Assembly (NCBI GenBank): GCA_963662795.1
Contig: OY759746.1
Location: 3,360,001-3,424,000 of the forward strand
Reading direction: 5' to 3'
Length of the DNA stretch: 64,000 nucleotides
Origin: Spirochaetia bacterium
Lineage (GTDB): Bacteria > Spirochaetota > Spirochaetia > CADAEX01
The translations under genes and the position numbers were made by a program. Shown piece after piece: positions 1-64,000 of the stretch; the first letter of the stretch is position 1, and every line of letters begins with the position of its first letter. Under the pieces are notes generated by a model. That model saw only the letters and a program-made list of their open reading frames with translations. It had not been told where the DNA came from and searched no databases.

Positions 1-81
1 CTGCGTTAAAAGGTTTTTACCTGATGTTTGCCGGTCTATAATTGTTCTTCCCGGTATCACAGTCAGTTGCACAGGTGCTGT

Positions 82-1374
82 TCAGCAGCCGTTGTTTATT
101 AAATCTTCAACCAACTTACGGTCACTGGAAGATATTTTGTTTATTATCTCCTCCGGAAGAAAAAGGCGGATTTTTCTTAAAACTCCTGTAAAACCTTTAA
201 TAACAGGTTTATTGAAGACTGTTCCTGATGATATAAAACTGCTGGCGTTGTTTTCCTTTACTACAGGCATATCTATTTCAAATGAAATCTGTTCCGGAAT
301 ATCGATGATTACTGCCACATCATCCGCTTGAGGTGAGTATTTTTTCCTGATAAACAAAAGTATTTCATTTTCCTTTAAAAGTCTTTTATCAAGAAAAGTA
401 AGACAGTGATGGGCCGAATTTTCAACATCAAAAGGAATTTCAAGTGCAGTTTTATAAATATTTCTTTCTGAAACTCTTTTTAACAGAGAGAAGGGCGGGT
501 AGCTGCTTTTTTTATAGTTCATGAAAAGTGTTTCATCATCAAGCCCGTAAAGCTCATCAGGCTTTATCATATTGTCTTTTATTCCAAGGAAGAGCGCTTT
601 TTTGACCATTGCTGTCGCGCTTCTTACTGTTTTGTGCCAGTAGACTGCCCTGTACATAAGGTATTTTGAAAAGAGCAGGTTCTCAACTGCAGGAAGCCCC
701 GCTTCAAGTACTGCAATATCTGTTTTCCCATGAGGAGTCATGTTGCTGATAATAAAATCTATATCCTGTATTCCGTATGGTACCCCGCAGAAATATGCAT
801 CGCGGTTAAGATAGTCCAGCTTATCAGGGTCAAGAACGCCTGATAGGATATTTCTGAAAAAAAGTATCTCATCTGTAATATCTGCAGTTATATTTTTATC
901 CACAATGGCGGCTGCCATGGCAGGGTCGATTTTAAGACTTTCCTTTATTACGGAAAAAAGCGGATCAGAGAGGATATACTGGCCTGTAAGTATTTCATGA
1001 TCGAGCAGGGGGAGCTCTTTAAGTGAATGTGCATACGGAAAATGCCCCATATCGTGCAGGAGGGACGCGCAAAGAAAAGCCAGCGCCCCTTCCTCTGTGA
1101 TCAGCGGGCATTTCTGTGACATTAATAGCTGTCTCAGAATCCTTTTTGAGATATGAAATACCCCGATACTGTGGCAGAGCCTTGTATGGGTTGCTCCCGG
1201 ATACACATGATATGAAGGGCCGAGCTGTTTTATTTTGTTTAGTTTCTGAAGTGTCCCGGAAGAAAGAATACTTTTCATTCCGGGAGAGAGCATTATATTC
1301 CCCCAGAGGGGATCGCGCACAGGTTCGGTATAATCAATATCCAGGTGGCGGAGCAGTGCTTCTGTTTTTAACAT
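82..1374 (-). CDS. HD-domain phosphohydrolase (SAMHD1/dNTP triphosphohydrolase-like)
   Basis: Motifs RDPLWG, QLG..VYPGATHTRLCHSIGV, LLHDMGHFPYAH, LDPDKLDYLNRDAY, MYRAVYWHK. Confidence 0.88.
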   Translation of the reverse strand: MLKTEALLRHLDIDYTEPVRDPLWGNIMLSPGMKSILSSGTLQKLNKIKQLGPSYHVYPGATHTRLCHSIGVFHISKRILRQLLMSQKCPLITEEGALAFLCASLLHDMGHFPYAHSLKELPLLDHEILTGQYILSDPLFSVIKESLKIDPAMAAAIVDKNITADITDEILFFRNILSGVLDPDKLDYLNRDAYFCGVPYGIQDIDFIISNMTPHGKTDIAVLEAGLPAVENLLFSKYLMYRAVYWHKTVRSATAMVKKALFLGIKDNMIKPDELYGLDDETLFMNYKKSSYPPFSLLKRVSERNIYKTALEIPFDVENSAHHCLTFLDKRLLKENEILLFIRKKYSPQADDVAVIIDIPEQISFEIDMPVVKENNASSFISSGTVFNKPVIKGFTGVLRKIRLFLPEEIINKISSSDRKLVEDLINNGC

Positions 1375-1383
1375 CTGAATCCG

Positions 1384-3315
1384 TTATACCGTTTTTCCCC
1401 TGGTATAATTAAGCATGCCGCCGGCAAGAAGGACTTCTGCCGCTGTTTTGGCAAGATCATGGGTGAAAATCATCTCTTTACCTGTAGTTTTGTTTACAGC
1501 TTTGATGAGGCTGCCTTTTTTGATGTCATCCGCAAACGACGGGAAATAGATAACATCATTTTTTGATATATTTTCGTAATCTGACGGGTCCTTAAAGGTA
1601 AGAGGCATAATCCCGAAGTTTACAAGGTTTGCCTTGTGAATTCTCGCGAAGCTTTTTACAATTACCGCTTTGACCCCAAGATACATTGGAGCAAGAGCAG
1701 CGTGTTCACGCGATGAACCCTGTCCATAGTTTTCCCCTCCCACAATTATTCCTTTCCCTGCTTTTTTCGCGTTTTCATAGAAATCCGGGTCAACAGCCTC
1801 AAAAGTAAACTTTGAAATCTCGGGTACATTTGACCTGAAAGGGAGCACCCTGGCCCCTGCAGGCATTATATGATCAGTTGTGATGTTATCCTCTGTTTTT
1901 ATAAGAACCTGTGCCTCAAACTGTTTCTCTGCGGGCTGCGCCTTGGGACACGGTTTGATATTCGGTCCCCGTTCGATTTCAAGCGAATCAAAGTCTTTTT
2001 CCGGAGCGGGCGGAACAATCATGGAATCATCAATTGAAATGAAGTTTGTATAATCTTTCTGGGTTATTTTTATTTTGCGCGGGTCTGTTATAACTCCGTA
2101 AAGGGCAGATGCCGCGGCTGTTTCAGGGGAAGAAAGGTAGACTTTCGCGTCTTTTGTCCCGCTTCTTCCTTTGAAATTCCTGTTGAATGATCTTATTGAT
2201 ACGCCGCCGGATGACGGGGCAAATCCCATACCGATACACGGTCCGCAAGCGCTCTCGAGTATTCTCGCGCCGCTTTTTACAAGTTTTTTTATTATGCCGG
2301 CTTCTATTGAGCTTTCAAATACCTGTTTGGACCCGGGAGAAATGCCAAGCGATACATTTTCAGCTACTGTTTTGCCGTCCAGTATATCTGAAGCTATACC
2401 AAGGTCATTAATAGAAGAATTGGTGCAGGAGCCGATCGCCGCCTGATCAATTTTAATTCCCTCAATCTCGCTGACCGCTACAACCTTGTCCGGCATATCC
2501 GGCTGCGCAATCATGGGGACTATCTCTGAAAGATTTATCTCAATAACCCTGTCGTATTTGCATCCTTCATCAGATTTGAATTCAACCCATGATTTTTCCC
2601 TCTTCTGAAGTTTGAAAAATTCTTTTGTTATATTGTCTGAGGGGAATATCGATGTTGTCGCGCCAAGTTCAGCGCCCATGTTTGTAATGGTTGATCTCTG
2701 GGGTACTGTAAGTGTCTCAACTCCCGGGCCGAAGTATTCATAAACCCTGCCGACACCGCCTTTAACAGTTTCGATCTGGAGGAGTTTTAGGATTATGTCT
2801 TTTGAACTGCACATGGGTTTCAGTTTTCCGGTAAGTTTTACACCGGTTACAAAAGGCATAGTCATTGTAAAAGGGGCCCCTGCCATTGCGCATGCGATGT
2901 CAAGTCCTCCTGCTCCTATCGAGAGCATCCCAAGCCCTCCTCCTGTAGGAGTATGGGAATCGGAGCCGAGAAGGGTTTTTCCCGGTATCCCGAACCGCTC
3001 AAGATGCACCTGATGGCATATACCGTTCCCTATCCGTGAAAAATATAATCCGTATTTTTTAGCGAAACTCTGAAGAAATTTATGGTCATCCATGTTTTTA
3101 AAATCAGACTGAAGAGTATTGTGATCAATATAGGAAACTGAAAGTTCTGTTTTTACCCTTTTTATCCCCATTGCCTCAAACTGCAGGTATACCATTGTCC
3201 CGGTCGCGTCCTGGGTCAGAGTCTGGTCTATTTTAACTGCAATTTCTTCCCCGGCAGTCATTGAACCTGAAACAAAATGATTTTCTATAATTTTCTGTGT
3301 AAGTGTTTTACTCAT
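1384..3315 (-). CDS. Aconitate hydratase (~643 aa, single-chain type); start moved to MSKTLTQK
   Basis: QDATGT, GICHQ, GSDSHT, IGSCTNSS, CGPCIG, FNRNFKGR, NITTDHI, NYGQGSSREHAA motifs; GGAGA RBS before ATG at 3315. Confidence 0.92.
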   Translation of the reverse strand: MSKTLTQKIIENHFVSGSMTAGEEIAVKIDQTLTQDATGTMVYLQFEAMGIKRVKTELSVSYIDHNTLQSDFKNMDDHKFLQSFAKKYGLYFSRIGNGICHQVHLERFGIPGKTLLGSDSHTPTGGGLGMLSIGAGGLDIACAMAGAPFTMTMPFVTGVKLTGKLKPMCSSKDIILKLLQIETVKGGVGRVYEYFGPGVETLTVPQRSTITNMGAELGATTSIFPSDNITKEFFKLQKREKSWVEFKSDEGCKYDRVIEINLSEIVPMIAQPDMPDKVVAVSEIEGIKIDQAAIGSCTNSSINDLGIASDILDGKTVAENVSLGISPGSKQVFESSIEAGIIKKLVKSGARILESACGPCIGMGFAPSSGGVSIRSFNRNFKGRSGTKDAKVYLSSPETAAASALYGVITDPRKIKITQKDYTNFISIDDSMIVPPAPEKDFDSLEIERGPNIKPCPKAQPAEKQFEAQVLIKTEDNITTDHIMPAGARVLPFRSNVPEISKFTFEAVDPDFYENAKKAGKGIIVGGENYGQGSSREHAALAPMYLGVKAVIVKSFARIHKANLVNFGIMPLTFKDPSDYENISKNDVIYFPSFADDIKKGSLIKAVNKTTGKEMIFTHDLAKTAAEVLLAGGMLNYTRGKTV

Positions 3316-3346
3316 ACGGATCTCCATTATTTGACAGTGATACATG

Positions 3347-3375
3347 ATTATAATTTTATTTGCATAAATTGTCAA
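3347..3375 (-). promoter_or_regulatory. sigma70-type promoter of the aconitase-HD operon
   Basis: Minus strand TTGACA(3375-3370)-17 bp-TATAAT(3352-3347), perfect consensus. Confidence 0.8.
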
Positions 3376-3460
3376 AAGCGGACTTGGAAAAAGTGGAATT
3401 CTAAGATAGAAAAAGAAGAAAATAATGGGGATACTCAGGGAAAGTGCTATAATTTTGGAA

Positions 3461-4063
3461 ATGAAAATTTGCAGATTCATATGGATTTCTGTATCAATTG
3501 GATTTTTTTTGTTTTTTTCAGGTTGTGACAGGGTATACAGGAAAAAAGACATAGACAGGGAAATTCATATAAGAAAAAACTATAGAATTGAGTACTACTT
3601 AAACAGGGAAGCCAGCCTGCAGACAGAGAAAGCTGTCAATACGGCTTTCCTGCTGTGGGAGGATTCTTCAGATTTTAGGTTTATCTATTCGGGAAGTGGG
3701 AAAGCCGGGCTTAAGCGGGACGGCAGGAATACAATATCTTTCATGCTCACCTGGCCGGATGAAGCACCTGCAGGGAAAGCTGCCTGGTGCCTTAATTACT
3801 ATGACAGAAACGGAAATATTGTTGAATCCGACATTATCTTCAACATGGCCCTTGCCCGGTTTACCACACTCGAAACAAAAACTCCAGACTCATATTACAT
3901 CGAAGGACTTTTAGCCCATGAGATAGGTCATATGCTGGGGCTTGAGCACATAGATTCCGCTGATTCCCTCATGAAACCGATGTTATCTCAAAGCGAATCA
4001 TATTTTATGGGCAGGATTGATGATGAGACAATAAGGCAGTATAAAAAACTTTATCCTGAATAA
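3461..4063 (+). CDS. Matrixin-like (metzincin) metalloprotease, probable lipoprotein
   Basis: HEIGHMLGLEH zinc motif and SLMKP Met-turn; hydrophobic N-terminus ending FFSGC; start placed at ATG 3461, 7 nt after TGcTATAAT. Confidence 0.8.
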   Translation: MKICRFIWISVSIGFFLFFSGCDRVYRKKDIDREIHIRKNYRIEYYLNREASLQTEKAVNTAFLLWEDSSDFRFIYSGSGKAGLKRDGRNTISFMLTWPDEAPAGKAAWCLNYYDRNGNIVESDIIFNMALARFTTLETKTPDSYYIEGLLAHEIGHMLGLEHIDSADSLMKPMLSQSESYFMGRIDDETIRQYKKLYPE

Positions 4064-4220
4064 CAATTCTGTAGATTCTTAAGCTGCTTAATAATACGGT
4101 TCCATCTATCTGAAAATAATCTGCTTTTAAGCCCGGAACAGACCAACCATAAAAAAATAATACGGTATTCCCGCCCGCAATAAACCCGGCCTGTCCCGGT
4201 TGAATTTTAAACTGACATTT

Positions 4221-4757
4221 TTACTTGAACCAGACGATAGGTCTTATTGATACATTTGCGCTGCTTATATCTCCTGCTGCTCCTGAATGGACTGTATCGT
4301 GCCAGCCATATAAAGTTGAAGTTTCTGATGGAATTGAAACCATACCAATATGGGAATAATAATTCCCGTCACCTGGAAGACTGAACTGGGATACAATATC
4401 GCTGCCGGAATCTGTTGCGCTGAATTGTATATATAACTGATACTCAGTCCCTGAAGTGCCGATAATTTCCACCATAGCCATAGTTGAGCCTGAAGGCACT
4501 GTAAAACCTGCAGAGGTTCTTCCAGTCCAGCCTGCTCCTGTCAGGTTTTGCGGTGCCGCTGAATCCCATTCCGGCAGCATCGCATCAACCTCAGATTTCG
4601 TATAATAACTGCTGGCATCAAAGTCAGCTCCCTCTCCTCCGCTTGCCCCTGGCTCTGAACAGGATAGAACTAAAACAAGTGCAATTGCAGTAACAGATGC
4701 GCTTAATAAACAAAGCAGCGCCGTTATTCCCATACTGAAAGTTTTTTTATTTTCCAT
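4221..4757 (-). CDS. Hypothetical lipoprotein
   Basis: Signal peptide ending VLSC, Gly/Ser linker, YYTKSEVD segment, beta-rich C-terminus; AGGAGG RBS. Confidence 0.7.
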   Translation of the reverse strand: MENKKTFSMGITALLCLLSASVTAIALVLVLSCSEPGASGGEGADFDASSYYTKSEVDAMLPEWDSAAPQNLTGAGWTGRTSAGFTVPSGSTMAMVEIIGTSGTEYQLYIQFSATDSGSDIVSQFSLPGDGNYYSHIGMVSIPSETSTLYGWHDTVHSGAAGDISSANVSIRPIVWFK

Positions 4758-4810
4758 ACCGTATCCTCCTGAAAAATATATATTTCAGTTTAGATATCAG
4801 CTGTCTTGAT

Positions 4811-4865
4811 CAGCAATCGTGGGAATTACGTATTTTTTAGCTAAAACTGTCGTGGGAATTACGTA
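4811..4865 (-). promoter_or_regulatory. Tandem 16-bp direct repeat TCGTGGGAATTACGTA (4817-4832, 4850-4865), candidate LuxR-family binding sites
   Basis: Exact repeat with a 33-bp period between the LuxR gene stop and the lipoprotein gene; near-identical copy at 51734-51763. Confidence 0.7.
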
Positions 4866-6112
4866 GATGAGTCAATTCTGTATCTTGAAGTGAGTGCAAA
4901 AAGCTCGATCCTGTTTGAAGTGCCGGTTTTCTGAAATATATTTGTAAGATGTGTTTCTACTGTACGTTCTGAAATAAAAAGCATCTCCGCTATCTGCCGG
5001 CTGCTTTTCCCTTCAGCGCATAATTCAATAATCTCCATTTCCCTTTTTGTGATTTTATGGGTTTTGATAAAATCAGAAATACATTCATTTATCCTTGAAA
5101 GAACCAGAAAACCACTGATTTCGTTAAATGAATCGGTAAGTACTTTTATATATGAGTCACTGTACAGGGGATGATCTTTGTTGAGAAAAATCAGTCTGCA
5201 TTTCATATTTACTGTAATGCTATCTTTCATAACTGAGAAAATTGACATGGTTTTTTCCGGTTCCTGTATGAGGCCGGGGAAATAAACAGGATTTTTTTCA
5301 AAATCCCGGTCAATTACAAGAGTTTTTGCTGCATAAAGATTTGCGTTTGAAATATTCAAAGAAGTATCAATGATAAATACCATCTCGTTTATATTGTCCA
5401 GAACCTCATTTGCAACCAGAAAAGGTGTGATTTCCAGAAAATTATATCTTAAAAGGATAAACCACAGGCCGTATATATAAAAAGCAACTGTTAACGGGCC
5501 AAGCGGGGGGATGTGAATATTGAAAATATACGGGAAAAGAAAATCGAGAAAGCTTCCAATAAAAAGGGTCATAAGGGTGAAAACAGAAATAAGCAGCGCC
5601 TGTCTTTGCTGTATCCGTCTGCCGGAGTGTGATGCCCATTTATGAATCAGGTAAACAGTTGACGCGGTATAGGGAAAGTAATACAGCAGATATACCCAGA
5701 ACCATGGGGACCCGTAAGCCGGAGAATAACGCCATATCCCGTTCAGTAAAATAAAATCCTTAAAAAGGGATGAAGAAATAAATGTCGAGGCAAGAATAAA
5801 AGGGACAGGAATATAAATCAGCAGATCCTTTTTTCTGAATCCGTTACGGTAAGCAAGATTAAGATAAAAATGGAGATTAAATGCGTAGAAAGGGGCAAAC
5901 CCTAATGATGAAAGCCTGTACCAGAAAACTACGGTTTCCCGGTCATCTCCTGAAACAGAGTAACCGGCACAAAAAAGAAATATTGACATGGTAAAACACA
6001 TCAGAAAAAATAGTTTTCTGGCGTATTTTCTCCCTTCACCCTTAAGCGCAATAACCCCGAGAAAAATACAGCTTACAGACATTGCTGCCGTGAATGCAAG
6101 ATACAGTTTCAT
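4859..6112 (-). CDS. Membrane-bound one-component regulator: 7TM (HisKA_7TM-like) + PAS-like + LuxR/GerE HTH
   Basis: About seven hydrophobic segments in the first ~225 aa; VLDNINEMVFIID PAS-like start; C-terminal ITKREMEIIELCAEGKSSRQIAEMLFISERTVETHLTNIFQK. Confidence 0.85.
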   Translation of the reverse strand: MKLYLAFTAAMSVSCIFLGVIALKGEGRKYARKLFFLMCFTMSIFLFCAGYSVSGDDRETVVFWYRLSSLGFAPFYAFNLHFYLNLAYRNGFRKKDLLIYIPVPFILASTFISSSLFKDFILLNGIWRYSPAYGSPWFWVYLLYYFPYTASTVYLIHKWASHSGRRIQQRQALLISVFTLMTLFIGSFLDFLFPYIFNIHIPPLGPLTVAFYIYGLWFILLRYNFLEITPFLVANEVLDNINEMVFIIDTSLNISNANLYAAKTLVIDRDFEKNPVYFPGLIQEPEKTMSIFSVMKDSITVNMKCRLIFLNKDHPLYSDSYIKVLTDSFNEISGFLVLSRINECISDFIKTHKITKREMEIIELCAEGKSSRQIAEMLFISERTVETHLTNIFQKTGTSNRIELFALTSRYRIDSST

Positions 6113-6118
6113 AAGAAA

Positions 6119-6148
6119 ATTATATGGTTATAATCAGGGAGCTGTCAA
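6119..6148 (-). promoter_or_regulatory. sigma70 promoter, probably leaderless, for the LuxR-family gene
   Basis: TTGACA(6148-6143)-18 bp-TATAAT(6124-6119)-6 nt-ATG(6112); no RBS. Confidence 0.7.
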
Positions 6149-6180
6149 ATAAAGCGTAATATATGATATAATAACAGAAC

Positions 6181-6864
6181 ATGAAGTTGACACATATTAT
6201 GATTATTACAGCTTTAACATTCGCTTTGTTATTTACTACAGCCGGATGCAGGGATGGAAAAGAAAAATCATCTGCAGCATCAGATGAAAAAAACATACAG
6301 AATACCGATAATCCCGGAAAAGCAGAATCCCCTGTTCAAAGCGGGCCGGAGCGTATTGAACTTGAACCTGCTCCCGGAAGCAGTTCATCAGAGACTTTAA
6401 AATTGAAATCCAGTTTAGTTTCTGAAATTGGATCTGTTTTTATTACTCCCGATGATTTTGAGATAGGGCCGCTGCTTGTTCATGACGGCGAAGACAGTTA
6501 TGCGCTTTTTATAAATAATTTTTTCAAAGAGCTTGAGAAGGGTAAAATAGCACGGGATATGATAGATCCTAAGAATATTCAGTTTTTAACTCAGGTTTTT
6601 GAATCATCAATCCGGTCGGATCATGTTCCGGATAATATAAGAATTGGCGAAGCTGTAAGAATATCCGGCAGCAGCAGCGGTTCTGAAAGCATAAGATTAA
6701 ATCTCAGGCTCTTCAAAGGGAATAACAGGACAGAAGGGGAAATATTTCTTATTGATCAGGGAGGCAGCTTCAAAATAAGCAATTTTAACGGCGATCTTTC
6801 AAGGCTTGATATTGAGTATGCGGGAAATGAAGGGAAATTTGAACCTGAGATATACAGGTTTTAA
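6181..6864 (+). CDS. Hypothetical lipoprotein
   Basis: Signal peptide ending TTAGC, polar linker, globular C-terminus; TGaTATAAT 8 nt upstream of ATG. Confidence 0.7.
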   Translation: MKLTHIMIITALTFALLFTTAGCRDGKEKSSAASDEKNIQNTDNPGKAESPVQSGPERIELEPAPGSSSSETLKLKSSLVSEIGSVFITPDDFEIGPLLVHDGEDSYALFINNFFKELEKGKIARDMIDPKNIQFLTQVFESSIRSDHVPDNIRIGEAVRISGSSSGSESIRLNLRLFKGNNRTEGEIFLIDQGGSFKISNFNGDLSRLDIEYAGNEGKFEPEIYRF

Positions 6865-7032
6865 GGCAAGTATGTTCAATACTCCCTTTGAAAAACTATT
6901 TACTGCCTAAATATATATAGCAGAGGTTTTTTAAAAAATTGTCTGCAACATGGTTGTTTTTCTGACTATTTGATTTAAATTTGTATTAGTGAGTAGAATA
7001 TAATAAATGTATTATTATTCCGGAGGATCCAG

Positions 7033-8274
7033 GTGGGTGTTGAGACAAACAGAATTGAATCTGAGTTTATAATAAAATCGGTTATTGAGAAAAATATCCC
7101 GATTGCAGTTCATATAAAAAGAAATAAAATTGAGGGTGTCATAACTGATTTTATAATTGATAAGAAAATAATGATCAGTATTTCGCCTGATCAAATAAGT
7201 GAAGCGGCTGCCGGAGATGAAATATGTATCTATTTTTCCTATTTCAGTCATGTAATGAATTTTTGCGCAAGGATTCTTGGTGTTAATGAGGATGGGATAA
7301 CAGTAACATATCCGCCAAAAATATATAAAAATCTGAGCAGGAAATATGAGAGAGTACCTGCTCCTGAAAATGCCAAAATTGTTTTTACCGTCAAAGGTGA
7401 AAAATTCCAGCTTGATTTTCCAAAAACGGAAGAATACAATTCAGTTGATTTTCCCGAATTCAATACCGATGATTATGCGGTTGACAATATAACACAGCTG
7501 ATTACAGATTTCAGAACTAAAATTCTCGAAACAGCAAGTTATGTAAATATCATAACCTATAGAAAAAGCAAACCGGAAACACTGGAGGAACAGTTTATAT
7601 CGCTTTCAGGCAAGGTTTTGTATTTACCCTCTACAAATCAGCCGCTTCCCGAATTTATAGAGTCTGTCGAAGTACCTGTTCTCAATTCCGAGCTTGCAGA
7701 TACGCTTGTTATTGACGGGGTTAAAAAACTCAAAACACGTAATTTCGAGAAAAGCAGCAAGGGAATCCATTCTGAAATATACTGCCCTGTTTTATACCTT
7801 GAGTATGTAGTAGGTTATATACATGTCCAGAACAAAGATAAAAACAAATCAGGTATAAGTCCTGAAATTCTTGAATATGTTTATCAATTTTCCAAAGTTC
7901 TTGCCTTTTCACTGAAAATGAGCGGTTATTTCAAGGAAAAAATTGAAACCACGGAAAAATATGAAAGCACAATAATCGATATCAGCGCATCAGGACTGCT
8001 GTTCGGTTCAAATTCCAAAAAACTGGAAAAACTTTTTTTTCTTTATACTGATATAAAAATTGACCTTTACCTGGAAGAAAAAACAATACCTATATCCTGC
8101 AGAATCATGAGAAAGTACAAAAGCGGAGATACTGTTTTTTATGGACTTATCATCCTTGGAATCAAAGAGGAAGATTTTGAAGATCTGTTCCAGCTTGTTT
8201 ACGGCCGTAAAGCTACTGATGAAGATGTTGAGTTGTGGGAAGGAGGCTCAGCCCCTCCAGAGATCAATTTTTGA
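7033..8274 (+). CDS. PilZ-domain (DUF1577-like) c-di-GMP effector candidate
   Basis: RKYER (RxxxR) motif after an N-terminal barrel; C-terminal DISASG motif; central GAF-like IYCPVLYLEYVVGYI; GGAGG RBS before GTG. Confidence 0.7.
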   Translation: MGVETNRIESEFIIKSVIEKNIPIAVHIKRNKIEGVITDFIIDKKIMISISPDQISEAAAGDEICIYFSYFSHVMNFCARILGVNEDGITVTYPPKIYKNLSRKYERVPAPENAKIVFTVKGEKFQLDFPKTEEYNSVDFPEFNTDDYAVDNITQLITDFRTKILETASYVNIITYRKSKPETLEEQFISLSGKVLYLPSTNQPLPEFIESVEVPVLNSELADTLVIDGVKKLKTRNFEKSSKGIHSEIYCPVLYLEYVVGYIHVQNKDKNKSGISPEILEYVYQFSKVLAFSLKMSGYFKEKIETTEKYESTIIDISASGLLFGSNSKKLEKLFFLYTDIKIDLYLEEKTIPISCRIMRKYKSGDTVFYGLIILGIKEEDFEDLFQLVYGRKATDEDVELWEGGSAPPEINF

Positions 8275-8874
8275 AAATATAAAAAGCCCCCAGAAAAAAA
8301 ACGAGAAAAGTATAAAAAAAGTATTGTCTGCCCTGCCGGATTTTATCCTGAAGGAGGTGGCTGAAGGTATCTCTTCTTCCTTTTCAGATAAACCTTCAAT
8401 TTCAATAAGTCTTGCATCTATCTGTCCGATGATATCGGATTTTACATTCAGTTTCATTTCAGTGAATTTTTCAAAATAATAAAAAGTTTTGTACAAAAGG
8501 AGCCCTGTTTTTCCCGGAAAGATGAGCTCTTTTCTTACAGCAAATCTTGAAATATAAACTGATCCGATAAGAAGCAGTGATTTTTCAATACCGGAAATTA
8601 AAGCCTCTTCTGTAATAAACACTGGGCCTGCTGTGAAAATTACCTTACCGCCGAAAGGATAAATGTTTGCAAGCAGCACTCCTGCAGTAAGGATGATGTT
8701 GGGCAGGAGCCTGAAATTCCTTCCGGAAAAAAGGTTCATCAGTATAATAATTGCTGTAAAAACCAGTCGTATTGCTGTGTTTTCAGTAAACAAAAAAGGG
8801 ATCATTACAGAAAGGCCGGTATAAAAAAAAGTTTTTGGAATGATGCTTTTAAAGAGATTGGGAAGTCTAACCAT
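8248..8874 (-). CDS. Short EcfT/CbiQ-like membrane protein
   Basis: Several TM segments, PFGGKVIF..GPVFIT.EALISG pattern; translationally coupled to the Gx transporter gene. Confidence 0.5.
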   Translation of the reverse strand: MVRLPNLFKSIIPKTFFYTGLSVMIPFLFTENTAIRLVFTAIIILMNLFSGRNFRLLPNIILTAGVLLANIYPFGGKVIFTAGPVFITEEALISGIEKSLLLIGSVYISRFAVRKELIFPGKTGLLLYKTFYYFEKFTEMKLNVKSDIIGQIDARLIEIEGLSEKEEEIPSATSFRIKSGRADNTFFILFSFFFWGLFIFSKIDLWRG

Positions 8875-9436
8875 TTCCAGGCTCTTTTGCAGGTTTTTTT
8901 TCCGAAATTTTGTTTGAGACCATGGAAAGCCATTTCGATTTCGAAATAAAAGACTGAGCGAACATCCCTATAAGTATTGAACTTACGGTGCCTGTGATTA
9001 AAACAGGCGGTGCAATAATAAGTGCCGCTTCGCCGAAAATAACAAGCCGCGCTATATAAAGCTGGATTATATTGCTTGCCAGAGCTCCCAGTACTGATAT
9101 GCCTATCATTGAAATGTGTTTCCTGAAAATATTTTTACCCAGGATCATCGCAGCTCCGCCCGCAACAGAGCCGAAAAAAGAAAAGAGGAAAATATAGGAA
9201 AAAACAGTCCCTGTAATTATTCCCTGCCCGGCAATTTTAAGGAGGACAAGCACAAAGGAGAGAGCTGGTGAAAATATTTCAAGCGATATTAAAATGGGAA
9301 TGTTCGCGATTCCAAGCCGCAGGAACGGGAGAGGTTTCGGGATGATATATTCTATCATTGACAGGAATACACAGCAGCCTGAAAGGAGGGCAAGGGTTTC
9401 CCTTTTGTCAAAAACTGACTGCATCAATTTTTTCAT
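8867..9436 (-). CDS. Gx transporter family protein (ECF S-component-like; often labelled heptaprenyl diphosphate synthase component I)
   Basis: LSMIEYIIPKPLPFLRLGIANI, SMIGISVLGALASNIIQL motifs; ~6 TM. Confidence 0.8.
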   Translation of the reverse strand: MKKLMQSVFDKRETLALLSGCCVFLSMIEYIIPKPLPFLRLGIANIPILISLEIFSPALSFVLVLLKIAGQGIITGTVFSYIFLFSFFGSVAGGAAMILGKNIFRKHISMIGISVLGALASNIIQLYIARLVIFGEAALIIAPPVLITGTVSSILIGMFAQSFISKSKWLSMVSNKISEKKPAKEPGNG

Positions 9437-9782
9437 TGTCTTCCTCTTTTCCTGTTATCCTTATAAAAACCCTGTTCGGAAGGCATCCGGCCCAGTCCCC
9501 CGTACTGTCAAGATGTCCTGATTTTACGCACAGCTTGTCAGGGCAGGGTGAGTCAAGAAAGTAAGCCTCCCTGTCCCTGATGAGAATTACAGAGTCTCCT
9601 AACGGCCCTTTAATATAAAGCACCCTGTCCCGGTCAAGCTGATAAACTTCTTTGCCGGATGATGCTGTAATTTCAAGGAGTTCAGGAGAGCTGTACCCGT
9701 CATATATATAAAATCCGGCAGTTATTGCCGTGGTTAAGCTTAACGCGATTGCCGCTATATCTGCGATTTTAATAAGTTTCAT
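9408..9782 (-). CDS. NusG domain II-containing (DUF1312-like) membrane-anchored protein
   Basis: GPLG...SPCPDKLCVKSG...CLPNRVFI motif; N-terminal TM. Confidence 0.85.
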   Translation of the reverse strand: MKLIKIADIAAIALSLTTAITAGFYIYDGYSSPELLEITASSGKEVYQLDRDRVLYIKGPLGDSVILIRDREAYFLDSPCPDKLCVKSGHLDSTGDWAGCLPNRVFIRITGKEEDNEKIDAVSF

Positions 9783-9888
9783 CTTTTACTAATTTACAGC
9801 AATTGAAAGGAAATCAGAAGAACAAAAATCTGAAAACTGAGATTAAATTTTAATGGAATATTTTAGATTTTTAAAAAACAGGTTCTAC

Positions 9889-9917
9889 TTGACAATTAAT
9901 TGAACATCAGATAAATT
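9889..9917 (+). promoter_or_regulatory. sigma70 promoter of the tRNA gene
   Basis: TTGACA-17 bp-TAAATT ending 19 nt before the tRNA. Confidence 0.7.
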
Positions 9918-9936
9918 AACCACCGTATTAAATCAT

Positions 9937-10009
9937 GGTGGCGTAGCTCAGTCGGTAGAGCAAACGGCTCATATCCGTTCGGTCAGGGGTTCAAATCCCT
10001 TCGCCACTA
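9937..10009 (+). tRNA. tRNA-Met(CAT), elongator type, CCA not encoded
   Basis: Cloverleaf: acceptor GGTGGCG/CGCCACT, D arm TAGCTCAGTCGGTAGAGC, anticodon stem AACGG-CTCATAT-CCGTT, T loop GTTCAAATC. The paired 1:72 position argues against initiator; Ile2 not fully excluded. Confidence 0.93.
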
Positions 10010-10095
10010 ATAAAAAAACAATTAAGAGATTGGTTAAATCGTTGTAATGTAAAGCTTCATTAAAAACTACCTTGCAAAATGTTATTTTATCTTAA

Positions 10096-10675
10096 GGGAC
10101 TTCTGAATAATTCAAGTTTTTCAGCTTTTTTCTCATAAATAAGCTCGTTCAGATAATCTTATGAAGTAAAATATTCCCAAAACCCTGAATTATTCCTTAA
10201 AGGACTAATGGTTTTAATACCCAAACCGGGCATTATTCTCAATTGTGTTCGTTATGCACAGATTAGACTCTGTCTTTTCACAGGAACCATATTTACATGA
10301 GTACATGAAACAAATACATGATTTGCATTCTTATCAAATCCATGGTATCTAACCTTCCGGTATCCAAACTATCTTTTAAGCACAAAGACATGCTCTACCT
10401 TAGCCCTGATTCGTGATTTGTTTCTGTTTTGCTCTTTTCCTTTTTCCGTAATGGCCTTACTTCTTCTGTCCACTTCTATGTGGGGTTTCATTCCAAAATG
10501 TCATTGATTCCCTTTTTTTGTCAGCTTCATTTCAGGATCCCTTCCTTTTTTCATGTTTTTAATGAATTCGGCGCTTCTGTTATTGTGGCATCTACTATGG
10601 TTTCTCTATAAACCTTTATTCCGTTTTCATGCAGGTATACATTTATCCTGGCAAAAAGTTCAGAGGCAAGGTCCC
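10096..10675 (-). mobile_element. Degenerate IS5-family element (transposase pseudogene)
   Basis: Minus-strand frameshifted fragments [29 protein letters not shown]; end GGGACTTCTGAATAATT after TTAA; clearly similar to 31123-31998. Confidence 0.8.
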
Positions 10676-10710
10676 TTAGGTGATATTCTAAATTTCCAGA
10701 ATTGTTTTTA

Positions 10711-10752
10711 TTGACAAAGATAGAAGTATCTAATAAAGTTAGATAAAACTAA
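10711..10752 (+). promoter_or_regulatory. sigma70 promoter overlapped by two (T/A)TAG-N6-CTAA boxes (DtxR/IdeR/MntR-family-like)
   Basis: TTGACA(10711)-17-TAAAGT(10734); ATAGAAGTATCTAA at 10720-10733 and TTAGATAAAACTAA at 10739-10752. Confidence 0.5.
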
Positions 10753-10769
10753 GGATATATGACTTAAAT

Positions 10770-11384
10770 ATGCAGAAAAAAAAAGAATATATTGAAAACG
10801 CCATTATCAATGCCGCAAAAAGGGAGTTTATAGATAAGGGATTCCAGAGTGCCTCTATGCGTTCAATTGCAAAAAGATCCGGTATCTCTCTCAGCAATAT
10901 TTATAATTATTTTAAGTGCAAGGATGAAATATTTGAGGTAGTCATCAGCCCTGTTATAAAAAAGATTAACTCCGGTAAAATATTTATGGCCGATCCAGTG
11001 TCTGCTGAAAATGTTAATGATCTTGAGTCCCATCTTGAAATCATGAATAAAGTTATAAAGTTTGTGGAAGATAACAAAGATATTTTGAAAATGATTTTGT
11101 TCAGGTCAAATGGATCGGGGTATGAGACTTATGCTGATAACTTGACTGATTGGTATACTGATCTGTCTATGGAATATATTCCTGTTATGTGTAAGGAACG
11201 GAATATGGAGGTTATAAAGTTCGATCGTTTTATAATTCATAATATTGCAGGTCTGTGGATACAGTTTTTCAGAGAGGCACTGATGCATGATATTTCCGGC
11301 AATAAATTAAAAAATTCGGCTAAAGATATGATGGCTTTTATATATTTCGGCTGGTGTGGGATGTTTGAGAGAAAAAAGGAATAA
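10770..11384 (+). CDS. TetR/AcrR family regulator
   Basis: IINAAKREFIDKGFQSASMRSIAKRSGISLSNIYNYFKCKDEIF HTH. Confidence 0.92.
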   Translation: MQKKKEYIENAIINAAKREFIDKGFQSASMRSIAKRSGISLSNIYNYFKCKDEIFEVVISPVIKKINSGKIFMADPVSAENVNDLESHLEIMNKVIKFVEDNKDILKMILFRSNGSGYETYADNLTDWYTDLSMEYIPVMCKERNMEVIKFDRFIIHNIAGLWIQFFREALMHDISGNKLKNSAKDMMAFIYFGWCGMFERKKE

Positions 11385-11402
11385 AATATTTTTTGGATGT
11401 AA

Positions 11403-11419
11403 AACGAACAATGTTCGTT
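11403..11419. promoter_or_regulatory. Palindromic operator AACGAACA-A-TGTTCGTT (likely TetR site)
   Basis: Perfect 8-1-8 palindrome just after tetR; repeated at 13455-13469. Confidence 0.7.
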
Positions 11420-11467
11420 ATTAAGGTGAACCTATAAAAATAATTGACTGAAAAAGGGAGGTCGAAA

Positions 11468-12238
11468 GTGGATAAGGGAAAGATATTTCTGATTTTATTT
11501 TTGGGATTAAGTTTGGCTGATCTTATGGCTCATACAGGCAGAGATATAATGGTTATGGTTGACGAAAGGGAGGACGGGGAGACAAGGCATTCCGTTATTG
11601 AAATGACTCTGATTAACAAAAACGGCAGGACCCGTGTAAGAAACGTTATTTCGTATCAGAAGGATTACGGGAAAGATAAAAAATCTCTTATGTATTTTAC
11701 AAAGCCTGAGGATGTGAAGGGGACAGGATTTCTAAGCTGGGAATATGAGGACCAGGATAAAGAGGATGATAAATGGCTTTATATGCCGGCCCTTAGAAAA
11801 GAGAGGAGAATAAGCGGAAGTTCTGATAAAGAATATTTTATGGGGACAGATTTTACCTATGATGATATGGGTGACAGAAATGTTGATGAAGACATCCATA
11901 AACTTGTTGCGGAAGAGGAAGTTTCCGGTTTTGATTGCTGGGTTGTGGAATCGATCCCTAAAAATGAGAGTGAATATAGCAGTAAAAAGGTCTGGGTCAG
12001 AAAGGATATAGCTGTAGTTGTAAAGGTTGATTATTACAATAAAGTCGGGCTGATGAAAACTCTCAGTTGTATGGATATAGTTGAAATTGACGGAATATGG
12101 TCTGTCAGGAAGATGATAATGGAAAATATTCAGACAAAACATAAAACGATTATGGAAATATCAGATATAAGGTTTAATGAAAATATTCAGGATACGCTGT
12201 TCACAGTTTCTGCTTTGAAAACAGGAAGAATTCGTTAA
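11468..12238 (+). CDS. Outer-membrane lipoprotein-sorting protein (LolA-like fold)
   Basis: PEDVKGTGFL, DDKWLYMPAL...RRIS, FMGTDFTYDD motifs; signal peptide; GTG start with GGGAGG RBS. Confidence 0.85.
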   Translation: MDKGKIFLILFLGLSLADLMAHTGRDIMVMVDEREDGETRHSVIEMTLINKNGRTRVRNVISYQKDYGKDKKSLMYFTKPEDVKGTGFLSWEYEDQDKEDDKWLYMPALRKERRISGSSDKEYFMGTDFTYDDMGDRNVDEDIHKLVAEEEVSGFDCWVVESIPKNESEYSSKKVWVRKDIAVVVKVDYYNKVGLMKTLSCMDIVEIDGIWSVRKMIMENIQTKHKTIMEISDIRFNENIQDTLFTVSALKTGRIR

Positions 12239-12249
12239 CAGGTGGGAAT

Positions 12250-13437
12250 ATGAAAAAAGCTATTCTGACAATTATTATTTTTATTTTTACAGTTTTTAGT
12301 ATAACTGCAGTTGAACTTGACGGTTTTGCAGACTGTTATTCTTCTGTCGGGATAAAAAAAGATAATGATTTTATCGGTCTTAGATCAAGAATGCGGTTGA
12401 ATCTGTCAGCTGATAATGACAGATCTTATTTTTACGGATCTTTAAACTGTGTGGATAATCAGGGACTTTCTGAAAAGGAGATTACTCTTCGGGAACTCTA
12501 TATGGAACACAGTGGAGAGTTATGGGATATTAGAATAGGGCGGCAGATTTACATCTGGGGCAAGGCTGACGGTGTGAGGATTACTGATCTTATCTGCCCT
12601 GCTGATTACACAGAATACAATACAAGGGATCTTGATGATGTCAGGATGCCGGTTGAATCTGTAAAGGTGAGATATTTTCTACCATTCGGAGAAGTTGAAT
12701 TTATATGGATACCCCTGTTTAAAAGTTCTTTATATCCCGAAGGGGAAAATCCGTGGACGGTTGAGACTTCTTTAGCTGGTGAAGATGATGTTGTCCTGAA
12801 CGATCCTGTTGAGCCGGAGAAGAAATTTGAAAACAGTGAGATAGCTGGGAAGCTGTCGTTTTATCTTTCCGGTTTTGACTTTGCCATCTCCGCATTTCAC
12901 ACATGGGATGATGAACCTGTTTATCATAAGACAAGAAGTAACGGGGTTGTTTCTCTGACCCCTGAATATCACAGACTTGAATCTTTTGGTGTGGAACTGT
13001 CAAAACCTCTTTCTGATTTTGTATTGAGAAGTGAAACAGCATGTTTACTCGGGAAGTATTTTGCCTCTTTGAATGAGATGGGTGTAACAGAGAAGAATTA
13101 TATAAAAAGTCTGGCGGGACTGGATTGGTATGGTGATAACAATGTTGTAATTCTTCTCCAGGGAGGAGTTGATTTTATTATTGATTATGAAAAAGCTGTC
13201 AGCCGCGATGAGGCAGTCTTTTACGCTACGTTTAATATTACCAAAAAACTTTTTCGGGAATTATTGGAACTTAAAAATATGATCTATTACGATTTCAATG
13301 ATGAAGATGGGTATAATTGCGCTTCTGCTGAATATTCCATGACTGATGATTTCCGCTTTTCTCTTGGGGTGAATAATTATTTTGATACATATGAAAAAAA
13401 TAACATGATCTGGGTAAAGGCAAAATACAATTATTGA
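12250..13437 (+). CDS. Putative outer-membrane beta-barrel (DUF1302-like)
   Basis: Signal peptide, LRELY..., RIGRQIYIWGKADG..ITDLICP motif, C-terminal aromatic (KAKYNY). Confidence 0.7.
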   Translation: MKKAILTIIIFIFTVFSITAVELDGFADCYSSVGIKKDNDFIGLRSRMRLNLSADNDRSYFYGSLNCVDNQGLSEKEITLRELYMEHSGELWDIRIGRQIYIWGKADGVRITDLICPADYTEYNTRDLDDVRMPVESVKVRYFLPFGEVEFIWIPLFKSSLYPEGENPWTVETSLAGEDDVVLNDPVEPEKKFENSEIAGKLSFYLSGFDFAISAFHTWDDEPVYHKTRSNGVVSLTPEYHRLESFGVELSKPLSDFVLRSETACLLGKYFASLNEMGVTEKNYIKSLAGLDWYGDNNVVILLQGGVDFIIDYEKAVSRDEAVFYATFNITKKLFRELLELKNMIYYDFNDEDGYNCASAEYSMTDDFRFSLGVNNYFDTYEKNNMIWVKAKYNY

Positions 13438-13442
13438 TTTTT

Positions 13443-13469
13443 AACGAACATAAAACGAACAATGTTCGT
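13443..13469. promoter_or_regulatory. Second copy of the ACGAACA-A-TGTTCGT operator plus an extra half-site
   Basis: TAAAACGAACAATGTTCGT identical to 11400-11418; half-site AACGAACA at 13443-13450. Confidence 0.7.
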
Positions 13470-13487
13470 GTATGAATGGAGGGTAAT

Positions 13488-15932
13488 ATGGGAATTAAGA
13501 TAGAAAAAATAAATGAAAGATTCAAAGTGCTGGGTGAGCGGATTGTAAAACGCAGGGGGCTGTTGCTTGGTGTGTTTGCCCTGTTGGTAGTTTTTAGCTT
13601 TATGGGAATGAGCGGCCTTAAAGCAAATTATTCGAATGACAGCTGGTTCCTGGAAAATGATCCGCTTATTGTAGTGGAGGACAAATTTAAAGAGGTTTTT
13701 GGAAACAACACAAATTGTGCAGTTTTGATTGAGGTTGAAAATATTTTTGAAAAGAATACTCTTGAGAAAATTAGAGAGCTGGGAATTGAGCTTGAAAGCA
13801 AAGTTCCCTATGCAGATGATATTATATCAATTGCTGATTTTGAGTTCCTTGATGGAATTGAAGGGGGAATGAATGTTGACCAATTGATAGGAGATCCGGT
13901 TCCATCAGATAAAGCTGTTCTTTCCCTATTAAAACAGAAAGCACTTTCAAAGCCTGCTATCTGCAATAAGCTTATTTCTTCTTCAGGAAACGAAAGCTGG
14001 ATCATATTGAGGCTTCTGAATTATCCCGAAGACTGGAATAGCGATCCCAATCATCTGAAATATATTCAAAGGGAAGCTGAATTGTATCCCGGATTGTACA
14101 AAGGAATTGATGTATCAAAACCTCTTGATCCTGAGGATATTGCAGGCGTTATTTTTAAAAGAATAGTAAGACAGGATTATTATAAAATACTCAATCCTGC
14201 AGCGGCGGGACTGCCTGTTCTTGTTTCAGATAAAAGAGAGTTTTTCAATGCGGAAACTCCGCGCCTGATGCTCCTGGGCTTGCTGATCTCAGTTCTGGTT
14301 CTTGTAATTACTCTCCGTTCTTTGAGGGGTGTTGTTTTTCCAGTAATAACAGCTGTTGCTTCAATGATAATAACATTTGGGATTGAAGGATATTTAAAAG
14401 TGGAGTTTGATCCTTCCATGATTCTTATCCCTGCTTTTCTTGGTCTGGCTGTAGCAATTGGATATTCGATTCATGTGTTCAGTTTTTACAGACAGAACCT
14501 TGATAAGTCCGGAGACAGAAAAGATGCTGCTGTTAAAGCAGTAGAGGAGATCGGGTGGCCCCTTTTGTTTACAGCTCTTACAACAATTGCAGCTCTCATC
14601 TCTTTTCGGCTTATTGATGTAAAGACACTCCGTTGGGTTGGAATGACCTCTTCATTTATGGTTGCCGTAACTTATGTTGTTTCAGTATTTATTTTTCCGG
14701 CATTATTAAGTTATGGAAAAAACAAGGATATAAATTATAAAACAAAGAATAAAGAAAGTGGTTTATTCCCGGGAATGCTGACCTCTTTTGGAGAATGGAC
14801 AACGGTAAATCCTCTTAAAATTATTGCAGTATATATTGGGTTTTCAATAATCTGTATTTACGGACTAATGAAAATTGAAGTTTCTTTTGACATAAAAGAG
14901 TCAATGGGGGAAAAGATTCCATATGTTGCGAGAAACCTTCATGTCGGTGATTCAGATCTCGGTTCAATATATTCGTATGATGTCGGAATAGAATTCCAGA
15001 ATCCGGGTGAAGCAAAGGATCCTGAAAATCTGAAGAAATTTGATGAACTAATAGAAGAAATCGAATTATTCAGCCTGACCAAGAATACAAGTTCATTGCT
15101 GGATGTGCTTAAAGATATCAATGTTGTTTTGAATGAGAATGATTATAAGTACTATAAAGTTCCTGATACAAAAGAAATGGTTGCTCAGATGCTGCTATTG
15201 TATGAAAACGCAGGTGGAACAGAGGCTGAAAAATGGGTTGATTATGATTATCAGAGACTCCATGCTGCCGTCAATCTAAAATATTACAACAGTAAAGAGG
15301 CGGTTCGTGAGTTTTCAGAGATAAGAAAATTAGCCGGAGAGTTATTCCCCGGAGCAAATGTTGTGCTTTATGGTTCAATGCCTAAGTTTACCGACATGAT
15401 GCAGAAAGTTTCATGGGGACAGATAAAAGCATTCCTGATTTCTCTTGTTATTATCTCAATACTTATGATGCTTGTTTTCGGCAGTTTTGCAACCGGTCTT
15501 ATAGGGATGATACCGAACATATCACCTGCTCTTGCTGTAGGGGGAATTATGGGGATATTCGGTATACCGCTTGATATGATGACATGTACTGTTATGCCTA
15601 TGATCATGGGACTTTCGGTTGATGATACAATCCATTTTATAAATCACACACAACTTGAATATCTAAAAACAGGGGATAGAAGAAAAAGTGTTATTCAGAC
15701 ATTTAGACGGGTTTGTCCAGCTCTTATAATGACTTCAGCTGTTCTTATCCTTAATTTTTCTGCGTATACAACCTCAATGGCCAAATTTTACCTTCATTTC
15801 GGTATTCTTACATCTGCCGGAATATTTGCAGCACTTGTTGCAGATTTGTTTGTTACACCTGCTTTGATGATTTTGCAAAAAAATAATAACAGCAGGGTCT
15901 TGATTTCTTCAAAAAGGAAAATTGCGGGCTGA
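13488..15932 (+). CDS. MMPL/RND-superfamily transporter
   Basis: Two repeats of TM + large periplasmic loop + 5 TM; GLSVDDTIHF and PLLFTALTTIAALISF motifs; GGAGG RBS before ATG 13488. Confidence 0.88.
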   Translation: MGIKIEKINERFKVLGERIVKRRGLLLGVFALLVVFSFMGMSGLKANYSNDSWFLENDPLIVVEDKFKEVFGNNTNCAVLIEVENIFEKNTLEKIRELGIELESKVPYADDIISIADFEFLDGIEGGMNVDQLIGDPVPSDKAVLSLLKQKALSKPAICNKLISSSGNESWIILRLLNYPEDWNSDPNHLKYIQREAELYPGLYKGIDVSKPLDPEDIAGVIFKRIVRQDYYKILNPAAAGLPVLVSDKREFFNAETPRLMLLGLLISVLVLVITLRSLRGVVFPVITAVASMIITFGIEGYLKVEFDPSMILIPAFLGLAVAIGYSIHVFSFYRQNLDKSGDRKDAAVKAVEEIGWPLLFTALTTIAALISFRLIDVKTLRWVGMTSSFMVAVTYVVSVFIFPALLSYGKNKDINYKTKNKESGLFPGMLTSFGEWTTVNPLKIIAVYIGFSIICIYGLMKIEVSFDIKESMGEKIPYVARNLHVGDSDLGSIYSYDVGIEFQNPGEAKDPENLKKFDELIEEIELFSLTKNTSSLLDVLKDINVVLNENDYKYYKVPDTKEMVAQMLLLYENAGGTEAEKWVDYDYQRLHAAVNLKYYNSKEAVREFSEIRKLAGELFPGANVVLYGSMPKFTDMMQKVSWGQIKAFLISLVIISILMMLVFGSFATGLIGMIPNISPALAVGGIMGIFGIPLDMMTCTVMPMIMGLSVDDTIHFINHTQLEYLKTGDRRKSVIQTFRRVCPALIMTSAVLILNFSAYTTSMAKFYLHFGILTSAGIFAALVADLFVTPALMILQKNNNSRVLISSKRKIAG

Positions 15933-15971
15933 TGGATATGGAACAGACTATTTTTACTGAGGAGTATTGGC

Positions 15972-16238
15972 ATGTTGATAAGTATTCTGACTATGGCGGG
16001 CGAAGGGCAGGTAACCGGTATTGATGATATTGCTTGCCGATTACATATAAGTGACGTGTTTGCAGAACAGTTAATTCGCCATCTTTTTAGATGCGGATAT
16101 CTGAGGGGCGTCACGGCAATTTCATCTGTCTCCGGGAACTGCAAGAACTGTTTATCTGATGGAAAATGTGGTTTCAGGAAAAACGGTATTAAAATGTGGG
16201 AACTTACAGATAAAGGTAGAAAGGTTATTGAAAATTAA
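15972..16238 (+). CDS. FeoC-like winged-helix protein with Cys cluster
   Basis: IACRLHIS..EQLIRHL..CGYL winged helix, CKNC-x5-C, WELTDKG; GAGGAG RBS; directly upstream of feoA. Confidence 0.7.
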   Translation: MLISILTMAGEGQVTGIDDIACRLHISDVFAEQLIRHLFRCGYLRGVTAISSVSGNCKNCLSDGKCGFRKNGIKMWELTDKGRKVIEN

Positions 16239-16290
16239 GAACTTCTAAGTCTTTTTAAGTTAGAAGAATTGAATAAGTACAGGAGGGTAT

Positions 16291-16521
16291 ATGTATACAC
16301 TTGATTTATTAAAAACAGGCGAAACAGGGAGAATAATCAGTTTGAAAGGGGGCAAACATTTTATCAGTAGAATTACTGCTATGGGGTTTACTCCTGAAAC
16401 AAAAATAAAAATGATTTTCAACCGGGGACGAGGCCCGATTATAGTTTTTTTGCGGGATACTATGGTCGCTCTGGGGCGTGGCGAAACCTTGAAAATTAGT
16501 GTTAAGGCTGGTGCTGTATGA
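16291..16521 (+). CDS. feoA: Ferrous iron transport protein A
   Basis: LKTGETGRI, RITAMGFTP, GPIIV, VALGRGE; 76 aa; overlaps feoB start. Confidence 0.92.
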   Translation: MYTLDLLKTGETGRIISLKGGKHFISRITAMGFTPETKIKMIFNRGRGPIIVFLRDTMVALGRGETLKISVKAGAV

Positions 16522-18566
16522 TTACGGGTGTCAGGACGAAATCATATACTGTTGCTCTTGCCGGACAGCCCAACACAGGGAAATCAACAGTTTTTAACAG
16601 ACTTACAGGGGCAAAGCAGCATGTGGGAAATTGGCCCGGAAAAACAGTGGAAAAGAAGATGGGATTCTATGACTATGATGGTAATACTTATAACATTGTT
16701 GACCTGCCGGGTACCTATAGCCTTACTGCCAATTCAATGGAGGAGCGGATTACCAGGGATTATCTTATTAAGGAAAACCCTGATGTTATTGTTGTAATGG
16801 CTGATGCGGCTCAGCTTGAACGTACTCTTTATTTACTTGCGGAAATCAGGATGCTTGCAATTCCTGTTGTTCTTGCATTGAATATGATGGATATTGCCGA
16901 AGGACAGGGGAAAAAAATAGATGTAGAAATACTTGAAATTTCAGCCGGGGTACCTGTTGTTCCAATTGCAGCTGCAAAGGGAAGAGGAATTGATCGGCTT
17001 TTAGCTCTTGTTGCAAAGACAATAAAAACCGGAAGATCAGCAGAAAAAAACATCCATGGAAATAGTGATTTTATTAGAGAATATCAGAAATTAAAAACAC
17101 TGATATCCGGAAAAATTCCCTTACCTTATACAGAAGAGTGGATAGCTGTAAAGTTGATTGAAAATGACGATGAAGTTGTAAATATTGTTAAAGAAAATAT
17201 ATCATTATCAGATTTTGAAAAAGTTGAAAGATGCATGAAAAGAATCCCTGACGGGATTCTGCTTGCCGCAGATTCCCGGTATAACTGGATTCGAGAGATC
17301 CTTTCTATGGCTCTTGATAATTCGGAAACTGATAAAAGAGAAAGAAAGCATTCCGGATTTGACAGAGCTGCTACCCATCCTGTCTGGGGGAAGCTGATTG
17401 CTGTCGGGATTATGGTAATATCCTTTGCAGCGGCTATGATTATAGCAATTCCTCTGATGTCAGCTTTACAGGCAGTTTTGCCTTCTATTTCCTTGTTCCT
17501 CCGCGAATTCTTTTCAGCTGCCCCCGTGTGGGTGGGGTCTCTTTTCGCTGATGGACTTCTTCCCGGTCTTTTTGTTGCGTTATGTATGCTTTCCTATATC
17601 TTCGGTGTTTATATTGTATTTGGAGTACTGGAAGATGTCGGGTATCTCGCCCGGCTGGCCTATATTTTTGACCGTTCAATGAGCAAGCTCGGGCTGCACG
17701 GGAAATCATTTATGCCGCTTCTAATGAGTTTCGGGTGTAATATTGCCGGTGTCACGGGAACACGGGTTATAGATTCCTGGCGGCAACGCATGGTAACACT
17801 TGTAATGGTTCCTATTATACCATGTTTGGCGCTTTGGGCTGTGGTAAGTTTTATGGGAATGATTTTTTTCGGCCCCGGAATGCCTCTGGTTATAATTTCT
17901 CTTTTACTTGTTATGGTTCTTTATCTGGTTCTTACATCGGTATTGCTTAGAAAGACTGTATTAAAAGGTGAATCAACTGGTCTTATTATGGAATTGCCTC
18001 CCTATCATAAACCCAACTGGAATACAATATTGGGTTATGTGTGGGTTCAGGTCAAAGGATTTTTAAAACGTGCTGTGACTCTTATTACGGTGATTACTAT
18101 ATTTATATGGGCTCTTTCGTATCAACCGGATGGAAATATTGAAAACAGTATCCTTGCTTCAATTGGAAGGTTTTTTGATCCGCTTTCAGGATTGATGGGG
18201 CTGGACTGGAAACTCTTTATTGCTCTTGTAGCAGCTATTGTAGCAAAAGAGGCTTCTTTGTCAGTTCTTGCTGTTCTTTATGGAATAGGGCAGGGCTGCA
18301 TGTCTATTACAAGTCTGTTAATTCCCGGGTCCGGAGGTTTTGAAGAAGCATCCCTTATCGGATCTCTTACCCATTCCATATCGCCGGCATCTGCTTTAGC
18401 TTTTATTTTTGCTTTTTTCTTTTCTATTCCCTGTATCGGAACAATAGCGACGATAAATTCTGAGACCCGATCCCTTGGATGGACTGCCGGATGTTCACTT
18501 TATTATACTTTAATATCTTTTATCGCCGGTGTCCTGGCTTATCATGCAGGGCTCATAATTTTTTAA
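16518..18566 (+). CDS. feoB: Ferrous iron transport protein B
   Basis: GQPNTGKS, VGNWPGKTVE, DLPGTYSL, NMMD G-motifs; LEDVGYLAR, FGCN, MELPPY, PC gate motifs. Confidence 0.95.
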   Translation: MITGVRTKSYTVALAGQPNTGKSTVFNRLTGAKQHVGNWPGKTVEKKMGFYDYDGNTYNIVDLPGTYSLTANSMEERITRDYLIKENPDVIVVMADAAQLERTLYLLAEIRMLAIPVVLALNMMDIAEGQGKKIDVEILEISAGVPVVPIAAAKGRGIDRLLALVAKTIKTGRSAEKNIHGNSDFIREYQKLKTLISGKIPLPYTEEWIAVKLIENDDEVVNIVKENISLSDFEKVERCMKRIPDGILLAADSRYNWIREILSMALDNSETDKRERKHSGFDRAATHPVWGKLIAVGIMVISFAAAMIIAIPLMSALQAVLPSISLFLREFFSAAPVWVGSLFADGLLPGLFVALCMLSYIFGVYIVFGVLEDVGYLARLAYIFDRSMSKLGLHGKSFMPLLMSFGCNIAGVTGTRVIDSWRQRMVTLVMVPIIPCLALWAVVSFMGMIFFGPGMPLVIISLLLVMVLYLVLTSVLLRKTVLKGESTGLIMELPPYHKPNWNTILGYVWVQVKGFLKRAVTLITVITIFIWALSYQPDGNIENSILASIGRFFDPLSGLMGLDWKLFIALVAAIVAKEASLSVLAVLYGIGQGCMSITSLLIPGSGGFEEASLIGSLTHSISPASALAFIFAFFFSIPCIGTIATINSETRSLGWTAGCSLYYTLISFIAGVLAYHAGLIIF

Positions 18567-18592
18567 AAAAACAGGTAGGGAGTATAAACAAT

Positions 18593-20404
18593 ATGTCAAA
18601 AAAGAAAAATATATTTATTTTAAAAAGGTTGTCGCCTTATATGGGCAGGAAGAAAGTCCTTCTGCCGTTGTCACTAGTATTATCAGGAATTTCCGCAGTT
18701 CTTAACATTGTTCCTTTTGTGCTTGTATGGTTTATAACACGTGGTATATTGTTGGTTCCACAAGCGGTTGATGTTACTGATATCAGTTTTTATGCATGGT
18801 TCGCCTTTATAAGTGCGCTGGGAGGACTCGTAGTATATTTCTGCGCGCTAATGAGTTCACACCTTGCGGCCTTTCATGTAGAGGTTGGAATGCAAAAAAT
18901 CGGTATGAAAAAGGTTCTATCCATGCCGCTTGGCTTTTTTGATAAGTATTCAAGCGGAAAAATACGAAAAATCGTAAACGACGGAGCGGGTACAACGCAT
19001 ACGTTCCTGGCGCACCAGCTCCCGGATATGGCAGGCAGCATCATTTCTCCTGTAGTTCTAATAGCATTGATTTTTATCGTGGACTGGAGAATGGGGCTTG
19101 CGTCACTTGTCCCCATTATTCTGGGATTTATAACAATGAAATTTATGACGAGCACCAAAGGCAAGAGCTTTCAACAAATGTATTATGATTCTTTAGAGGA
19201 AATGAGTTCCGAATCTGTGGAATATATCCGCGGAATTCCAGTCGTAAAGACATTCGGTCAAACAATATTTTCTTTCAAACGGTTTTATAAAAGTATCATG
19301 AAGTATAAGGAAATGGTTCTTGCATATACTCTTCTTTGGCGAAAACCGATGTCGTTTTATACTGTAGTTATGCAGGCGGCTGCATATTTTTTAATTCCAA
19401 TGGCTATATTTTTAATCGGAAGGGGAGAAAACATTCCTCTTGTGTTGTCCGATTTTATTTTTTACATTCTGATATCGCCAATCTTTACTGTACTTTTAAT
19501 GAAATCGATGTATTTTCGGCAAAATGCTTTGATTGCGGGGCAGGCGATTGATAGACTGGACAACCTTCTGGATTATCCAGGTATGTATTATATCAAAAAC
19601 ACAATGACCATTAAAAATCACAGTCTGGAGTTTAAAGATGTTGTGTTTTTATATGAAGGAAGCAACAAACGTGCGATAGATAAAATAAGTTTTAAATTGA
19701 ATGAAGGTGAAACTGTCGCACTTGTCGGATCTTCGGGCGGTGGAAAAACGACAATTGCCCGGCTGGCTGCCCGCTTCTGGGATGTGGCCGAAGGTGAAGT
19801 CCTGGTTGGAGGAGTAAACGTCAAGGATATTCCCAAGAAAGAACTGATGAACAATATCTCTTTCGTGTTCCAAAGCACAAAGCTGTTCAAAGGATCATTA
19901 AGAGAGAATATTATTTTCGGAAAGGAAGACATCGGAGAAGAAGAAATAAATCAGGCAATTGATTCCTCCCAGTCAAGAGAAATTATAGAAAACTTACAGG
20001 ATGGGCTTGACACGGTAATCGGATCGAAAGGGACCTATCTTTCCGGGGGAGAACAGCAGCGAATTGCCCTTGCCAGAGCCATGGTCAAAAATGCCCCAAT
20101 TGTTCTTTTGGATGAGGCCACTGCCTTTGCTGACCCGGAAAATGAACATTTAATTCAAAAAGCCCTTAAGGAGCTTAGTCACGGAAAGACAACGCTAATG
20201 ATTGCTCATCGTCTAACCAGCGTACAAAATGTCGACAGAATTCTGGTCATTGAAGGAGGAAAGATTGCGGAGCAAGGAACGCACGGGCAGCTGCTGAATA
20301 AAGGCGGTGTTTATAAGACTATGTGGGATGAATATCAGAAAACTGTTGCATGGAAGATTGCTTTCAAAGAGACAGTGAGCATAGGAGGAGTCCAAAATGC
20401 TTAA
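18593..20404 (+). CDS. ABC transporter fused TMD-NBD, YbtP/IrtA-like
   Basis: SHLAAF, FLAHQLPD, EYIRGIPVVKTFG, GSSGGGKT, LSGGEQQR, LDEATAFADPENE. Confidence 0.85.
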   Translation: MSKKKNIFILKRLSPYMGRKKVLLPLSLVLSGISAVLNIVPFVLVWFITRGILLVPQAVDVTDISFYAWFAFISALGGLVVYFCALMSSHLAAFHVEVGMQKIGMKKVLSMPLGFFDKYSSGKIRKIVNDGAGTTHTFLAHQLPDMAGSIISPVVLIALIFIVDWRMGLASLVPIILGFITMKFMTSTKGKSFQQMYYDSLEEMSSESVEYIRGIPVVKTFGQTIFSFKRFYKSIMKYKEMVLAYTLLWRKPMSFYTVVMQAAAYFLIPMAIFLIGRGENIPLVLSDFIFYILISPIFTVLLMKSMYFRQNALIAGQAIDRLDNLLDYPGMYYIKNTMTIKNHSLEFKDVVFLYEGSNKRAIDKISFKLNEGETVALVGSSGGGKTTIARLAARFWDVAEGEVLVGGVNVKDIPKKELMNNISFVFQSTKLFKGSLRENIIFGKEDIGEEEINQAIDSSQSREIIENLQDGLDTVIGSKGTYLSGGEQQRIALARAMVKNAPIVLLDEATAFADPENEHLIQKALKELSHGKTTLMIAHRLTSVQNVDRILVIEGGKIAEQGTHGQLLNKGGVYKTMWDEYQKTVAWKIAFKETVSIGGVQNA

Positions 20405-22136
20405 ATACTTTCAAAATAAATATGCTTTGTCTGAAAAAGGCGCAAAAGACTTTTTACGCTCAATTATCTGGACTGTAGTAATGGACATCAGCTTTATGAT
20501 CCCGGTAATTCTTAGTTTTAAATTTTTAAATGAGCATATGAGTTCACTTTTAAACGATTCCGGTAATTTCACAAACAGCATTCTCTACTATGTAATTATG
20601 TCTGTAGCGTTTTTCCTTCTTATGTTTGTTATCGCATATTTTCAATACGACTCGACCTATACAAAGATTTATGAAGAAAGTGCTCTTCGAAGGATTAGCC
20701 TGGCTGAAACACTTAGAAAGCTGCCGCTGGCTTTTTTCGGTAAAAAGGATATTTCAGATTTAAGCTCAACAATTATGGAAGATACAACACAGATTGAACA
20801 GCTTTTTTCTCATTCAGTTCCACAAATTTATGCGGCGGTAGCGACAACTATACTAATGGGTGTGATGATGTTTTTTTACAACTGGAAGCTGTCTCTTGCC
20901 GTCTTTTGGGTAGTTCCGGTTGCCATCCTGGTTTTTTACCTGTCGAGAAAGTTTCAGAACAGGGTACATTCAGAACTATACAATAAAAAAAGGGATATCT
21001 CTGATGAAATTCAGGAGGGGCTTGATTCGGCTCATGAAATAAAAGCCTATAACAGAGAAGATGATTATTCTGATAACATAAACTCAAGCTTGAATAATTA
21101 CGAAAAGTCCTTGATTAAAGGAGAGCTTTTACTAGGTGCATTTATCAACCTGTCTTATGTATTCTTAAAGCTTGGGCTTCCAGGTGTCATCCTGGCCGGT
21201 GCTTATCTTTTAGCGACCGGCTCCGTGAATGTTTTTACCTACCTTGTTTTTCTTGTTATTGCTGCACGTCTCTATAATCCAATAATGCAGGCGCTGGATA
21301 ATTTTGCGGCACTAATATATCTGAATGTGCGTATAAAACGCATGAAAGAAATGGATGCCCTGCCGCGGCAGGATGGAAAATCTGTGATTTATCCTGAAAA
21401 CTACGATATCAAGTTCAATAACGTTGACTTTTCTTATCAGAATGGGGTGCAGATATTGAAGAATGTAAGCTTTATAGCCAGGCAGGGCGAGGTGACGGCG
21501 CTTGTCGGCCCTTCCGGCGGCGGGAAAAGCACTGTCGCTAAATTATCCGCAAGATTCTGGGATATAGACAAAGGTGTTATCACCCTGGGCGGAGAAGACA
21601 TCTCACTGGTTGATCCGGAAACCCTTCTGAATAATTTTTCAATAGTTTTTCAGGATGTTACACTGTTTAATTCAAGTGTTATGGAGAATATCCGTCTCGG
21701 AAAGAAAGGAGCCTCAGATGAAGAGGTAATAAATGCAGCGCAGCTTGCCCAATGCGATGAGTTTGTTAAAAAGCTTCCGCAAGGATATGATACCTTGATA
21801 GGAGAAAACGGAGAAAAATTATCCGGGGGCGAAAGGCAGCGTATATCAATAGCCAGGGCAATGCTGAAAGATGCGCCGATAATCCTGCTGGATGAGGCCA
21901 CGGCATCGCTTGATGCGGAAAATGAAAGTAAAATTCAAAGTGCTCTCAGCGAACTTATAAAAAACAAAACTGTCCTGATTATTGCTCACCGTATGAGAAC
22001 AGTTTCCGGAGCTGATAAAATTGTTGTTATAAAAGGCGGTACTATCGCTGAAACAGGAACACCTCAGGAATTAAAAGAAAAACAGGGAATCTTTTCATCG
22101 ATGTTAAGGACACAATATAGAGTGAACCAGCTTTAA
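20397..22136 (+). CDS. ABC transporter fused TMD-NBD, YbtQ/IrtB-like
   Basis: LRKLPLAFF, GPSGGGKS, LSGGERQR, LDEATASLDAENE; overlaps its partner by 8 nt. Confidence 0.85.
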   Translation: MLKYFQNKYALSEKGAKDFLRSIIWTVVMDISFMIPVILSFKFLNEHMSSLLNDSGNFTNSILYYVIMSVAFFLLMFVIAYFQYDSTYTKIYEESALRRISLAETLRKLPLAFFGKKDISDLSSTIMEDTTQIEQLFSHSVPQIYAAVATTILMGVMMFFYNWKLSLAVFWVVPVAILVFYLSRKFQNRVHSELYNKKRDISDEIQEGLDSAHEIKAYNREDDYSDNINSSLNNYEKSLIKGELLLGAFINLSYVFLKLGLPGVILAGAYLLATGSVNVFTYLVFLVIAARLYNPIMQALDNFAALIYLNVRIKRMKEMDALPRQDGKSVIYPENYDIKFNNVDFSYQNGVQILKNVSFIARQGEVTALVGPSGGGKSTVAKLSARFWDIDKGVITLGGEDISLVDPETLLNNFSIVFQDVTLFNSSVMENIRLGKKGASDEEVINAAQLAQCDEFVKKLPQGYDTLIGENGEKLSGGERQRISIARAMLKDAPIILLDEATASLDAENESKIQSALSELIKNKTVLIIAHRMRTVSGADKIVVIKGGTIAETGTPQELKEKQGIFSSMLRTQYRVNQL

Positions 22137-22165
22137 TGATAAATTACTGTCTTAAAGTAGGTTGT

Positions 22166-22350
22166 ATGATTGTTTTAGTGTTCCACTCACTGGGGCGGGG
22201 TGAAGTTAGTTGGGTTTAATGGCTTTCCATTGAACTGGATGTTACTATTGAGGTTATAGAATCAATGGTTAGTAAACTTTTATCTATAGGATATCTGGAA
22301 TGACAGAATGCGGTGATGATTATGATTGTCACTGCAGGGAAGGATTGCAC
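22166..22350 (+). pseudogene. Second FeoC-like gene, disrupted (not in the ORF track)
   Basis: Translation from ATG 22166: MIVLVFHSLGRGEVSWV*WLSIELDVTIEVIESMVSKLLSIGYLE*, ungapped colinear with the first 44 aa of 15972-16238; followed by frameshifted Cys-rich ECGDDYDCHC. Confidence 0.6.
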
Positions 22351-22423
22351 ACCTTTGTTCTCATTTAGTAGGGGTGTTCTGCTGTGAAAGATAATGATAA
22401 TTCGATTATTAAAAGGAAATGAT

Positions 22424-23239
22424 ATGGAACAAAAAATCAGTATTAAGAAAGGTAATGTTCAGGAAACTCTTTTGCTACCTTTGTGGGGAAGAGCAGTTGA
22501 AACTCAAAAAGTGAAACCACGAATGATTGACGAAAAGGCTGTTGAAATTATTGGCAGACTTGATTACGATTTTTCAGCTATAAACAAAACTCAATCCATG
22601 TCACAACATGGATGGATAGCAAGAAGCCTGCATATTGACAGGATGGTTCTTGAATTTATAAAGAAACATCCGAAGGGCACAGTTATTAATATTGGCTGCG
22701 GCCTGGATACGACCTTTGGCCGTGTTGATAATGGCAAGATATTATTTTACGAACTTGATCTGCCTGATGTTGTTGAACTTCGAAAACATTTTTTTAAAGA
22801 GAGTGAAAGACATAAAAGTATTGCTTCTTCATTTCTTGATACAGAATGGTTTGATAAGATAGAAGTTAATGACAGTTTGTTATGCATAGCCGGCGGAGTG
22901 CTCTATTATGTTTCAGAAGAAGAAATAAAAAAGTTTTTCGTTTTAATGGCAAACTATTTTGGAAAGTGTGATTTTTACTTTGATTCTTTGTCTCCCATGG
23001 CAATAAAAATTGCAACGAAAAAAGTGTTAGAATCCGGAGGAATGGACAGTACTTCTACTGTCGGCTGGGGACTAAAACCTGTACAATCCATCGAAAAATG
23101 GGATAAAAGGTTTAAAGTAATAACTGCAATACCAATGTATAGAGGAATGAAAAAAGGACTTCCTTTGTCGACTAAAATAATGTTAACCATTCCCGATATA
23201 CTCGGTATATGTTCAATGGTGCATATGAGAATGGAGTAA
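22424..23239 (+). CDS. SAM-dependent methyltransferase, LCM/TcmP-like (carboxyl-O-methyltransferase) family
   Basis: VQETLLLPLWGRA, VINIGCGLDT, ELDLPDVVELR, GVLYY. Confidence 0.85.
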   Translation: MEQKISIKKGNVQETLLLPLWGRAVETQKVKPRMIDEKAVEIIGRLDYDFSAINKTQSMSQHGWIARSLHIDRMVLEFIKKHPKGTVINIGCGLDTTFGRVDNGKILFYELDLPDVVELRKHFFKESERHKSIASSFLDTEWFDKIEVNDSLLCIAGGVLYYVSEEEIKKFFVLMANYFGKCDFYFDSLSPMAIKIATKKVLESGGMDSTSTVGWGLKPVQSIEKWDKRFKVITAIPMYRGMKKGLPLSTKIMLTIPDILGICSMVHMRME

Positions 23240-23421
23240 AGATGTGCCAGAATTATAAATCGGATTATGGAACGTTTTGATTGGAGGAATTCTCTTCCTG
23301 ATTATAATTTGAAGACTGGAAAGTAATAATTTAGGGATAAAGGGTTTTGCACTGAAAGTTTAAATGGGGGAAGATCTTCGGAGTCAGCAGCTCATACAAT
23401 TTAAGCATAAGGGGATGTTTC

Positions 23422-24039
23422 ATGGGTTTAACAAAAAAACGAAAAGATTTTATAGATAGAACAGCCCGAAAACCTCACGGGAAGAATGCCATAAAAAACT
23501 ACAACGAACCGAAAGCTCATTATAAAGGTTTTCAGATTATTCTGGAAAAGCTAAATCTGAGCTCGCAGGATAAATATTTTGAAATTGGATGTGGTGGTGG
23601 AGTGCTTCTTAAAATGGTTCTGGAAAAAGTTAACTTCTGTGCAGCAATAGATCACAGTTGTGATATGGTTCAATTGTCCATCAAAAACAACAGGCAGGCT
23701 GTAGAGAACGGACGGGCAGAAGTAGTTTGTGGGGACGCAGTAAAACTGCCATGGGAGGATAATACTTTCACTGCCGGGGCAAGTGCAAACATGTTCTTTT
23801 TTATTGAACAGCCTCAGGTAGTTTTATTTGAGATATTTCGTGTTCTTAAACCCGGAGGCCGCTTTGTTATGGTAACAATGGGAAAGGGATTGTTGGGTAA
23901 AATTACATTCGGATGGCTTTATTCACTGCGAACATATTCAAATAAAGAGATGAAATCCATGTTGATGGCAGCCGGATTCTGTAATATAGATATAAAAACC
24001 AGATTCTCTCAAATATGCTGCTGTGAGAAACCGTTATGA
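23422..24039 (+). CDS. Class I SAM-dependent methyltransferase
   Basis: EIGCGGG, GDAVKLPWEDNTF, EIFRVLKPGG. Confidence 0.88.
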   Translation: MGLTKKRKDFIDRTARKPHGKNAIKNYNEPKAHYKGFQIILEKLNLSSQDKYFEIGCGGGVLLKMVLEKVNFCAAIDHSCDMVQLSIKNNRQAVENGRAEVVCGDAVKLPWEDNTFTAGASANMFFFIEQPQVVLFEIFRVLKPGGRFVMVTMGKGLLGKITFGWLYSLRTYSNKEMKSMLMAAGFCNIDIKTRFSQICCCEKPL

Positions 24040-24677
24040 GAAAATCGGCAGCTGAACGGGCAGTAAAGGAACGGAAGTTCTGGGATAAATTTGCCAGAAA
24101 GTATGATGGATGTATACATGAAAATGCTTCTGTTACTTATGAAATACTTTCCGATACTGTAAAGGCAAAAAACCTGCTGGAAATTGCGACTGGAACAGGA
24201 ATAATGGCACTAAAATTAAGTAGCCGGATTTCAAAAATAACAGCTGTTGATCTATCTCCTGAAATGATAAAAATTGCAGAAGAGAAGAGGAACGCAGAAT
24301 TAATAAAAAATATTGATTTTAAGGTTGGGGATTCCTGCAGTCTTGAGTTTAAGGATAGCTCTTTTGACACAATAATAGCTGTAAATCTTTTACATCTTCT
24401 GTTTGATCCTGATCTGGCCTTACAGGAGATGAAAAGGGTGCTTGAAGATAATGGGCAGATAATCATTCCGACTTATTGTCATGGAGAGAGTTTTAAAAGT
24501 CATATTATATCAAGGCTAATGTCGCTCGCCGGTTTTAGAGCAAGAAGCAGGTGGTCAGTCACTTCTTTTAAAGTTTTCGTTGAGAGAAGCGGATTTGAAA
24601 TAATTAAAGAGATTGTAATTGATGGTCCTATCCCTCTGGTATATCTGGTTGTGATGAAAAAAGATCTGCATTCTTAA
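24036..24677 (+). CDS. Class I SAM-dependent methyltransferase (UbiE-like)
   Basis: FWDKFA..YD, LEIATGTG, AVDLSPEMI, FDTIIAVNLLH, EMKRVL. Confidence 0.88.
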   Translation: MRKSAAERAVKERKFWDKFARKYDGCIHENASVTYEILSDTVKAKNLLEIATGTGIMALKLSSRISKITAVDLSPEMIKIAEEKRNAELIKNIDFKVGDSCSLEFKDSSFDTIIAVNLLHLLFDPDLALQEMKRVLEDNGQIIIPTYCHGESFKSHIISRLMSLAGFRARSRWSVTSFKVFVERSGFEIIKEIVIDGPIPLVYLVVMKKDLHS

Positions 24678-24793
24678 GGAATTTATGAAAAAGGATGAGG
24701 GTGAATAGTCAAAGGAACAAGAAGAATTTTTTTATATTCAGCAGGTTATGCCTGATTTATTAAATACATGTTTACAGGAGAGGTTGAAAAATA

Positions 24794-25822
24794 ATGAATA
24801 TACCTGTTTTAGAAACCAGTTTTAACGGATTAAACAATTTACTGTATAAAAGTTATTTACCAAAAATAATAAATACTGCCGTGGATGCAGGATTTTTTGA
24901 AGAGCTGTCAAATACTCCAATGAATTTTTCCATACTGTCTGGAAAAACAGGGACAGATGAAAGAATAACGGAAGCTTTGCTTGATGTAATGACTGCTATA
25001 AATTTACTGGAGAAAACAGATGGCAAATACAGGCTTTCATTTTTGGCAAAAGATTTCTTGCTAAAAGACTCTGCAGTGAATCAAGCAGCCGCTTTCAAAA
25101 TGTTTTCAGGTTCAGCAGGTCCTTTTGATAATCTCGGTGAAGTTTTAAAAAACGGACCATCTGAGTTTAATCAGAAGATGTGGAGTTCCAGAGAAGCCGC
25201 AGCAGGAATGGAGGAGGGAGCAAAAGGGGGACTTTTGCAGTCAGTTGTTTCTTTTATAAAAGATATCCCTGAATTTAAACTATGTACCAGGATGTGTGAT
25301 TTCGCAGGAAATACAGGATACTATTCTCTTGCATTAATGGATGAAAACAGTAAACTCAAATCCTGTGTCTATGATTTACCTGAAGTTTGTAAAATAGCTG
25401 AGGAGTTGAGAGAAAAAGAGATTAATAGAGGAAGAATCACTTTCCACAGCGGGAATTTAATTGAAAAAAGTTCGTTCGGAAGTGACTATGATCTGTTTTT
25501 CTGTTCCCATTTTTTATATGAATTTGCTGCTAAAAACAACCTTTCTGTATTCCTGAAAAAGGTTAACAGATCTATGAAGCATGGCGGTTTATTTGTTTCA
25601 AGCCATATTTCTCCGGCTTCCGCCGGGGAAAATTATTTAACCCTTACTATTGTTGAACTTATTACCCGGTGTATGGGATATCCGACCCATCAAATATCTG
25701 AAATGACTATGAAGAAGTCATTAAATGAAGCTGGTTTTGGAAAATTCAGGATAAAACAACTTGATAAAGAGGCCTCAATTCCAACACTTCTTCTCTCCGC
25801 TGTAAAAATAAATGAGGAATAA
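24794..25822 (+). CDS. O-methyltransferase with N-terminal dimerisation domain (Methyltransf_2-like)
   Basis: N-terminal winged helix (TAVDAGFFEEL...LLDVMTAINLL), DFAGNTGYYS, YDLPEV, YDLFFCSHFLY. Confidence 0.82.
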   Translation: MNIPVLETSFNGLNNLLYKSYLPKIINTAVDAGFFEELSNTPMNFSILSGKTGTDERITEALLDVMTAINLLEKTDGKYRLSFLAKDFLLKDSAVNQAAAFKMFSGSAGPFDNLGEVLKNGPSEFNQKMWSSREAAAGMEEGAKGGLLQSVVSFIKDIPEFKLCTRMCDFAGNTGYYSLALMDENSKLKSCVYDLPEVCKIAEELREKEINRGRITFHSGNLIEKSSFGSDYDLFFCSHFLYEFAAKNNLSVFLKKVNRSMKHGGLFVSSHISPASAGENYLTLTIVELITRCMGYPTHQISEMTMKKSLNEAGFGKFRIKQLDKEASIPTLLLSAVKINEE

Positions 25823-25835
25823 ATAGAAGGAAATT

Positions 25836-26183
25836 ATGTTAAAAGAATTATTTATTGCAGGAGTTTCATTCGGCCTTTTTGTGGTATGTCCGAGAATGGC
25901 GGGGATGATGCATATAATAAATAAACATACAAATGTTTCCATGTTGATAACAGTTTTACTGGGAGTTCTCATTTCAATACCAATCCTGTTATTGATGGTT
26001 TTTACTTTTTCAAAATTTGGAGTTTGGGGAGCTCTGAGTGTCTGCGTTTTAACAGATCTGGGAGCTGCTCTGGTTATGAAAGAAATCAGCATGAGAGCCG
26101 GTTTTGAAACATTTGTTATTGCCGTTTTTGTTATTATTGGGGTAAAAATAGCTCCATTGCTGAGTAAGTTGATAATAAAATAG
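25836..26183 (+). CDS. Small 4-TM membrane protein of unknown function
   Basis: 115 aa hydrophobic ORF with CPRMAG motif, RBS, same strand as neighbours. Confidence 0.65.
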   Translation: MLKELFIAGVSFGLFVVCPRMAGMMHIINKHTNVSMLITVLLGVLISIPILLLMVFTFSKFGVWGALSVCVLTDLGAALVMKEISMRAGFETFVIAVFVIIGVKIAPLLSKLIIK

Positions 26184-26250
26184 AAAATACAGAAAGGATT
26201 TTTTAAGCCGGTGTAACACTGATTGACACAATACTTATGATGGTTAATAA

Positions 26251-26264
26251 TGAATGAAAATTCA
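26251..26264. promoter_or_regulatory. Operator TGAAT-N4-ATTCA in the tetR2 promoter
   Basis: TGAATGAAAATTCA downstream of TTGACA(26223); same palindrome at 26882-26895. Confidence 0.65.
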
Positions 26265-26282
26265 AAATTGGGAGATCAACCT

Positions 26283-26864
26283 GTGCCGCAGGTGTTAAAA
26301 GAAGAGATAAGGGAAAAAATAATGAAATCTGCTCTTGGTGAATTTTATGGAAAGGGATTCAAGTCTGCTACCATGAAAGACATTGCTTCAGCCGCCGGAA
26401 TTCCTACAGGGCTGATCTACTCATATTTTAAAAGCAAGGAGGATCTGCTTGAAAAAATAGTGCAGCCGGTAATTTCCCTGCTTAAGGACAGTATTCTTGA
26501 TAAGCTTCCTGATAACCCGGAAAATAATTTATATAATAAGGACTTGCCCATAATTCTCCGCTGCATTGAATATTACAATATGGAGATGGTTATACTTATC
26601 GATAAAAGTGAGGGGAGCAAAGTTTTTGAAATCAAAGAGGCAATTATTGATGATGTTACACGTCATTTGAAAATAACACCAATTCTTAAAGACACTGACT
26701 TTGACGAGATTTTTTATCACATTCTTGCAACAAACTTTATGGAAGGGGTATTTGAAATTGCAAGACATTATTCCGGCAGGGGTTGGGCTGAAACCATGCT
26801 GGATCTTCTGATAAAGCAGCATCTTTATGGAATCAGTTCCCTGCTCAAAGAAAAAGGGTCATGA
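26283..26864 (+). CDS. TetR/AcrR family regulator (start reassigned to GTG 26283)
   Basis: PQVLKEEIREKIMKSALGEFYGKGFKSATMKDIASAAGIPTGLIYSYFKSKEDL; GGGAGA RBS. Confidence 0.9.
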   Translation: MPQVLKEEIREKIMKSALGEFYGKGFKSATMKDIASAAGIPTGLIYSYFKSKEDLLEKIVQPVISLLKDSILDKLPDNPENNLYNKDLPIILRCIEYYNMEMVILIDKSEGSKVFEIKEAIIDDVTRHLKITPILKDTDFDEIFYHILATNFMEGVFEIARHYSGRGWAETMLDLLIKQHLYGISSLLKEKGS

Positions 26865-26881
26865 TTTTTTTGCTTTAAAAC

Positions 26882-26895
26882 TGAATGTATATTCA
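26882..26895. promoter_or_regulatory. Operator TGAAT-N4-ATTCA upstream of MATE
   Basis: TGAATGTATATTCA palindrome. Confidence 0.65.
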
Positions 26896-26923
26896 ATATT
26901 AAAAAATTATAAGGAAACAGATA

Positions 26924-28324
26924 ATGAATGAGAAAAGACTTCAAATGATGAGAGAAGGAAAGGTTCCAACTGTCCTTCTGAAACTGGGGATGCCCGCAAT
27001 AATAGGGATGATGACCAGTGCTTTGTACAATATTGTAGACGCATATTTTGTCGGAGGACTTGGGACAAGCCAGATGGGAGCCGTATCCATAGTCTTTCCC
27101 CTGATGATGATCATAATCGGTCTGGGACTTACCTTCGGAAGCGGTGCAGGATCCTATATATCAAGGCTTCTGGGGGAAGCAAACAGGGAGCAGGCAAACA
27201 GAACTGCATCAACAGCCCTTTTTACAAGCCTGATTATAGGAACCGTTTTTGCTGGCGGAATCCTCTTTTCCCTTGACAGGGTTCTAATTACTCTAGGTGC
27301 TACAGAAACAATACTGCCCTTTGCCAGATCTTACGCAGTGATATTTATCTCAGGAGGAATTCTTGAAATATTTAATGTCTGTATGAACAACATTGTTATT
27401 TCAGAAGGAGCTTCTAAGGTAACGATGACCTCTATGCTCCTTGCTGTTGGGCTGAACATTGTGCTGGATCCCATATTTATTTATACATTCGGGTTCGGTA
27501 TAAAGGGAGCAGCCATAGCTACAGTAATAGCGCAGGCTTCTGCATCACTTTTTTTCCTGTGGTATCTTCTGTGCAAGAAAGGGGCATTAAGAATATCAGT
27601 CGGGTATTTTACAATTAATAAAACCATCTATTCTCAGATACTGAAGATCGGTATCCCTTTATTGCTGCTTCAGTTGGCTTCAAGCGTTTCAATGGCTCTG
27701 ACAAACATGGTGGCAAAAAGTTACGGTGATACTGCTGTTGCTGCCATGGGGGTGGTCGCCCGTGTTTCTACTCTTGGGGCTTATGTTGTATTCGGATATG
27801 TCAAAGGCTTTCAGCCTCTGGCTGGCTACAGCTATGGCGCGAGAAATTATGAACGTCTTAATAAAACAATAAATATATCGTTACTATATACAACAGTCTA
27901 TTGTGTTATTGTCTCTTTAATAATGATTTTTATGCCTGAGTATATAATATCTATGTTCAGTAAGAATGATTCAGAACTGATTGCTGTTGGAACTGCAGCT
28001 CTAAGGGCTAACGGATTTATTTTTTCCGCGTTCGGGTTTCAGATGATATATTCAACTCTTTTTTTGGCTCTTGGTAAGGGAAAAGAGGGGGGAATTCTAA
28101 GTATGAGCAGACAGGGAATATTCTTTATCCCCCTTATTATAATTCTTCCCGGATTATTAGGGTTAAACGGTATAATTTACACGCAGTTGATAGCAGATGT
28201 ATTTACAGTAGTTATTACTGCGGCTTTTGCAGTAATGCTTAAGCGGGAATTGAAAGATGATGCTTTTTCCAGTCTTAATGAATCAAGGGAATTAAATATT
28301 GTTATATCTAAATATTATAATTGA
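26924..28324 (+). CDS. MATE family efflux transporter (MepA-like)
   Basis: LYNIVDAYFVG, ISRLLG, NIVLDPIFI...GIKGAAIATVIAQ, QPLAGYSYGA; 12 TM. Confidence 0.92.
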   Translation: MNEKRLQMMREGKVPTVLLKLGMPAIIGMMTSALYNIVDAYFVGGLGTSQMGAVSIVFPLMMIIIGLGLTFGSGAGSYISRLLGEANREQANRTASTALFTSLIIGTVFAGGILFSLDRVLITLGATETILPFARSYAVIFISGGILEIFNVCMNNIVISEGASKVTMTSMLLAVGLNIVLDPIFIYTFGFGIKGAAIATVIAQASASLFFLWYLLCKKGALRISVGYFTINKTIYSQILKIGIPLLLLQLASSVSMALTNMVAKSYGDTAVAAMGVVARVSTLGAYVVFGYVKGFQPLAGYSYGARNYERLNKTINISLLYTTVYCVIVSLIMIFMPEYIISMFSKNDSELIAVGTAALRANGFIFSAFGFQMIYSTLFLALGKGKEGGILSMSRQGIFFIPLIIILPGLLGLNGIIYTQLIADVFTVVITAAFAVMLKRELKDDAFSSLNESRELNIVISKYYN

Positions 28325-28340
28325 ATGAAGTTGAAATATA

Positions 28341-28389
28341 TTGACAATAGATCGACATTTGTCTAATGTGGTATTATAAAGTAATACCA
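28341..28389 (+). promoter_or_regulatory. sigma70 promoter with palindromic operator TGGTATTA-TAAAG-TAATACCA
   Basis: TTGACA(28341)-17-TAATGT(28364); perfect 8-5-8 palindrome at 28369-28389 covering the expected +1. Confidence 0.7.
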
Positions 28390-28406
28390 GTAAAGGTGAG
28401 AATAAT

Positions 28407-28655
28407 ATGAAACAGAAAACTATTACCTTTAAAATTAATGAGGATATTGAGCAGTTGTTGATTAAAATTCCCAACAAATCCGAGTTTATCAGAAATTCAA
28501 TTTCAAAATCACTCGACTGTGTTTGCCCTCTTTGCGATGGAACAGGTATATTAAATTCCAAACAGAAAGAACACTGGGATCAGTTTAAACTGAATCATTC
28601 AATAAAACGTTGTGGAGAATGTGACGAACTTTATATTTCATGTAAAAAAAAATAA
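28407..28655 (+). CDS. CopG/ribbon-helix-helix protein with C-terminal Cys/His metal-binding region
   Basis: TITFKI beta-strand + NKSEFIRNSI helix; CVCPLCDGTG, HW, H, CGEC, C. Confidence 0.72.
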   Translation: MKQKTITFKINEDIEQLLIKIPNKSEFIRNSISKSLDCVCPLCDGTGILNSKQKEHWDQFKLNHSIKRCGECDELYISCKKK

Positions 28656-28676
28656 TTATCAAAAAGGGGAGTCATT

Positions 28677-29297
28677 ATGAAAAATTGGGTAATAATAGCT
28701 GTATTGCTGCTTATATTTGCAAATAATGCAGATGGGAAAATAAATGTCTATACAAGCATATTACCTCAGAAGTTTTTTGTTGAAAAAATAGGGGGAGACA
28801 GGGTCACCGTTGATGTACTTGTAATACCCGGAAAAAGTCCTGCTATATATGAACCTGCTCCAAAGCAGGTATTAAACCTGAGTAATGCTGATGTGTTTTT
28901 CAGAATAGGTGTCCCGTTTGAAATTGCATTTATCCCAAATCTAAGAAGTAATATAAAAAATCTGAAGAATGTTCTTCTTCCTTATCGAGATGAATCTTTT
29001 TTTGTTTTCCATCCTGCTTTTAGATATTTTGCAGATGAATTCAGCTTGAAACAAATTACAGTTGAAACAGGAGGAAAGGAACCGCCTTCAAACACACTTG
29101 AAAAAATGATACAAAATGCTTTGGATAACAATATTAGAATTATTTTTGTACAGCCGGTATTTTCCAAAAAGAGTGCAGAAGCTGTTGCATCTGCTATTAA
29201 CGGAAATGTTGTTATACTAAATCCGCTTGATCCTGATTATATAAATAATCTTAAACATATTGCCAATGAAATAAGAATAGTAGTTAACAAAGAATAA
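28677..29297 (+). pseudogene. ZnuA/TroA-family metal-binding protein with a large in-frame internal deletion (possibly non-functional)
   Basis: SILPQKFFVEKIGG, SPAIYEP, FHPAFRYFADEF, IFVQP motifs present, but only 206 aa; the central loop / DPHxW region is missing. Confidence 0.65.
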
Positions 29298-29304
29298 AAT
29301 TCTC

Positions 29305-30342
29305 ATGATAAAAATGGACTATAAAAAACTGCTTAAACTCTCAGATAAGGTGGTTTTATTTCAATTATTAACATTCACTTTGTATTTTGCTTTTATTATA
29401 GCGAAAAGCGGTGTTTTTCAAAATGAATATTTAAAAAAATTTTCAATATTGTTTGTCACTATAGTTTTTGAAGGATTGCCATTTATAATAATTGGATCAA
29501 TAATATCCTCTATTATCCATATATATATTTCTGATGAAATAATTATGAAGTTGACACCCTCAAGAAAATTGTCCGGAATATTAATTGCAGCTTTACTTGG
29601 ATTTATCCTTCCTATATGTGAGTGTGCAATTGTTTCTGTTACAAAAAAATTGCTTGAAAAAAAAATGCCGATTTATATTGCTGTTACACTTTTAACTGCA
29701 ATGCCAATTGTAAATCCAATAGTGATCATGACTACCTATTTTGCATTTCCTGAACGATTAGATATTGTTTTTATCAGGCTTGTAACAGGTTTTTTATTAT
29801 CCGTATTAATTGGATTTATTGTCTCAATAGTATATAAAGGTAAAACATCTGTTCAGTTTCTACGAAATTCAAATGTTATAACGAAGACTGACATATGCTT
29901 GTGTAAATCCTGCAATCATCTACACGGTAATCCTCTTGATGGGTTTTATAAGGTTATTGACCATGCTGGATATGAGTTATATATCATTGGTCGTTTCTTT
30001 ATACTAGGATCTTTTTTAGCTACAATCTTTAGAACATGTATTCCTGAATCTTCTTTATTTATATTCATGAACAACCAAATATTGTCAATTTTACTTATGA
30101 TGAGTTTGGCTTATCTTTTGTCAATATGTTCAGAATCTGATGCGTTTATTGCAAGAAAATTCATTGGGATTTTCCCTGATAGTGCAATAATGAGTTTTTT
30201 AATTTTGGGTCCTATGATTGATATTAAAAATACAATTATGCTTTTAAATTTATTTAAACTGAAATTTACCATATTTCTGATATCAATTATTTCAATAACC
30301 TGTTTTTTATCAGCACTTTTTTTGGATTCTTTTGTTTTGTAA
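29305..30342 (+). CDS. DUF318/YcgR-like permease
   Basis: EGLPFIIIG, PICECAIV, PIVNP, LSICSESDAFIA, GPMIDIKN; C/H-rich loop CLCKSCNHLH. Confidence 0.85.
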   Translation: MIKMDYKKLLKLSDKVVLFQLLTFTLYFAFIIAKSGVFQNEYLKKFSILFVTIVFEGLPFIIIGSIISSIIHIYISDEIIMKLTPSRKLSGILIAALLGFILPICECAIVSVTKKLLEKKMPIYIAVTLLTAMPIVNPIVIMTTYFAFPERLDIVFIRLVTGFLLSVLIGFIVSIVYKGKTSVQFLRNSNVITKTDICLCKSCNHLHGNPLDGFYKVIDHAGYELYIIGRFFILGSFLATIFRTCIPESSLFIFMNNQILSILLMMSLAYLLSICSESDAFIARKFIGIFPDSAIMSFLILGPMIDIKNTIMLLNLFKLKFTIFLISIISITCFLSALFLDSFVL

Positions 30343-30352
30343 AGGGAAAAAA

Positions 30353-31111
30353 ATGCTGAAGAAGAGATTTTATTTTTATGAAACATTATGGCTTATTAAT
30401 CTCTTTGCATATACTGGACTTCTTCTCTATATAATTTTATCAAGTAAGGTAGAGATATTATTTCATCCAAGACAATATATATTTTTAATAATTACAGTTT
30501 TATTTTTCTTTTTTTTAATATATTTACAGTTTTATAATATCTATTCATTTAAGACGGAAAGAAAAATAAACAAAAGCATTGTCATTTTTTATATGCCCAT
30601 TTTATTTGCAATTATAGGACTGGCAAATGATAAAGACAGTATAATTAACACAGTATATAGACAGAATACTTTTATACCGGTAAATATACAGATCTTGTGT
30701 AACGATAAAGACAAAGAGGCTATATCAGAAACAGATAGTGTAATTATGAATAAAGATAACTATTATCAGGAATATAATAAAATATATGATGATATTGGTA
30801 AATATATCGGTAGAGAAATACAGATAAATGGTTATGTTTACAGGGAGAGTGTTTATAAAGACAACCAGTTTGTACTTGCTCAGGATTTGATGTGGTGTTG
30901 TGCTGCCGATATAGCAGTTATAGGTTTTTTTTGTGAATATGACAATGCTTCGGAGTTTGAAACCGGTTCCTGGTATGAGCTTTCAGGTAAGATCGCAAAG
31001 TCGTTATATCCTGATCAGGAGACAGGGAAAGAACGTGAATTTCCTTCCATACATATAGATAAATACAGAAAAATAAATCCCCCTGATATTCCATGTCTTT
31101 TCCCTTACTGA
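30353..31111 (+). CDS. TIGR03943/DUF1980 (YcgQ-like) permease subunit
   Basis: HPR, three N-terminal TM, GREIQINGYVY, MWCCAAD, WYELSG. Confidence 0.82.
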   Translation: MLKKRFYFYETLWLINLFAYTGLLLYIILSSKVEILFHPRQYIFLIITVLFFFFLIYLQFYNIYSFKTERKINKSIVIFYMPILFAIIGLANDKDSIINTVYRQNTFIPVNIQILCNDKDKEAISETDSVIMNKDNYYQEYNKIYDDIGKYIGREIQINGYVYRESVYKDNQFVLAQDLMWCCAADIAVIGFFCEYDNASEFETGSWYELSGKIAKSLYPDQETGKEREFPSIHIDKYRKINPPDIPCLFPY

Positions 31112-31122
31112 TCAGAAATTAA

Positions 31123-31998
31123 GGAACCTCTGAATAATTCAAGTTTTTAAGCACCTTTTCTATAATTAATTCTGTTCAGATAATCCTATGAAGGAAAACG
31201 GGCCAAAAATCCTGAATTACTCCCCTAAGGGATTCATGTTTTTCATACCTATCCCGGGTATTTTTCTTAATTATTTCAGTTATGCACATGAGAGACCCTG
31301 TCTTTTCGCCAAAACAATATTTACCAGTGCACATGAAACAAATACATGATTTGCATTTTTATCAAGACCACGATACCTGACCTTTTGATATCCAAACTGT
31401 CTTTTAAGTACATGAAAGACATGTTCTACCTTTCCCTGATTCGTGATTTGTTTCTGTTCTGCTCTTTCTCTTTCTCAGTAAGTACTTTATTCCTGCTTCC
31501 CTTTTTCTGTATAAAGCTTTTTGCATAAGGTGATACTTTTGATATTTTTTCCTTTTGTCCACAGTAGGCTGAATCTCCCCAGACTCTTGTTTCTTCTCCA
31601 TGAAGAAGATCTTCCAGTACCTGCGAATCATGCACACTTGCAGCTGTTACAACAACTGAATGTATCAGTTTTGTCCTGCTGTCCACTCCTATGTGGGTTT
31701 TCATTCCAAAATGCCACTGATTCCCTTTTTTCGTCTGCTTCATTTCAGGGTCTCTTTCTTTTTTTATATTCTTTGTTGAACTAGCCGCTTCTATTATTGT
31801 GGCATTTACTATGGCTCGATTACTTCGGACAGTTCTTTCCACGGTATTATTTTATCCATCTGTTTAAGAAACACTTCTTTCTTTGTTGTTTTTCTGCATT
31901 TTTCAAAGCCTTCTGTTGCTAAAGATACCTGACGCATTTTCTCACTCCCATAGCTGGCTTTGATTCTATCATTTTTTCAATAATTAATCAGAGGTTCA
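31123..31998 (-). mobile_element. Internally deleted IS5-family element with both terminal inverted repeats
   Basis: TIRs GGAACCTCTGAATAATT / AATTAATCAGAGGTTCA flanked by TTAA and CTAG. Transposase N-terminus MRQVSLATEGFEKCRKTTKKEVFL (ATG 31937) is joined directly to [39 protein letters not shown]. Confidence 0.88.
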
Positions 31999-32284
31999 CT
32001 AGGTCTTATAAAGTCAAAATTAAAGGAAATAAGTGAAACTGATATTCATATATCAATACTTATTTTAAATCTTGATAAAAATATTTGCTGAAGAGCTCGC
32101 AGGAATCAAAAGCAGGTATAAAATAAAGAGAAATAGGATTGCATAAATCTTTTTTCAGCAAGCTCTAAATAGAAACATAAAGGAAAAGTTCTGTAAGCGC
32201 CAATTAAACCCCACCTTATTGGAAAATTCCATTGAGTTTTTAGAAGTGCCCATAAGATAAAATGGTAAAAGCGTTAAGCGCTTA

Positions 32285-32302
32285 CAAATCCCTTTACCAC
32301 TA
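32285..32302 (+). repeat. Degenerate direct repeat of the tRNA-Met 3' end (candidate attR)
   Basis: CAAATCCCTTTACCACTA vs CAAATCCCTTCGCCACTA. Confidence 0.55.
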
Positions 32303-32337
32303 TATAAAAATAGTTTAATATTTCACATTTATTATAG

Positions 32338-33003
32338 CTATTCTTCCAAATTATCCATATGTGTCCAGTGTCCTTCTGATATATCACCGCCTGTATAAGT
32401 AAAAGTTTCTCCGTCTGAAGTTATTTTTCTTATCCGGTTCCAGCCTTCAAATACTCTTACATTGTCAAAAAAATGGTTGGTATCAGGATCATCATCTGTA
32501 TCCACATATGTTCCGTTTAGTATAGTTTCTGCAGTTGAATACAGGTAATAATACCATTCAACAGGGGCTGATTCAAAATTACCATATACGATATCATCAC
32601 TCGTACTATCTATATCTATAACTGCAGTTGTAATATTTGCTGAAGGATTTGATGAACTAACACCGGTCCAGCCTGAGGATGAATAAACTGCGGGAGCAAA
32701 AGGGGTAATACTGTCATAATTAAAATTAACTAAATTATCAGAATTCTCAGTTTGATAAATAACACCTGTATCTGATTCATCATAAAGCCTGAAATTACCT
32801 CCGGGGGGAGTAAAACCTTCTGTCCATGGTGGTGTGCCTGAAGTAACAAATGTCCTGTCCACAGTTCCTGATAATACAAGCGAACTCCCGAGACTTTTTG
32901 CATCGTTCACATCATCTCCGCTTCCGCCCGAACTGTCGCAAGCGATAAAAAAGGCAGCGAAGATAAGACCAGCAATAGCAGTAAATAATATAATCTTTTT
33001 CAT
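32338..33003 (-). CDS. Hypothetical lipoprotein
   Basis: MKKIILF...FFIAC lipobox-like signal, Ser/Gly/Asp linker, beta-rich body with YLYS...GWN. Confidence 0.72.
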   Translation of the reverse strand: MKKIILFTAIAGLIFAAFFIACDSSGGSGDDVNDAKSLGSSLVLSGTVDRTFVTSGTPPWTEGFTPPGGNFRLYDESDTGVIYQTENSDNLVNFNYDSITPFAPAVYSSSGWTGVSSSNPSANITTAVIDIDSTSDDIVYGNFESAPVEWYYYLYSTAETILNGTYVDTDDDPDTNHFFDNVRVFEGWNRIRKITSDGETFTYTGGDISEGHWTHMDNLEE

Positions 33004-33080
33004 AAAGCCGTCCTTGATCTTTATTTCTTCAATCCTAGATTGAAGTTAAGATATATTATCCGTACATTGATATCCCTGTC

Positions 33081-33102
33081 GTCCCGTTATGCAAAACGGT
33101 AC
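33081..33102. promoter_or_regulatory. Imperfect palindrome GTCCCGTT-N6-AACGGTAC, candidate AraC-family site
   Basis: 8-6-8 with one mismatch, between the AraC gene and the lipoprotein gene. Confidence 0.4.
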
Positions 33103-33167
33103 TTTAAAAAATTGTTTTTTTTATGTTAATTGAATTAGCAGCAAATATCAGGATATGGTATTCAGGA

Positions 33168-34274
33168 TTATTTTGTTTCTGTTTGCTTTATATACTCGGA
33201 AGGGGTCATCCCCATTTTTTCCATAAAAAACCGGTTGAAGGTGGTTTTGGAGGGGAAACCGGCATCATACGCAAGCTCAAGAATTGAATGTGCCCTGTGG
33301 GCTCCCTGATTTACCATATTGATAAAATGCTCAAGGCGCCTTGTATTCAGGTAGCACCTGAAGCTGACCGTGCAGCAGTGATTTATCGCAAAGGATAGAC
33401 GGTTTGAATGGATATTTAACTCAGAGGCAAGGTCAGAAAGCGTAAGGTCGGGGTTCTGCCAGACGCCTTCTTTAAAACGCTTTTCTACTTTATCCATCAG
33501 CTGTCTGCACTCAGTATCAGAACAAAGCTGCACCAAAGGGCCTTCCCTGCATTTATCTTCAGGTAAAGAAACATCAGAAGATGTCAGTAGAAGAAAGGAA
33601 ATGAAGTAAATAAGCGCAGCCATTGTTACGGACACTAAAAGAAAAGGGCCTGCAGTCCTCGGGTCCTGCATATTCCGGGAAACTGAGGGCAGAACTGCAA
33701 CATAAGCAAATGAAGCAAGGACCAAAGAGGGGGCAATCACCAGAGACCTGATCCATAAGCGCTTTGCTCCGGAAACTCTTTTTGATTTCTCTCCGAAAGC
33801 AATCAGCGCGGAAAAAACCAGATAGACGATATTAACAAGGACTTTTAGTCCGTTTCTGAATGGCAGCCAGAGAGGCGGAGTTCCTGCAAAAACATTCCGG
33901 ATAAAAAGCGCATATTCCACTCTGTCCATTGATAACAGTGTAAACGTTACTGCCGTAACTTCAAGGACATAGGGTGCAAAGTGAATAAACAGCGGTTTGG
34001 GCGTATTTAATGTGTCGCTTACCAATTCCCTTATATACCACCAGATTAAAAAGCTGAAGAGAAAAGGGAGAGGGGCTGTCATTGGATAAATCCAGGGATA
34101 AGATAGGAGAATTTCAGGTTTCCATGTAGGGATAGTCGCAAGCCTCAGAGAGAAGACAACCAGAAGGAGAGCAAGAGGCAAATTTTTCCGGTGGCTGAAC
34201 CTGAAAATAATTGAAAGAAGTACAATTAATCCCTGTAAGCCGCCCAGAGCCGCAATAACAGTGAGGATACGCAT
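33168..34274 (-). CDS. Membrane-bound AraC-family regulator (N-terminal multi-TM sensor)
   Basis: ~7 TM, then NPDLTLSDLASEL...LSFAIN...FRCYLN..R...SILELAYDAGFPSKTTFNRFF...GMTPSEY. Confidence 0.88.
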   Translation of the reverse strand: MRILTVIAALGGLQGLIVLLSIIFRFSHRKNLPLALLLVVFSLRLATIPTWKPEILLSYPWIYPMTAPLPFLFSFLIWWYIRELVSDTLNTPKPLFIHFAPYVLEVTAVTFTLLSMDRVEYALFIRNVFAGTPPLWLPFRNGLKVLVNIVYLVFSALIAFGEKSKRVSGAKRLWIRSLVIAPSLVLASFAYVAVLPSVSRNMQDPRTAGPFLLVSVTMAALIYFISFLLLTSSDVSLPEDKCREGPLVQLCSDTECRQLMDKVEKRFKEGVWQNPDLTLSDLASELNIHSNRLSFAINHCCTVSFRCYLNTRRLEHFINMVNQGAHRAHSILELAYDAGFPSKTTFNRFFMEKMGMTPSEYIKQTETK

Positions 34275-34479
34275 TTAATAATTATAAAGCAGTTATACTG
34301 ATAATGGAACCTTAAGAAATTCGCTATCATAAAGATTCTAAATAACTCTAATAGCAGGATTTGTTTCTTTTGATGTGTTTTTATACATGCTCCTGATGGA
34401 TATTTTGTGTTGCATATTCATTAAACATCTATAAAAACTACCACTTTTCGCATCCGAAAAAAAAGGATAAAATCTCCCT

Positions 34480-35943
34480 ATGGCTCTTGATTACTTTGAA
34501 TTAATAAACAGACGGAAAACCCATCCCTCCTGGCGTCTTATGACAGCTGAAAACGGCCCTCTTATTGCAGGTTTTCTTGATTCTGTTTTCAGGGAAAACA
34601 ATCTCCGAAGTATAGAAGAGGCTGAGCTTTCCATGAGGCTCGAAGACTATCTTTATTTCCTCTCTGAAGCAGGTGCACAGCAGGAGTTTCCCCGGAGTGC
34701 AAGGGAATATCTTGATGAATGGGCCCATAACGAGAAGGGTTGGCTTAGAAAATATTATCCCCAGGGGTCGGATGAACCCCATTACGACCTCAGTCCTGCT
34801 GTCGAGAAGGCCCTTCAGTGGCTTGACGGGCTGTTTGAACAGGGTTTCATAGGTACCGAGAGCCGGCTGTTTGCAAGTATTGATCTCTTGAGGCAGATTG
34901 TCCATGGAGTGGAAGAGGATAAAACTGAACGGATAAAGGAGCTTGAACGTCAGAAGAATGAAATAAACCGGCAGATTAAAGCTATTGAAGAGGGTGATAT
35001 TTCCACACTTGATTCGAGGGAGGTCCGTGAGCGTTATATTCAGTTCAGCAAAATATCCCGCGAGCTCCTTGGCGACTTCAGGATGGTTGAACATAATTTC
35101 AGGGAGCTTGACCGCTCTGTAAGGGAAGAGATTGCTGCCTGGACCGGCGAGAAGGGAGAACTTCTTGAGACAATATTCGGAGAACATGATCAGATTACGC
35201 AGTCTGAACAGGGGCTGAGTTTCAGGGCATTCTGGGACTTTTTGATGTCCTCGGGAAGCCAGGAAGAGTTTACATCGCTCCTTGACCGGGTTTTTGAGCT
35301 TGAAGAGCTTGGTGATTTAACAAATGATAAACGCTTGAAGCGTATTCATTTTGAGTGGATAAATGCCGGTGAACAGACACAGCGGATGGTCGCAAGGCTT
35401 TCGAGGCAGCTGAGGAGGTTTCTTGATGACCGAAGTTATTATGAAAACAAACGGATAGTAAGGCTTCTTGACAGCATCGATCAAAGAGCACTTGAAGCCA
35501 GGGAAGATGCTCCTCAGAAGCCGTTTTTCATGGAGATAGAGGGTATCCGTCCCTCTTTCCAGCTCCCTATGGAGCGACCGCTCTTCTCTCCTCCTCTTAA
35601 GATTGAACTTGATTCAGTGATTATAGGGGGAGAGGGGAAAGATATTGATACATCAGTTCTTTTTAATCAGGTTGTTGTCGATAAATTCAGACTAAAACGT
35701 AATATTGATGAAATCCTTGAACTCCGGGAGCAGGTGAGTCTTGGCGCTATAATTGAGCACTGCCCGCTTGAAGAGGGCCTTGCCGAGCTTGTTACCTATT
35801 TTACCATAGCTGAAGAAAACCGGTTTGCGTTTGTTGATGAGGACAAATCAGAAGAGGTATTCTGGATAGATCATGATGGTAAAAATAGATATGCAAAAAT
35901 GCCTTTGATAATGTTTCAAAAAAGGAAGAAAGAGAATGACTAA
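34480..35943 (+). CDS. jetA: Wadjet protein JetA (DUF3375)
   Basis: HPSWRLM, YLDEW...GWLRKYY, FIGTESRL, SEQGLSFRAFWDFL, PLEEGLAELVTY. Confidence 0.88.
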   Translation: MALDYFELINRRKTHPSWRLMTAENGPLIAGFLDSVFRENNLRSIEEAELSMRLEDYLYFLSEAGAQQEFPRSAREYLDEWAHNEKGWLRKYYPQGSDEPHYDLSPAVEKALQWLDGLFEQGFIGTESRLFASIDLLRQIVHGVEEDKTERIKELERQKNEINRQIKAIEEGDISTLDSREVRERYIQFSKISRELLGDFRMVEHNFRELDRSVREEIAAWTGEKGELLETIFGEHDQITQSEQGLSFRAFWDFLMSSGSQEEFTSLLDRVFELEELGDLTNDKRLKRIHFEWINAGEQTQRMVARLSRQLRRFLDDRSYYENKRIVRLLDSIDQRALEAREDAPQKPFFMEIEGIRPSFQLPMERPLFSPPLKIELDSVIIGGEGKDIDTSVLFNQVVVDKFRLKRNIDEILELREQVSLGAIIEHCPLEEGLAELVTYFTIAEENRFAFVDEDKSEEVFWIDHDGKNRYAKMPLIMFQKRKKEND

Positions 35944-36541
35944 ATACGGCAACCAGCTTCCTGCTATTCTGATTGCGCTTTTGAAGGGGGTGGTTTATCG
36001 GGAAGAGAACAACAGAAAATGGCAGGATCTGCTTGATCACCAGGGAGCGGTAAGAGATTATCTCTCAGTTATAGGGCTCGAACTCTTTCTTTTTGAAGAT
36101 GAGGGGTTTGCTTTTCTGAAGAATAAAGAAAAAAATGAGGAAACTGCCGAAATCCCCCAGCTTATTGTACGGCGTCAGCTCTCATACCCTGTAAGTCTGC
36201 TTCTTTCACAGCTTAGGAGAAAACTTGCTGAGCATGATGCCTCTAGCGGTGAAGAGCGGCTGATTATCGACAAACAGGAGATCGTGGATTTAATGGGAAC
36301 ATTTATGCTCCAGGGAAGCAACGAGGTACAGTTTATAAGGAAGGTTGACAGCACGCTTCAGAAAGCCTCTGAACTGGATTTTATCAGATTCCTGGGGGAA
36401 AAAAAAGACAAAATCGAGGTTAAGAGAATAATCAAGGCTTTTGTCGATGCTCAATGGCTGAAGGAGTTTGACGACCGGTTGAAAGACTATCTTGAATATG
36501 CGATAGAATCCGGAAGGCAGGGAGATATGGAAGATGAGTGA
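35936..36541 (+). CDS. jetB: Wadjet protein JetB (DUF4194)
   Basis: LLKGVVY, VRDYLSVIGLEL, EGFAFL, RRQLSYPVSLLL, IIKAFVDAQWL. Confidence 0.88.
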   Translation: MTKYGNQLPAILIALLKGVVYREENNRKWQDLLDHQGAVRDYLSVIGLELFLFEDEGFAFLKNKEKNEETAEIPQLIVRRQLSYPVSLLLSQLRRKLAEHDASSGEERLIIDKQEIVDLMGTFMLQGSNEVQFIRKVDSTLQKASELDFIRFLGEKKDKIEVKRIIKAFVDAQWLKEFDDRLKDYLEYAIESGRQGDMEDE

Positions 36542-39500
36542 TTCCAACGGATTTCTGGAGTTTTCCTCTAATGATGCTCTTGCAGGTTTCAGACTCAAAC
36601 GGCTTGAAGTTTATAACTGGGGAACTTTCCACAACAGGATATGGGAACTGCGTCTTGACGGGCTTAACGGACTTTTAACAGGAGATATCGGTTCCGGGAA
36701 ATCAACCCTTGTAGATGCTGTTACAACCCTTCTTGTTCCTGCCAACAAGGTGTCATACAACAAGGCAGCAGGGGCTGAGTACAAGGAGCGGAGTCTTCGG
36801 TCCTATGTTCTGGGCTACTACAAGTCTGAACGGAGCGATGGAGGCTATTCTGCAAAGCCTGTAGCCCTCCGGGACCGTAACTCATACTCAGTTATACTCG
36901 GCTCGTTTTTCAACGAAGGTTATGATCAGGAAGTTACGCTGGCTCAGGTCTTCTGGCAGAAGGAGGCCGCAGGACAGCCGTCGCGGTTTTATGTACTTGC
37001 AGACAGAGACCTTTCAATAGTTGAGCATTTTTCGAATTTCGGCTCAGACATATCACGGCTTAAAAAAGAACTAAAAACACTTGAGCATGTTGAGCCCCCC
37101 TTCGATACCTTTCCCCCATACGGAGCAGCTTTTCGCCGTCGGTTCGGTCTGCAAAGCGACCAGGCTCTCGAGCTTTTTCACCAGACTGTATCGCTCAAAT
37201 CGGTAGGAAACCTGACCGGTTTTGTACGTGAACACATGCTTGAATCTTTCGATACTTCCCCCCGGATTGAAGAGCTTATCAATCATTTTGAAGACCTTAA
37301 CCGGTCACATGAAGCTGTTCTTAAGGCGAAATCCCAGATCGAAAGGCTGACCCCTTTATCTGAAAAGTTATCAAAATTCGAACTTCTCGAGAAAGAGAGG
37401 ATAAAAATGCGTTTATGCCGGGATGGTTTAAGTCCCTATTTTGCCTCTGAGAAGTTATTGCTTTTGTCAAGCAGGATTGAAAAACAGGACAGCATAATAA
37501 ATAAACAAAAAATAAAGGAAGAAGGGGTATCCTCGAAAAGAAAATCATTGCAAAAAGAGAGGGATGATCTCAAACTGGCAATTGCGGAAAACGGGGGAGA
37601 CCGTCTTGAGTCTTTGAAGAACGAGAAAAAAGCTTTAGAGGAGGAGAAGGAGAAAAAGCTTTCAAAATTTGAAAAATACCGGAAACTATGCAGATCTCTC
37701 GAGCTGCCTCAGATAAAGGATGCTGACGGTTTTATTGATAACAGGATTAATGCAAAACAGAGGCTTGAAGGGTTCCGGGAAAAATCTGCAGAGCTTCAGA
37801 ACAGCAGAACAGATCAGGAAGTCATAATCAAGGGGCTGAAGGATGAGCACAGCATGGTTTCGGATGAAATTGACTCCCTGAAAAAAAGACAGAGCAATAT
37901 CAGTCTGAAGCAGATAAGTATCAGGGATGATTTATGCGCTGCTATAGGATTATCCCCGGAAAAGCTTCCGTTTGCAGGTGAACTTATCATGGTCAGGGAA
38001 GAAGAGTCCCTCTGGGAAGGGGCTGCTGAGAGGGTGCTTCATAATTTTGCCCTTTCCCTTCTTGTTCCTGCCGCTAACTACAAAGCAGTTACCGAGTGGG
38101 TTGACAGGACACACCTGCGCGGACGTCTTGTGTATTACAAGGTTGGAGAAGGTGTAGTTCAGTTTGTTCGCGATCCGGATGCAGGACTGCTCCCTTCAAA
38201 ACTCCTGGTAAAACCGGATTCTGTATTTCATGAATGGCTTGAAGAGCAGCTGCACCGCCGCTTTGATTATACCTGCTGCGAAAGCCTCGATGAGTTTCGA
38301 AAGGTAAAGAAGGGTATTACCCGTTCTGGGCAGATCAAGGGTTCCCTCTCCCGGCATGAAAAAGATGACCGCCATGATATAAATGACAGGGGTAGTTATG
38401 TTCTCGGATGGACAAATCGCGATAAAATCAAGGCGCTGAGTTCAAGACAGAAGGAACTTGAAGAGGCAATGGCTGAAATTGCCGGTGAAATAAACCGAAT
38501 CCGCGATGCGATTGAAACCCTGGACAGGGAAAAGAACAATCTCAATAACATTGAATTTTATAATGACTATGAAGAGATTAACTGGCATCCTGCAGCAGGG
38601 AGGATTGAATACCTTAAGGGGGAGATATCAAAGCTTGAGAAATCATCTGACATACTTAAATTACTTAATGAGAATCTTCAGAGGATAGACTCAGAACTGG
38701 AACTTGTTGAAACGGAACTTGAGATGGTGCGCTCTGAAATAACAACCCTGACCGAGCGTAACCGTGCAGCCAGAGAACAGCTTGAAGCGGAAGTGGAAAT
38801 AATAAACGATTCAGGTGCAGAGATTGATAAGCTCCGCTCTGCATTAAAAACTCTTGTAGATGAAGCTCTGGGGGATTTCCGGCTGACAGTCGAGAATTGT
38901 GACGCTCATCAGAAAAAGGTACGGGAATGGCTCCAGGGGAAGTTAGACGCGATCGATAAGCGGGTAAAAGTGTTATCAGAGAGTATTATAAGCATTATGG
39001 CCGATTTCCGAAACGATTATCCGGCAGAGACCAGCGATTTTGATGCATCACTTGAGTCAGCCCCTGATTTTCTTTCCTTACTCAATCAGCTGAATGCTGA
39101 TGATCTTCCGAAATATGAGGAACGGTTCAAACGGCAGCTGAACGAGAATACAATCCGCGGCATTGCGGGTTTTCAGGCCCAGCTTAACAAGGAATTCAGG
39201 CAGATAGAAGAACGGGTGAGCCATATAAACAAATCCATGGCAGCAATCGAATATAACAAGGGGCGGTACATCAAGCTTGAAACTCTTCCCTCAAACGATT
39301 CAGATATCCGCGGGTTCCGTCAGGAACTCAGATCCTGTACCGAAGGAAGCCTTGCCAGTACCGATAATGAACAGTATACCGAGGAGAAGTTTCTGCAGGT
39401 CAAGCGTATTGTAAACAGGTTCAAAGGGCGCGAGGGGACTTCTGATCTTGATAAAAAATGGACACAGAAAGTCACAGATGTAAGAAACTGGTTTGCCTTT

Positions 39501-39920
39501 GCCGCATCGGAGCGCTGGATTGAAGATGACAGCGAATATGAGCATTACACTGATTCCGGAGGAAAGTCAGGCGGACAGAAGGAGAAGCTTGCATATACTG
39601 TACTTGCAGCAAGCCTTGCGTATCGGTTCGGCCTTGAATGGGGAGAGATCCGTTCCCGCAGTTTCCGCTTTGTAGTTATTGACGAAGCTTTCGGCCGCGG
39701 CTCTGATGAGTCGGCCCGCTTCGGGCTTGAACTTTTTAAACAGCTTAATCTACAGATCCTTATCATTACCCCGCTTCAGAAAATTCATATTATTGAACCC
39801 TATGTATCTACTGTCGGTTTTGTCCACAACGAGGAAGGGAAAAAATCTCTTCTAAGATCGATTACAATAGCGGAATATAAGGCGGAAAAAGAGCAGGCTC
39901 TCAAGGCGGTGCCAAGTTGA
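36534..39920 (+). CDS. jetC: Wadjet SMC-family ATPase JetC
   Basis: RLEVYNWGTF, Walker A GDIGSGKS, long coiled coils, KSGGQKEKL signature, Walker B VVIDEAF. Confidence 0.92.
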   Translation: MSDSNGFLEFSSNDALAGFRLKRLEVYNWGTFHNRIWELRLDGLNGLLTGDIGSGKSTLVDAVTTLLVPANKVSYNKAAGAEYKERSLRSYVLGYYKSERSDGGYSAKPVALRDRNSYSVILGSFFNEGYDQEVTLAQVFWQKEAAGQPSRFYVLADRDLSIVEHFSNFGSDISRLKKELKTLEHVEPPFDTFPPYGAAFRRRFGLQSDQALELFHQTVSLKSVGNLTGFVREHMLESFDTSPRIEELINHFEDLNRSHEAVLKAKSQIERLTPLSEKLSKFELLEKERIKMRLCRDGLSPYFASEKLLLLSSRIEKQDSIINKQKIKEEGVSSKRKSLQKERDDLKLAIAENGGDRLESLKNEKKALEEEKEKKLSKFEKYRKLCRSLELPQIKDADGFIDNRINAKQRLEGFREKSAELQNSRTDQEVIIKGLKDEHSMVSDEIDSLKKRQSNISLKQISIRDDLCAAIGLSPEKLPFAGELIMVREEESLWEGAAERVLHNFALSLLVPAANYKAVTEWVDRTHLRGRLVYYKVGEGVVQFVRDPDAGLLPSKLLVKPDSVFHEWLEEQLHRRFDYTCCESLDEFRKVKKGITRSGQIKGSLSRHEKDDRHDINDRGSYVLGWTNRDKIKALSSRQKELEEAMAEIAGEINRIRDAIETLDREKNNLNNIEFYNDYEEINWHPAAGRIEYLKGEISKLEKSSDILKLLNENLQRIDSELELVETELEMVRSEITTLTERNRAAREQLEAEVEIINDSGAEIDKLRSALKTLVDEALGDFRLTVENCDAHQKKVREWLQGKLDAIDKRVKVLSESIISIMADFRNDYPAETSDFDASLESAPDFLSLLNQLNADDLPKYEERFKRQLNENTIRGIAGFQAQLNKEFRQIEERVSHINKSMAAIEYNKGRYIKLETLPSNDSDIRGFRQELRSCTEGSLASTDNEQYTEEKFLQVKRIVNRFKGREGTSDLDKKWTQKVTDVRNWFAFAASERWIEDDSEYEHYTDSGGKSGGQKEKLAYTVLAASLAYRFGLEWGEIRSRSFRFVVIDEAFGRGSDESARFGLELFKQLNLQILIITPLQKIHIIEPYVSTVGFVHNEEGKKSLLRSITIAEYKAEKEQALKAVPS

Positions 39921-41095
39921 GTATGGGCGGCTTAAAGCAGATCAAGTCCCGGCTTATCGCCCAGTGGGAGAGGGGGAGATTTTTAAAAGCATTTGCCTCA
40001 GATGAGGTTCGTTTTCCTTATGAAGTGGCAATCAAGGGACCGTCCGCCGCTGATATGGTTGATAATTTTGATGCTGTCAGGAACTGGGTGCGGGAGATAG
40101 AATCCGGATGTGCTAAAAATCATCTGAACCTTTTCTGGAAAGAGATAAATCACCGGCAGCTTGGACGCAATTCACTTCCGGAGAAAGTTGTTTTTTCAGA
40201 TATTACCGATCTTGCCGGTTTTCTTGGGAAGAAAGATGAATTCAAAACTTTCGAGGCTGCCCTTGCTGTGATTAAAACTGCATTCCCTGAGCTTGTCGAA
40301 TGGACGTTGTTATATCCATTTGAATTGGTAAAAAACAGTTCAGATATTGAAAGACTTTTGTCTATTGCCGAGTGGAGACTTCATCATCCGGAACCCTCCA
40401 TATACCTCAGGCAGCTATCCCTTCCCGGAGTTGATACGAAATTTATCGAGAAGCATAAAAAACTTCTTTCCTTCTGGTTTGATATTCTCCTCGATAATGC
40501 ACAGATCCATCATAGGTTTTCAGGAGTGTCAAAATTTGAAATGCGATACGGTTTTTTTCCGAAACCTGAAATGGTCCGGTTCAGAGTTCCTGACTCTGAT
40601 TTGAAAATTGGATCTTTTTCTGATTTGACAGTCAGATCTGATGAATTTGCTTCATTTTCACCATCTGTCAAACAGGTTTTTATTATAGAAAATGACATAA
40701 CAGCTCTTTCTTTTCCGCCGGTTAAGGATTCTCTGGTAATTTTCGGCAGAGGTTATAATTTTGATTATTTGGTCCATGCATCCTGGCTTAATCAAAAGCA
40801 ACTCTGGTACTGGGGTGATATAGATACACATGGGTTTGCAATTCTGAACCAATTCAGGACCTGTTTTCCGGATGTACGCTCATTTTTGATGGACTCAAAA
40901 ACCTTGATGGCCCACCGGGAGCACTGGGGTGTTGAAAATAAGCCTGTTATTGCCGATCTTACAAAGCTGAACATGGAAGAGACTTGTCTTTATGATGAGC
41001 TTCGGTATAACAGGATAAGGGAAAATCTCAGGCTTGAGCAGGAGTTTGTTGACTACTCATATGCAATGGAAGTTATCAATTCTCTCTCTCCTTAA
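39917..41095 (+). CDS. jetD: Wadjet TOPRIM nuclease JetD (DUF3322+DUF2220)
   Basis: YLRQL.LPGVDTKFIE, IIEND, YWGDIDTHG, RLEQE. Confidence 0.9.
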   Translation: MSMGGLKQIKSRLIAQWERGRFLKAFASDEVRFPYEVAIKGPSAADMVDNFDAVRNWVREIESGCAKNHLNLFWKEINHRQLGRNSLPEKVVFSDITDLAGFLGKKDEFKTFEAALAVIKTAFPELVEWTLLYPFELVKNSSDIERLLSIAEWRLHHPEPSIYLRQLSLPGVDTKFIEKHKKLLSFWFDILLDNAQIHHRFSGVSKFEMRYGFFPKPEMVRFRVPDSDLKIGSFSDLTVRSDEFASFSPSVKQVFIIENDITALSFPPVKDSLVIFGRGYNFDYLVHASWLNQKQLWYWGDIDTHGFAILNQFRTCFPDVRSFLMDSKTLMAHREHWGVENKPVIADLTKLNMEETCLYDELRYNRIRENLRLEQEFVDYSYAMEVINSLSP

Positions 41096-41331
41096 ACCTG
41101 CACTAAACTTATGAGTTCTACAAGACTCATTCCCAGCATAACGGGGCGTTGAGGGGAGCGGGGCTAAAGACACCCCTTTTCTCAGTTGAAAATTGAAGTA
41201 GTTTAAAAACCTGAATGCAAACATCTGTTATTACCCGCAATTCCTCTTTTTGTAATAATTTGGGCCCGATTGATTAAATATTGTAAAAAATATTAATATA
41301 ATGAGTATATTTGATGGATGAGGAGTATTAG

Positions 41332-42981
41332 ATGCTTAAACCGCTCGAAATAAATAAAAATTTTAAAAAAAGAAAAGGGCCTGTCCTTCTTGTCATTATG
41401 GACGGAGTAGGATTCGGGAAATACAGGGAAGGGGATGCTGTTTTAAACTCACTTACCCCGAATTTGGATAATCTGATAAAAAAATACCCGTTTACAAAGC
41501 TTAAAGCCCATGGAAAAGCTGTTGGTCTGCCGTCTGATGATGATATGGGCAACAGCGAGGTAGGTCATAACGCAATGGGATGCGGGAGGGTGTTTTCGCA
41601 GGGGGCAATGCTTGTAACTGACTCAATTAAGACAGGCAGGATGTTTGAAGGGGCGACCTGGAAAAAACTTGTTTCCAATATAGTTCTTTCCGGGAAAACA
41701 CTCCATTTTATCGGCCTGTTTTCTGACGGGAATGTTCATAGTCACATGGATCACCTTAAAGCCATGATTGAAAAAGCAAAGGAAGAAAAAGTTTCCCGTG
41801 TAAGAGTTCATATACTTCTTGATGGAAGGGATGTCGGTGAGACATCCGCCCTTGAATATATCAATCCATTTGAGGAATATCTTGATAAACTCAGAAGCCC
41901 CTCCTTTGACTGCTTAATCGCTTCCGGCGGAGGCAGGATGGCAATTACCATGGACAGGTACGGAGCCAACTGGAAAATGGTAGAGGACGGCTGGAAAACA
42001 CATGTTCTCGGTGAGGGGAGGATGTTTAAATCAGCAAAAGAGGCTGTGGAAATATTAAGGGCTGAAACCGGGTCAATCGATCAGGATATAAAACCTTTTA
42101 TTATAGAGAAAAACGGCAAGCCGGCAGGCACCATTGAGGATGGGGATTCTGTAATATTCTATAACTTCAGGGGCGACAGGGCCCTTGAAATTACAGAGGC
42201 TTTTGAGAAAAAGGAATTTAAAAAATTTGACCGAAAAAGGTACCCTGCTGTGCAGTATGCGGGGATGATGGAGTATGACGGAGACCTGCACGTGCCTGCA
42301 CAGTACCTTGTCGAACCGCCGTCAATTGACAGAACAATGGGGGAATATCTTGCCGCCTCAGGAGTAAAAACACTTGCGATCAGCGAAACGCAGAAATACG
42401 GGCATGTAACCTATTTTTTCAACGGCAACAGGACAGGTAAGTTCGATGAAAAACTTGAGGATTACATAGAAATCCTTTCAGATGTAGTTCCTTTTGAGGA
42501 AAGACCCTGGATGAAATGCGCAGATATTACAGACAAGGTGATAGAAGCTGTAAAGTCAGGAAAATATGATTACATAAGACTTAACTTCCCTAACGGTGAC
42601 ATGGTGGGGCATACCGGTATATATGAAGCGGTTGTCTGTTCAATGGAAGCACTTGACCTGTGCCTCGGCAGGCTATATAAGGCTGTGACTGAAGCATCGG
42701 GAGTCATGATTGTAACTGCTGATCACGGAAATGCTGATGATATGTTTGAACATGATAAAAAAGGTGATGTTAAAATTAAGAAAAACGGGAAACCAAAGGC
42801 AAAAACATCGCATTCCCTTAATCCTGTACCATGTATTGTTTATGATCCTGAATATAAGGGTGAATATGATAAGAATCTGAATGAGGGGCTTGGCATAAGC
42901 TCAATTGCCGCAACCAGTATAGAGCTGCTCGGGTTTAATCCGCCGGAGGATTATGATAAATCAGTCTTAAACTGGAAATAG
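41332..42981 (+). CDS. gpmI: 2,3-bisphosphoglycerate-independent phosphoglycerate mutase
   Basis: IMDGVG, MGNSEVGH, SDGNVHSH, DGRD, NFRGDRA, SETQKYGHVTYF, NGDMVGH, TADHGN. Confidence 0.95.
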   Translation: MLKPLEINKNFKKRKGPVLLVIMDGVGFGKYREGDAVLNSLTPNLDNLIKKYPFTKLKAHGKAVGLPSDDDMGNSEVGHNAMGCGRVFSQGAMLVTDSIKTGRMFEGATWKKLVSNIVLSGKTLHFIGLFSDGNVHSHMDHLKAMIEKAKEEKVSRVRVHILLDGRDVGETSALEYINPFEEYLDKLRSPSFDCLIASGGGRMAITMDRYGANWKMVEDGWKTHVLGEGRMFKSAKEAVEILRAETGSIDQDIKPFIIEKNGKPAGTIEDGDSVIFYNFRGDRALEITEAFEKKEFKKFDRKRYPAVQYAGMMEYDGDLHVPAQYLVEPPSIDRTMGEYLAASGVKTLAISETQKYGHVTYFFNGNRTGKFDEKLEDYIEILSDVVPFEERPWMKCADITDKVIEAVKSGKYDYIRLNFPNGDMVGHTGIYEAVVCSMEALDLCLGRLYKAVTEASGVMIVTADHGNADDMFEHDKKGDVKIKKNGKPKAKTSHSLNPVPCIVYDPEYKGEYDKNLNEGLGISSIAATSIELLGFNPPEDYDKSVLNWK

Positions 42982-42999
42982 TATAAGGTTAATCATTTT

Positions 43000-43027
43000 G
43001 CCGGTTCCGTTCGGGACCGGCCTTTTT
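43000..43027 (+). terminator. Intrinsic terminator after gpmI
   Basis: GCCGGTTCC-GTTC-GGGACCGGC followed by CTTTTT. Confidence 0.75.
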
Positions 43028-43065
43028 AAGTAAATACAAAAGTTGATGATGTTTACAATATTTAT

Positions 43066-43941
43066 TCAGAAATCGTAATAGACCCATTGCCTTGCGAAAT
43101 CGCGGAATCCGAAATCCTTTATTTTATCTTTGTACTCTTCGAAGTTATCCCCGTAATGCATTAAAAGCATCTTCTTTTTTATTTCCGGCTGAAGGGTTTT
43201 AAGCTCATCAATTCCTGAATGCACGCCGCCTGTGAAGAACTGGCAGTCGTGAAATATCGCCTTGAAATTATGTTTTTCATCAAGTTCGTAAAGAAAATCC
43301 GGATCAAATCTGGTATCGCCGGAATAGAGTACCTTATCATCAATAATAACTCCGCAGCTCCAGAATCCGCTGTCCCAGGTATCTTCTTCAGGAACATGCA
43401 TTGTCCTGAACATCCTGATATCAATTTTACCGGTGTTGTAATGATATGCATCCCGTGAGTAATCATTTATTCTTTCAGGATATTTCACCTCAAAGAAATC
43501 CTCAAAAACAAGAGGATACCCGAAATCATCCTGATTAAAACCGCATCCCCCGCGGAGCGATAAGTCCCAGAGAAGGTGTTTGTACGTTTTTGTGATAATT
43601 ATTTCAGGCTTTGTCTTTGTAATATATTTACCGGAAAGCATGACCTCTTCAAGACCGCCGATATGGTCAGCGTGAGAGTGTGTAATGAGATACTTTTTTA
43701 TTTTTGATATCGGAACCCCGAGTTCATGGAATGCCTGCGGGGTTTTAGTGCCACAGTCGATTAAAATATGATCATCACCTTTAATTATAAGGAGGTTGGT
43801 CTGATAGAGTTTTTTTGTAAAAGCACTCCCTGTTCCTATGAAAAAGAGCGAAAGCCGCCCGTCATTACCAAGTGACAGTTTTTCTTCTTCATTTTCCCTT
43901 ATTTTATACTTCATTGGTATAATATCGGCCCGATTATTCAT
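43066..43941 (-). CDS. MBL-fold metallo-hydrolase
   Basis: GTGSAF, LIDCG, THSHADHIGG, SGDTRFD, FHDCQ, LMHYGD. Confidence 0.88.
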   Translation of the reverse strand: MNNRADIIPMKYKIRENEEEKLSLGNDGRLSLFFIGTGSAFTKKLYQTNLLIIKGDDHILIDCGTKTPQAFHELGVPISKIKKYLITHSHADHIGGLEEVMLSGKYITKTKPEIIITKTYKHLLWDLSLRGGCGFNQDDFGYPLVFEDFFEVKYPERINDYSRDAYHYNTGKIDIRMFRTMHVPEEDTWDSGFWSCGVIIDDKVLYSGDTRFDPDFLYELDEKHNFKAIFHDCQFFTGGVHSGIDELKTLQPEIKKKMLLMHYGDNFEEYKDKIKDFGFRDFARQWVYYDF

Positions 43942-44023
43942 AAAAATTAAAATGCAAAGATATTCAACATTTTTAATATTTATATTATATATGTATATGT
44001 AATTATTAATTCAGGAGAAGTAC

Positions 44024-45142
44024 ATGTTGAAGGTTGGATTTGTCGGGTACAGGGGAATGGTTGGTTCTGTCCTAATGAAAAGAATGGTTGAAGAGGGCGA
44101 TTTTAAGGGATTTGAAAAGGTTTTTTTCTCAACCTCGCAGACCGGGAAAAACGCTGTAATAGCAGGCGGTATTGAAACAGGCATTATGGAAGATGCTGAA
44201 AATATAGATAAGCTTAAACAGATGGATATAGTTGTAACATGCCAGGGGGGAGGCTACACTGAAAAGGTATATCCGCTTTTAATGGCTTCCGGCTGGAAAG
44301 GGTACTGGATTGATGCGGCTTCAACACTTCGGATGAAGGATGACAGCATAATAGTTCTTGATCCTGTCAACAGACCGGTAATCGATAAGGCACTTAAAAA
44401 CGGCATAAAATGCTATGTTGGCGGCAACTGCACAGTAAGTCTTATGCTGATGGGACTAAACGGTCTTTTTCAGAACAACCTTGTCGATTGGGTCAGCTCA
44501 ATGACTTATCAGGCATCATCCGGCGCAGGGGCCAAAAACATGAAAGAACTTCTTGCACAGATGAAGCAGCTCGGCAGCGCAGCCGGTGAAATGATAAATG
44601 ACCCTGCATCCGCGATTCTAGAAGTGGACAGGCTTGTGTCTGAGAAAATGAGGGCAAGCAGTTTTCCGGTTGACAACTTTAAAGTGCCTCTTGCCGGCAG
44701 CGTAATACCATGGATAGATAAAAAACTTGAAAGCGGGCAGTCAAAAGAGGAATGGAAAGGGGTAGCTGAAACCAACAAGATCCTTATGACGAAAAAGCAG
44801 ATTCCGGTAGACGGACTTTGTATAAGAGTAGGAGTCATGAGATGCCACAGCCAGGCTATTACAATTAAAATGAATAAAAATGTTCCGCTTGATGATATTT
44901 ACAGCATTATCGCATCTTCAAATGAATGGGTTAAGGTAATCCCCAATGAGGTGGAAAACTCTATCAGGGACCTTACTCCTGCCGCTGTTTCAGGAACGCT
45001 TGCCATTCCGGTAGGAAGGATCCGTAAAATGAATATAGGTCCTGAATATCTTACCCTGTTTACAGTCGGGGATCAGCTTTTATGGGGAGCGGCAGAACCA
45101 ATCAGGAGAATGCTTAATATAGCACTTGAACATCTGGGATAA
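44024..45142 (+). CDS. asd: Aspartate-semialdehyde dehydrogenase (E. coli/proteobacterial-type)
   Basis: [59 protein letters not shown]. Confidence 0.95.
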
Positions 45143-45166
45143 TTATTTTTAACGGTAAATTTTTTC

Positions 45167-45215
45167 TGCCTTTTTGATGCCTCCAGACAGGAAGCTTCAA
45201 AAAGGCATTTTTTTT
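45167..45215. terminator. Intrinsic terminator between asd and the convergent K+ channel gene
   Basis: TGCCTTTTTGA...TCAAAAAGGCA stem followed by a T-run. Confidence 0.72.
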
Positions 45216-45237
45216 ACAGAAATTTTCCCTGCCGCCC

Positions 45238-46221
45238 TCAGATGTGCGAACTTACCTTTATCATATCTTCTTTTTTACCCATCATGACAAGTACATCATA
45301 TTCTTCAAGTATCTCTGTCGGCTGGGGATTAAAAATCATCTCACCGTTATGTTTTTTTATCAGTACAATAATTACCCCGTAATCTCTTCTCAGATTTGAC
45401 TGTATAAGATTTTTTCCCGCAAGGCTTGAACCTGAACTTATGACAGATTCCTCCATCTGCAGTTCAAGGTTATTTTCGAGTGTCGCAATATCAATAAAAT
45501 CCACAACAGTAGGTTTTATCAGGATCTGGGCCATCCTTTTTCCGCCGATATAGTATGGAGAAAGAACACGTGTGGCGCCGGCTCTTTTCAGTTTTATCTC
45601 GTTTTTTTCCTCCGAAGCCCGTGCAAGGATAAATATATGAGGATTAAGTTCCCTTGCCGTAAGCGTGATAAATACGTTATCGGAATCTGATTTTACAGTA
45701 ATGACAATAGCTTTTGCCTTTTTTATCCCTGCCTTGATCAAAGTATTGTCAAGTGTCGCATCCATCGGCAAAGACAGGTATCCTTCAGATTCAAGCTCTT
45801 CGTATATTTTTTCGTTATTCTCCAATATAACATTTTTCATTTTTCGCGCTTCAAGCTCGTCAACAATTATTTTACCTATGGAGCCGTATCCGCAGATAAT
45901 GTAATGATCTGATAATTTACTTATTTTTTTTTCCACTTTTCTTCTCCCGAGGCTCTTGTGAAGGTCTCCCTCAACCAGCATTTTAAGTATGCTTCCCAAT
46001 GTATAACCAGCGATGGTTATCCCTGTTGCAATTACGAACATTGTAATAATGCGTCCGGGCACTGAAAGGGTTTTTACCTCTTCAAAGCCCACCGTGCTTA
46101 TTGTTATGATTGTCATATAAAATGCATCGAAAAAAGGCATTTTTTCAACTATGTGATAGCCTGCTGTTCCTGTAGTTATTGTAATTGCAAGAAGCAATAA
46201 TGCTGTGCGAAGTTTTTTCAA
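45238..46221 (-). CDS. Potassium channel protein with TrkA/RCK domains (MthK-like)
   Basis: 2 TM + pore TISTVGF; ICGYGSIG RCK-N; C-terminal TrkA-C; TTG start. Confidence 0.88.
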   Translation of the reverse strand: MKKLRTALLLLAITITTGTAGYHIVEKMPFFDAFYMTIITISTVGFEEVKTLSVPGRIITMFVIATGITIAGYTLGSILKMLVEGDLHKSLGRRKVEKKISKLSDHYIICGYGSIGKIIVDELEARKMKNVILENNEKIYEELESEGYLSLPMDATLDNTLIKAGIKKAKAIVITVKSDSDNVFITLTARELNPHIFILARASEEKNEIKLKRAGATRVLSPYYIGGKRMAQILIKPTVVDFIDIATLENNLELQMEESVISSGSSLAGKNLIQSNLRRDYGVIIVLIKKHNGEMIFNPQPTEILEEYDVLVMMGKKEDMIKVSSHI

Positions 46222-46240
46222 TATTTATTTCCTGAAACTT

Positions 46241-46272
46241 AAAAATTTGCAGCCGGATTTAAACCGGCTGCA
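46241..46272 (-). terminator. Hairpin terminator after phosphoketolase
   Basis: TGCAGCCGG-N7-CCGGCTGCA perfect stem, T-rich tail on the minus strand. Confidence 0.65.
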
Positions 46273-46314
46273 GTATGATGCTATGCAATATACAAACACA
46301 TTAGAGAGGCCGTT

Positions 46315-48690
46315 TCAGTAAGGCCATACCCAGTCTTTTATCTCACTCATGTCATCTCCGTGTTTTTCAATATATTCCTTGTGTGTAATAAGAATGTCCC
46401 TCATTTCCTGTTTGACATGGGCTCCTGTTTTGTCAAGTGCAGGAAGCCGGTCAATTACATCCATAACAAGGTGAAACCGGTCAAGGTCATTCATTACAAC
46501 CATATCAAAAGGCGTAGTGGTAGTCCCTTCTTCCTTGTACCCCCTGACATGAAGATTTTTATGATTTGTTCTTCTGTAGGTAAGTCTGTGAATAAGCCAG
46601 GGGTAGCCGTGGAAAGCAAATATTACAGGTTTATCCTTTGTAAAGATGGAATCAAAATTCTTGTCTGAAAGGCCGTGCGGATGTTCGCTCTCAGGCTGCA
46701 GGGTCATGAGGTCAACAACATTTACTACCCTTACCTTAAGATCAGGAAAATTCTGTCTTAAGATATCTACTGCCGCCAGGGTCTCCATGGTAGGGATATC
46801 GCCGCAGCATCCCATTACAACATCAGGCTCAGCTCCCCCGTCGTTGCTTGCCCATTTCCAGATTCCTATACCTGCGCTGCAGTGTTTGATTGCGCTGTCC
46901 ATATCCAAAAACTGAAGCGCGTTCTGTTTACCTGCGACAATTACATTTATGTAATCCCGGCTTTTAAGGCAATGGTCTGTAACCGACAGCAGTGTGTTGG
47001 CGTCAGGCGGAAGATATACGCGGACAATCCCTGCCTTTTTATTGATAACGTGATCAATAAATCCCGGATCCTGATGGCTGAAACCGTTGTGGTCCTGCCT
47101 CCAGACATGGGAGGTAAGGAGATAGTTAAGGGAAGCTATCGGTCTCCGCCAGGGGATTTCCCTTGTAACCTTAAGCCATTTGGCGTGCTGGTTGAACATT
47201 GAGTCTATTATGTGGATAAAAGCCTCGTAGCATGAGAAAAACCCGTGTCTTCCTGTAAGGAGGTAACCTTCAAGCCACCCCTGGCACATGTGCTCGCTTA
47301 AAACTTCCATGACCCGGCCGTCAGGCGATATATGTTCATCCTCCGCTATGATTTCTCCTGTTGATACCCTGTCTGTTACTTCGAACAGGGCTGAAAGCCT
47401 GTTCGATGATGTTTCATCAGGGCCCATGATCCTGAAGTTGGCAGCGTCCATATTGAGTTTCATTACATCCCTGAGGAATTTGCCCATTACCTTTGTAGCT
47501 TCTGCATAGGTTGTTCCCGGTTTTTCAACTGCTTCGGCATAATTTCTGAAATCAGGCATCTTGAGATTTTTCATGATGGCGCCGCCGTTCGAGTTTGGAT
47601 TGGCTCCCATTCTTTTATTGCCTTCAGGTGCAAGCTCTTTTAGTTCAGGGATAAGCGCCCCGTTTTCATCAAAGAGTTTTTCCGGCTGATAGCTCTTCAT
47701 CCATTTTTCAAGGATTTTTATATGGTCCGGTTTAGCGGCAAGCTCTGAAAGGGGAACCTGATGGGACCTGAATGAGCCCTCTGTTCTCTTGCCGTCGATA
47801 AATTCAGGACATGTCCATCCCTTTGGCGTTTTAAGTATAATCATCGGCCAGCGGGGTCTTCCCTGATATCCTTCAGTCCGGGCTTTTTTCTGAATCGCCT
47901 TTATTTCCCTGATAGCTTTTTCAGAAATTTCCGCCATCAGTGTGTGTGTTTTTACAGGATCGCTCCCTTCGACATAATAAGGTTTATATCCATAACCTGA
48001 AAACAGCATTTCAAGCTCACTTTGAGGCATTCTGGCAAAAATGGTTGGGTTAGCTATTTTGTAGCCGTTAAGGTGCAGTATAGGCAGCACAGCGCCGTCC
48101 CTGACAGGGTTCAGGAATTTATTTGAATGCCAGCTTGCTGCAAGTGCCCCTGTTTCAGCCTCTCCGTCTCCGACGACACAGCATGCTATAAGGTCAGGGT
48201 TGTCAAAGACAGCCCCGTAGGCATGGAGAACAGCATAACCGAGTTCACCCCCTTCGTGGATAGAACCCGGGGTTTCAGGGGCGACATGGCTTGGTATTCC
48301 GCCGGGGAATGAAAACTGCCTGAAAAGCTTTTTCATCCCTTCCTCGTCCTGTGATATATCGGGACATATTTCGCTGTATGTCCCTTCGAGATAGGTGTTG
48401 GCCACAAGTCCCGGGCCGCCATGACCCGGTCCTGTAATATAAATCATGTCAAGATTATATTTTTTGATCAGCCTGTTAAAATGAACGTATATGAAATTTA
48501 GCCCCGGCGTTGTTCCCCAGTGGCCGAGAAGGCGGGGTTTAATATGTTCAAGTTTAAGCGGTTCCTTAAGGAGGGGGTTATCCAGAAGATAAATCTGTCC
48601 CACCGACAGGTAGTTTGCCGCGTTCCAGTAGGCAATCATTTTATCAAGTTCATTTCCGGAAAGCGCTTTGTTTTTTTTGTTTACTGACAT
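46315..48690 (-). CDS. xfp: Phosphoketolase (xylulose-5-P/fructose-6-P)
   Basis: [67 protein letters not shown]. Confidence 0.95.
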
Positions 48691-48720
48691 TTTTCTCTCC
48701 TTCATTTCTTATAGACGGTT

Positions 48721-50478
48721 TTAAACACTTATTTCACCGAGAAGCATTTTAAGCTCCCTGATCTGGGAGACAAGCTTGCTTCTGTCAAGGTTCTGAAATT
48801 TCTTTGGAACCATTTCCCGGCTTGTGCATTCCACCACAGCGACAAGGTTCTGAAGGTCTATCTCATGGGGATAGGCAGGAGGGACAAAGTCCCTGATTGT
48901 CTCTTCAAGATCGTCCCTTGTGATGATTACATGATTATTCATAGTCGCGGTAAATTTTGCCCGAATCAGAATAGCCTCAAGGTCTGCGCCCGATGAATCG
49001 AATTTGTATTTTTTCAACAGATCTGAAATGGAAATATCCTGCTGAACCTTGATTTTAAGTTTTTTGATAAGTGTATTAAAAAGATCTTCCTTTTCCTCGT
49101 TTGTTTCAGGGTAAAAGAGGGCAAGATGCTCCTCAGCTCTTCCCTGCCGTTTAAGGTCTATCGGGAGCAGGTCAGGACGGCACGTAATCAGAAACCAGAT
49201 AATCTTTCCGCGGTATTCCGTGTTGCCCATAAAGGACGCCAGCTGGGCAAATATCCTGTTGCTTGTTCCTGAATCCCCCTCCTGGTTTCTGTTCCCCAGG
49301 AATGCGTCAGCCTCATCTATAAGAACTCCGACAGGGGCCATGGCTTTTAGAATATTAAGTACCTTTTCAAAGTTTGATTCGCTCACTCCCTGCCATTTGG
49401 ACCTGAAATTCTTAAGCTTGATGATGGGAATCCCGATTTCACCGGCAAAGGCTGTTACCATGAATGATTTTCCTGTGCCGACAGGGCCTGAGACAAGATA
49501 ACCCATCGGCAGAACGTCAAGCCGCCCCTGTTTAATGGCGCGGGCTGCGCTTTTAAAACGTTTTTTCACAAACTCATGTCCTGACACCATTGAAAGATCA
49601 TGTTCGGATTCGACAAATTCAAGAAGCCCTGACGCTTCATTTTCTATTATCTCTTTTTTTCTCTGTTTCAGGTATTCAAGCGATATTGCCCTGTCTTCTT
49701 CGAAAGATTCCGCAGCAAGCTGGTTCAGGTTCATAAGATTAAGCCCGCTTGTGATTTTCGCGACCCTTTCAGGATTGAGGCGGTCTTCAAGAATCAGGGC
49801 ATTCTGCCTGTCAATGAATTTAAGAAAACTTGTCCTCACTTTCTCATCCGGAATCGGGATATTGACCTTTACCGTGGAAGGAGACCTTACAAGGCGGGGG
49901 CTGATGTCGGATAGATTTTCCGTAAGGAGAATCACCGAAATATCTCCTTTTGTGAAGATAGGGTCGTTACTCCATCTGTTAAGGGTAACAAGACAGTACC
50001 TGTCTTCATCGCTCATTCGCGGGATATCGGAGTTTGATATTATGGTTTCCGCATAATCTATAATAAGGATTATCCTTAGTTTTTTCGGCAGGTTTAAAAG
50101 GAAATATTTTTCAAGATACTTAAACGCTTTCGAAGGATCTGATGACAGCAGTTCTTCAGCTTCAATATCCGGATAGCTTGATTTCATGATTTTAAGATAA
50201 TCTTTCTGCATATCCTGCGAGCAGAAGTTTATCCCTGAAGACCTGTCGTAAAAGATTATAATATCCTTGTTGCCGAAAAGTACTTCGGATATGAATTCCT
50301 GTATCCTTACAAAAACAAACTCACCCTCATACATCTTGTTTGGAAGAAAATCCCTTATATTGCCGTTAAGAATGTAAAGGTTTGCGGTCTTTGAGCAGTA
50401 TTTGTAGGATAGTTCCTGAGCCCAGGCAGGAAGTATTTTTATAAAAGGTAGATTTTTAACTATAAGCTGTTCTGTCAT
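48721..50478 (-). CDS. AAA+ ATPase with degenerate N-terminal AAA-like domain
   Basis: C-terminal Walker A GPVGTGKS, Walker B IDEAD, SRH RPDLLPIDLKRQGR; N-domain IIDYAE lacks Walker A. Confidence 0.82.
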   Translation of the reverse strand: MTEQLIVKNLPFIKILPAWAQELSYKYCSKTANLYILNGNIRDFLPNKMYEGEFVFVRIQEFISEVLFGNKDIIIFYDRSSGINFCSQDMQKDYLKIMKSSYPDIEAEELLSSDPSKAFKYLEKYFLLNLPKKLRIILIIDYAETIISNSDIPRMSDEDRYCLVTLNRWSNDPIFTKGDISVILLTENLSDISPRLVRSPSTVKVNIPIPDEKVRTSFLKFIDRQNALILEDRLNPERVAKITSGLNLMNLNQLAAESFEEDRAISLEYLKQRKKEIIENEASGLLEFVESEHDLSMVSGHEFVKKRFKSAARAIKQGRLDVLPMGYLVSGPVGTGKSFMVTAFAGEIGIPIIKLKNFRSKWQGVSESNFEKVLNILKAMAPVGVLIDEADAFLGNRNQEGDSGTSNRIFAQLASFMGNTEYRGKIIWFLITCRPDLLPIDLKRQGRAEEHLALFYPETNEEKEDLFNTLIKKLKIKVQQDISISDLLKKYKFDSSGADLEAILIRAKFTATMNNHVIITRDDLEETIRDFVPPAYPHEIDLQNLVAVVECTSREMVPKKFQNLDRSKLVSQIRELKMLLGEISV

Positions 50479-50596
50479 TTCCCCTCTCCACATAAAGATT
50501 AATCCCATAAGTTTTTATAAGTCAATACAGCGCATTAAAATAATTGAATATTAGAGCTTGCGCAGACTGATACGGCATATTAAAGTAGCAATTGTG

Positions 50597-51073
50597 ATGA
50601 ATTTAAATGAAATTGAGTCTATTGATATTTATACAGACGGCGGCTGCTCAGGCAATCCCGGCCCCGGGGGGTGGGGATTTGTGATCCTGTGCGGAGATGA
50701 CGTACTGAAAGGTTCAGGCCGTGACAGAGAGACCACAAACAACAGGATGGAGCTTAAGGCTGTAATAGAAGCGCTCCATTCCTTAAATGAAAAATGCGGC
50801 GGGGTGATGAAGGGATGCGGCCCCATTAGCGTAAGGATCTTTACCGATTCAACTTATGTAAAAAAAGGGATCTCGGAGTGGATCGAAAAATGGGTAAAAA
50901 ACGGCTGGAAAACCACTGATAAAAAAGATGTAAAGAACAGGGAGCTCTGGGTTGAACTTAAAGCCCTGTCAGATTCTTTTAACCCTGAGTGGAAGTGGGT
51001 AAAGGGGCATTCCGGCAATAAATGGAACGAGGAATGCGACCGCCTTGTGAGAGCCGAGATAGACGGCCGCTGA
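50597..51073 (+). CDS. rnhA: Ribonuclease HI
   Basis: YTDGGCSGNPGPGGWG, TTNNRMEL, TDSTYV, WVKGHSG..NEECD. Confidence 0.95.
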   Translation: MNLNEIESIDIYTDGGCSGNPGPGGWGFVILCGDDVLKGSGRDRETTNNRMELKAVIEALHSLNEKCGGVMKGCGPISVRIFTDSTYVKKGISEWIEKWVKNGWKTTDKKDVKNRELWVELKALSDSFNPEWKWVKGHSGNKWNEECDRLVRAEIDGR

Positions 51074-51135
51074 ATGTTTGACAGAGCATGTCTTAATGTA
51101 ACACGGTTAATATTATAAAGAAAGTTATCCGTATT

Positions 51136-51681
51136 TTATTCTGTTACAGGGCCCAGGTATCTGAATGCGGTTCCTCCGTCTGATGTAGTGACGTTTCCTG
51201 AGATATAATAATCAGTACCGTCAAAATTTACCGTTATTGTTCCTCCCGTGATTTCATACACTGTTCCGGTGGCATCCGGAAGAACAAAATTTATAATTAT
51301 ATAGGCATCATCATCGCATCTGAATTGTCCGGCAGCAGGGTCACCGCTGCTGAAATCATAATCATCCTGGGGAAATTCGAATTCTGATGAAAAAAATGTA
51401 ATGGAGATGTATTCCCCTTTGCCGCTGCCAGGTTTGGGATAAAGATTCAGATCTTCAGAAGCTATTGTAATGTAATGTTTGTAAACTCCAGGGAAAGCCC
51501 CTCCGACCTCCCCGTCATTATTTATGTGAAGCTTTGCCATGCTGTATTCACCTCCAGCGATTTTAAGCCAGCTGTCCCCCAGCTCTGTCTCATCAGACCC
51601 GCTGTCGCAGCCTGTAATTAAAAGAACAAAAAGAACTGTAAAAATAAAAATGATTCTTCCTGAAATATTAAATAATTTCAT
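51136..51681 (-). CDS. Hypothetical lipoprotein (start reassigned to ATG 51681)
   Basis: MKLFN...LLITGC signal, acidic beta-rich body; AGGAGG RBS. Confidence 0.72.
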   Translation of the reverse strand: MKLFNISGRIIFIFTVLFVLLITGCDSGSDETELGDSWLKIAGGEYSMAKLHINNDGEVGGAFPGVYKHYITIASEDLNLYPKPGSGKGEYISITFFSSEFEFPQDDYDFSSGDPAAGQFRCDDDAYIIINFVLPDATGTVYEITGGTITVNFDGTDYYISGNVTTSDGGTAFRYLGPVTE

Positions 51682-51763
51682 ATACCGTATCCTCCTGAAA
51701 TTTTCATAAATTCTATGCCCGGGGAGGAGAGTCCAGCTATCGTGGAAATTACGTATTTTTAAG
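51682..51763 (-). promoter_or_regulatory. Promoter/leader paralogous to 4756-4840
   Basis: ATACCGTATCCTCCTGAAA (51682-51700 = 4756-4774) and CAGCTATCGTGGAAATTACGTATTTTTAAG (51734-51763; 27/30 to 4811-4840). Confidence 0.7.
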
Positions 51764-51868
51764 GTTTTCAGTAAAATATTTTGCTGCTGAGGAACTGTTT
51801 CCGTCTGTTTGCAGTCTGACTGAATCAATTTTAGTGATTAGTGAGTATATGAACCTGAAAGGGCTGTC

Positions 51869-53428
51869 ATGAATATAATAAGCTACTGTCCCGGCGGGTT
51901 TGAAGGTGATATCGTAAGCGTAGAGGCCGACCTTAGGACAGGTATTCCCGGGGTAGACCTGGTCGGAATGCCGGATACCGCGGTGCGTGAGTCGATAGAG
52001 CGGGTGAGGATAGCGATAAAAAACTCTTCCTTCGATTTTCCCGGAAAACGGATTGTCGTAAATCTGGCACCGGCGGGGATCAAAAAAGAAGGGGCCTCCT
52101 TTGACCTGCCTATTGCGGTTTCAATACTGCAGAAAACAGGGCTTTTCGGAGACAACAGCCCCCGATCAGTCATGGTACTGGGCGAACTTCAGCTTTCAGG
52201 CATAATCCGCCCCGTAAAGGGTGTGCTCTCGGCAGTTATAGCGGGGGAAAGGGAGAAAACATTTGCCTATATAGTGCCGCAAGGCAATATAGAAGAGGCC
52301 TCCTCCTCGCGGGCTGACAGGATTTATCCGTGCAGATCTCTTTCAGATGCTGTTGAGCTGCTTAAGAATTTAACTGAAAACAGATTCCCTTTAATGCCGG
52401 AAATTGCTGCATCCCCCACATCTGGAGAATCAATGCGGCAGAAATACCATGCCGCCGACAGCGAACCCCTGTCGGATATTAGAGGGCATGAGTACCTTAA
52501 AAAAGCTCTTTGTGTTGCAGCGGCAGGGATGCACAACCTGCTTCTGTTCGGTCCTCCGGGAAGCGGAAAAACTCTGGCCGGCTCCCGGCTTGTCTCTCTG
52601 CTTCCCGACCTTGACCTTGAAGACTCCATCGAAGTTACGAGGATCTATTCTCTTGCAGGCCTTTTAAAACAGGGGACAGGACTTATAAAGCGTCCTCCCT
52701 GCCGCTCTCCTCACCATACATCCTCCATGGAAGGGCTTATAGGCGGAGGAAGGATAATAAAGCCGGGTGAGATTTCGCTTGCCCACAAGGGGGTCCTTTT
52801 TCTGGATGAAACCCCTGAGTTCCGCAAAAGCATCCTGCAGTGCCTTAGAGAGCCCTCGGAGAGAGGCAGGGTCGACCTTGCCCGCGCCGGAAAAAACTGC
52901 TGGTTCCCCGCCGATTTTCAGCTTATTCTTGCAGCAAACCCCTGTCCCTGCGGCAACAGGGGAAAGGATGACTCGGTGTGCCTCTGCAGCGATATAGATA
53001 TATACAGGTACTGGAAAAAGGTGGGAGGCGCGCTCCTTGACAGGATAGATATCAGAGTCCCTGTAATGCCTGTTGATGCTGATATAATATCCGGCAGCAA
53101 GCCGGAGGAAAGTATTGATTACAGGAGCATGGTGCGCAATTCCACTGAAATACAAACTGAAAGGTATAAAGGGAAGCCTTTCAAGCGCAACAGCCGCATC
53201 CCCGCTGGAGAATGCGTTAATTTTATACAGCTTCAGGAGAGGAGCAGGGAGATCCTTTCAAAAGCTGTGAAGAAGTTTTCCTTTTCTTCCCGGGCAGTTC
53301 ATTCAGTCATGAAGATAGCGCGCACCTGCGCCGATATCAAGGGAAACACCTCTATTGTAATCGATCATGACAGCCTGCTTGAAGCTATACAATTGAGGCG
53401 CTATGGCGACAGGGATTTTTTCTGGTAG
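51869..53428 (+). CDS. comM: YifB/ComM Mg-chelatase-like AAA ATPase
   Basis: NLAPA.IKKEG.SFDLPIA, GPPGSGKT, RSPHHT, PGEISLAHKGVLFLDE, ANPCPCG, LLDRIDI. Confidence 0.88.
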   Translation: MNIISYCPGGFEGDIVSVEADLRTGIPGVDLVGMPDTAVRESIERVRIAIKNSSFDFPGKRIVVNLAPAGIKKEGASFDLPIAVSILQKTGLFGDNSPRSVMVLGELQLSGIIRPVKGVLSAVIAGEREKTFAYIVPQGNIEEASSSRADRIYPCRSLSDAVELLKNLTENRFPLMPEIAASPTSGESMRQKYHAADSEPLSDIRGHEYLKKALCVAAAGMHNLLLFGPPGSGKTLAGSRLVSLLPDLDLEDSIEVTRIYSLAGLLKQGTGLIKRPPCRSPHHTSSMEGLIGGGRIIKPGEISLAHKGVLFLDETPEFRKSILQCLREPSERGRVDLARAGKNCWFPADFQLILAANPCPCGNRGKDDSVCLCSDIDIYRYWKKVGGALLDRIDIRVPVMPVDADIISGSKPEESIDYRSMVRNSTEIQTERYKGKPFKRNSRIPAGECVNFIQLQERSREILSKAVKKFSFSSRAVHSVMKIARTCADIKGNTSIVIDHDSLLEAIQLRRYGDRDFFW

Positions 53429-53523
53429 CGCTCATACCGTTCCCTGTGATTTTAAATATTTTTATAACCAAACATCTCATAATTCTCTTGAATGATAGAG
53501 TGTGAATTATTTATATTATAAAT

Positions 53524-54738
53524 ATGAAACTATATTCCCGCGGACAGGTCTTTTTTTACTCAGTAACAAGCGCAGTTGTTCTGTTCCTTTTTCTCATAGG
53601 ATTCGGCGTAATCAGGATAACTCCGCAAAAGAGCGTATCTTCAGATAAGCAGGATATCGTAAAAGAAGATGATTTTATCTATCAGACTCAGGCCCTGAAG
53701 GATGATCTTGTAAATGTAAATGATTCAGGGCAGTATCTGCCGGATGAACTGGAAAACATAAAGATATATCAGCAGCTCAATGAAGCAGTTGTAAATATTT
53801 CGATTGAAGTAGTAACACTTAACTGGTTTCTTGAGCCTGTACCCCAGCAGGGAGGCAGCGGTTCCGGCGCGATAATAGACAAAAGGGGTTTTATCCTTAC
53901 CAATAAACATGTGGTTGAAAACGCCTACAAGGTGTTTGTAACCCTTGCCGACGGAACCCAGTTTGACGGAAATGTCATCGGCATAGATACTGAGAATGAT
54001 CTTGCTGTTGTAAAAATAGAACCGGGTGATAAAAAACTGGTTACGATTCCCATGGGCGATTCATCAAAGCTTCTTGTAGGCCAGAAAGTTCTTGCCATAG
54101 GAAACCCTTTCGGTTATGAAAGAACGCTTACAACAGGCGTTATATCGGGACTGGGCCGGCCGGTTCAGCCAAGTTCAAGCAGCGGCTACATTGTTAAAGA
54201 CATGATCCAGACAGACGCATCCATCAATCCCGGCAACTCAGGCGGACCTATGATAAATTCACGCGGTGAGATGATAGGCATTAACACAATGATATATTCT
54301 CCTTCCGGCGGTTCAATCGGTATCGGGTTCGCGGTACCAGTAAACACGGCAAGAAGGGTTGTTCCTGATCTTATTAAATACGGCAAGGTGAAAAGGGGCT
54401 GGATTGCGATAGAACCTGTCCAGATTTTTCCTGAACTGGTGAGATATGCGTCCCTCCCTGTGGAGAAAGGTATTCTTGTCTCTAAAACAGCACCGGGAAG
54501 CAAAGCTGAAAAGGCAGGGCTTAGGGGGGGTAAGGAACCTGTGAGGTACGGCAGGTCAACCTTCTATGTTGGCGGCGATATCATTATTGAGACAGACGGA
54601 CTTGCTGTAAATTCTCTGGCTGATTTTTACAGCGCGCTTGAGGATAATAAACCCGGTGAGGTTGTAAAGGTGAAAATTGTAAGGGGAAAAAGGGAGCTTG
54701 AACTTTCCATTGAACTTGAGGAAAGACAAAAGGATTAA
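53524..54738 (+). CDS. HtrA/DegP-family serine protease with one PDZ domain
   Basis: GSG, LTNKHVV, NDLAV, AIGNPFG, IQTDASINPGNSGG; N-terminal TM. Confidence 0.93.
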   Translation: MKLYSRGQVFFYSVTSAVVLFLFLIGFGVIRITPQKSVSSDKQDIVKEDDFIYQTQALKDDLVNVNDSGQYLPDELENIKIYQQLNEAVVNISIEVVTLNWFLEPVPQQGGSGSGAIIDKRGFILTNKHVVENAYKVFVTLADGTQFDGNVIGIDTENDLAVVKIEPGDKKLVTIPMGDSSKLLVGQKVLAIGNPFGYERTLTTGVISGLGRPVQPSSSSGYIVKDMIQTDASINPGNSGGPMINSRGEMIGINTMIYSPSGGSIGIGFAVPVNTARRVVPDLIKYGKVKRGWIAIEPVQIFPELVRYASLPVEKGILVSKTAPGSKAEKAGLRGGKEPVRYGRSTFYVGGDIIIETDGLAVNSLADFYSALEDNKPGEVVKVKIVRGKRELELSIELEERQKD

Positions 54739-54816
54739 AAGGACCTGCTTTGATTAAATATAAAATATCATCATATTCCCGGCCGGCAGAAGAAAGAACC
54801 ATGAGGCAAATAACAC

Positions 54817-56802
54817 TTGAATAAATTTAAAGTCGCAGCTGAATTCGAACCTGCAGGTGATCAGATAACAGCAATAGAATCGCTATCCGCCGGGATAAAA
54901 TCAGGGTCCAGGATACAGACGCTGAAAGGTGTAACAGGTTCCGGTAAGACCTTTACAATGGCCAAAATAATAGAAAATGTCAACAAACCTGTGCTTGTCC
55001 TTTCGCATAACAAAACACTTGCGGCGCAGCTTTACAGGGAATTTACAGATTTTTTCCCTGATAACGCGGTTGAGTATTTTGTCTCTTATTATGATTATTA
55101 TCAGCCTGAAGCCTATGTACCGTCCAAGGATTTATATATAGAAAAGGACGCGTCAATTAATGACGAGATTGAGCGGCTGCGTCTGTCCGCGACATCAGCG
55201 CTGCTTGACAGAAAAGATGTAATAATTGTTTCAACAGTTTCGTGCATTTACGGGCTGGGCGATCCGAATTCATATAAAAACATGAAGTACCGTTTCCAGG
55301 AAGGGACAACCCTGGATACTTCGGAAATGGCAAGATATTTGATAACGATGCAGTATGAGAGAAACGATGTTACTCCTGTGAGGGGATGCTTCAGAATAAG
55401 GGGAGAGATAATAGAAATATTTCCCTCATACATGAAAAACGGCTACAGGATTGAGCTTGACTGGGAAAAGATTGTAAAAATAAACGAATTCAATCCTGTT
55501 ACAGGCGAGATGTCTTCTGATTTTGATTTTATCACCCTTTATCCGGCGAAGCATTTCGTCGTACCGGAAGATCAGCTTAAAACTGCTGTGGTAAGGATAA
55601 AAGACGAACTTGCCCAAAGGTATCAGCAGCTTACCGCCGAAGGAAAGCTTGTCGAAGCCCAGAGGATAAAAACAAGAACTGAATATGATATCGAGATGCT
55701 TGAAGAAATGGGGTACTGCAACGGGATAGAAAATTATTCACGGCATATCGCCGGAAGGGCAGAAGGGGAAAGACCGGCGGTGCTGCTTGATTATTTTTCT
55801 GATGATTTTATAACATTTGTGGACGAATCCCATGTAACACTTTCCCAGGTAAGGGCGATGTTTGAGGGCGACAGATCAAGAAAACTAAACCTGGTGAATC
55901 ACGGTTTCCGTCTGCCTTCTGCGCTTGACAACAGGCCTCTGTTCTACGATGAGTTTAATTCCATAATCAATCAGGTGATTTTTGTATCTGCAACTCCGGG
56001 CAAAGAGGAAAAAGCAAGATCCGAAAGGTTTGTTGAGCAGATAATCAGGCCGACCGGGCTCCTTGATCCCGAGATTGAAATTCTGCCGACAAAAGGGCAG
56101 ATTGAACATCTCTACGGCGAAATAAAAAAAAGAATTGAAAACAATGAACGGACTTTGATTACAACACTGACCAAAAGGATGGCAGAGGATTTAACCGCTT
56201 ACTTTGTTGAAACAGGACTTAAGGTAAGATATCTTCACTCTGAGATTGAAACATTTGAGAGAGTCGAAATACTTCGCGATCTCAGGGCCGGCGTAACTGA
56301 TGTAATTATTGGAATAAACCTTTTACGGGAAGGTCTAGATTTACCCGAAGTTTCACTCATCGCGATAATGGATGCGGACAAGATCGGATTTCTCCGCTCT
56401 TCCACATCATTGATTCAGACCATAGGAAGGGCGGCAAGAAATGTAAACGGCAGGGTTATCATGTTTGCCGACAAGATTACAGATGCCATGAAAGAAGCGA
56501 TTGAAGAAACACAGCGCAGAAGGGAAATCCAGAACAGTTATAATCTTCAGCACGGGATAACCCCTCTTACAATAAAAAAATCGATTCAGGATATTTTAAA
56601 ACGAAAAATTGAAGAGAAGAAAAAAAGCAGCGAACTTGATGTGGAAATTATCAAGAGCAGATATAACATTATTAATAAAATCGATAAAAAGAAACTAATC
56701 AGGGAACTTGAAGCTGTAATGCTTGAACACGCCAAAAATCTTGATTTTGAAGATGCTGCTTTTGTACGGGATGAAATAATAAAACTTAAAGATACTGAAT
56801 GA
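54817..56802 (+). CDS. uvrB: Excinuclease ABC subunit B
   Basis: GVTGSGKT, FVSYYDYYQPEAY, DESH, SATPG, GINLLREGLD, QTIGRAARN, C-terminal UVR domain. Confidence 0.96.
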   Translation: MNKFKVAAEFEPAGDQITAIESLSAGIKSGSRIQTLKGVTGSGKTFTMAKIIENVNKPVLVLSHNKTLAAQLYREFTDFFPDNAVEYFVSYYDYYQPEAYVPSKDLYIEKDASINDEIERLRLSATSALLDRKDVIIVSTVSCIYGLGDPNSYKNMKYRFQEGTTLDTSEMARYLITMQYERNDVTPVRGCFRIRGEIIEIFPSYMKNGYRIELDWEKIVKINEFNPVTGEMSSDFDFITLYPAKHFVVPEDQLKTAVVRIKDELAQRYQQLTAEGKLVEAQRIKTRTEYDIEMLEEMGYCNGIENYSRHIAGRAEGERPAVLLDYFSDDFITFVDESHVTLSQVRAMFEGDRSRKLNLVNHGFRLPSALDNRPLFYDEFNSIINQVIFVSATPGKEEKARSERFVEQIIRPTGLLDPEIEILPTKGQIEHLYGEIKKRIENNERTLITTLTKRMAEDLTAYFVETGLKVRYLHSEIETFERVEILRDLRAGVTDVIIGINLLREGLDLPEVSLIAIMDADKIGFLRSSTSLIQTIGRAARNVNGRVIMFADKITDAMKEAIEETQRRREIQNSYNLQHGITPLTIKKSIQDILKRKIEEKKKSSELDVEIIKSRYNIINKIDKKKLIRELEAVMLEHAKNLDFEDAAFVRDEIIKLKDTE

Positions 56803-57221
56803 CATATTTTACAAAATATTATATTATCTGTTTTATGAAAAATCCTCTTATCCATTTTGCCCTGCCTCTTTTTGTAATATTGTTTTTTGCATCATGTTCA
56901 AAAAAAGAACAGATAGCCATAATAGATCTTCCCGCGACCCAGGTTCTTGAACAGAATACAAATTTCGCAATTATTACATCTTCACATTTAAGGCTCAGGG
57001 AGGAACCTTCCATCAAGGCAAAGGCAATAACTACACTCTGGAAAGGATATGTACTTGAAATAATCTCAAGATCTACCAAAAAAGAGATTGTCGAAGGTTA
57101 TGAGAATTACTGGTATCAGATAAACTATGACGGTCTTCGGGGATGGATATTCGGAGCCTATATCAGGGTCTTTCCAACAATTGAAAAAGCGCGGGAAGCT
57201 TCAAAAACCATGCAGCAGTAA
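56799..57221 (+). CDS. SH3-domain lipoprotein (true start may be ATG ~56835)
   Basis: FFASC lipobox, LRLREEPS, WYQI...GWIFGAY. Confidence 0.78.
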   Translation: MTYFTKYYIICFMKNPLIHFALPLFVILFFASCSKKEQIAIIDLPATQVLEQNTNFAIITSSHLRLREEPSIKAKAITTLWKGYVLEIISRSTKKEIVEGYENYWYQINYDGLRGWIFGAYIRVFPTIEKAREASKTMQQ

Positions 57222-57235
57222 TAAAGCAAAACAGA

Positions 57236-58309
57236 TTATGTAAAACAGATTGTTTTCTCAGGGTCAATCCTGAATACAGCATAATCCTTATCAAGTGTTT
57301 TATACGGAAAATAATCATAAAGAATTATTTTCATATTTTTTCCGGCCGGGGGCTGCGCTTCAATCCGGTAGTAACTTCCAAGAAAAGTTTTTTTTGTGAT
57401 TTTGACCTTAATATGGTTGGAATTATTGTTTTCGCCGGCAGGACCTGACTCCCGCAAAGCGGTTATTTCGCAGGATTCAGGTCTGAAAAAAATATATGAT
57501 ATATTTCCTGCTTCAGTTAATGAAATTGTTCTTTCAGGCATATTGAATAACCCGGCGTCAGTCATAACTTTATCACCATTTATACCTGTTATTGTCAGCC
57601 AGTTTGATTCGCCTATAAACCGGGCTGCGAACCGGGACTTCGGATTGTGATAAAGGTTTAAAGGAGAATCTGTCTGTTCAATTCTTCCATTGTTCATAAC
57701 GCATATCCTGTCCGAGAGGGAAAGTGCTTCTTCCTGGTCATGGGTAACATATATGGTTGTCAGTCCTGTTTTTTCATGGATTTCCCGTATCTCGTTTCTC
57801 AGCGTATTTCTCAAAGTCACATCAAGCGCGCTTAACGGTTCATCAAGCAGAAGTATTTCAGGCTCGGCTGCAATTGCCCTTGCAAGGGCTACTCTCTGTT
57901 TTTCCCCTCCGGAAAGCAAGTCTGTATTTCTGGCGGCATATTTTTCCATTCTTATAGATGATAAAAGTGACTCTGCCTTATTGGCAATTCTCTGTTTATC
58001 CCATCTTTTCGATTCAGGCCCGTATGTGATGTTTTTATATACATTTCTGTTCGGGAAAAGGGCATAATTCTGAAAAACTATTGATATATTCCTCTCCCGG
58101 GGCGGCAAGTCTGTTATATCCTTTCCTGAAAGAAAAATCTTTCCCTTATCAGGTTTGATAAATCCTGCGATAATCCTGAGCAGCGTTGTCTTCCCGCATC
58201 CCGACGGCCCTGATAATGTAAACAGTTCCCCGTTTTCAATGTGGAAATCAACAACTATATCAAAATCATCATAATGTTTGTAAATTCCTTTCAATTCAAG
58301 ATATTTCAT
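57236..58309 (-). CDS. thiQ: Thiamine ABC transporter ATP-binding subunit
   Basis: GPSGCGKT, FQNYALFP, LSGGEKQR, LLDEP, VTHDQEEA; third gene of a TPP-riboswitch operon. Confidence 0.8.
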   Translation of the reverse strand: MKYLELKGIYKHYDDFDIVVDFHIENGELFTLSGPSGCGKTTLLRIIAGFIKPDKGKIFLSGKDITDLPPRERNISIVFQNYALFPNRNVYKNITYGPESKRWDKQRIANKAESLLSSIRMEKYAARNTDLLSGGEKQRVALARAIAAEPEILLLDEPLSALDVTLRNTLRNEIREIHEKTGLTTIYVTHDQEEALSLSDRICVMNNGRIEQTDSPLNLYHNPKSRFAARFIGESNWLTITGINGDKVMTDAGLFNMPERTISLTEAGNISYIFFRPESCEITALRESGPAGENNNSNHIKVKITKKTFLGSYYRIEAQPPAGKNMKIILYDYFPYKTLDKDYAVFRIDPEKTICFT

Positions 58310-59931
58310 AATTCTATCCTTCCTGATTTATCAATTAGAAAAAAAGAAATAACGCAGGTGACAATCAGGATGGAGCCCATGGCGCATGCCTGACTGAAGT
58401 TATACGATCCGATAAGGCGATAAATGGCAACCGGAATGGTTGTGAACCTGTCAGGCGCTATCATCAGGGTGGAGTTTATCTCTCCCATTGAGAGGGCAAA
58501 GGCAAGTACGCCGCCCGTAATTATTCCACCGCGGACAAGGGGAAGTTCAATGGTGAATAATATTCTTCTCCTGCCGGCTCCTATGCTTTCTGCAGATTCA
58601 ATAATGCTTCTGTCAATTTTATCATAGAAAACTGAGATGCTTTTAAATACAAGGGGGAGAAATATTACAGAATGCAGCATACTGAGCAGTACCAGCGGCT
58701 GGATTTCTATCTGAAAATCAGAAACAGCTTTCATATAGGAAAGTGAAAGAATAATTGACGATACGCCGAGACTCATGGCAAAAAACGTTTCAATCAATAC
58801 TTTCATGACAGTTTTTTTTCTCTGAAGAAAAGAAAGCGCGGCAACGGAAACTGCGCAGGTTAATAAAGTATTGAATGAAGCAAGAATGAGGCTGTTTTTG
58901 ACCGGACGGAATCCCAGCTCTGAAAAACTTTTTATATACCACCTGAGGCTGAAAACCGCGTCCCCGGCATGGGAGCTTTTAAACCTGAAAGATTCAAAAA
59001 TTATCATAGCAAGCGGCATTATGATAATTATGAAAAGAAAAAGGAAAAACAGAACTATAAGAATTATCTGTAATAATGATGAAGATCGCTGTTTTTCAGG
59101 TATCCGGAAATTATCTGAATAAATCATGGATGTTTTTTTCTGAAAAAAAGAATAGATAAATAAAAATGAAAGAGTAACAAAAGACTGAAGCACTGAAAGC
59201 GAACAGGCCGCCCTTATATCCATTGATGTCCTTACCAGCCGGTATATCTCAACTTCGAGTGTTGTAAACTTCGGTCCGCCGCCAAGCACCAGTATGATTG
59301 AAAAACTCATAAAACAGAGGATGAAAATAAGTGAGAAAGCCGCAATGACCGGAGGCAGTATCTGCGGCAGCACGGCTGTCATGAAAACCCGCAGCTTTGT
59401 CGCACCCAGACTTTCAGCCGCTTCGATTATATCGCCGGATATCCTCTCCCATGCTGAACTTACAATCCTTATAAATAAAGGTGAATTGTAAAACACATGG
59501 GCAAGTATTATAGCTTTGAAGCTGTAGAGTATTAAAAACGGCGGTTTTTCAAGATTAAACAGTTTCATTGCGGCTGAATTTATCAAACCGTTATTTCCGA
59601 ATAACAGGACAAAACCGAGAACCACAATAATTGACGGAAGAACAAACGGTACAAGGGTAATTGATTTTATAATATTTTTAAAAGGAAAATTGAAATTAAC
59701 AAGTATGTATGCGCCTATCAGCCCCGGGATCATCGAAAAAAAAGCGCTGAAAAAAGCCTGTTTAAGTGTAAAAAGGAACACACTTTTAAAATATGATTCA
59801 GATAAACTATTTATAAGAGATGACGGTGAGACCCCTGATATCAAAAGATTAGCCAGAGGAAGATAGAAAGCGAGAAGAATAAATAAAAACGGCAGGGAAT
59901 AAAAAACTGCCGCGCTTTTCTTTACCGTCAT
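58306..59931 (-). CDS. thiP: Thiamine ABC transporter permease (duplicated FbpB/ThiP type)
   Basis: FTLKQA, PFVLP, AHVFYN, two EAA-loop motifs, TTLEVEIY. Confidence 0.85.
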   Translation of the reverse strand: MTVKKSAAVFYSLPFLFILLAFYLPLANLLISGVSPSSLINSLSESYFKSVFLFTLKQAFFSAFFSMIPGLIGAYILVNFNFPFKNIIKSITLVPFVLPSIIVVLGFVLLFGNNGLINSAAMKLFNLEKPPFLILYSFKAIILAHVFYNSPLFIRIVSSAWERISGDIIEAAESLGATKLRVFMTAVLPQILPPVIAAFSLIFILCFMSFSIILVLGGGPKFTTLEVEIYRLVRTSMDIRAACSLSVLQSFVTLSFLFIYSFFQKKTSMIYSDNFRIPEKQRSSSLLQIILIVLFFLFLFIIIIMPLAMIIFESFRFKSSHAGDAVFSLRWYIKSFSELGFRPVKNSLILASFNTLLTCAVSVAALSFLQRKKTVMKVLIETFFAMSLGVSSIILSLSYMKAVSDFQIEIQPLVLLSMLHSVIFLPLVFKSISVFYDKIDRSIIESAESIGAGRRRILFTIELPLVRGGIITGGVLAFALSMGEINSTLMIAPDRFTTIPVAIYRLIGSYNFSQACAMGSILIVTCVISFFLIDKSGRIEL

Positions 59932-59935
59932 CTTT

Positions 59936-60958
59936 TTAATTTTCCTGGTCCCTGACTGCGGTAAGCCATTCTTTTATCCAGCTGTCAATATTTTCAGCTG
60001 CTTTTCCGCTGTCAAAAAGAAGATATGTTTCCGGTTTGAGAGCGACTCTGTATGAATCAGGGAGAGGTATATCCCTGACAGGAAACATCCAGTTTGTAAG
60101 GGGAAGTTCCTTCTGGAAATCATCAGAAAGGATAAAATCAATGAATTTTTCAGCCTCTTTCCTCTTTTTTGACCCTTTTACAATTGCAGCCCCTTCAATA
60201 TGCATGTAATTACCGTTTTTGAATACCGCTGCTTTATATTTCTCACTGTTTTCATATTCAAGATGATATGCCGGGCTTGTCGTATAACTTAAAACCATAG
60301 GTGCTTCCCCGTTGACAAACAGGCCGTAGCCTGAATCCCAGCCTTCTGTGATTGTAAGTATATTGGGAGAAAGTTTTTTCCAGTATTCAATAAAATCATC
60401 CCCATAGGCCTTAACAGTCCAGAGTAAAAAACCGAGGCCGGGCCCTGAAGTTCTTGGATCCATCAGAATAATTGATTTACTGTAACTCTTGTCAAGAAGG
60501 TCATCAAGCGAGGAGGGCGGTACTGAGATTTTTTCGCTGTCATATATGATAGAGAAAAATCCGTAATCATAAGGCGTTATATGACCGGATTTATCAAAAA
60601 CAAGTTTATCATCGATTTTTGACAATGCGCCTGAAGTATATTTTTCAAGTATACCGGCTGATATTGCTTTTTCCGCCATATTATTGTCTATGCCGATTAC
60701 AATATCAGCTTCCGGTTTTTCCTTTTCAAGAATAAGACGGCTTAATACCTGGCCTGCATCGCCGGGTGAGACAATTTCAGTTTTAATTCCGGTTTTTTCT
60801 TCAAACAGCGGAAATACCTTCGGCCCCGGCCCCCATTCCGAAATAAAGGAATCATAGGCATAGATTACAAGATTTTCAGATACATTGCTTTTTTTTGAGC
60901 AGGAAACTGAAAACATCAAAAGAAAAACAATAAGAACCGCTGCAATAAAATTTTTCAC
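59936..60958 (-). CDS. thiB: Thiamine-binding lipoprotein
   Basis: YAYDSFISEWGPGP, DPRTSGPGLGF, YTTSPAYH, TNWMFP; SVSC lipobox; GTG start with AGGAGG RBS. Confidence 0.9.
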   Translation of the reverse strand: MKNFIAAVLIVFLLMFSVSCSKKSNVSENLVIYAYDSFISEWGPGPKVFPLFEEKTGIKTEIVSPGDAGQVLSRLILEKEKPEADIVIGIDNNMAEKAISAGILEKYTSGALSKIDDKLVFDKSGHITPYDYGFFSIIYDSEKISVPPSSLDDLLDKSYSKSIILMDPRTSGPGLGFLLWTVKAYGDDFIEYWKKLSPNILTITEGWDSGYGLFVNGEAPMVLSYTTSPAYHLEYENSEKYKAAVFKNGNYMHIEGAAIVKGSKKRKEAEKFIDFILSDDFQKELPLTNWMFPVRDIPLPDSYRVALKPETYLLFDSGKAAENIDSWIKEWLTAVRDQEN

Positions 60959-61110
60959 AATAACCCTCCTGAAGATTTAAATCAGGGATATCCGCAATTG
61001 CTGACAGGATGTTAAGCCCGGTGCAGTCAAAACCGGACAGCAACATTCCAATCCAAACAGCTGGATTCCCGATAGAGTTTTTGTGCATATGAAAGGGGAA
61101 TGAAAAATGT

Positions 61111-61186
61111 TGTACTCCCTACGCTGGCATTATCCAGATCAGGTTCAACGGGTATTATCTCAGGCTTAAATCGCCACCCCACATAC
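61111..61186 (-). ncRNA. TPP riboswitch aptamer
   Basis: Minus strand GGGGTG...CTGAGATAATACCCGTTGAACCTGATCTGGATAATGCCAGCGTAGGGA, upstream of thiB. Confidence 0.95.
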
Positions 61187-61236
61187 ACAGAAAAGTTATA
61201 TTAATTATATTATTTTTAATCCAATAGTCAACAGTA

Positions 61237-62415
61237 TCAGCTGTAAATAAATTTCTTTTTTCTTATATAGAGGACAAACGGCAGTCCGATAAATGAGACG
61301 CAGCCGGATAATAAAAATGCGTTACTTAAACCGAGAATATCTCCCGCAATTCCTGTAAAAACCAGTGCCGCGGAAATAGTAAGAAAATCAATCATTATGT
61401 AAATACTGCTGCTTACTGTAGGGTTTTTCCCGTTTACAGCCTGTACATAAGCAAGAATTACAGGTGCTGACGCGAAAGAGACAAACCCGGTCAGTATAAT
61501 CAGTGTCATTAGAATAATTGTAGAAGTATTACCTGCAAACAGAAAAAGAAACATCAGAACAGGCGATAAGGCAGATATTACAAGCAGTGTGTTGTTTTTG
61601 CCGAATCTGTCAGAAATTGGTCCTGCCAGCATTGTGCCGGCGGCAGCTGATATCTGAAGGACTGAAAGAGATATACCTGAAAACCATAGCGAGTGGCCCC
61701 TGGATGTAAGGTAGGCAGGAAGAAAAGCGTTGAGCACTGATGAGATGCTTGACCTTGCAATCATGAGCATTAAAACCGGAAGAAAGAACCCTTTCATGGT
61801 TTTTAATACAAGAAAAAATTTCTCTTCAGAAACAGTTGATGCATTACGGTTGTTTTCATTGGAACTTTCATCCCTGAATTTCAGGATTACGGCCAAAGAC
61901 ATAATAAGAGCGAGAGGGAGAAGGAAATAAACCCTTCCCGGTCCCCAGAGTGATATGGCCGCAAGAATCAGCAGAGGGCCTACTCCCCGGGACATTTCGC
62001 CGCCGAACATATAAAAGCTCATTCCAAGCCCTATTCTGCTGCCTGAATGCTTTTTTATCATTACCGGCCCGATTATATGAAAAAAGCATGCGCTAAGTCC
62101 CATTATCAGAATCAGGGTTGAAAGAGCAAAATAAGAGGGTGCTGCGGTTATAAAACACATACTTGCCGCAGTTACCATAATTGAAACGGAAAGGACAAGT
62201 GCAACAGGTTTCCTTGATGCAAAATTGCCGATAACAGGGTTTAACAGCGCCGGCAGCCTGTGGAAAATGGATAAAAGTCCTGCCTGTGAATAGCTTATTC
62301 CGAGGGTCTGTATTATAAGGGGAAGGGCGGGTGACAAAAAATGGCTGAAAAGATCATGAAAAAAATGGGATGCTGAAACTGTTGCTACAGAAAATAAATC
62401 AAATCTTTTTTTCAT
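61237..62415 (-). CDS. MFS transporter (Fsr-like)
   Basis: SHFFHD, 12 TM, GPISDRFGK motif, CFFH. Confidence 0.85.
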   Translation of the reverse strand: MKKRFDLFSVATVSASHFFHDLFSHFLSPALPLIIQTLGISYSQAGLLSIFHRLPALLNPVIGNFASRKPVALVLSVSIMVTAASMCFITAAPSYFALSTLILIMGLSACFFHIIGPVMIKKHSGSRIGLGMSFYMFGGEMSRGVGPLLILAAISLWGPGRVYFLLPLALIMSLAVILKFRDESSNENNRNASTVSEEKFFLVLKTMKGFFLPVLMLMIARSSISSVLNAFLPAYLTSRGHSLWFSGISLSVLQISAAAGTMLAGPISDRFGKNNTLLVISALSPVLMFLFLFAGNTSTIILMTLIILTGFVSFASAPVILAYVQAVNGKNPTVSSSIYIMIDFLTISAALVFTGIAGDILGLSNAFLLSGCVSFIGLPFVLYIRKKKFIYS

Positions 62416-62436
62416 ACTGTAAAAACTCTCCCTGAA

Positions 62437-63243
62437 CTAATATGAATAATTGCTTTTAAACCAGCTGTATAAAGCTGTAACACGATTGTAAATCGATATT
62501 CCAATCCTGTTTCTTATAAAATCAGAATCAATAGTTTTACTTATACCGTTGCAGTAAATTATCAATCCGTTTTCTGCAGGAATAACAGCTGTATAAAATA
62601 TCAGCCCGTTTTTTTTGACTACAGGGAAAAAGGCAAGTGTAATTCTTTCAAGATTGCTCATTTTCATTACAAGAGAATCATCTGACACAGAGTAATCTAT
62701 AAGATATTTATTGTTTCCGAACGTCGTATCCTCAATCATAGCTGTCATTGTGTGTTTTTCAGGCAGAAAAGTCTCTGCAGGGGCCGCATCAGTTGCCGGG
62801 GTGATTTGTCCGGATTGTATTTCTACTTTTGAAAAAAGGACTCTCTCTTCTTTATGGGAATAGGAATAATAGGTTATTCCTTCAAGTTTTTTTATATCAG
62901 TCAGAATATGAAAAGAATCCTTCATTATATTTTTTTTATCCCGTGAAGATGGGTATGAAAAATAAAAAACACTCTCAATTGCAGTATTGAAATCTGTTTT
63001 TTCAATATCTTTTAAAATTCTGTTTCTTTCCTTTAATTCGGGCAGCAGTTTGAAATCAAGGTGTGAAGCCGGATATCTGTCAATTCTCCCTTCACTAAGG
63101 AGTTTTTCAATTTCACTTTTTTCAATTCTGCTGAAAAAACGGCTGAATTCTTCATATTCTCCCTGTTTTTCATCGGAAAATGAATATATTGTAAAGAAAG
63201 AGAGCTGGAGCATTGTCAAGATTGAAAAAATCAGAGTTCTCAT
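62437..63243 (-). CDS. Conserved hypothetical exported protein
   Basis: Signal-like N-terminus, LEGITYYS, EDTTFG.N.Y, NRVTALYSWF; 268 aa. Confidence 0.65.
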   Translation of the reverse strand: MRTLIFSILTMLQLSFFTIYSFSDEKQGEYEEFSRFFSRIEKSEIEKLLSEGRIDRYPASHLDFKLLPELKERNRILKDIEKTDFNTAIESVFYFSYPSSRDKKNIMKDSFHILTDIKKLEGITYYSYSHKEERVLFSKVEIQSGQITPATDAAPAETFLPEKHTMTAMIEDTTFGNNKYLIDYSVSDDSLVMKMSNLERITLAFFPVVKKNGLIFYTAVIPAENGLIIYCNGISKTIDSDFIRNRIGISIYNRVTALYSWFKSNYSY

Positions 63244-63289
63244 ATAATCTCAAATCTAAGGTAATAGCACTTTAACATCAAGAGGTATT

Positions 63290-64000
63290 ATGAAAATCAA
63301 TATATGTTTTACCGGAGGCGGGACAGCAGGACATGTTTATCCGGGTCTTGCAGTTATTGAATCTTTAATGAAATTGTCAGTAGAAAAAAATATTGATCCT
63401 GAAATATTCTGGATAGGCTCTTCTTCCGGGATGGAAAAAAAACTTCTTGAATCAAAGGGTATTGAATTTTACGGTATACATACAGGTAAACTCAGGCGAT
63501 ATTTTTCATTTAATAATTTTACCGATATTTTTAAAATCAAGATGGGAATAATCAAGTCTTTTTTTATACTTCTCAGGAAAAAACCTGATGTCATATTTTC
63601 AAAAGGGGGATATGTCAGCGTTCCCCCTGTATTTGCCGGGAGATTGCTCGGTATACCGGTAATAACACATGAATCGGATTATACTCCCGGTCTTGCAACA
63701 AAAATAAATAAATATTTTTCAAAAATAATAATGGTCTCTTTTAAAGAAACCGGAAATTTTTTCACCGGGAAATATCGGGATAAAATTCTTGTTACCGGAA
63801 ACCCTGTCCGTAAGTTGTTTTACTCTGCTGATCCCATCCGGGGAAGAGAACATCTCTCTTTGACTGAGAAAATACCTGTTATCCTGGTACTGGGCGGCAG
63901 TCAGGGCGCTCAGGAATTAAATTACCTGATAAACAAGCTGGCTGATATGCTTGTGAAGGATTATTATGTAATACATCAGACCGGAGAAAAAGGATATTCG
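63290..64000 (+). CDS. murG: MurG glycosyltransferase (partial, runs off the window; absent from the ORF track)
   Basis: From ATG 63290: MKINICFTGGGTAGHVYPG, TGKLRRYFS, FSKGGYVSVP, HESD, TGNPVR, LGGSQGA. Confidence 0.93.
   Translation, partial: MKINICFTGGGTAGHVYPGLAVIESLMKLSVEKNIDPEIFWIGSSSGMEKKLLESKGIEFYGIHTGKLRRYFSFNNFTDIFKIKMGIIKSFFILLRKKPDVIFSKGGYVSVPPVFAGRLLGIPVITHESDYTPGLATKINKYFSKIIMVSFKETGNFFTGKYRDKILVTGNPVRKLFYSADPIRGREHLSLTEKIPVILVLGGSQGAQELNYLINKLADMLVKDYYVIHQTGEKGYS

Follow-up and report, generated by a model that had tools for sequence, protein, structure and literature searches.

We propose that an 82-residue ribbon-helix-helix (RHH) protein is probably a local, autoregulated and zinc-responsive repressor of a zinc-acquisition operon, doing the job of Zur. 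Zur is the regulator usually credited with controlling zinc uptake in bacteria, with AdcR or ZitR taking this role in some Firmicutes. Our proposal draws on gene order, on the conservation and position of an operator, on linkage to zinc-type partner genes, on residue conservation and on an internal deletion in the adjacent znuA gene.

Organisation of the operon

The regulator gene lies within a 64,000 nt stretch of Spirochaetia DNA, hereafter the window. The features of the operon are as follows.

28341-28369, + strand: putative σ70-type promoter, recognised by eye and by comparison with the closest relative (L001); TTGACA (28341-28346), a 17-nt spacer and a weak −10 element, TAATGT (28364-28369)
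28369-28389, no strand: operator, TGGTATTA-TAAAG-TAATACCA, a perfect 8-5-8 inverted repeat
28371-28377 and 28381-28387: operator boxes of 7 bp each, GTATTAT and GTAATAC, 10 bp apart centre to centre
28407-28655, + strand: regulator gene, 82 aa, first gene of the operon (sequence and ORF list)
Regulator residues ~3-37: N-terminal RHH part (family profile matches and AF2 secondary structure)
Regulator residues C40, C43, C69 and C72: C-terminal CxxCxGxG zinc knuckle and CxxC hairpin (conservation)
Regulator residues H56, H64 and C79: second conserved set in the C-terminal part (conservation)
28677-29297, + strand: znuA with an internal deletion, encoding 206 aa that begin with a signal-peptide-like N-terminus (PF01297, E 2.5e-36, matched in two stretches)
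29305-30342, + strand: DUF318/ArsP_1 permease, 345 aa (Pfam PF03773, E 2.4e-52)
30332-31111, + strand: DUF1980/TIGR03943 partner subunit (TIGR03943, 102.9 bits against a cut-off of 88.8; DUF1980_C, PF21537, E 8.2e-28)

The sequence AAGGTGA sits 8 nt before the regulator ATG. The genes are separated by 21 nt and then 7 nt, and the last two overlap by 11 nt. For DUF1980, the ATG at 30353 is the likelier start, in agreement with the 252-aa L001 product. An earlier note on this DNA had described a two-subunit permease with Cys/His motifs; the Pfam and TIGR03943 matches, together with the conserved motifs described below, confirm it. The note also reported that znuB and znuC are missing, and this is correct for the operon only.

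The regulator belongs to an undescribed family

The regulator has cysteine at positions 38, 40, 43, 69, 72 and 79, and histidine at positions 56 and 64. Thus, the pattern CxCxxC...HW...H...CxxC...C, with its six cysteines and two histidines, is present as had been noted. When compared with Pfam on its own, the window protein matched no family. We assigned the N-terminal part as RHH because RHH_1 (PF01402) matches 22 of 83 family members (best E 3.4e-6), because the window protein has a weak NCBIfam match to aCcr1 (E 0.0056), and because of the secondary structure in the AF2 model. The model (pLDDT 85.4) has helices at residues 12-19, 24-37 and 51-60 and a hairpin formed by residues 64-68 and 75-79; an extended N-terminus precedes the first two helices. 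At the level of sequence and predicted secondary structure, the family has a CopG/Arc/MetJ-type pattern, with N23-K/R24-S25, an invariant R29 and the AF2 helices. A Foldseek search of PDB with the AF2 monomer returned nothing at E ≤ 0.001 (best E 1.3), and so found no solved structure resembling the whole model. The predicted complex of two regulator copies with two zinc ions scored 0.02, and we use it neither for nor against the model.

The C-terminal part resembles known zinc knuckles. DnaJ_CXXCXGXG (PF00684) matches 28 of the 83 family members and the family profile matches anti-TRAP (3lcz, E 2.5e-4). Among the 83 aligned sequences, C40 is found in 82, C43 and R29 in all 83, and C69 and C72 in 80 each. 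H56 (72 sequences), H64 (64) and C79 (60) form the second conserved set, and are kept on top of the Cys4 core in the znuA-linked subfamily. A distant subfamily is without H64 and C79. These two residues co-vary, occurring together in 59 sequences, both absent from 18 and discordant in 6, as a raw count that ignores relatedness. C38 of the window protein is not conserved across the family. Many relatives have histidine at positions 73 and 76; the window regulator has D73 and Y76, and hence its sensing site may differ.

The regulator defines a widespread, previously undescribed family. At E ≤ 1e-3 the family comprises 227 clusters (50% identity), and 59 of these match at E ≤ 1e-10. We searched the databases and the literature for a Pfam model, a solved structure or a published description of it and found none. 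Database labels for relatives read 'hypothetical' or 'CopG family transcriptional regulator'. Cultured carriers include Desulfopila aestuarii DSM 18488 (L028), whose regulator has histidine at positions 73 and 76, and Desulfosediminicola flagellatus IMCC35005 (L026).

The operator consists of two boxes within a putative promoter

The earlier note had claimed a perfect 8-5-8 palindrome over the transcription start site. The palindrome itself, TGGTATTA-N5-TAATACCA, is borne out, with arms of 8 nt that are 100% complementary. Its placement over +1 is inferred from the putative promoter; at 28341-28369, a scan for consensus promoters reported none on the + strand. In L001, TTGACT-17-TATTAT is found directly before the operator, in the same place as in the window.

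We then considered how often such a palindrome arises by chance. The 7-5-7 core, with up to two mismatches, occurs once in the 64-kb window against a mean of 0.15 after shuffling. Since 13 of 100 shuffles held at least one match, the palindrome by itself is only weakly beyond chance. Its significance comes from the comparative data, in which it is conserved at genome and metagenome loci. We used 32 genome loci (the window and 31 others) and the best 80 of 394 metagenome relatives; for the latter, the profile was built from a narrower alignment. The exact sequence GTAWTA-N4-GTAWTA lies within 200 nt upstream of the regulator gene at 31 of the 32 genome loci. The background, even with one mismatch allowed, was 11 sites elsewhere in 338,820 nt. 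At the metagenome loci, the exact operator was found within 250 nt upstream in 59 of the best 80, compared with 6 exact background sites in 430,718 nt. A further 16 metagenome loci lack the exact operator, and 10 of these have a site with one mismatch at −31 to −60. Conservation of GTATTA-N5-TAATAC, proposed in the earlier note as a check, is thus evident in both sets.

The central W of each box varies (box 1, T27/A5; box 2, T19/A13). Such free flipping is expected for two separate twofold sites. A better description of the operator is a pair of 7-bp GTAWTAC boxes with a 10-bp spacing, in either orientation. TTGAC is found within 45 nt upstream of 79 of 90 exact operators, and 50 operators start 2-6 nt after it.

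In the 3.93-Mb genome that contains the window, the strict form of the operator occurs once, at the window site. A loose form of the pattern gave 8 sites in this genome and 7 for the control, which is chance level. Other candidate sites, in relatives, were set aside. Extra sites with one mismatch in L002, L005, L006, L010 and L030 look like noise. A single-strand strict match in G001 falls inside a long ORF and a strict match in G003 adjoins an integrase fragment.

The regulator gene is linked to zinc uptake genes

A ZnuA-type gene lies directly downstream of the regulator gene at 31 of the 32 genome loci, counting L015, where the genes overlap by 1 nt; L031 is the exception. The full set of znuA, ATPase and ABC-3 genes is present at 25 of the 32, with cluster identities checked against Pfam on representatives. 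For the best 80 of 394 metagenome loci, a ZnuA-type zinc-importer gene adjoins the regulator in 64. These comprise 59 with ZnuA directly downstream, 3 with an ABC ATPase downstream and 2 with ABC-3 directly upstream. Four of the 80 loci are too short and 12 are without an adjacent ZnuABC gene. One exceptional metagenome locus has a TonB-dependent receptor downstream. Thus, a tight link to ZnuA-type uptake genes (31/32 and 64/80 loci) characterises this conserved family, and the suggested test for co-occurrence with znuA and DUF318 gave a positive result.

Among 77 partner binding proteins, the ligand triad is the zinc-type HHH in 47, AHH in 21, EHH in 4 and the Mn-type HHE in 1; the third ligand position is histidine in 75. 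Loops rich in histidine and acidic residues are common. In NCBIfam and PDB alike, the top matches are without exception to zinc proteins (ZnuA, AztC, AdcA and 1pq4), with MntC, PsaA and YfeA lower in the PDB list. For full-length partners, the best PDB match is the zinc-specific cluster A-I protein ZnuA of Synechocystis (1pq4, E 6.6e-67), with which they share the DPHxW and FHP ligand motifs and the His-rich loop. Conversely, the window copy is short by ~87 residues, and in the window clade the first ligand histidine is replaced by alanine, as in 21 of the 77 partners overall.

The regulator is not the sole candidate for zinc control in this organism. The genome has two Fur-family genes, both away from the regulator locus, and one follows a complete znuA-znuC-znuB operon (G000:C1:210822-213942). 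The description 'Zur-independent', given in the earlier note, is therefore not upheld. With this second operon the genome is not Zur-free, and its basic zinc control does not require the RHH regulator. The genome of the closest relative (G006) has a single Fur-family gene.

The znuA copy in the window is internally deleted

A ZnuA-like gene had been noted downstream of the regulator. The gene is present, but as an internally deleted copy. The product has 206 residues, compared with 293 in the nearest relative, and ~87 codons are gone in frame at ~28967/28968. Matches to PF01297 cover profile positions 1-70 and 156-260. Alignment with 13 full-length relatives showed that the His-rich loop, the DPHxW ligand and the interdomain helix are gone; what is left of the ligand triad is A-(gap)-H. 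In three samples, contigs run gap-free across the deletion junction and show the same deleted form. The window ZnuA is a PF01297 member by descent but is incomplete, and it lacks the two-lobe, long-helix architecture with 3-4 ligands drawn from both lobes. As an in-frame deletion remnant, the gene probably no longer yields a working binding protein.

It had been suggested that the permease may use a binding protein. This idea fares poorly, given what the window ZnuA has lost. It is also disfavoured by relatives with an intact protein. In G005, G006 and G007, the RHH-linked ZnuA is the sole full PF01297 protein in the genome, and a znuC-znuB pair without a binding protein (SBP) is found elsewhere. 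That pair is a more obvious partner for the ZnuA than the permease. We also considered a degraded ABC-3 gene at 1.26 Mb as the lost partner of the window ZnuA. This was rejected; the ZnuCB proteins of relatives match only znuC2B2 (0.21 Mb, 42-48% identity).

The DUF318/DUF1980 pair shares the operator

In the window, znuCB give way to a TIGR03943 protein encoded beside a PF03773 permease. The DUF318 motifs P-x-CEC, C-x3-SC-x-H and CSE-x-DAF are invariant in 5 of 5 co-regulated homologues, as is the DUF1980 motif CCAAD in 5 of 5 homologues. The pair is inside the regulator operon in the window, L001 and L006. At L003, the pair is divergent and has its own perfect operator. In G005 it is unlinked, and a perfect operator of its own follows a TTGACC...TATAGT promoter. 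Because the pair is either in the operon or has its own copy of the operator, we regard it as a real member of the regulon and probably an importer. Of the non-ABC uptake route suggested previously, the co-regulation is thus supported and the import is a probable extension of it.

The link to DUF318/DUF1980 is limited to 5 spirochaete genomes. The pair was found at none of the best 80 of 394 metagenome loci, and a DUF1980 search of 20 genomes of the order gave no carriers beyond those already found. The B. subtilis control genome, too, contains a TIGR03943 match. Comparison of the DUF318 and DUF1980 profiles with PDB sequences yielded nothing useful, and literature searches returned nothing on DUF1980 function.

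Those DUF318 relatives that have been characterised mediate efflux, and SO_0444 (Cu/Zn) and ArsP do so as single proteins. Conversely, the window permease is part of a two-gene pair, and its best NCBIfam matches, to SaoE (57.3 bits against 325) and SO_0444 (54.4 bits against 300), are far below the equivalog cut-offs. YcgR/YcgQ of Bacillus and ScfA/ScfB of Streptococcus pyogenes are likewise two-gene membrane pairs (~300 aa and ~270 aa), putatively of the DUF318-type plus TIGR03943-type. ScfA/ScfB are reported to have a fitness phenotype in the host but no assigned function (PMC5584981).

A model for zinc-responsive repression

The DNA binding, oligomeric state, zinc signal, co-repressor logic and transport direction that we propose are as follows. 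The two GTAWTA(C/T) boxes, one helical turn apart, are probably occupied by a pair of RHH dimers. Because the boxes fall within the core promoter, a bound regulator would keep RNA polymerase out. The C-terminal 45 residues would bind zinc, with C40, C43, C69 and C72 as a Cys4 knuckle that is probably structural, and H56, H64 and C79 as a second site that is probably used for sensing. Filling the sensing site would stabilise operator binding, with zinc as co-repressor in the manner of Zur or AdcR. Under zinc scarcity, transcription of the operon would proceed. In the window operon, the ZnuABC pump is no longer the cargo; DUF318/DUF1980 would be the working cargo and most likely a zinc importer.

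Other explanations were weighed against this model. The Cys/His domain might serve only as a zinc module that holds the structure, or as a contact between dimers. In that case the protein would be a metal-blind autoregulator, or a sensor of thiol or redox stress through its cysteines, and the metal response of the operon would come from elsewhere. The Cys4 core does resemble the structural zinc knuckles of DnaJ and anti-TRAP, H64 and C79 are missing in the distant subfamily, and the window protein is without the histidines of its relatives at positions 73 and 76. We consider this unlikely, since a near-universal link to zinc uptake genes in several phyla would make little sense if zinc were not the signal, no other regulator gene being conserved at the loci. 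Retention of H56, H64 and C79 beyond the Cys4 core in the znuA-linked subfamily, and the single Fur-family gene of G006, also argue against it. A somewhat different alternative, which we rate as improbable, keeps the architecture and the repressor logic and replaces zinc with Co, Ni, Cd, Mn or Fe. PF01297 proteins also carry Mn and Fe, as do those lower in the PDB list (MntC, PsaA, YfeA), Cys-rich sites also bind Cd, Co and Ni, and DUF318 relatives handle As, Cu and Zn. It is also in favour of this alternative that 21 of 77 partners are without the first His ligand and 1 of 77 has the Mn-type Glu. Against this stand the HHH triad in 47 of 77 partners, the third-position histidine in 75, the top matches to zinc proteins and the common His- and acid-rich loops, which are typical of zinc-specific ZnuA.

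It is distinctly improbable that DUF318/DUF1980 is an exporter, with the window operon a detoxification unit and the regulator leaving the DNA at high metal. The best NCBIfam matches of the permease are to efflux families and, a Shewanella zinc-resistance gene of the DUF318 family is reported to be important under zinc stress. Yet the matches to SaoE and SO_0444 fall far short of the cut-offs, and most loci place ZnuABC importers under the same operator and regulator. Moreover, L006 joins importer genes and DUF318/DUF1980 in one operon, and co-induction of importer and exporter for one metal would be futile. We give almost no weight to the notion of a generic RHH gene, of the CopG or antitoxin type, that is here by chance and without a role in the operon. 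The database labels of its relatives would suit such a gene, but a toxin partner is absent, and over 90 loci, drawn from several phyla, share the gene order and the operator.

Returning to zinc-responsive repression, a broader reading is possible, and we advance it tentatively. RHH proteins with a zinc knuckle may be a further family of metallosensor, in which a zinc site of H56, H64 and C79 couples two RHH dimers on tandem GTAWTAC boxes. They may repress zinc uptake, without relation to Zur or AdcR, in Spirochaetota, Lentisphaerota, Zixibacteria, Desulfobulbales, FCPU426 and other lineages. The regulon might then mark DUF318/DUF1980 (YcgR/YcgQ-type), and a His/Cys-rich membrane protein of ~205 aa without a Pfam match, as zinc-starvation importers.

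Comparison with known regulators

NikR, the nickel-responsive RHH repressor of nikABCDE, has operator half-sites separated by 16 bp; the boxes described here are 10 bp apart. The two systems share an N-terminal RHH, a C-terminal metal-binding domain (predicted here) and a two-part operator, as well as, in our proposal, the use of metal as co-repressor of a metal-uptake operon. They differ in that the tail of our regulator is a Cys4 knuckle of ~45 residues, and the linked transporters are zinc-type rather than nickel-type. Pfam searches detected no NikR_C, the ACT-like domain with which NikR binds nickel and forms tetramers, in the window protein, and none is among the 23 families matched by the 83 relatives. 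Fur/Zur (PF01475) and MarR domains were also without a match in either. Hence, the regulator is neither NikR-like nor Fur-like, in agreement with the earlier note. The available text of a 2024 Chem Rev review of metallosensors gives NikR as the sole RHH metallosensor, and as nickel-only.

The proposed job is the same as that of Zur and AdcR/ZitR, namely repression of znuABC-type genes at sufficient zinc. Zur has a structural Cys4 site and a separate sensing site, which the proposed arrangement parallels. The fold of our regulator is unrelated, the protein is much smaller, and the regulon is apparently one or two operons per genome. With the DnaJ zinc finger and anti-TRAP (RtpA), the regulator shares a CxxCxGxG knuckle followed by a helix. 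DnaJ-type fingers have paired CxxCxGxG motifs that bind one zinc with four Cys. The regulator differs in having a single CxxCxGxG (C40-G47), the second pair being a plain CxxC (C69, C72) on a β-hairpin, and in adding conserved H56, H64 and C79 and a fused DNA-binding domain (predicted).

If correct, the proposal would place a third, structurally unrelated repressor of zinc uptake in several poorly studied phyla and so add a sensor family. It would explain the regulation of znuABC in carrier lineages and provide a very simple operator for predicting regulons in metagenomes. DUF318/DUF1980 is a widespread two-subunit permease without a known substrate, and from its co-regulation with zinc importers follows a function that can be tested directly. 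With a protein of 82 residues and an operator of 17 bp, the system might also serve as a biosensor part.

Organisation of the operon

Four genes, all in the same direction, occupy positions 28407-31111 of the window.

Features of the operon and its promoter (window coordinates)
28369-28389, palindrome TGGTATTA-N5-TAATACCA
28407-28655, regulator ORF, 82 aa, AAGGTGA ahead of the start; Cys 38, 40, 43, 69, 72 and 79, His 56 and 64
28677-29297, ZnuA-like gene, 206 aa
29305-30342, DUF318/ArsP_1 permease gene, 345 aa
30332-31111, DUF1980/TIGR03943 gene, probable start ATG at 30353

All of these elements had been described in the earlier note and all were present; Pfam and NCBIfam identified the last three. 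The window's 82-aa regulator matched no Pfam family. In the AT-rich window, 0.15 matches to a 7-5-7 pattern are expected when as many as two mismatches are allowed. Hence, the palindrome alone is weak evidence. By eye, a putative promoter can be placed with TTGACA at 28341, a 17-nt spacer and TAATGT; it was not called by a consensus promoter scan.

Genes for a TetR-family regulator and MATE efflux lie directly 5′ of the operon (26250-28324, + strand). They are syntenic in L001, a related genome locus, where they are 89-96% identical, and are apparently unconnected with the metal operon. A 138-aa DDE_Tnp_1 transposase fragment (31426-31842, − strand; E 7.1e-21, profile positions 8-160 of 200) lies ~300 nt past the operon end and may mark a past rearrangement. 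Further downstream is a full-length DUF3375 protein (34480-35943, + strand; E 1.6e-139); this family provides JetA, a subunit of Wadjet-type anti-plasmid systems.

The regulator gene is associated with znuA

Comparative genomics strongly supports the view that the 82-aa protein regulates a zinc-uptake operon. With each species represented by one genome, a scan gave 31 regulator loci, and the window was counted as the 32nd. The 31 loci belong to Spirochaetia, Spirochaetales, Leptospirales and Oceanispirochaeta (12), Lentisphaeria and Victivallales (10), Desulfobulbales (3), Zixibacteria (2), FCPU426 (1), Myxococcales (1) and unclassified organisms (2). Loci were annotated with HMMs from their own gene clusters, representatives being identified by Pfam. 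The predicted co-occurrence with znuA was borne out. ZnuA was encoded directly 3′ of the regulator at 31/32 genome loci, the exception being L031, and a complete znuA-ATPase-ABC-3 set was found at 25/32. Contig ends truncate two of the 32 loci. At the window locus, L001, L002 and L003, znuA is present but znuCB is not.

In metagenomes, 394 relatives were confirmed, and gene context was counted over the best 80. ZnuA was directly downstream in 59, an ABC ATPase directly downstream in 3 and ABC-3 directly upstream in 2; 4 were too short for judgement. The remaining 12 had none of these genes adjoining. One of the 12 has a transposase. Another, L061, encodes a TonB-dependent receptor 3′ of the regulator (1036-2196; Plug and CarboxypepD_reg domains), which would fit a zinc-starvation receptor. 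In six, a His/Cys-rich integral membrane protein of ~205-217 aa replaces znuACB after the regulator (L066:2333-2962, L078:1430-2044, L092:1031-1645, L093:2246-2860, L114:5305-5955 and, in part, L081:781-1140). This protein matched no Pfam family, has conserved His and Cys in the motifs LHPxHV, PHxGHVxLSTWASLF and VW[IV]PCC, and may constitute a new family of metal permeases.

A two-box operator precedes the regulator gene

The palindrome is conserved as two GTAWTA boxes. At 31/32 genome loci, the 200 nt 5′ of the regulator gene contain GTAWTA-N4-GTAWTA without mismatch; the rest of those loci contain 11 sites per 338,820 nt with one mismatch tolerated. Among the best 80 metagenome loci, 59 have an exact operator within 250 nt upstream, against a background of 6 exact sites per 430,718 nt. 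Five have less than 60 nt of upstream sequence and 16 lack an exact site in range. Of these 16, ten still show the motif with a single mismatch between −31 and −60, another carries it exactly but at −268, and in two the regulator is the operon's final gene.

The operator consensus is (G)GTATTAC-WWW-GTAWTAC(C). The central base of each 7-bp box is T or A interchangeably. Hence, the conserved unit is two near-palindromic boxes, 10 bp apart, and the 8-5-8 palindrome of the window is one orientation of this general layout. At the Arc, MetJ and CopG operators, two RHH dimers bind one face of the DNA. By analogy, the two-box layout fits such an arrangement. Two loci, L004 (~900-950) and L006 (~5935-5985), have two operators each, making four GTAWTAC boxes; this suggests higher-order binding of the regulator.

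TTGAC occurs within 45 nt upstream of 79/90 exact operators, and 50 of the 90 start 2-6 nt past this hexamer. In the window's clade the operator is 3′ of the −10 element. In every case the operator lies within the core promoter, as expected for a repressor. The strict operator occurs once in the organism's own 3.93-Mb genome, at the window promoter. Thus, the regulon here is the window operon alone.

The regulator family and its predicted fold

A word-based search with the regulator found 9 close homologues. HMMER was run in full on 1.84 billion representatives; 227 clusters reached E≤1e-3, and 59 reached E≤1e-10. Database names for these relatives are 'hypothetical', 'CopG family' and, once, 'metal-responsive CopG/Arc/MetJ family'; ESM Atlas groups the regulator among clusters without a common Pfam family. 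Over 83 aligned members, R29 and C43 are invariant (83/83), followed by C40 (82), C69 and C72 (80 each), H56 (72), H64 (64) and C79 (60). C38 is limited to one clade. By raw counts that ignore kinship, H64 and C79 stay or go as a pair, both being present in 59 sequences, both absent from 18 and discordant in 6.

When members were scanned singly, 22/83 matched RHH_1 and 28/83 matched the DnaJ CXXCXGXG domain. The family profile matched anti-TRAP in the PDB (3lcz, E 2.5e-4), with no convincing match beyond it. The AF2 model (pLDDT 85.4) has an extended N-terminus, RHH helices 12-19 and 24-37, a knuckle, helix 51-60 and a hairpin (64-68/75-79). Read from the modelled secondary structure, C69 and C72 would sit at the hairpin turn facing C40 and C43, and H64 and C79 would lie opposite each other on the hairpin. 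Foldseek found no solved structure resembling the whole model.

The regulator is like NikR in outline, but the tests that define NikR were negative. Similarly, it is like Zur and AdcR in role, but the defining tests of both families were negative. Our literature search found no paper describing this RHH Cys/His family. In the available text of a 2024 metallosensor review, ribbon-helix-helix proteins are mentioned solely for NikR, said to sense nickel only, and the zinc-uptake sensors are Fur-family and MarR-family proteins. Taken together, the sequence data point to a metal-responsive RHH repressor carrying a new sensory module.

Partner binding proteins and the likely metal

The full-length ZnuA partner of the nearest relative matched Synechocystis ZnuA best in the PDB (1pq4, E 6.6e-67), then YcdH, AdcA and E. 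coli ZnuA, then Mn and Fe proteins. Ligand triads of 77 RHH-linked binding proteins were HHH (47), AHH (21), EHH (4), THH (1), GHH (1), HHE (1) or incomplete (2), and His- and acid-rich loops are frequent. Given these matches, triads and loops, zinc is the most likely cargo. By inference, zinc is also most likely the regulator's signal.

The first ligand is His (DPHTYEP) in zinc-specific ZnuA, whereas it is Ala (SPATYEP) in 21/77 RHH-linked proteins and Glu in 4. The Ala variants occur at L001-L003, L005-L007, L009, L010, L012, L013 and 11 metagenome loci. The Ala and Glu forms may represent a variant metal site.

Other zinc genes and the deleted znuA

Outside the window, the organism's genome has a complete znuA-znuC-znuB-Fur-family operon (G000:C1:210822-213942). 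Its ZnuA (326 aa) combines an HHH triad with a long loop rich in His; its Fur-family protein has 136 aa. Repeated TTTGCAAATGA-type boxes upstream look like a Zur/Fur box. Thus, the organism is not Zur-free, and the earlier inference of a Zur-independent sensor is not supported in this genome. There are two Fur-family genes here versus one in G006, the closest relative's genome. Elsewhere in the organism's genome, an ABC-3 (ZnuB-type) permease gene is in three pieces (G000:C1:1260807-1261562; stops TGA, TAG and TAA) and is probably a pseudogene.

Three relatives (genomes G005, G006 and G007) each encode no full PF01297 protein other than the RHH-linked ZnuA, and a znuC-znuB pair without a binding protein or operator lies elsewhere. 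Hence, this ZnuA most simply serves that pair. The organism's own genome has no copy of the pair closer than znuC2B2 (42-48% identity).

The window znuA lacks ~87 codons in frame, between '...NLK' and 'NVLLPYR...'. An assembly slip is ruled out by gap-free contigs from three samples and two studies, among them one of 28.6 kb, which has two substitutions, and one of 360 nt across the junction. Among the features removed are the ligand motif DPHxWLSP, the loop rich in His and the long helix between the domains. For this genome, the proposal that the permease may use a binding protein is not supported. Plausibly, the lineage gained a complete znuACB-zur unit, after which the old binding protein was redundant; it would then have decayed, with the regulator and permease pair kept intact.

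The DUF318/DUF1980 pair

In the window operon, DUF318/DUF1980 stand where ABC genes usually do. The pair is also in the operon at L001, and follows znuACB in one operon at L006. At L003 the pair and the regulator are divergently oriented, and the pair has its own perfect GGTATTACTAAGTAATAC ~78 nt upstream. In G005, which holds L002, the pair is ~1.39 Mb distant, and GTAATACAAAGTAATAC comes after a TTGACC...TATAGT promoter. In G005, both boxes end in C at this site and at the promoter of the regulator, and nowhere else. Given these three independent arrangements (in-operon, divergent and unlinked), DUF318/DUF1980 belongs to the regulon. The pair was in none of the best 80 of 394 metagenome loci; hence, its recruitment is clade-specific.

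Over five co-regulated pairs, the permease motifs CEC, SC-x-H and CSE-x-DAF are invariant, as is the CCAAD of the partner subunit. Those DUF318 proteins that have been characterised act as exporters. Conversely, predicted co-induction with importers argues for the pair being an importer, and the window permease scores far under the cut-offs of the characterised exporters. For ScfAB of Streptococcus, the available text of PMC5584981 gives an in-host fitness defect and a function not known. The regulon adds a lead here, a likely function for DUF318/DUF1980.
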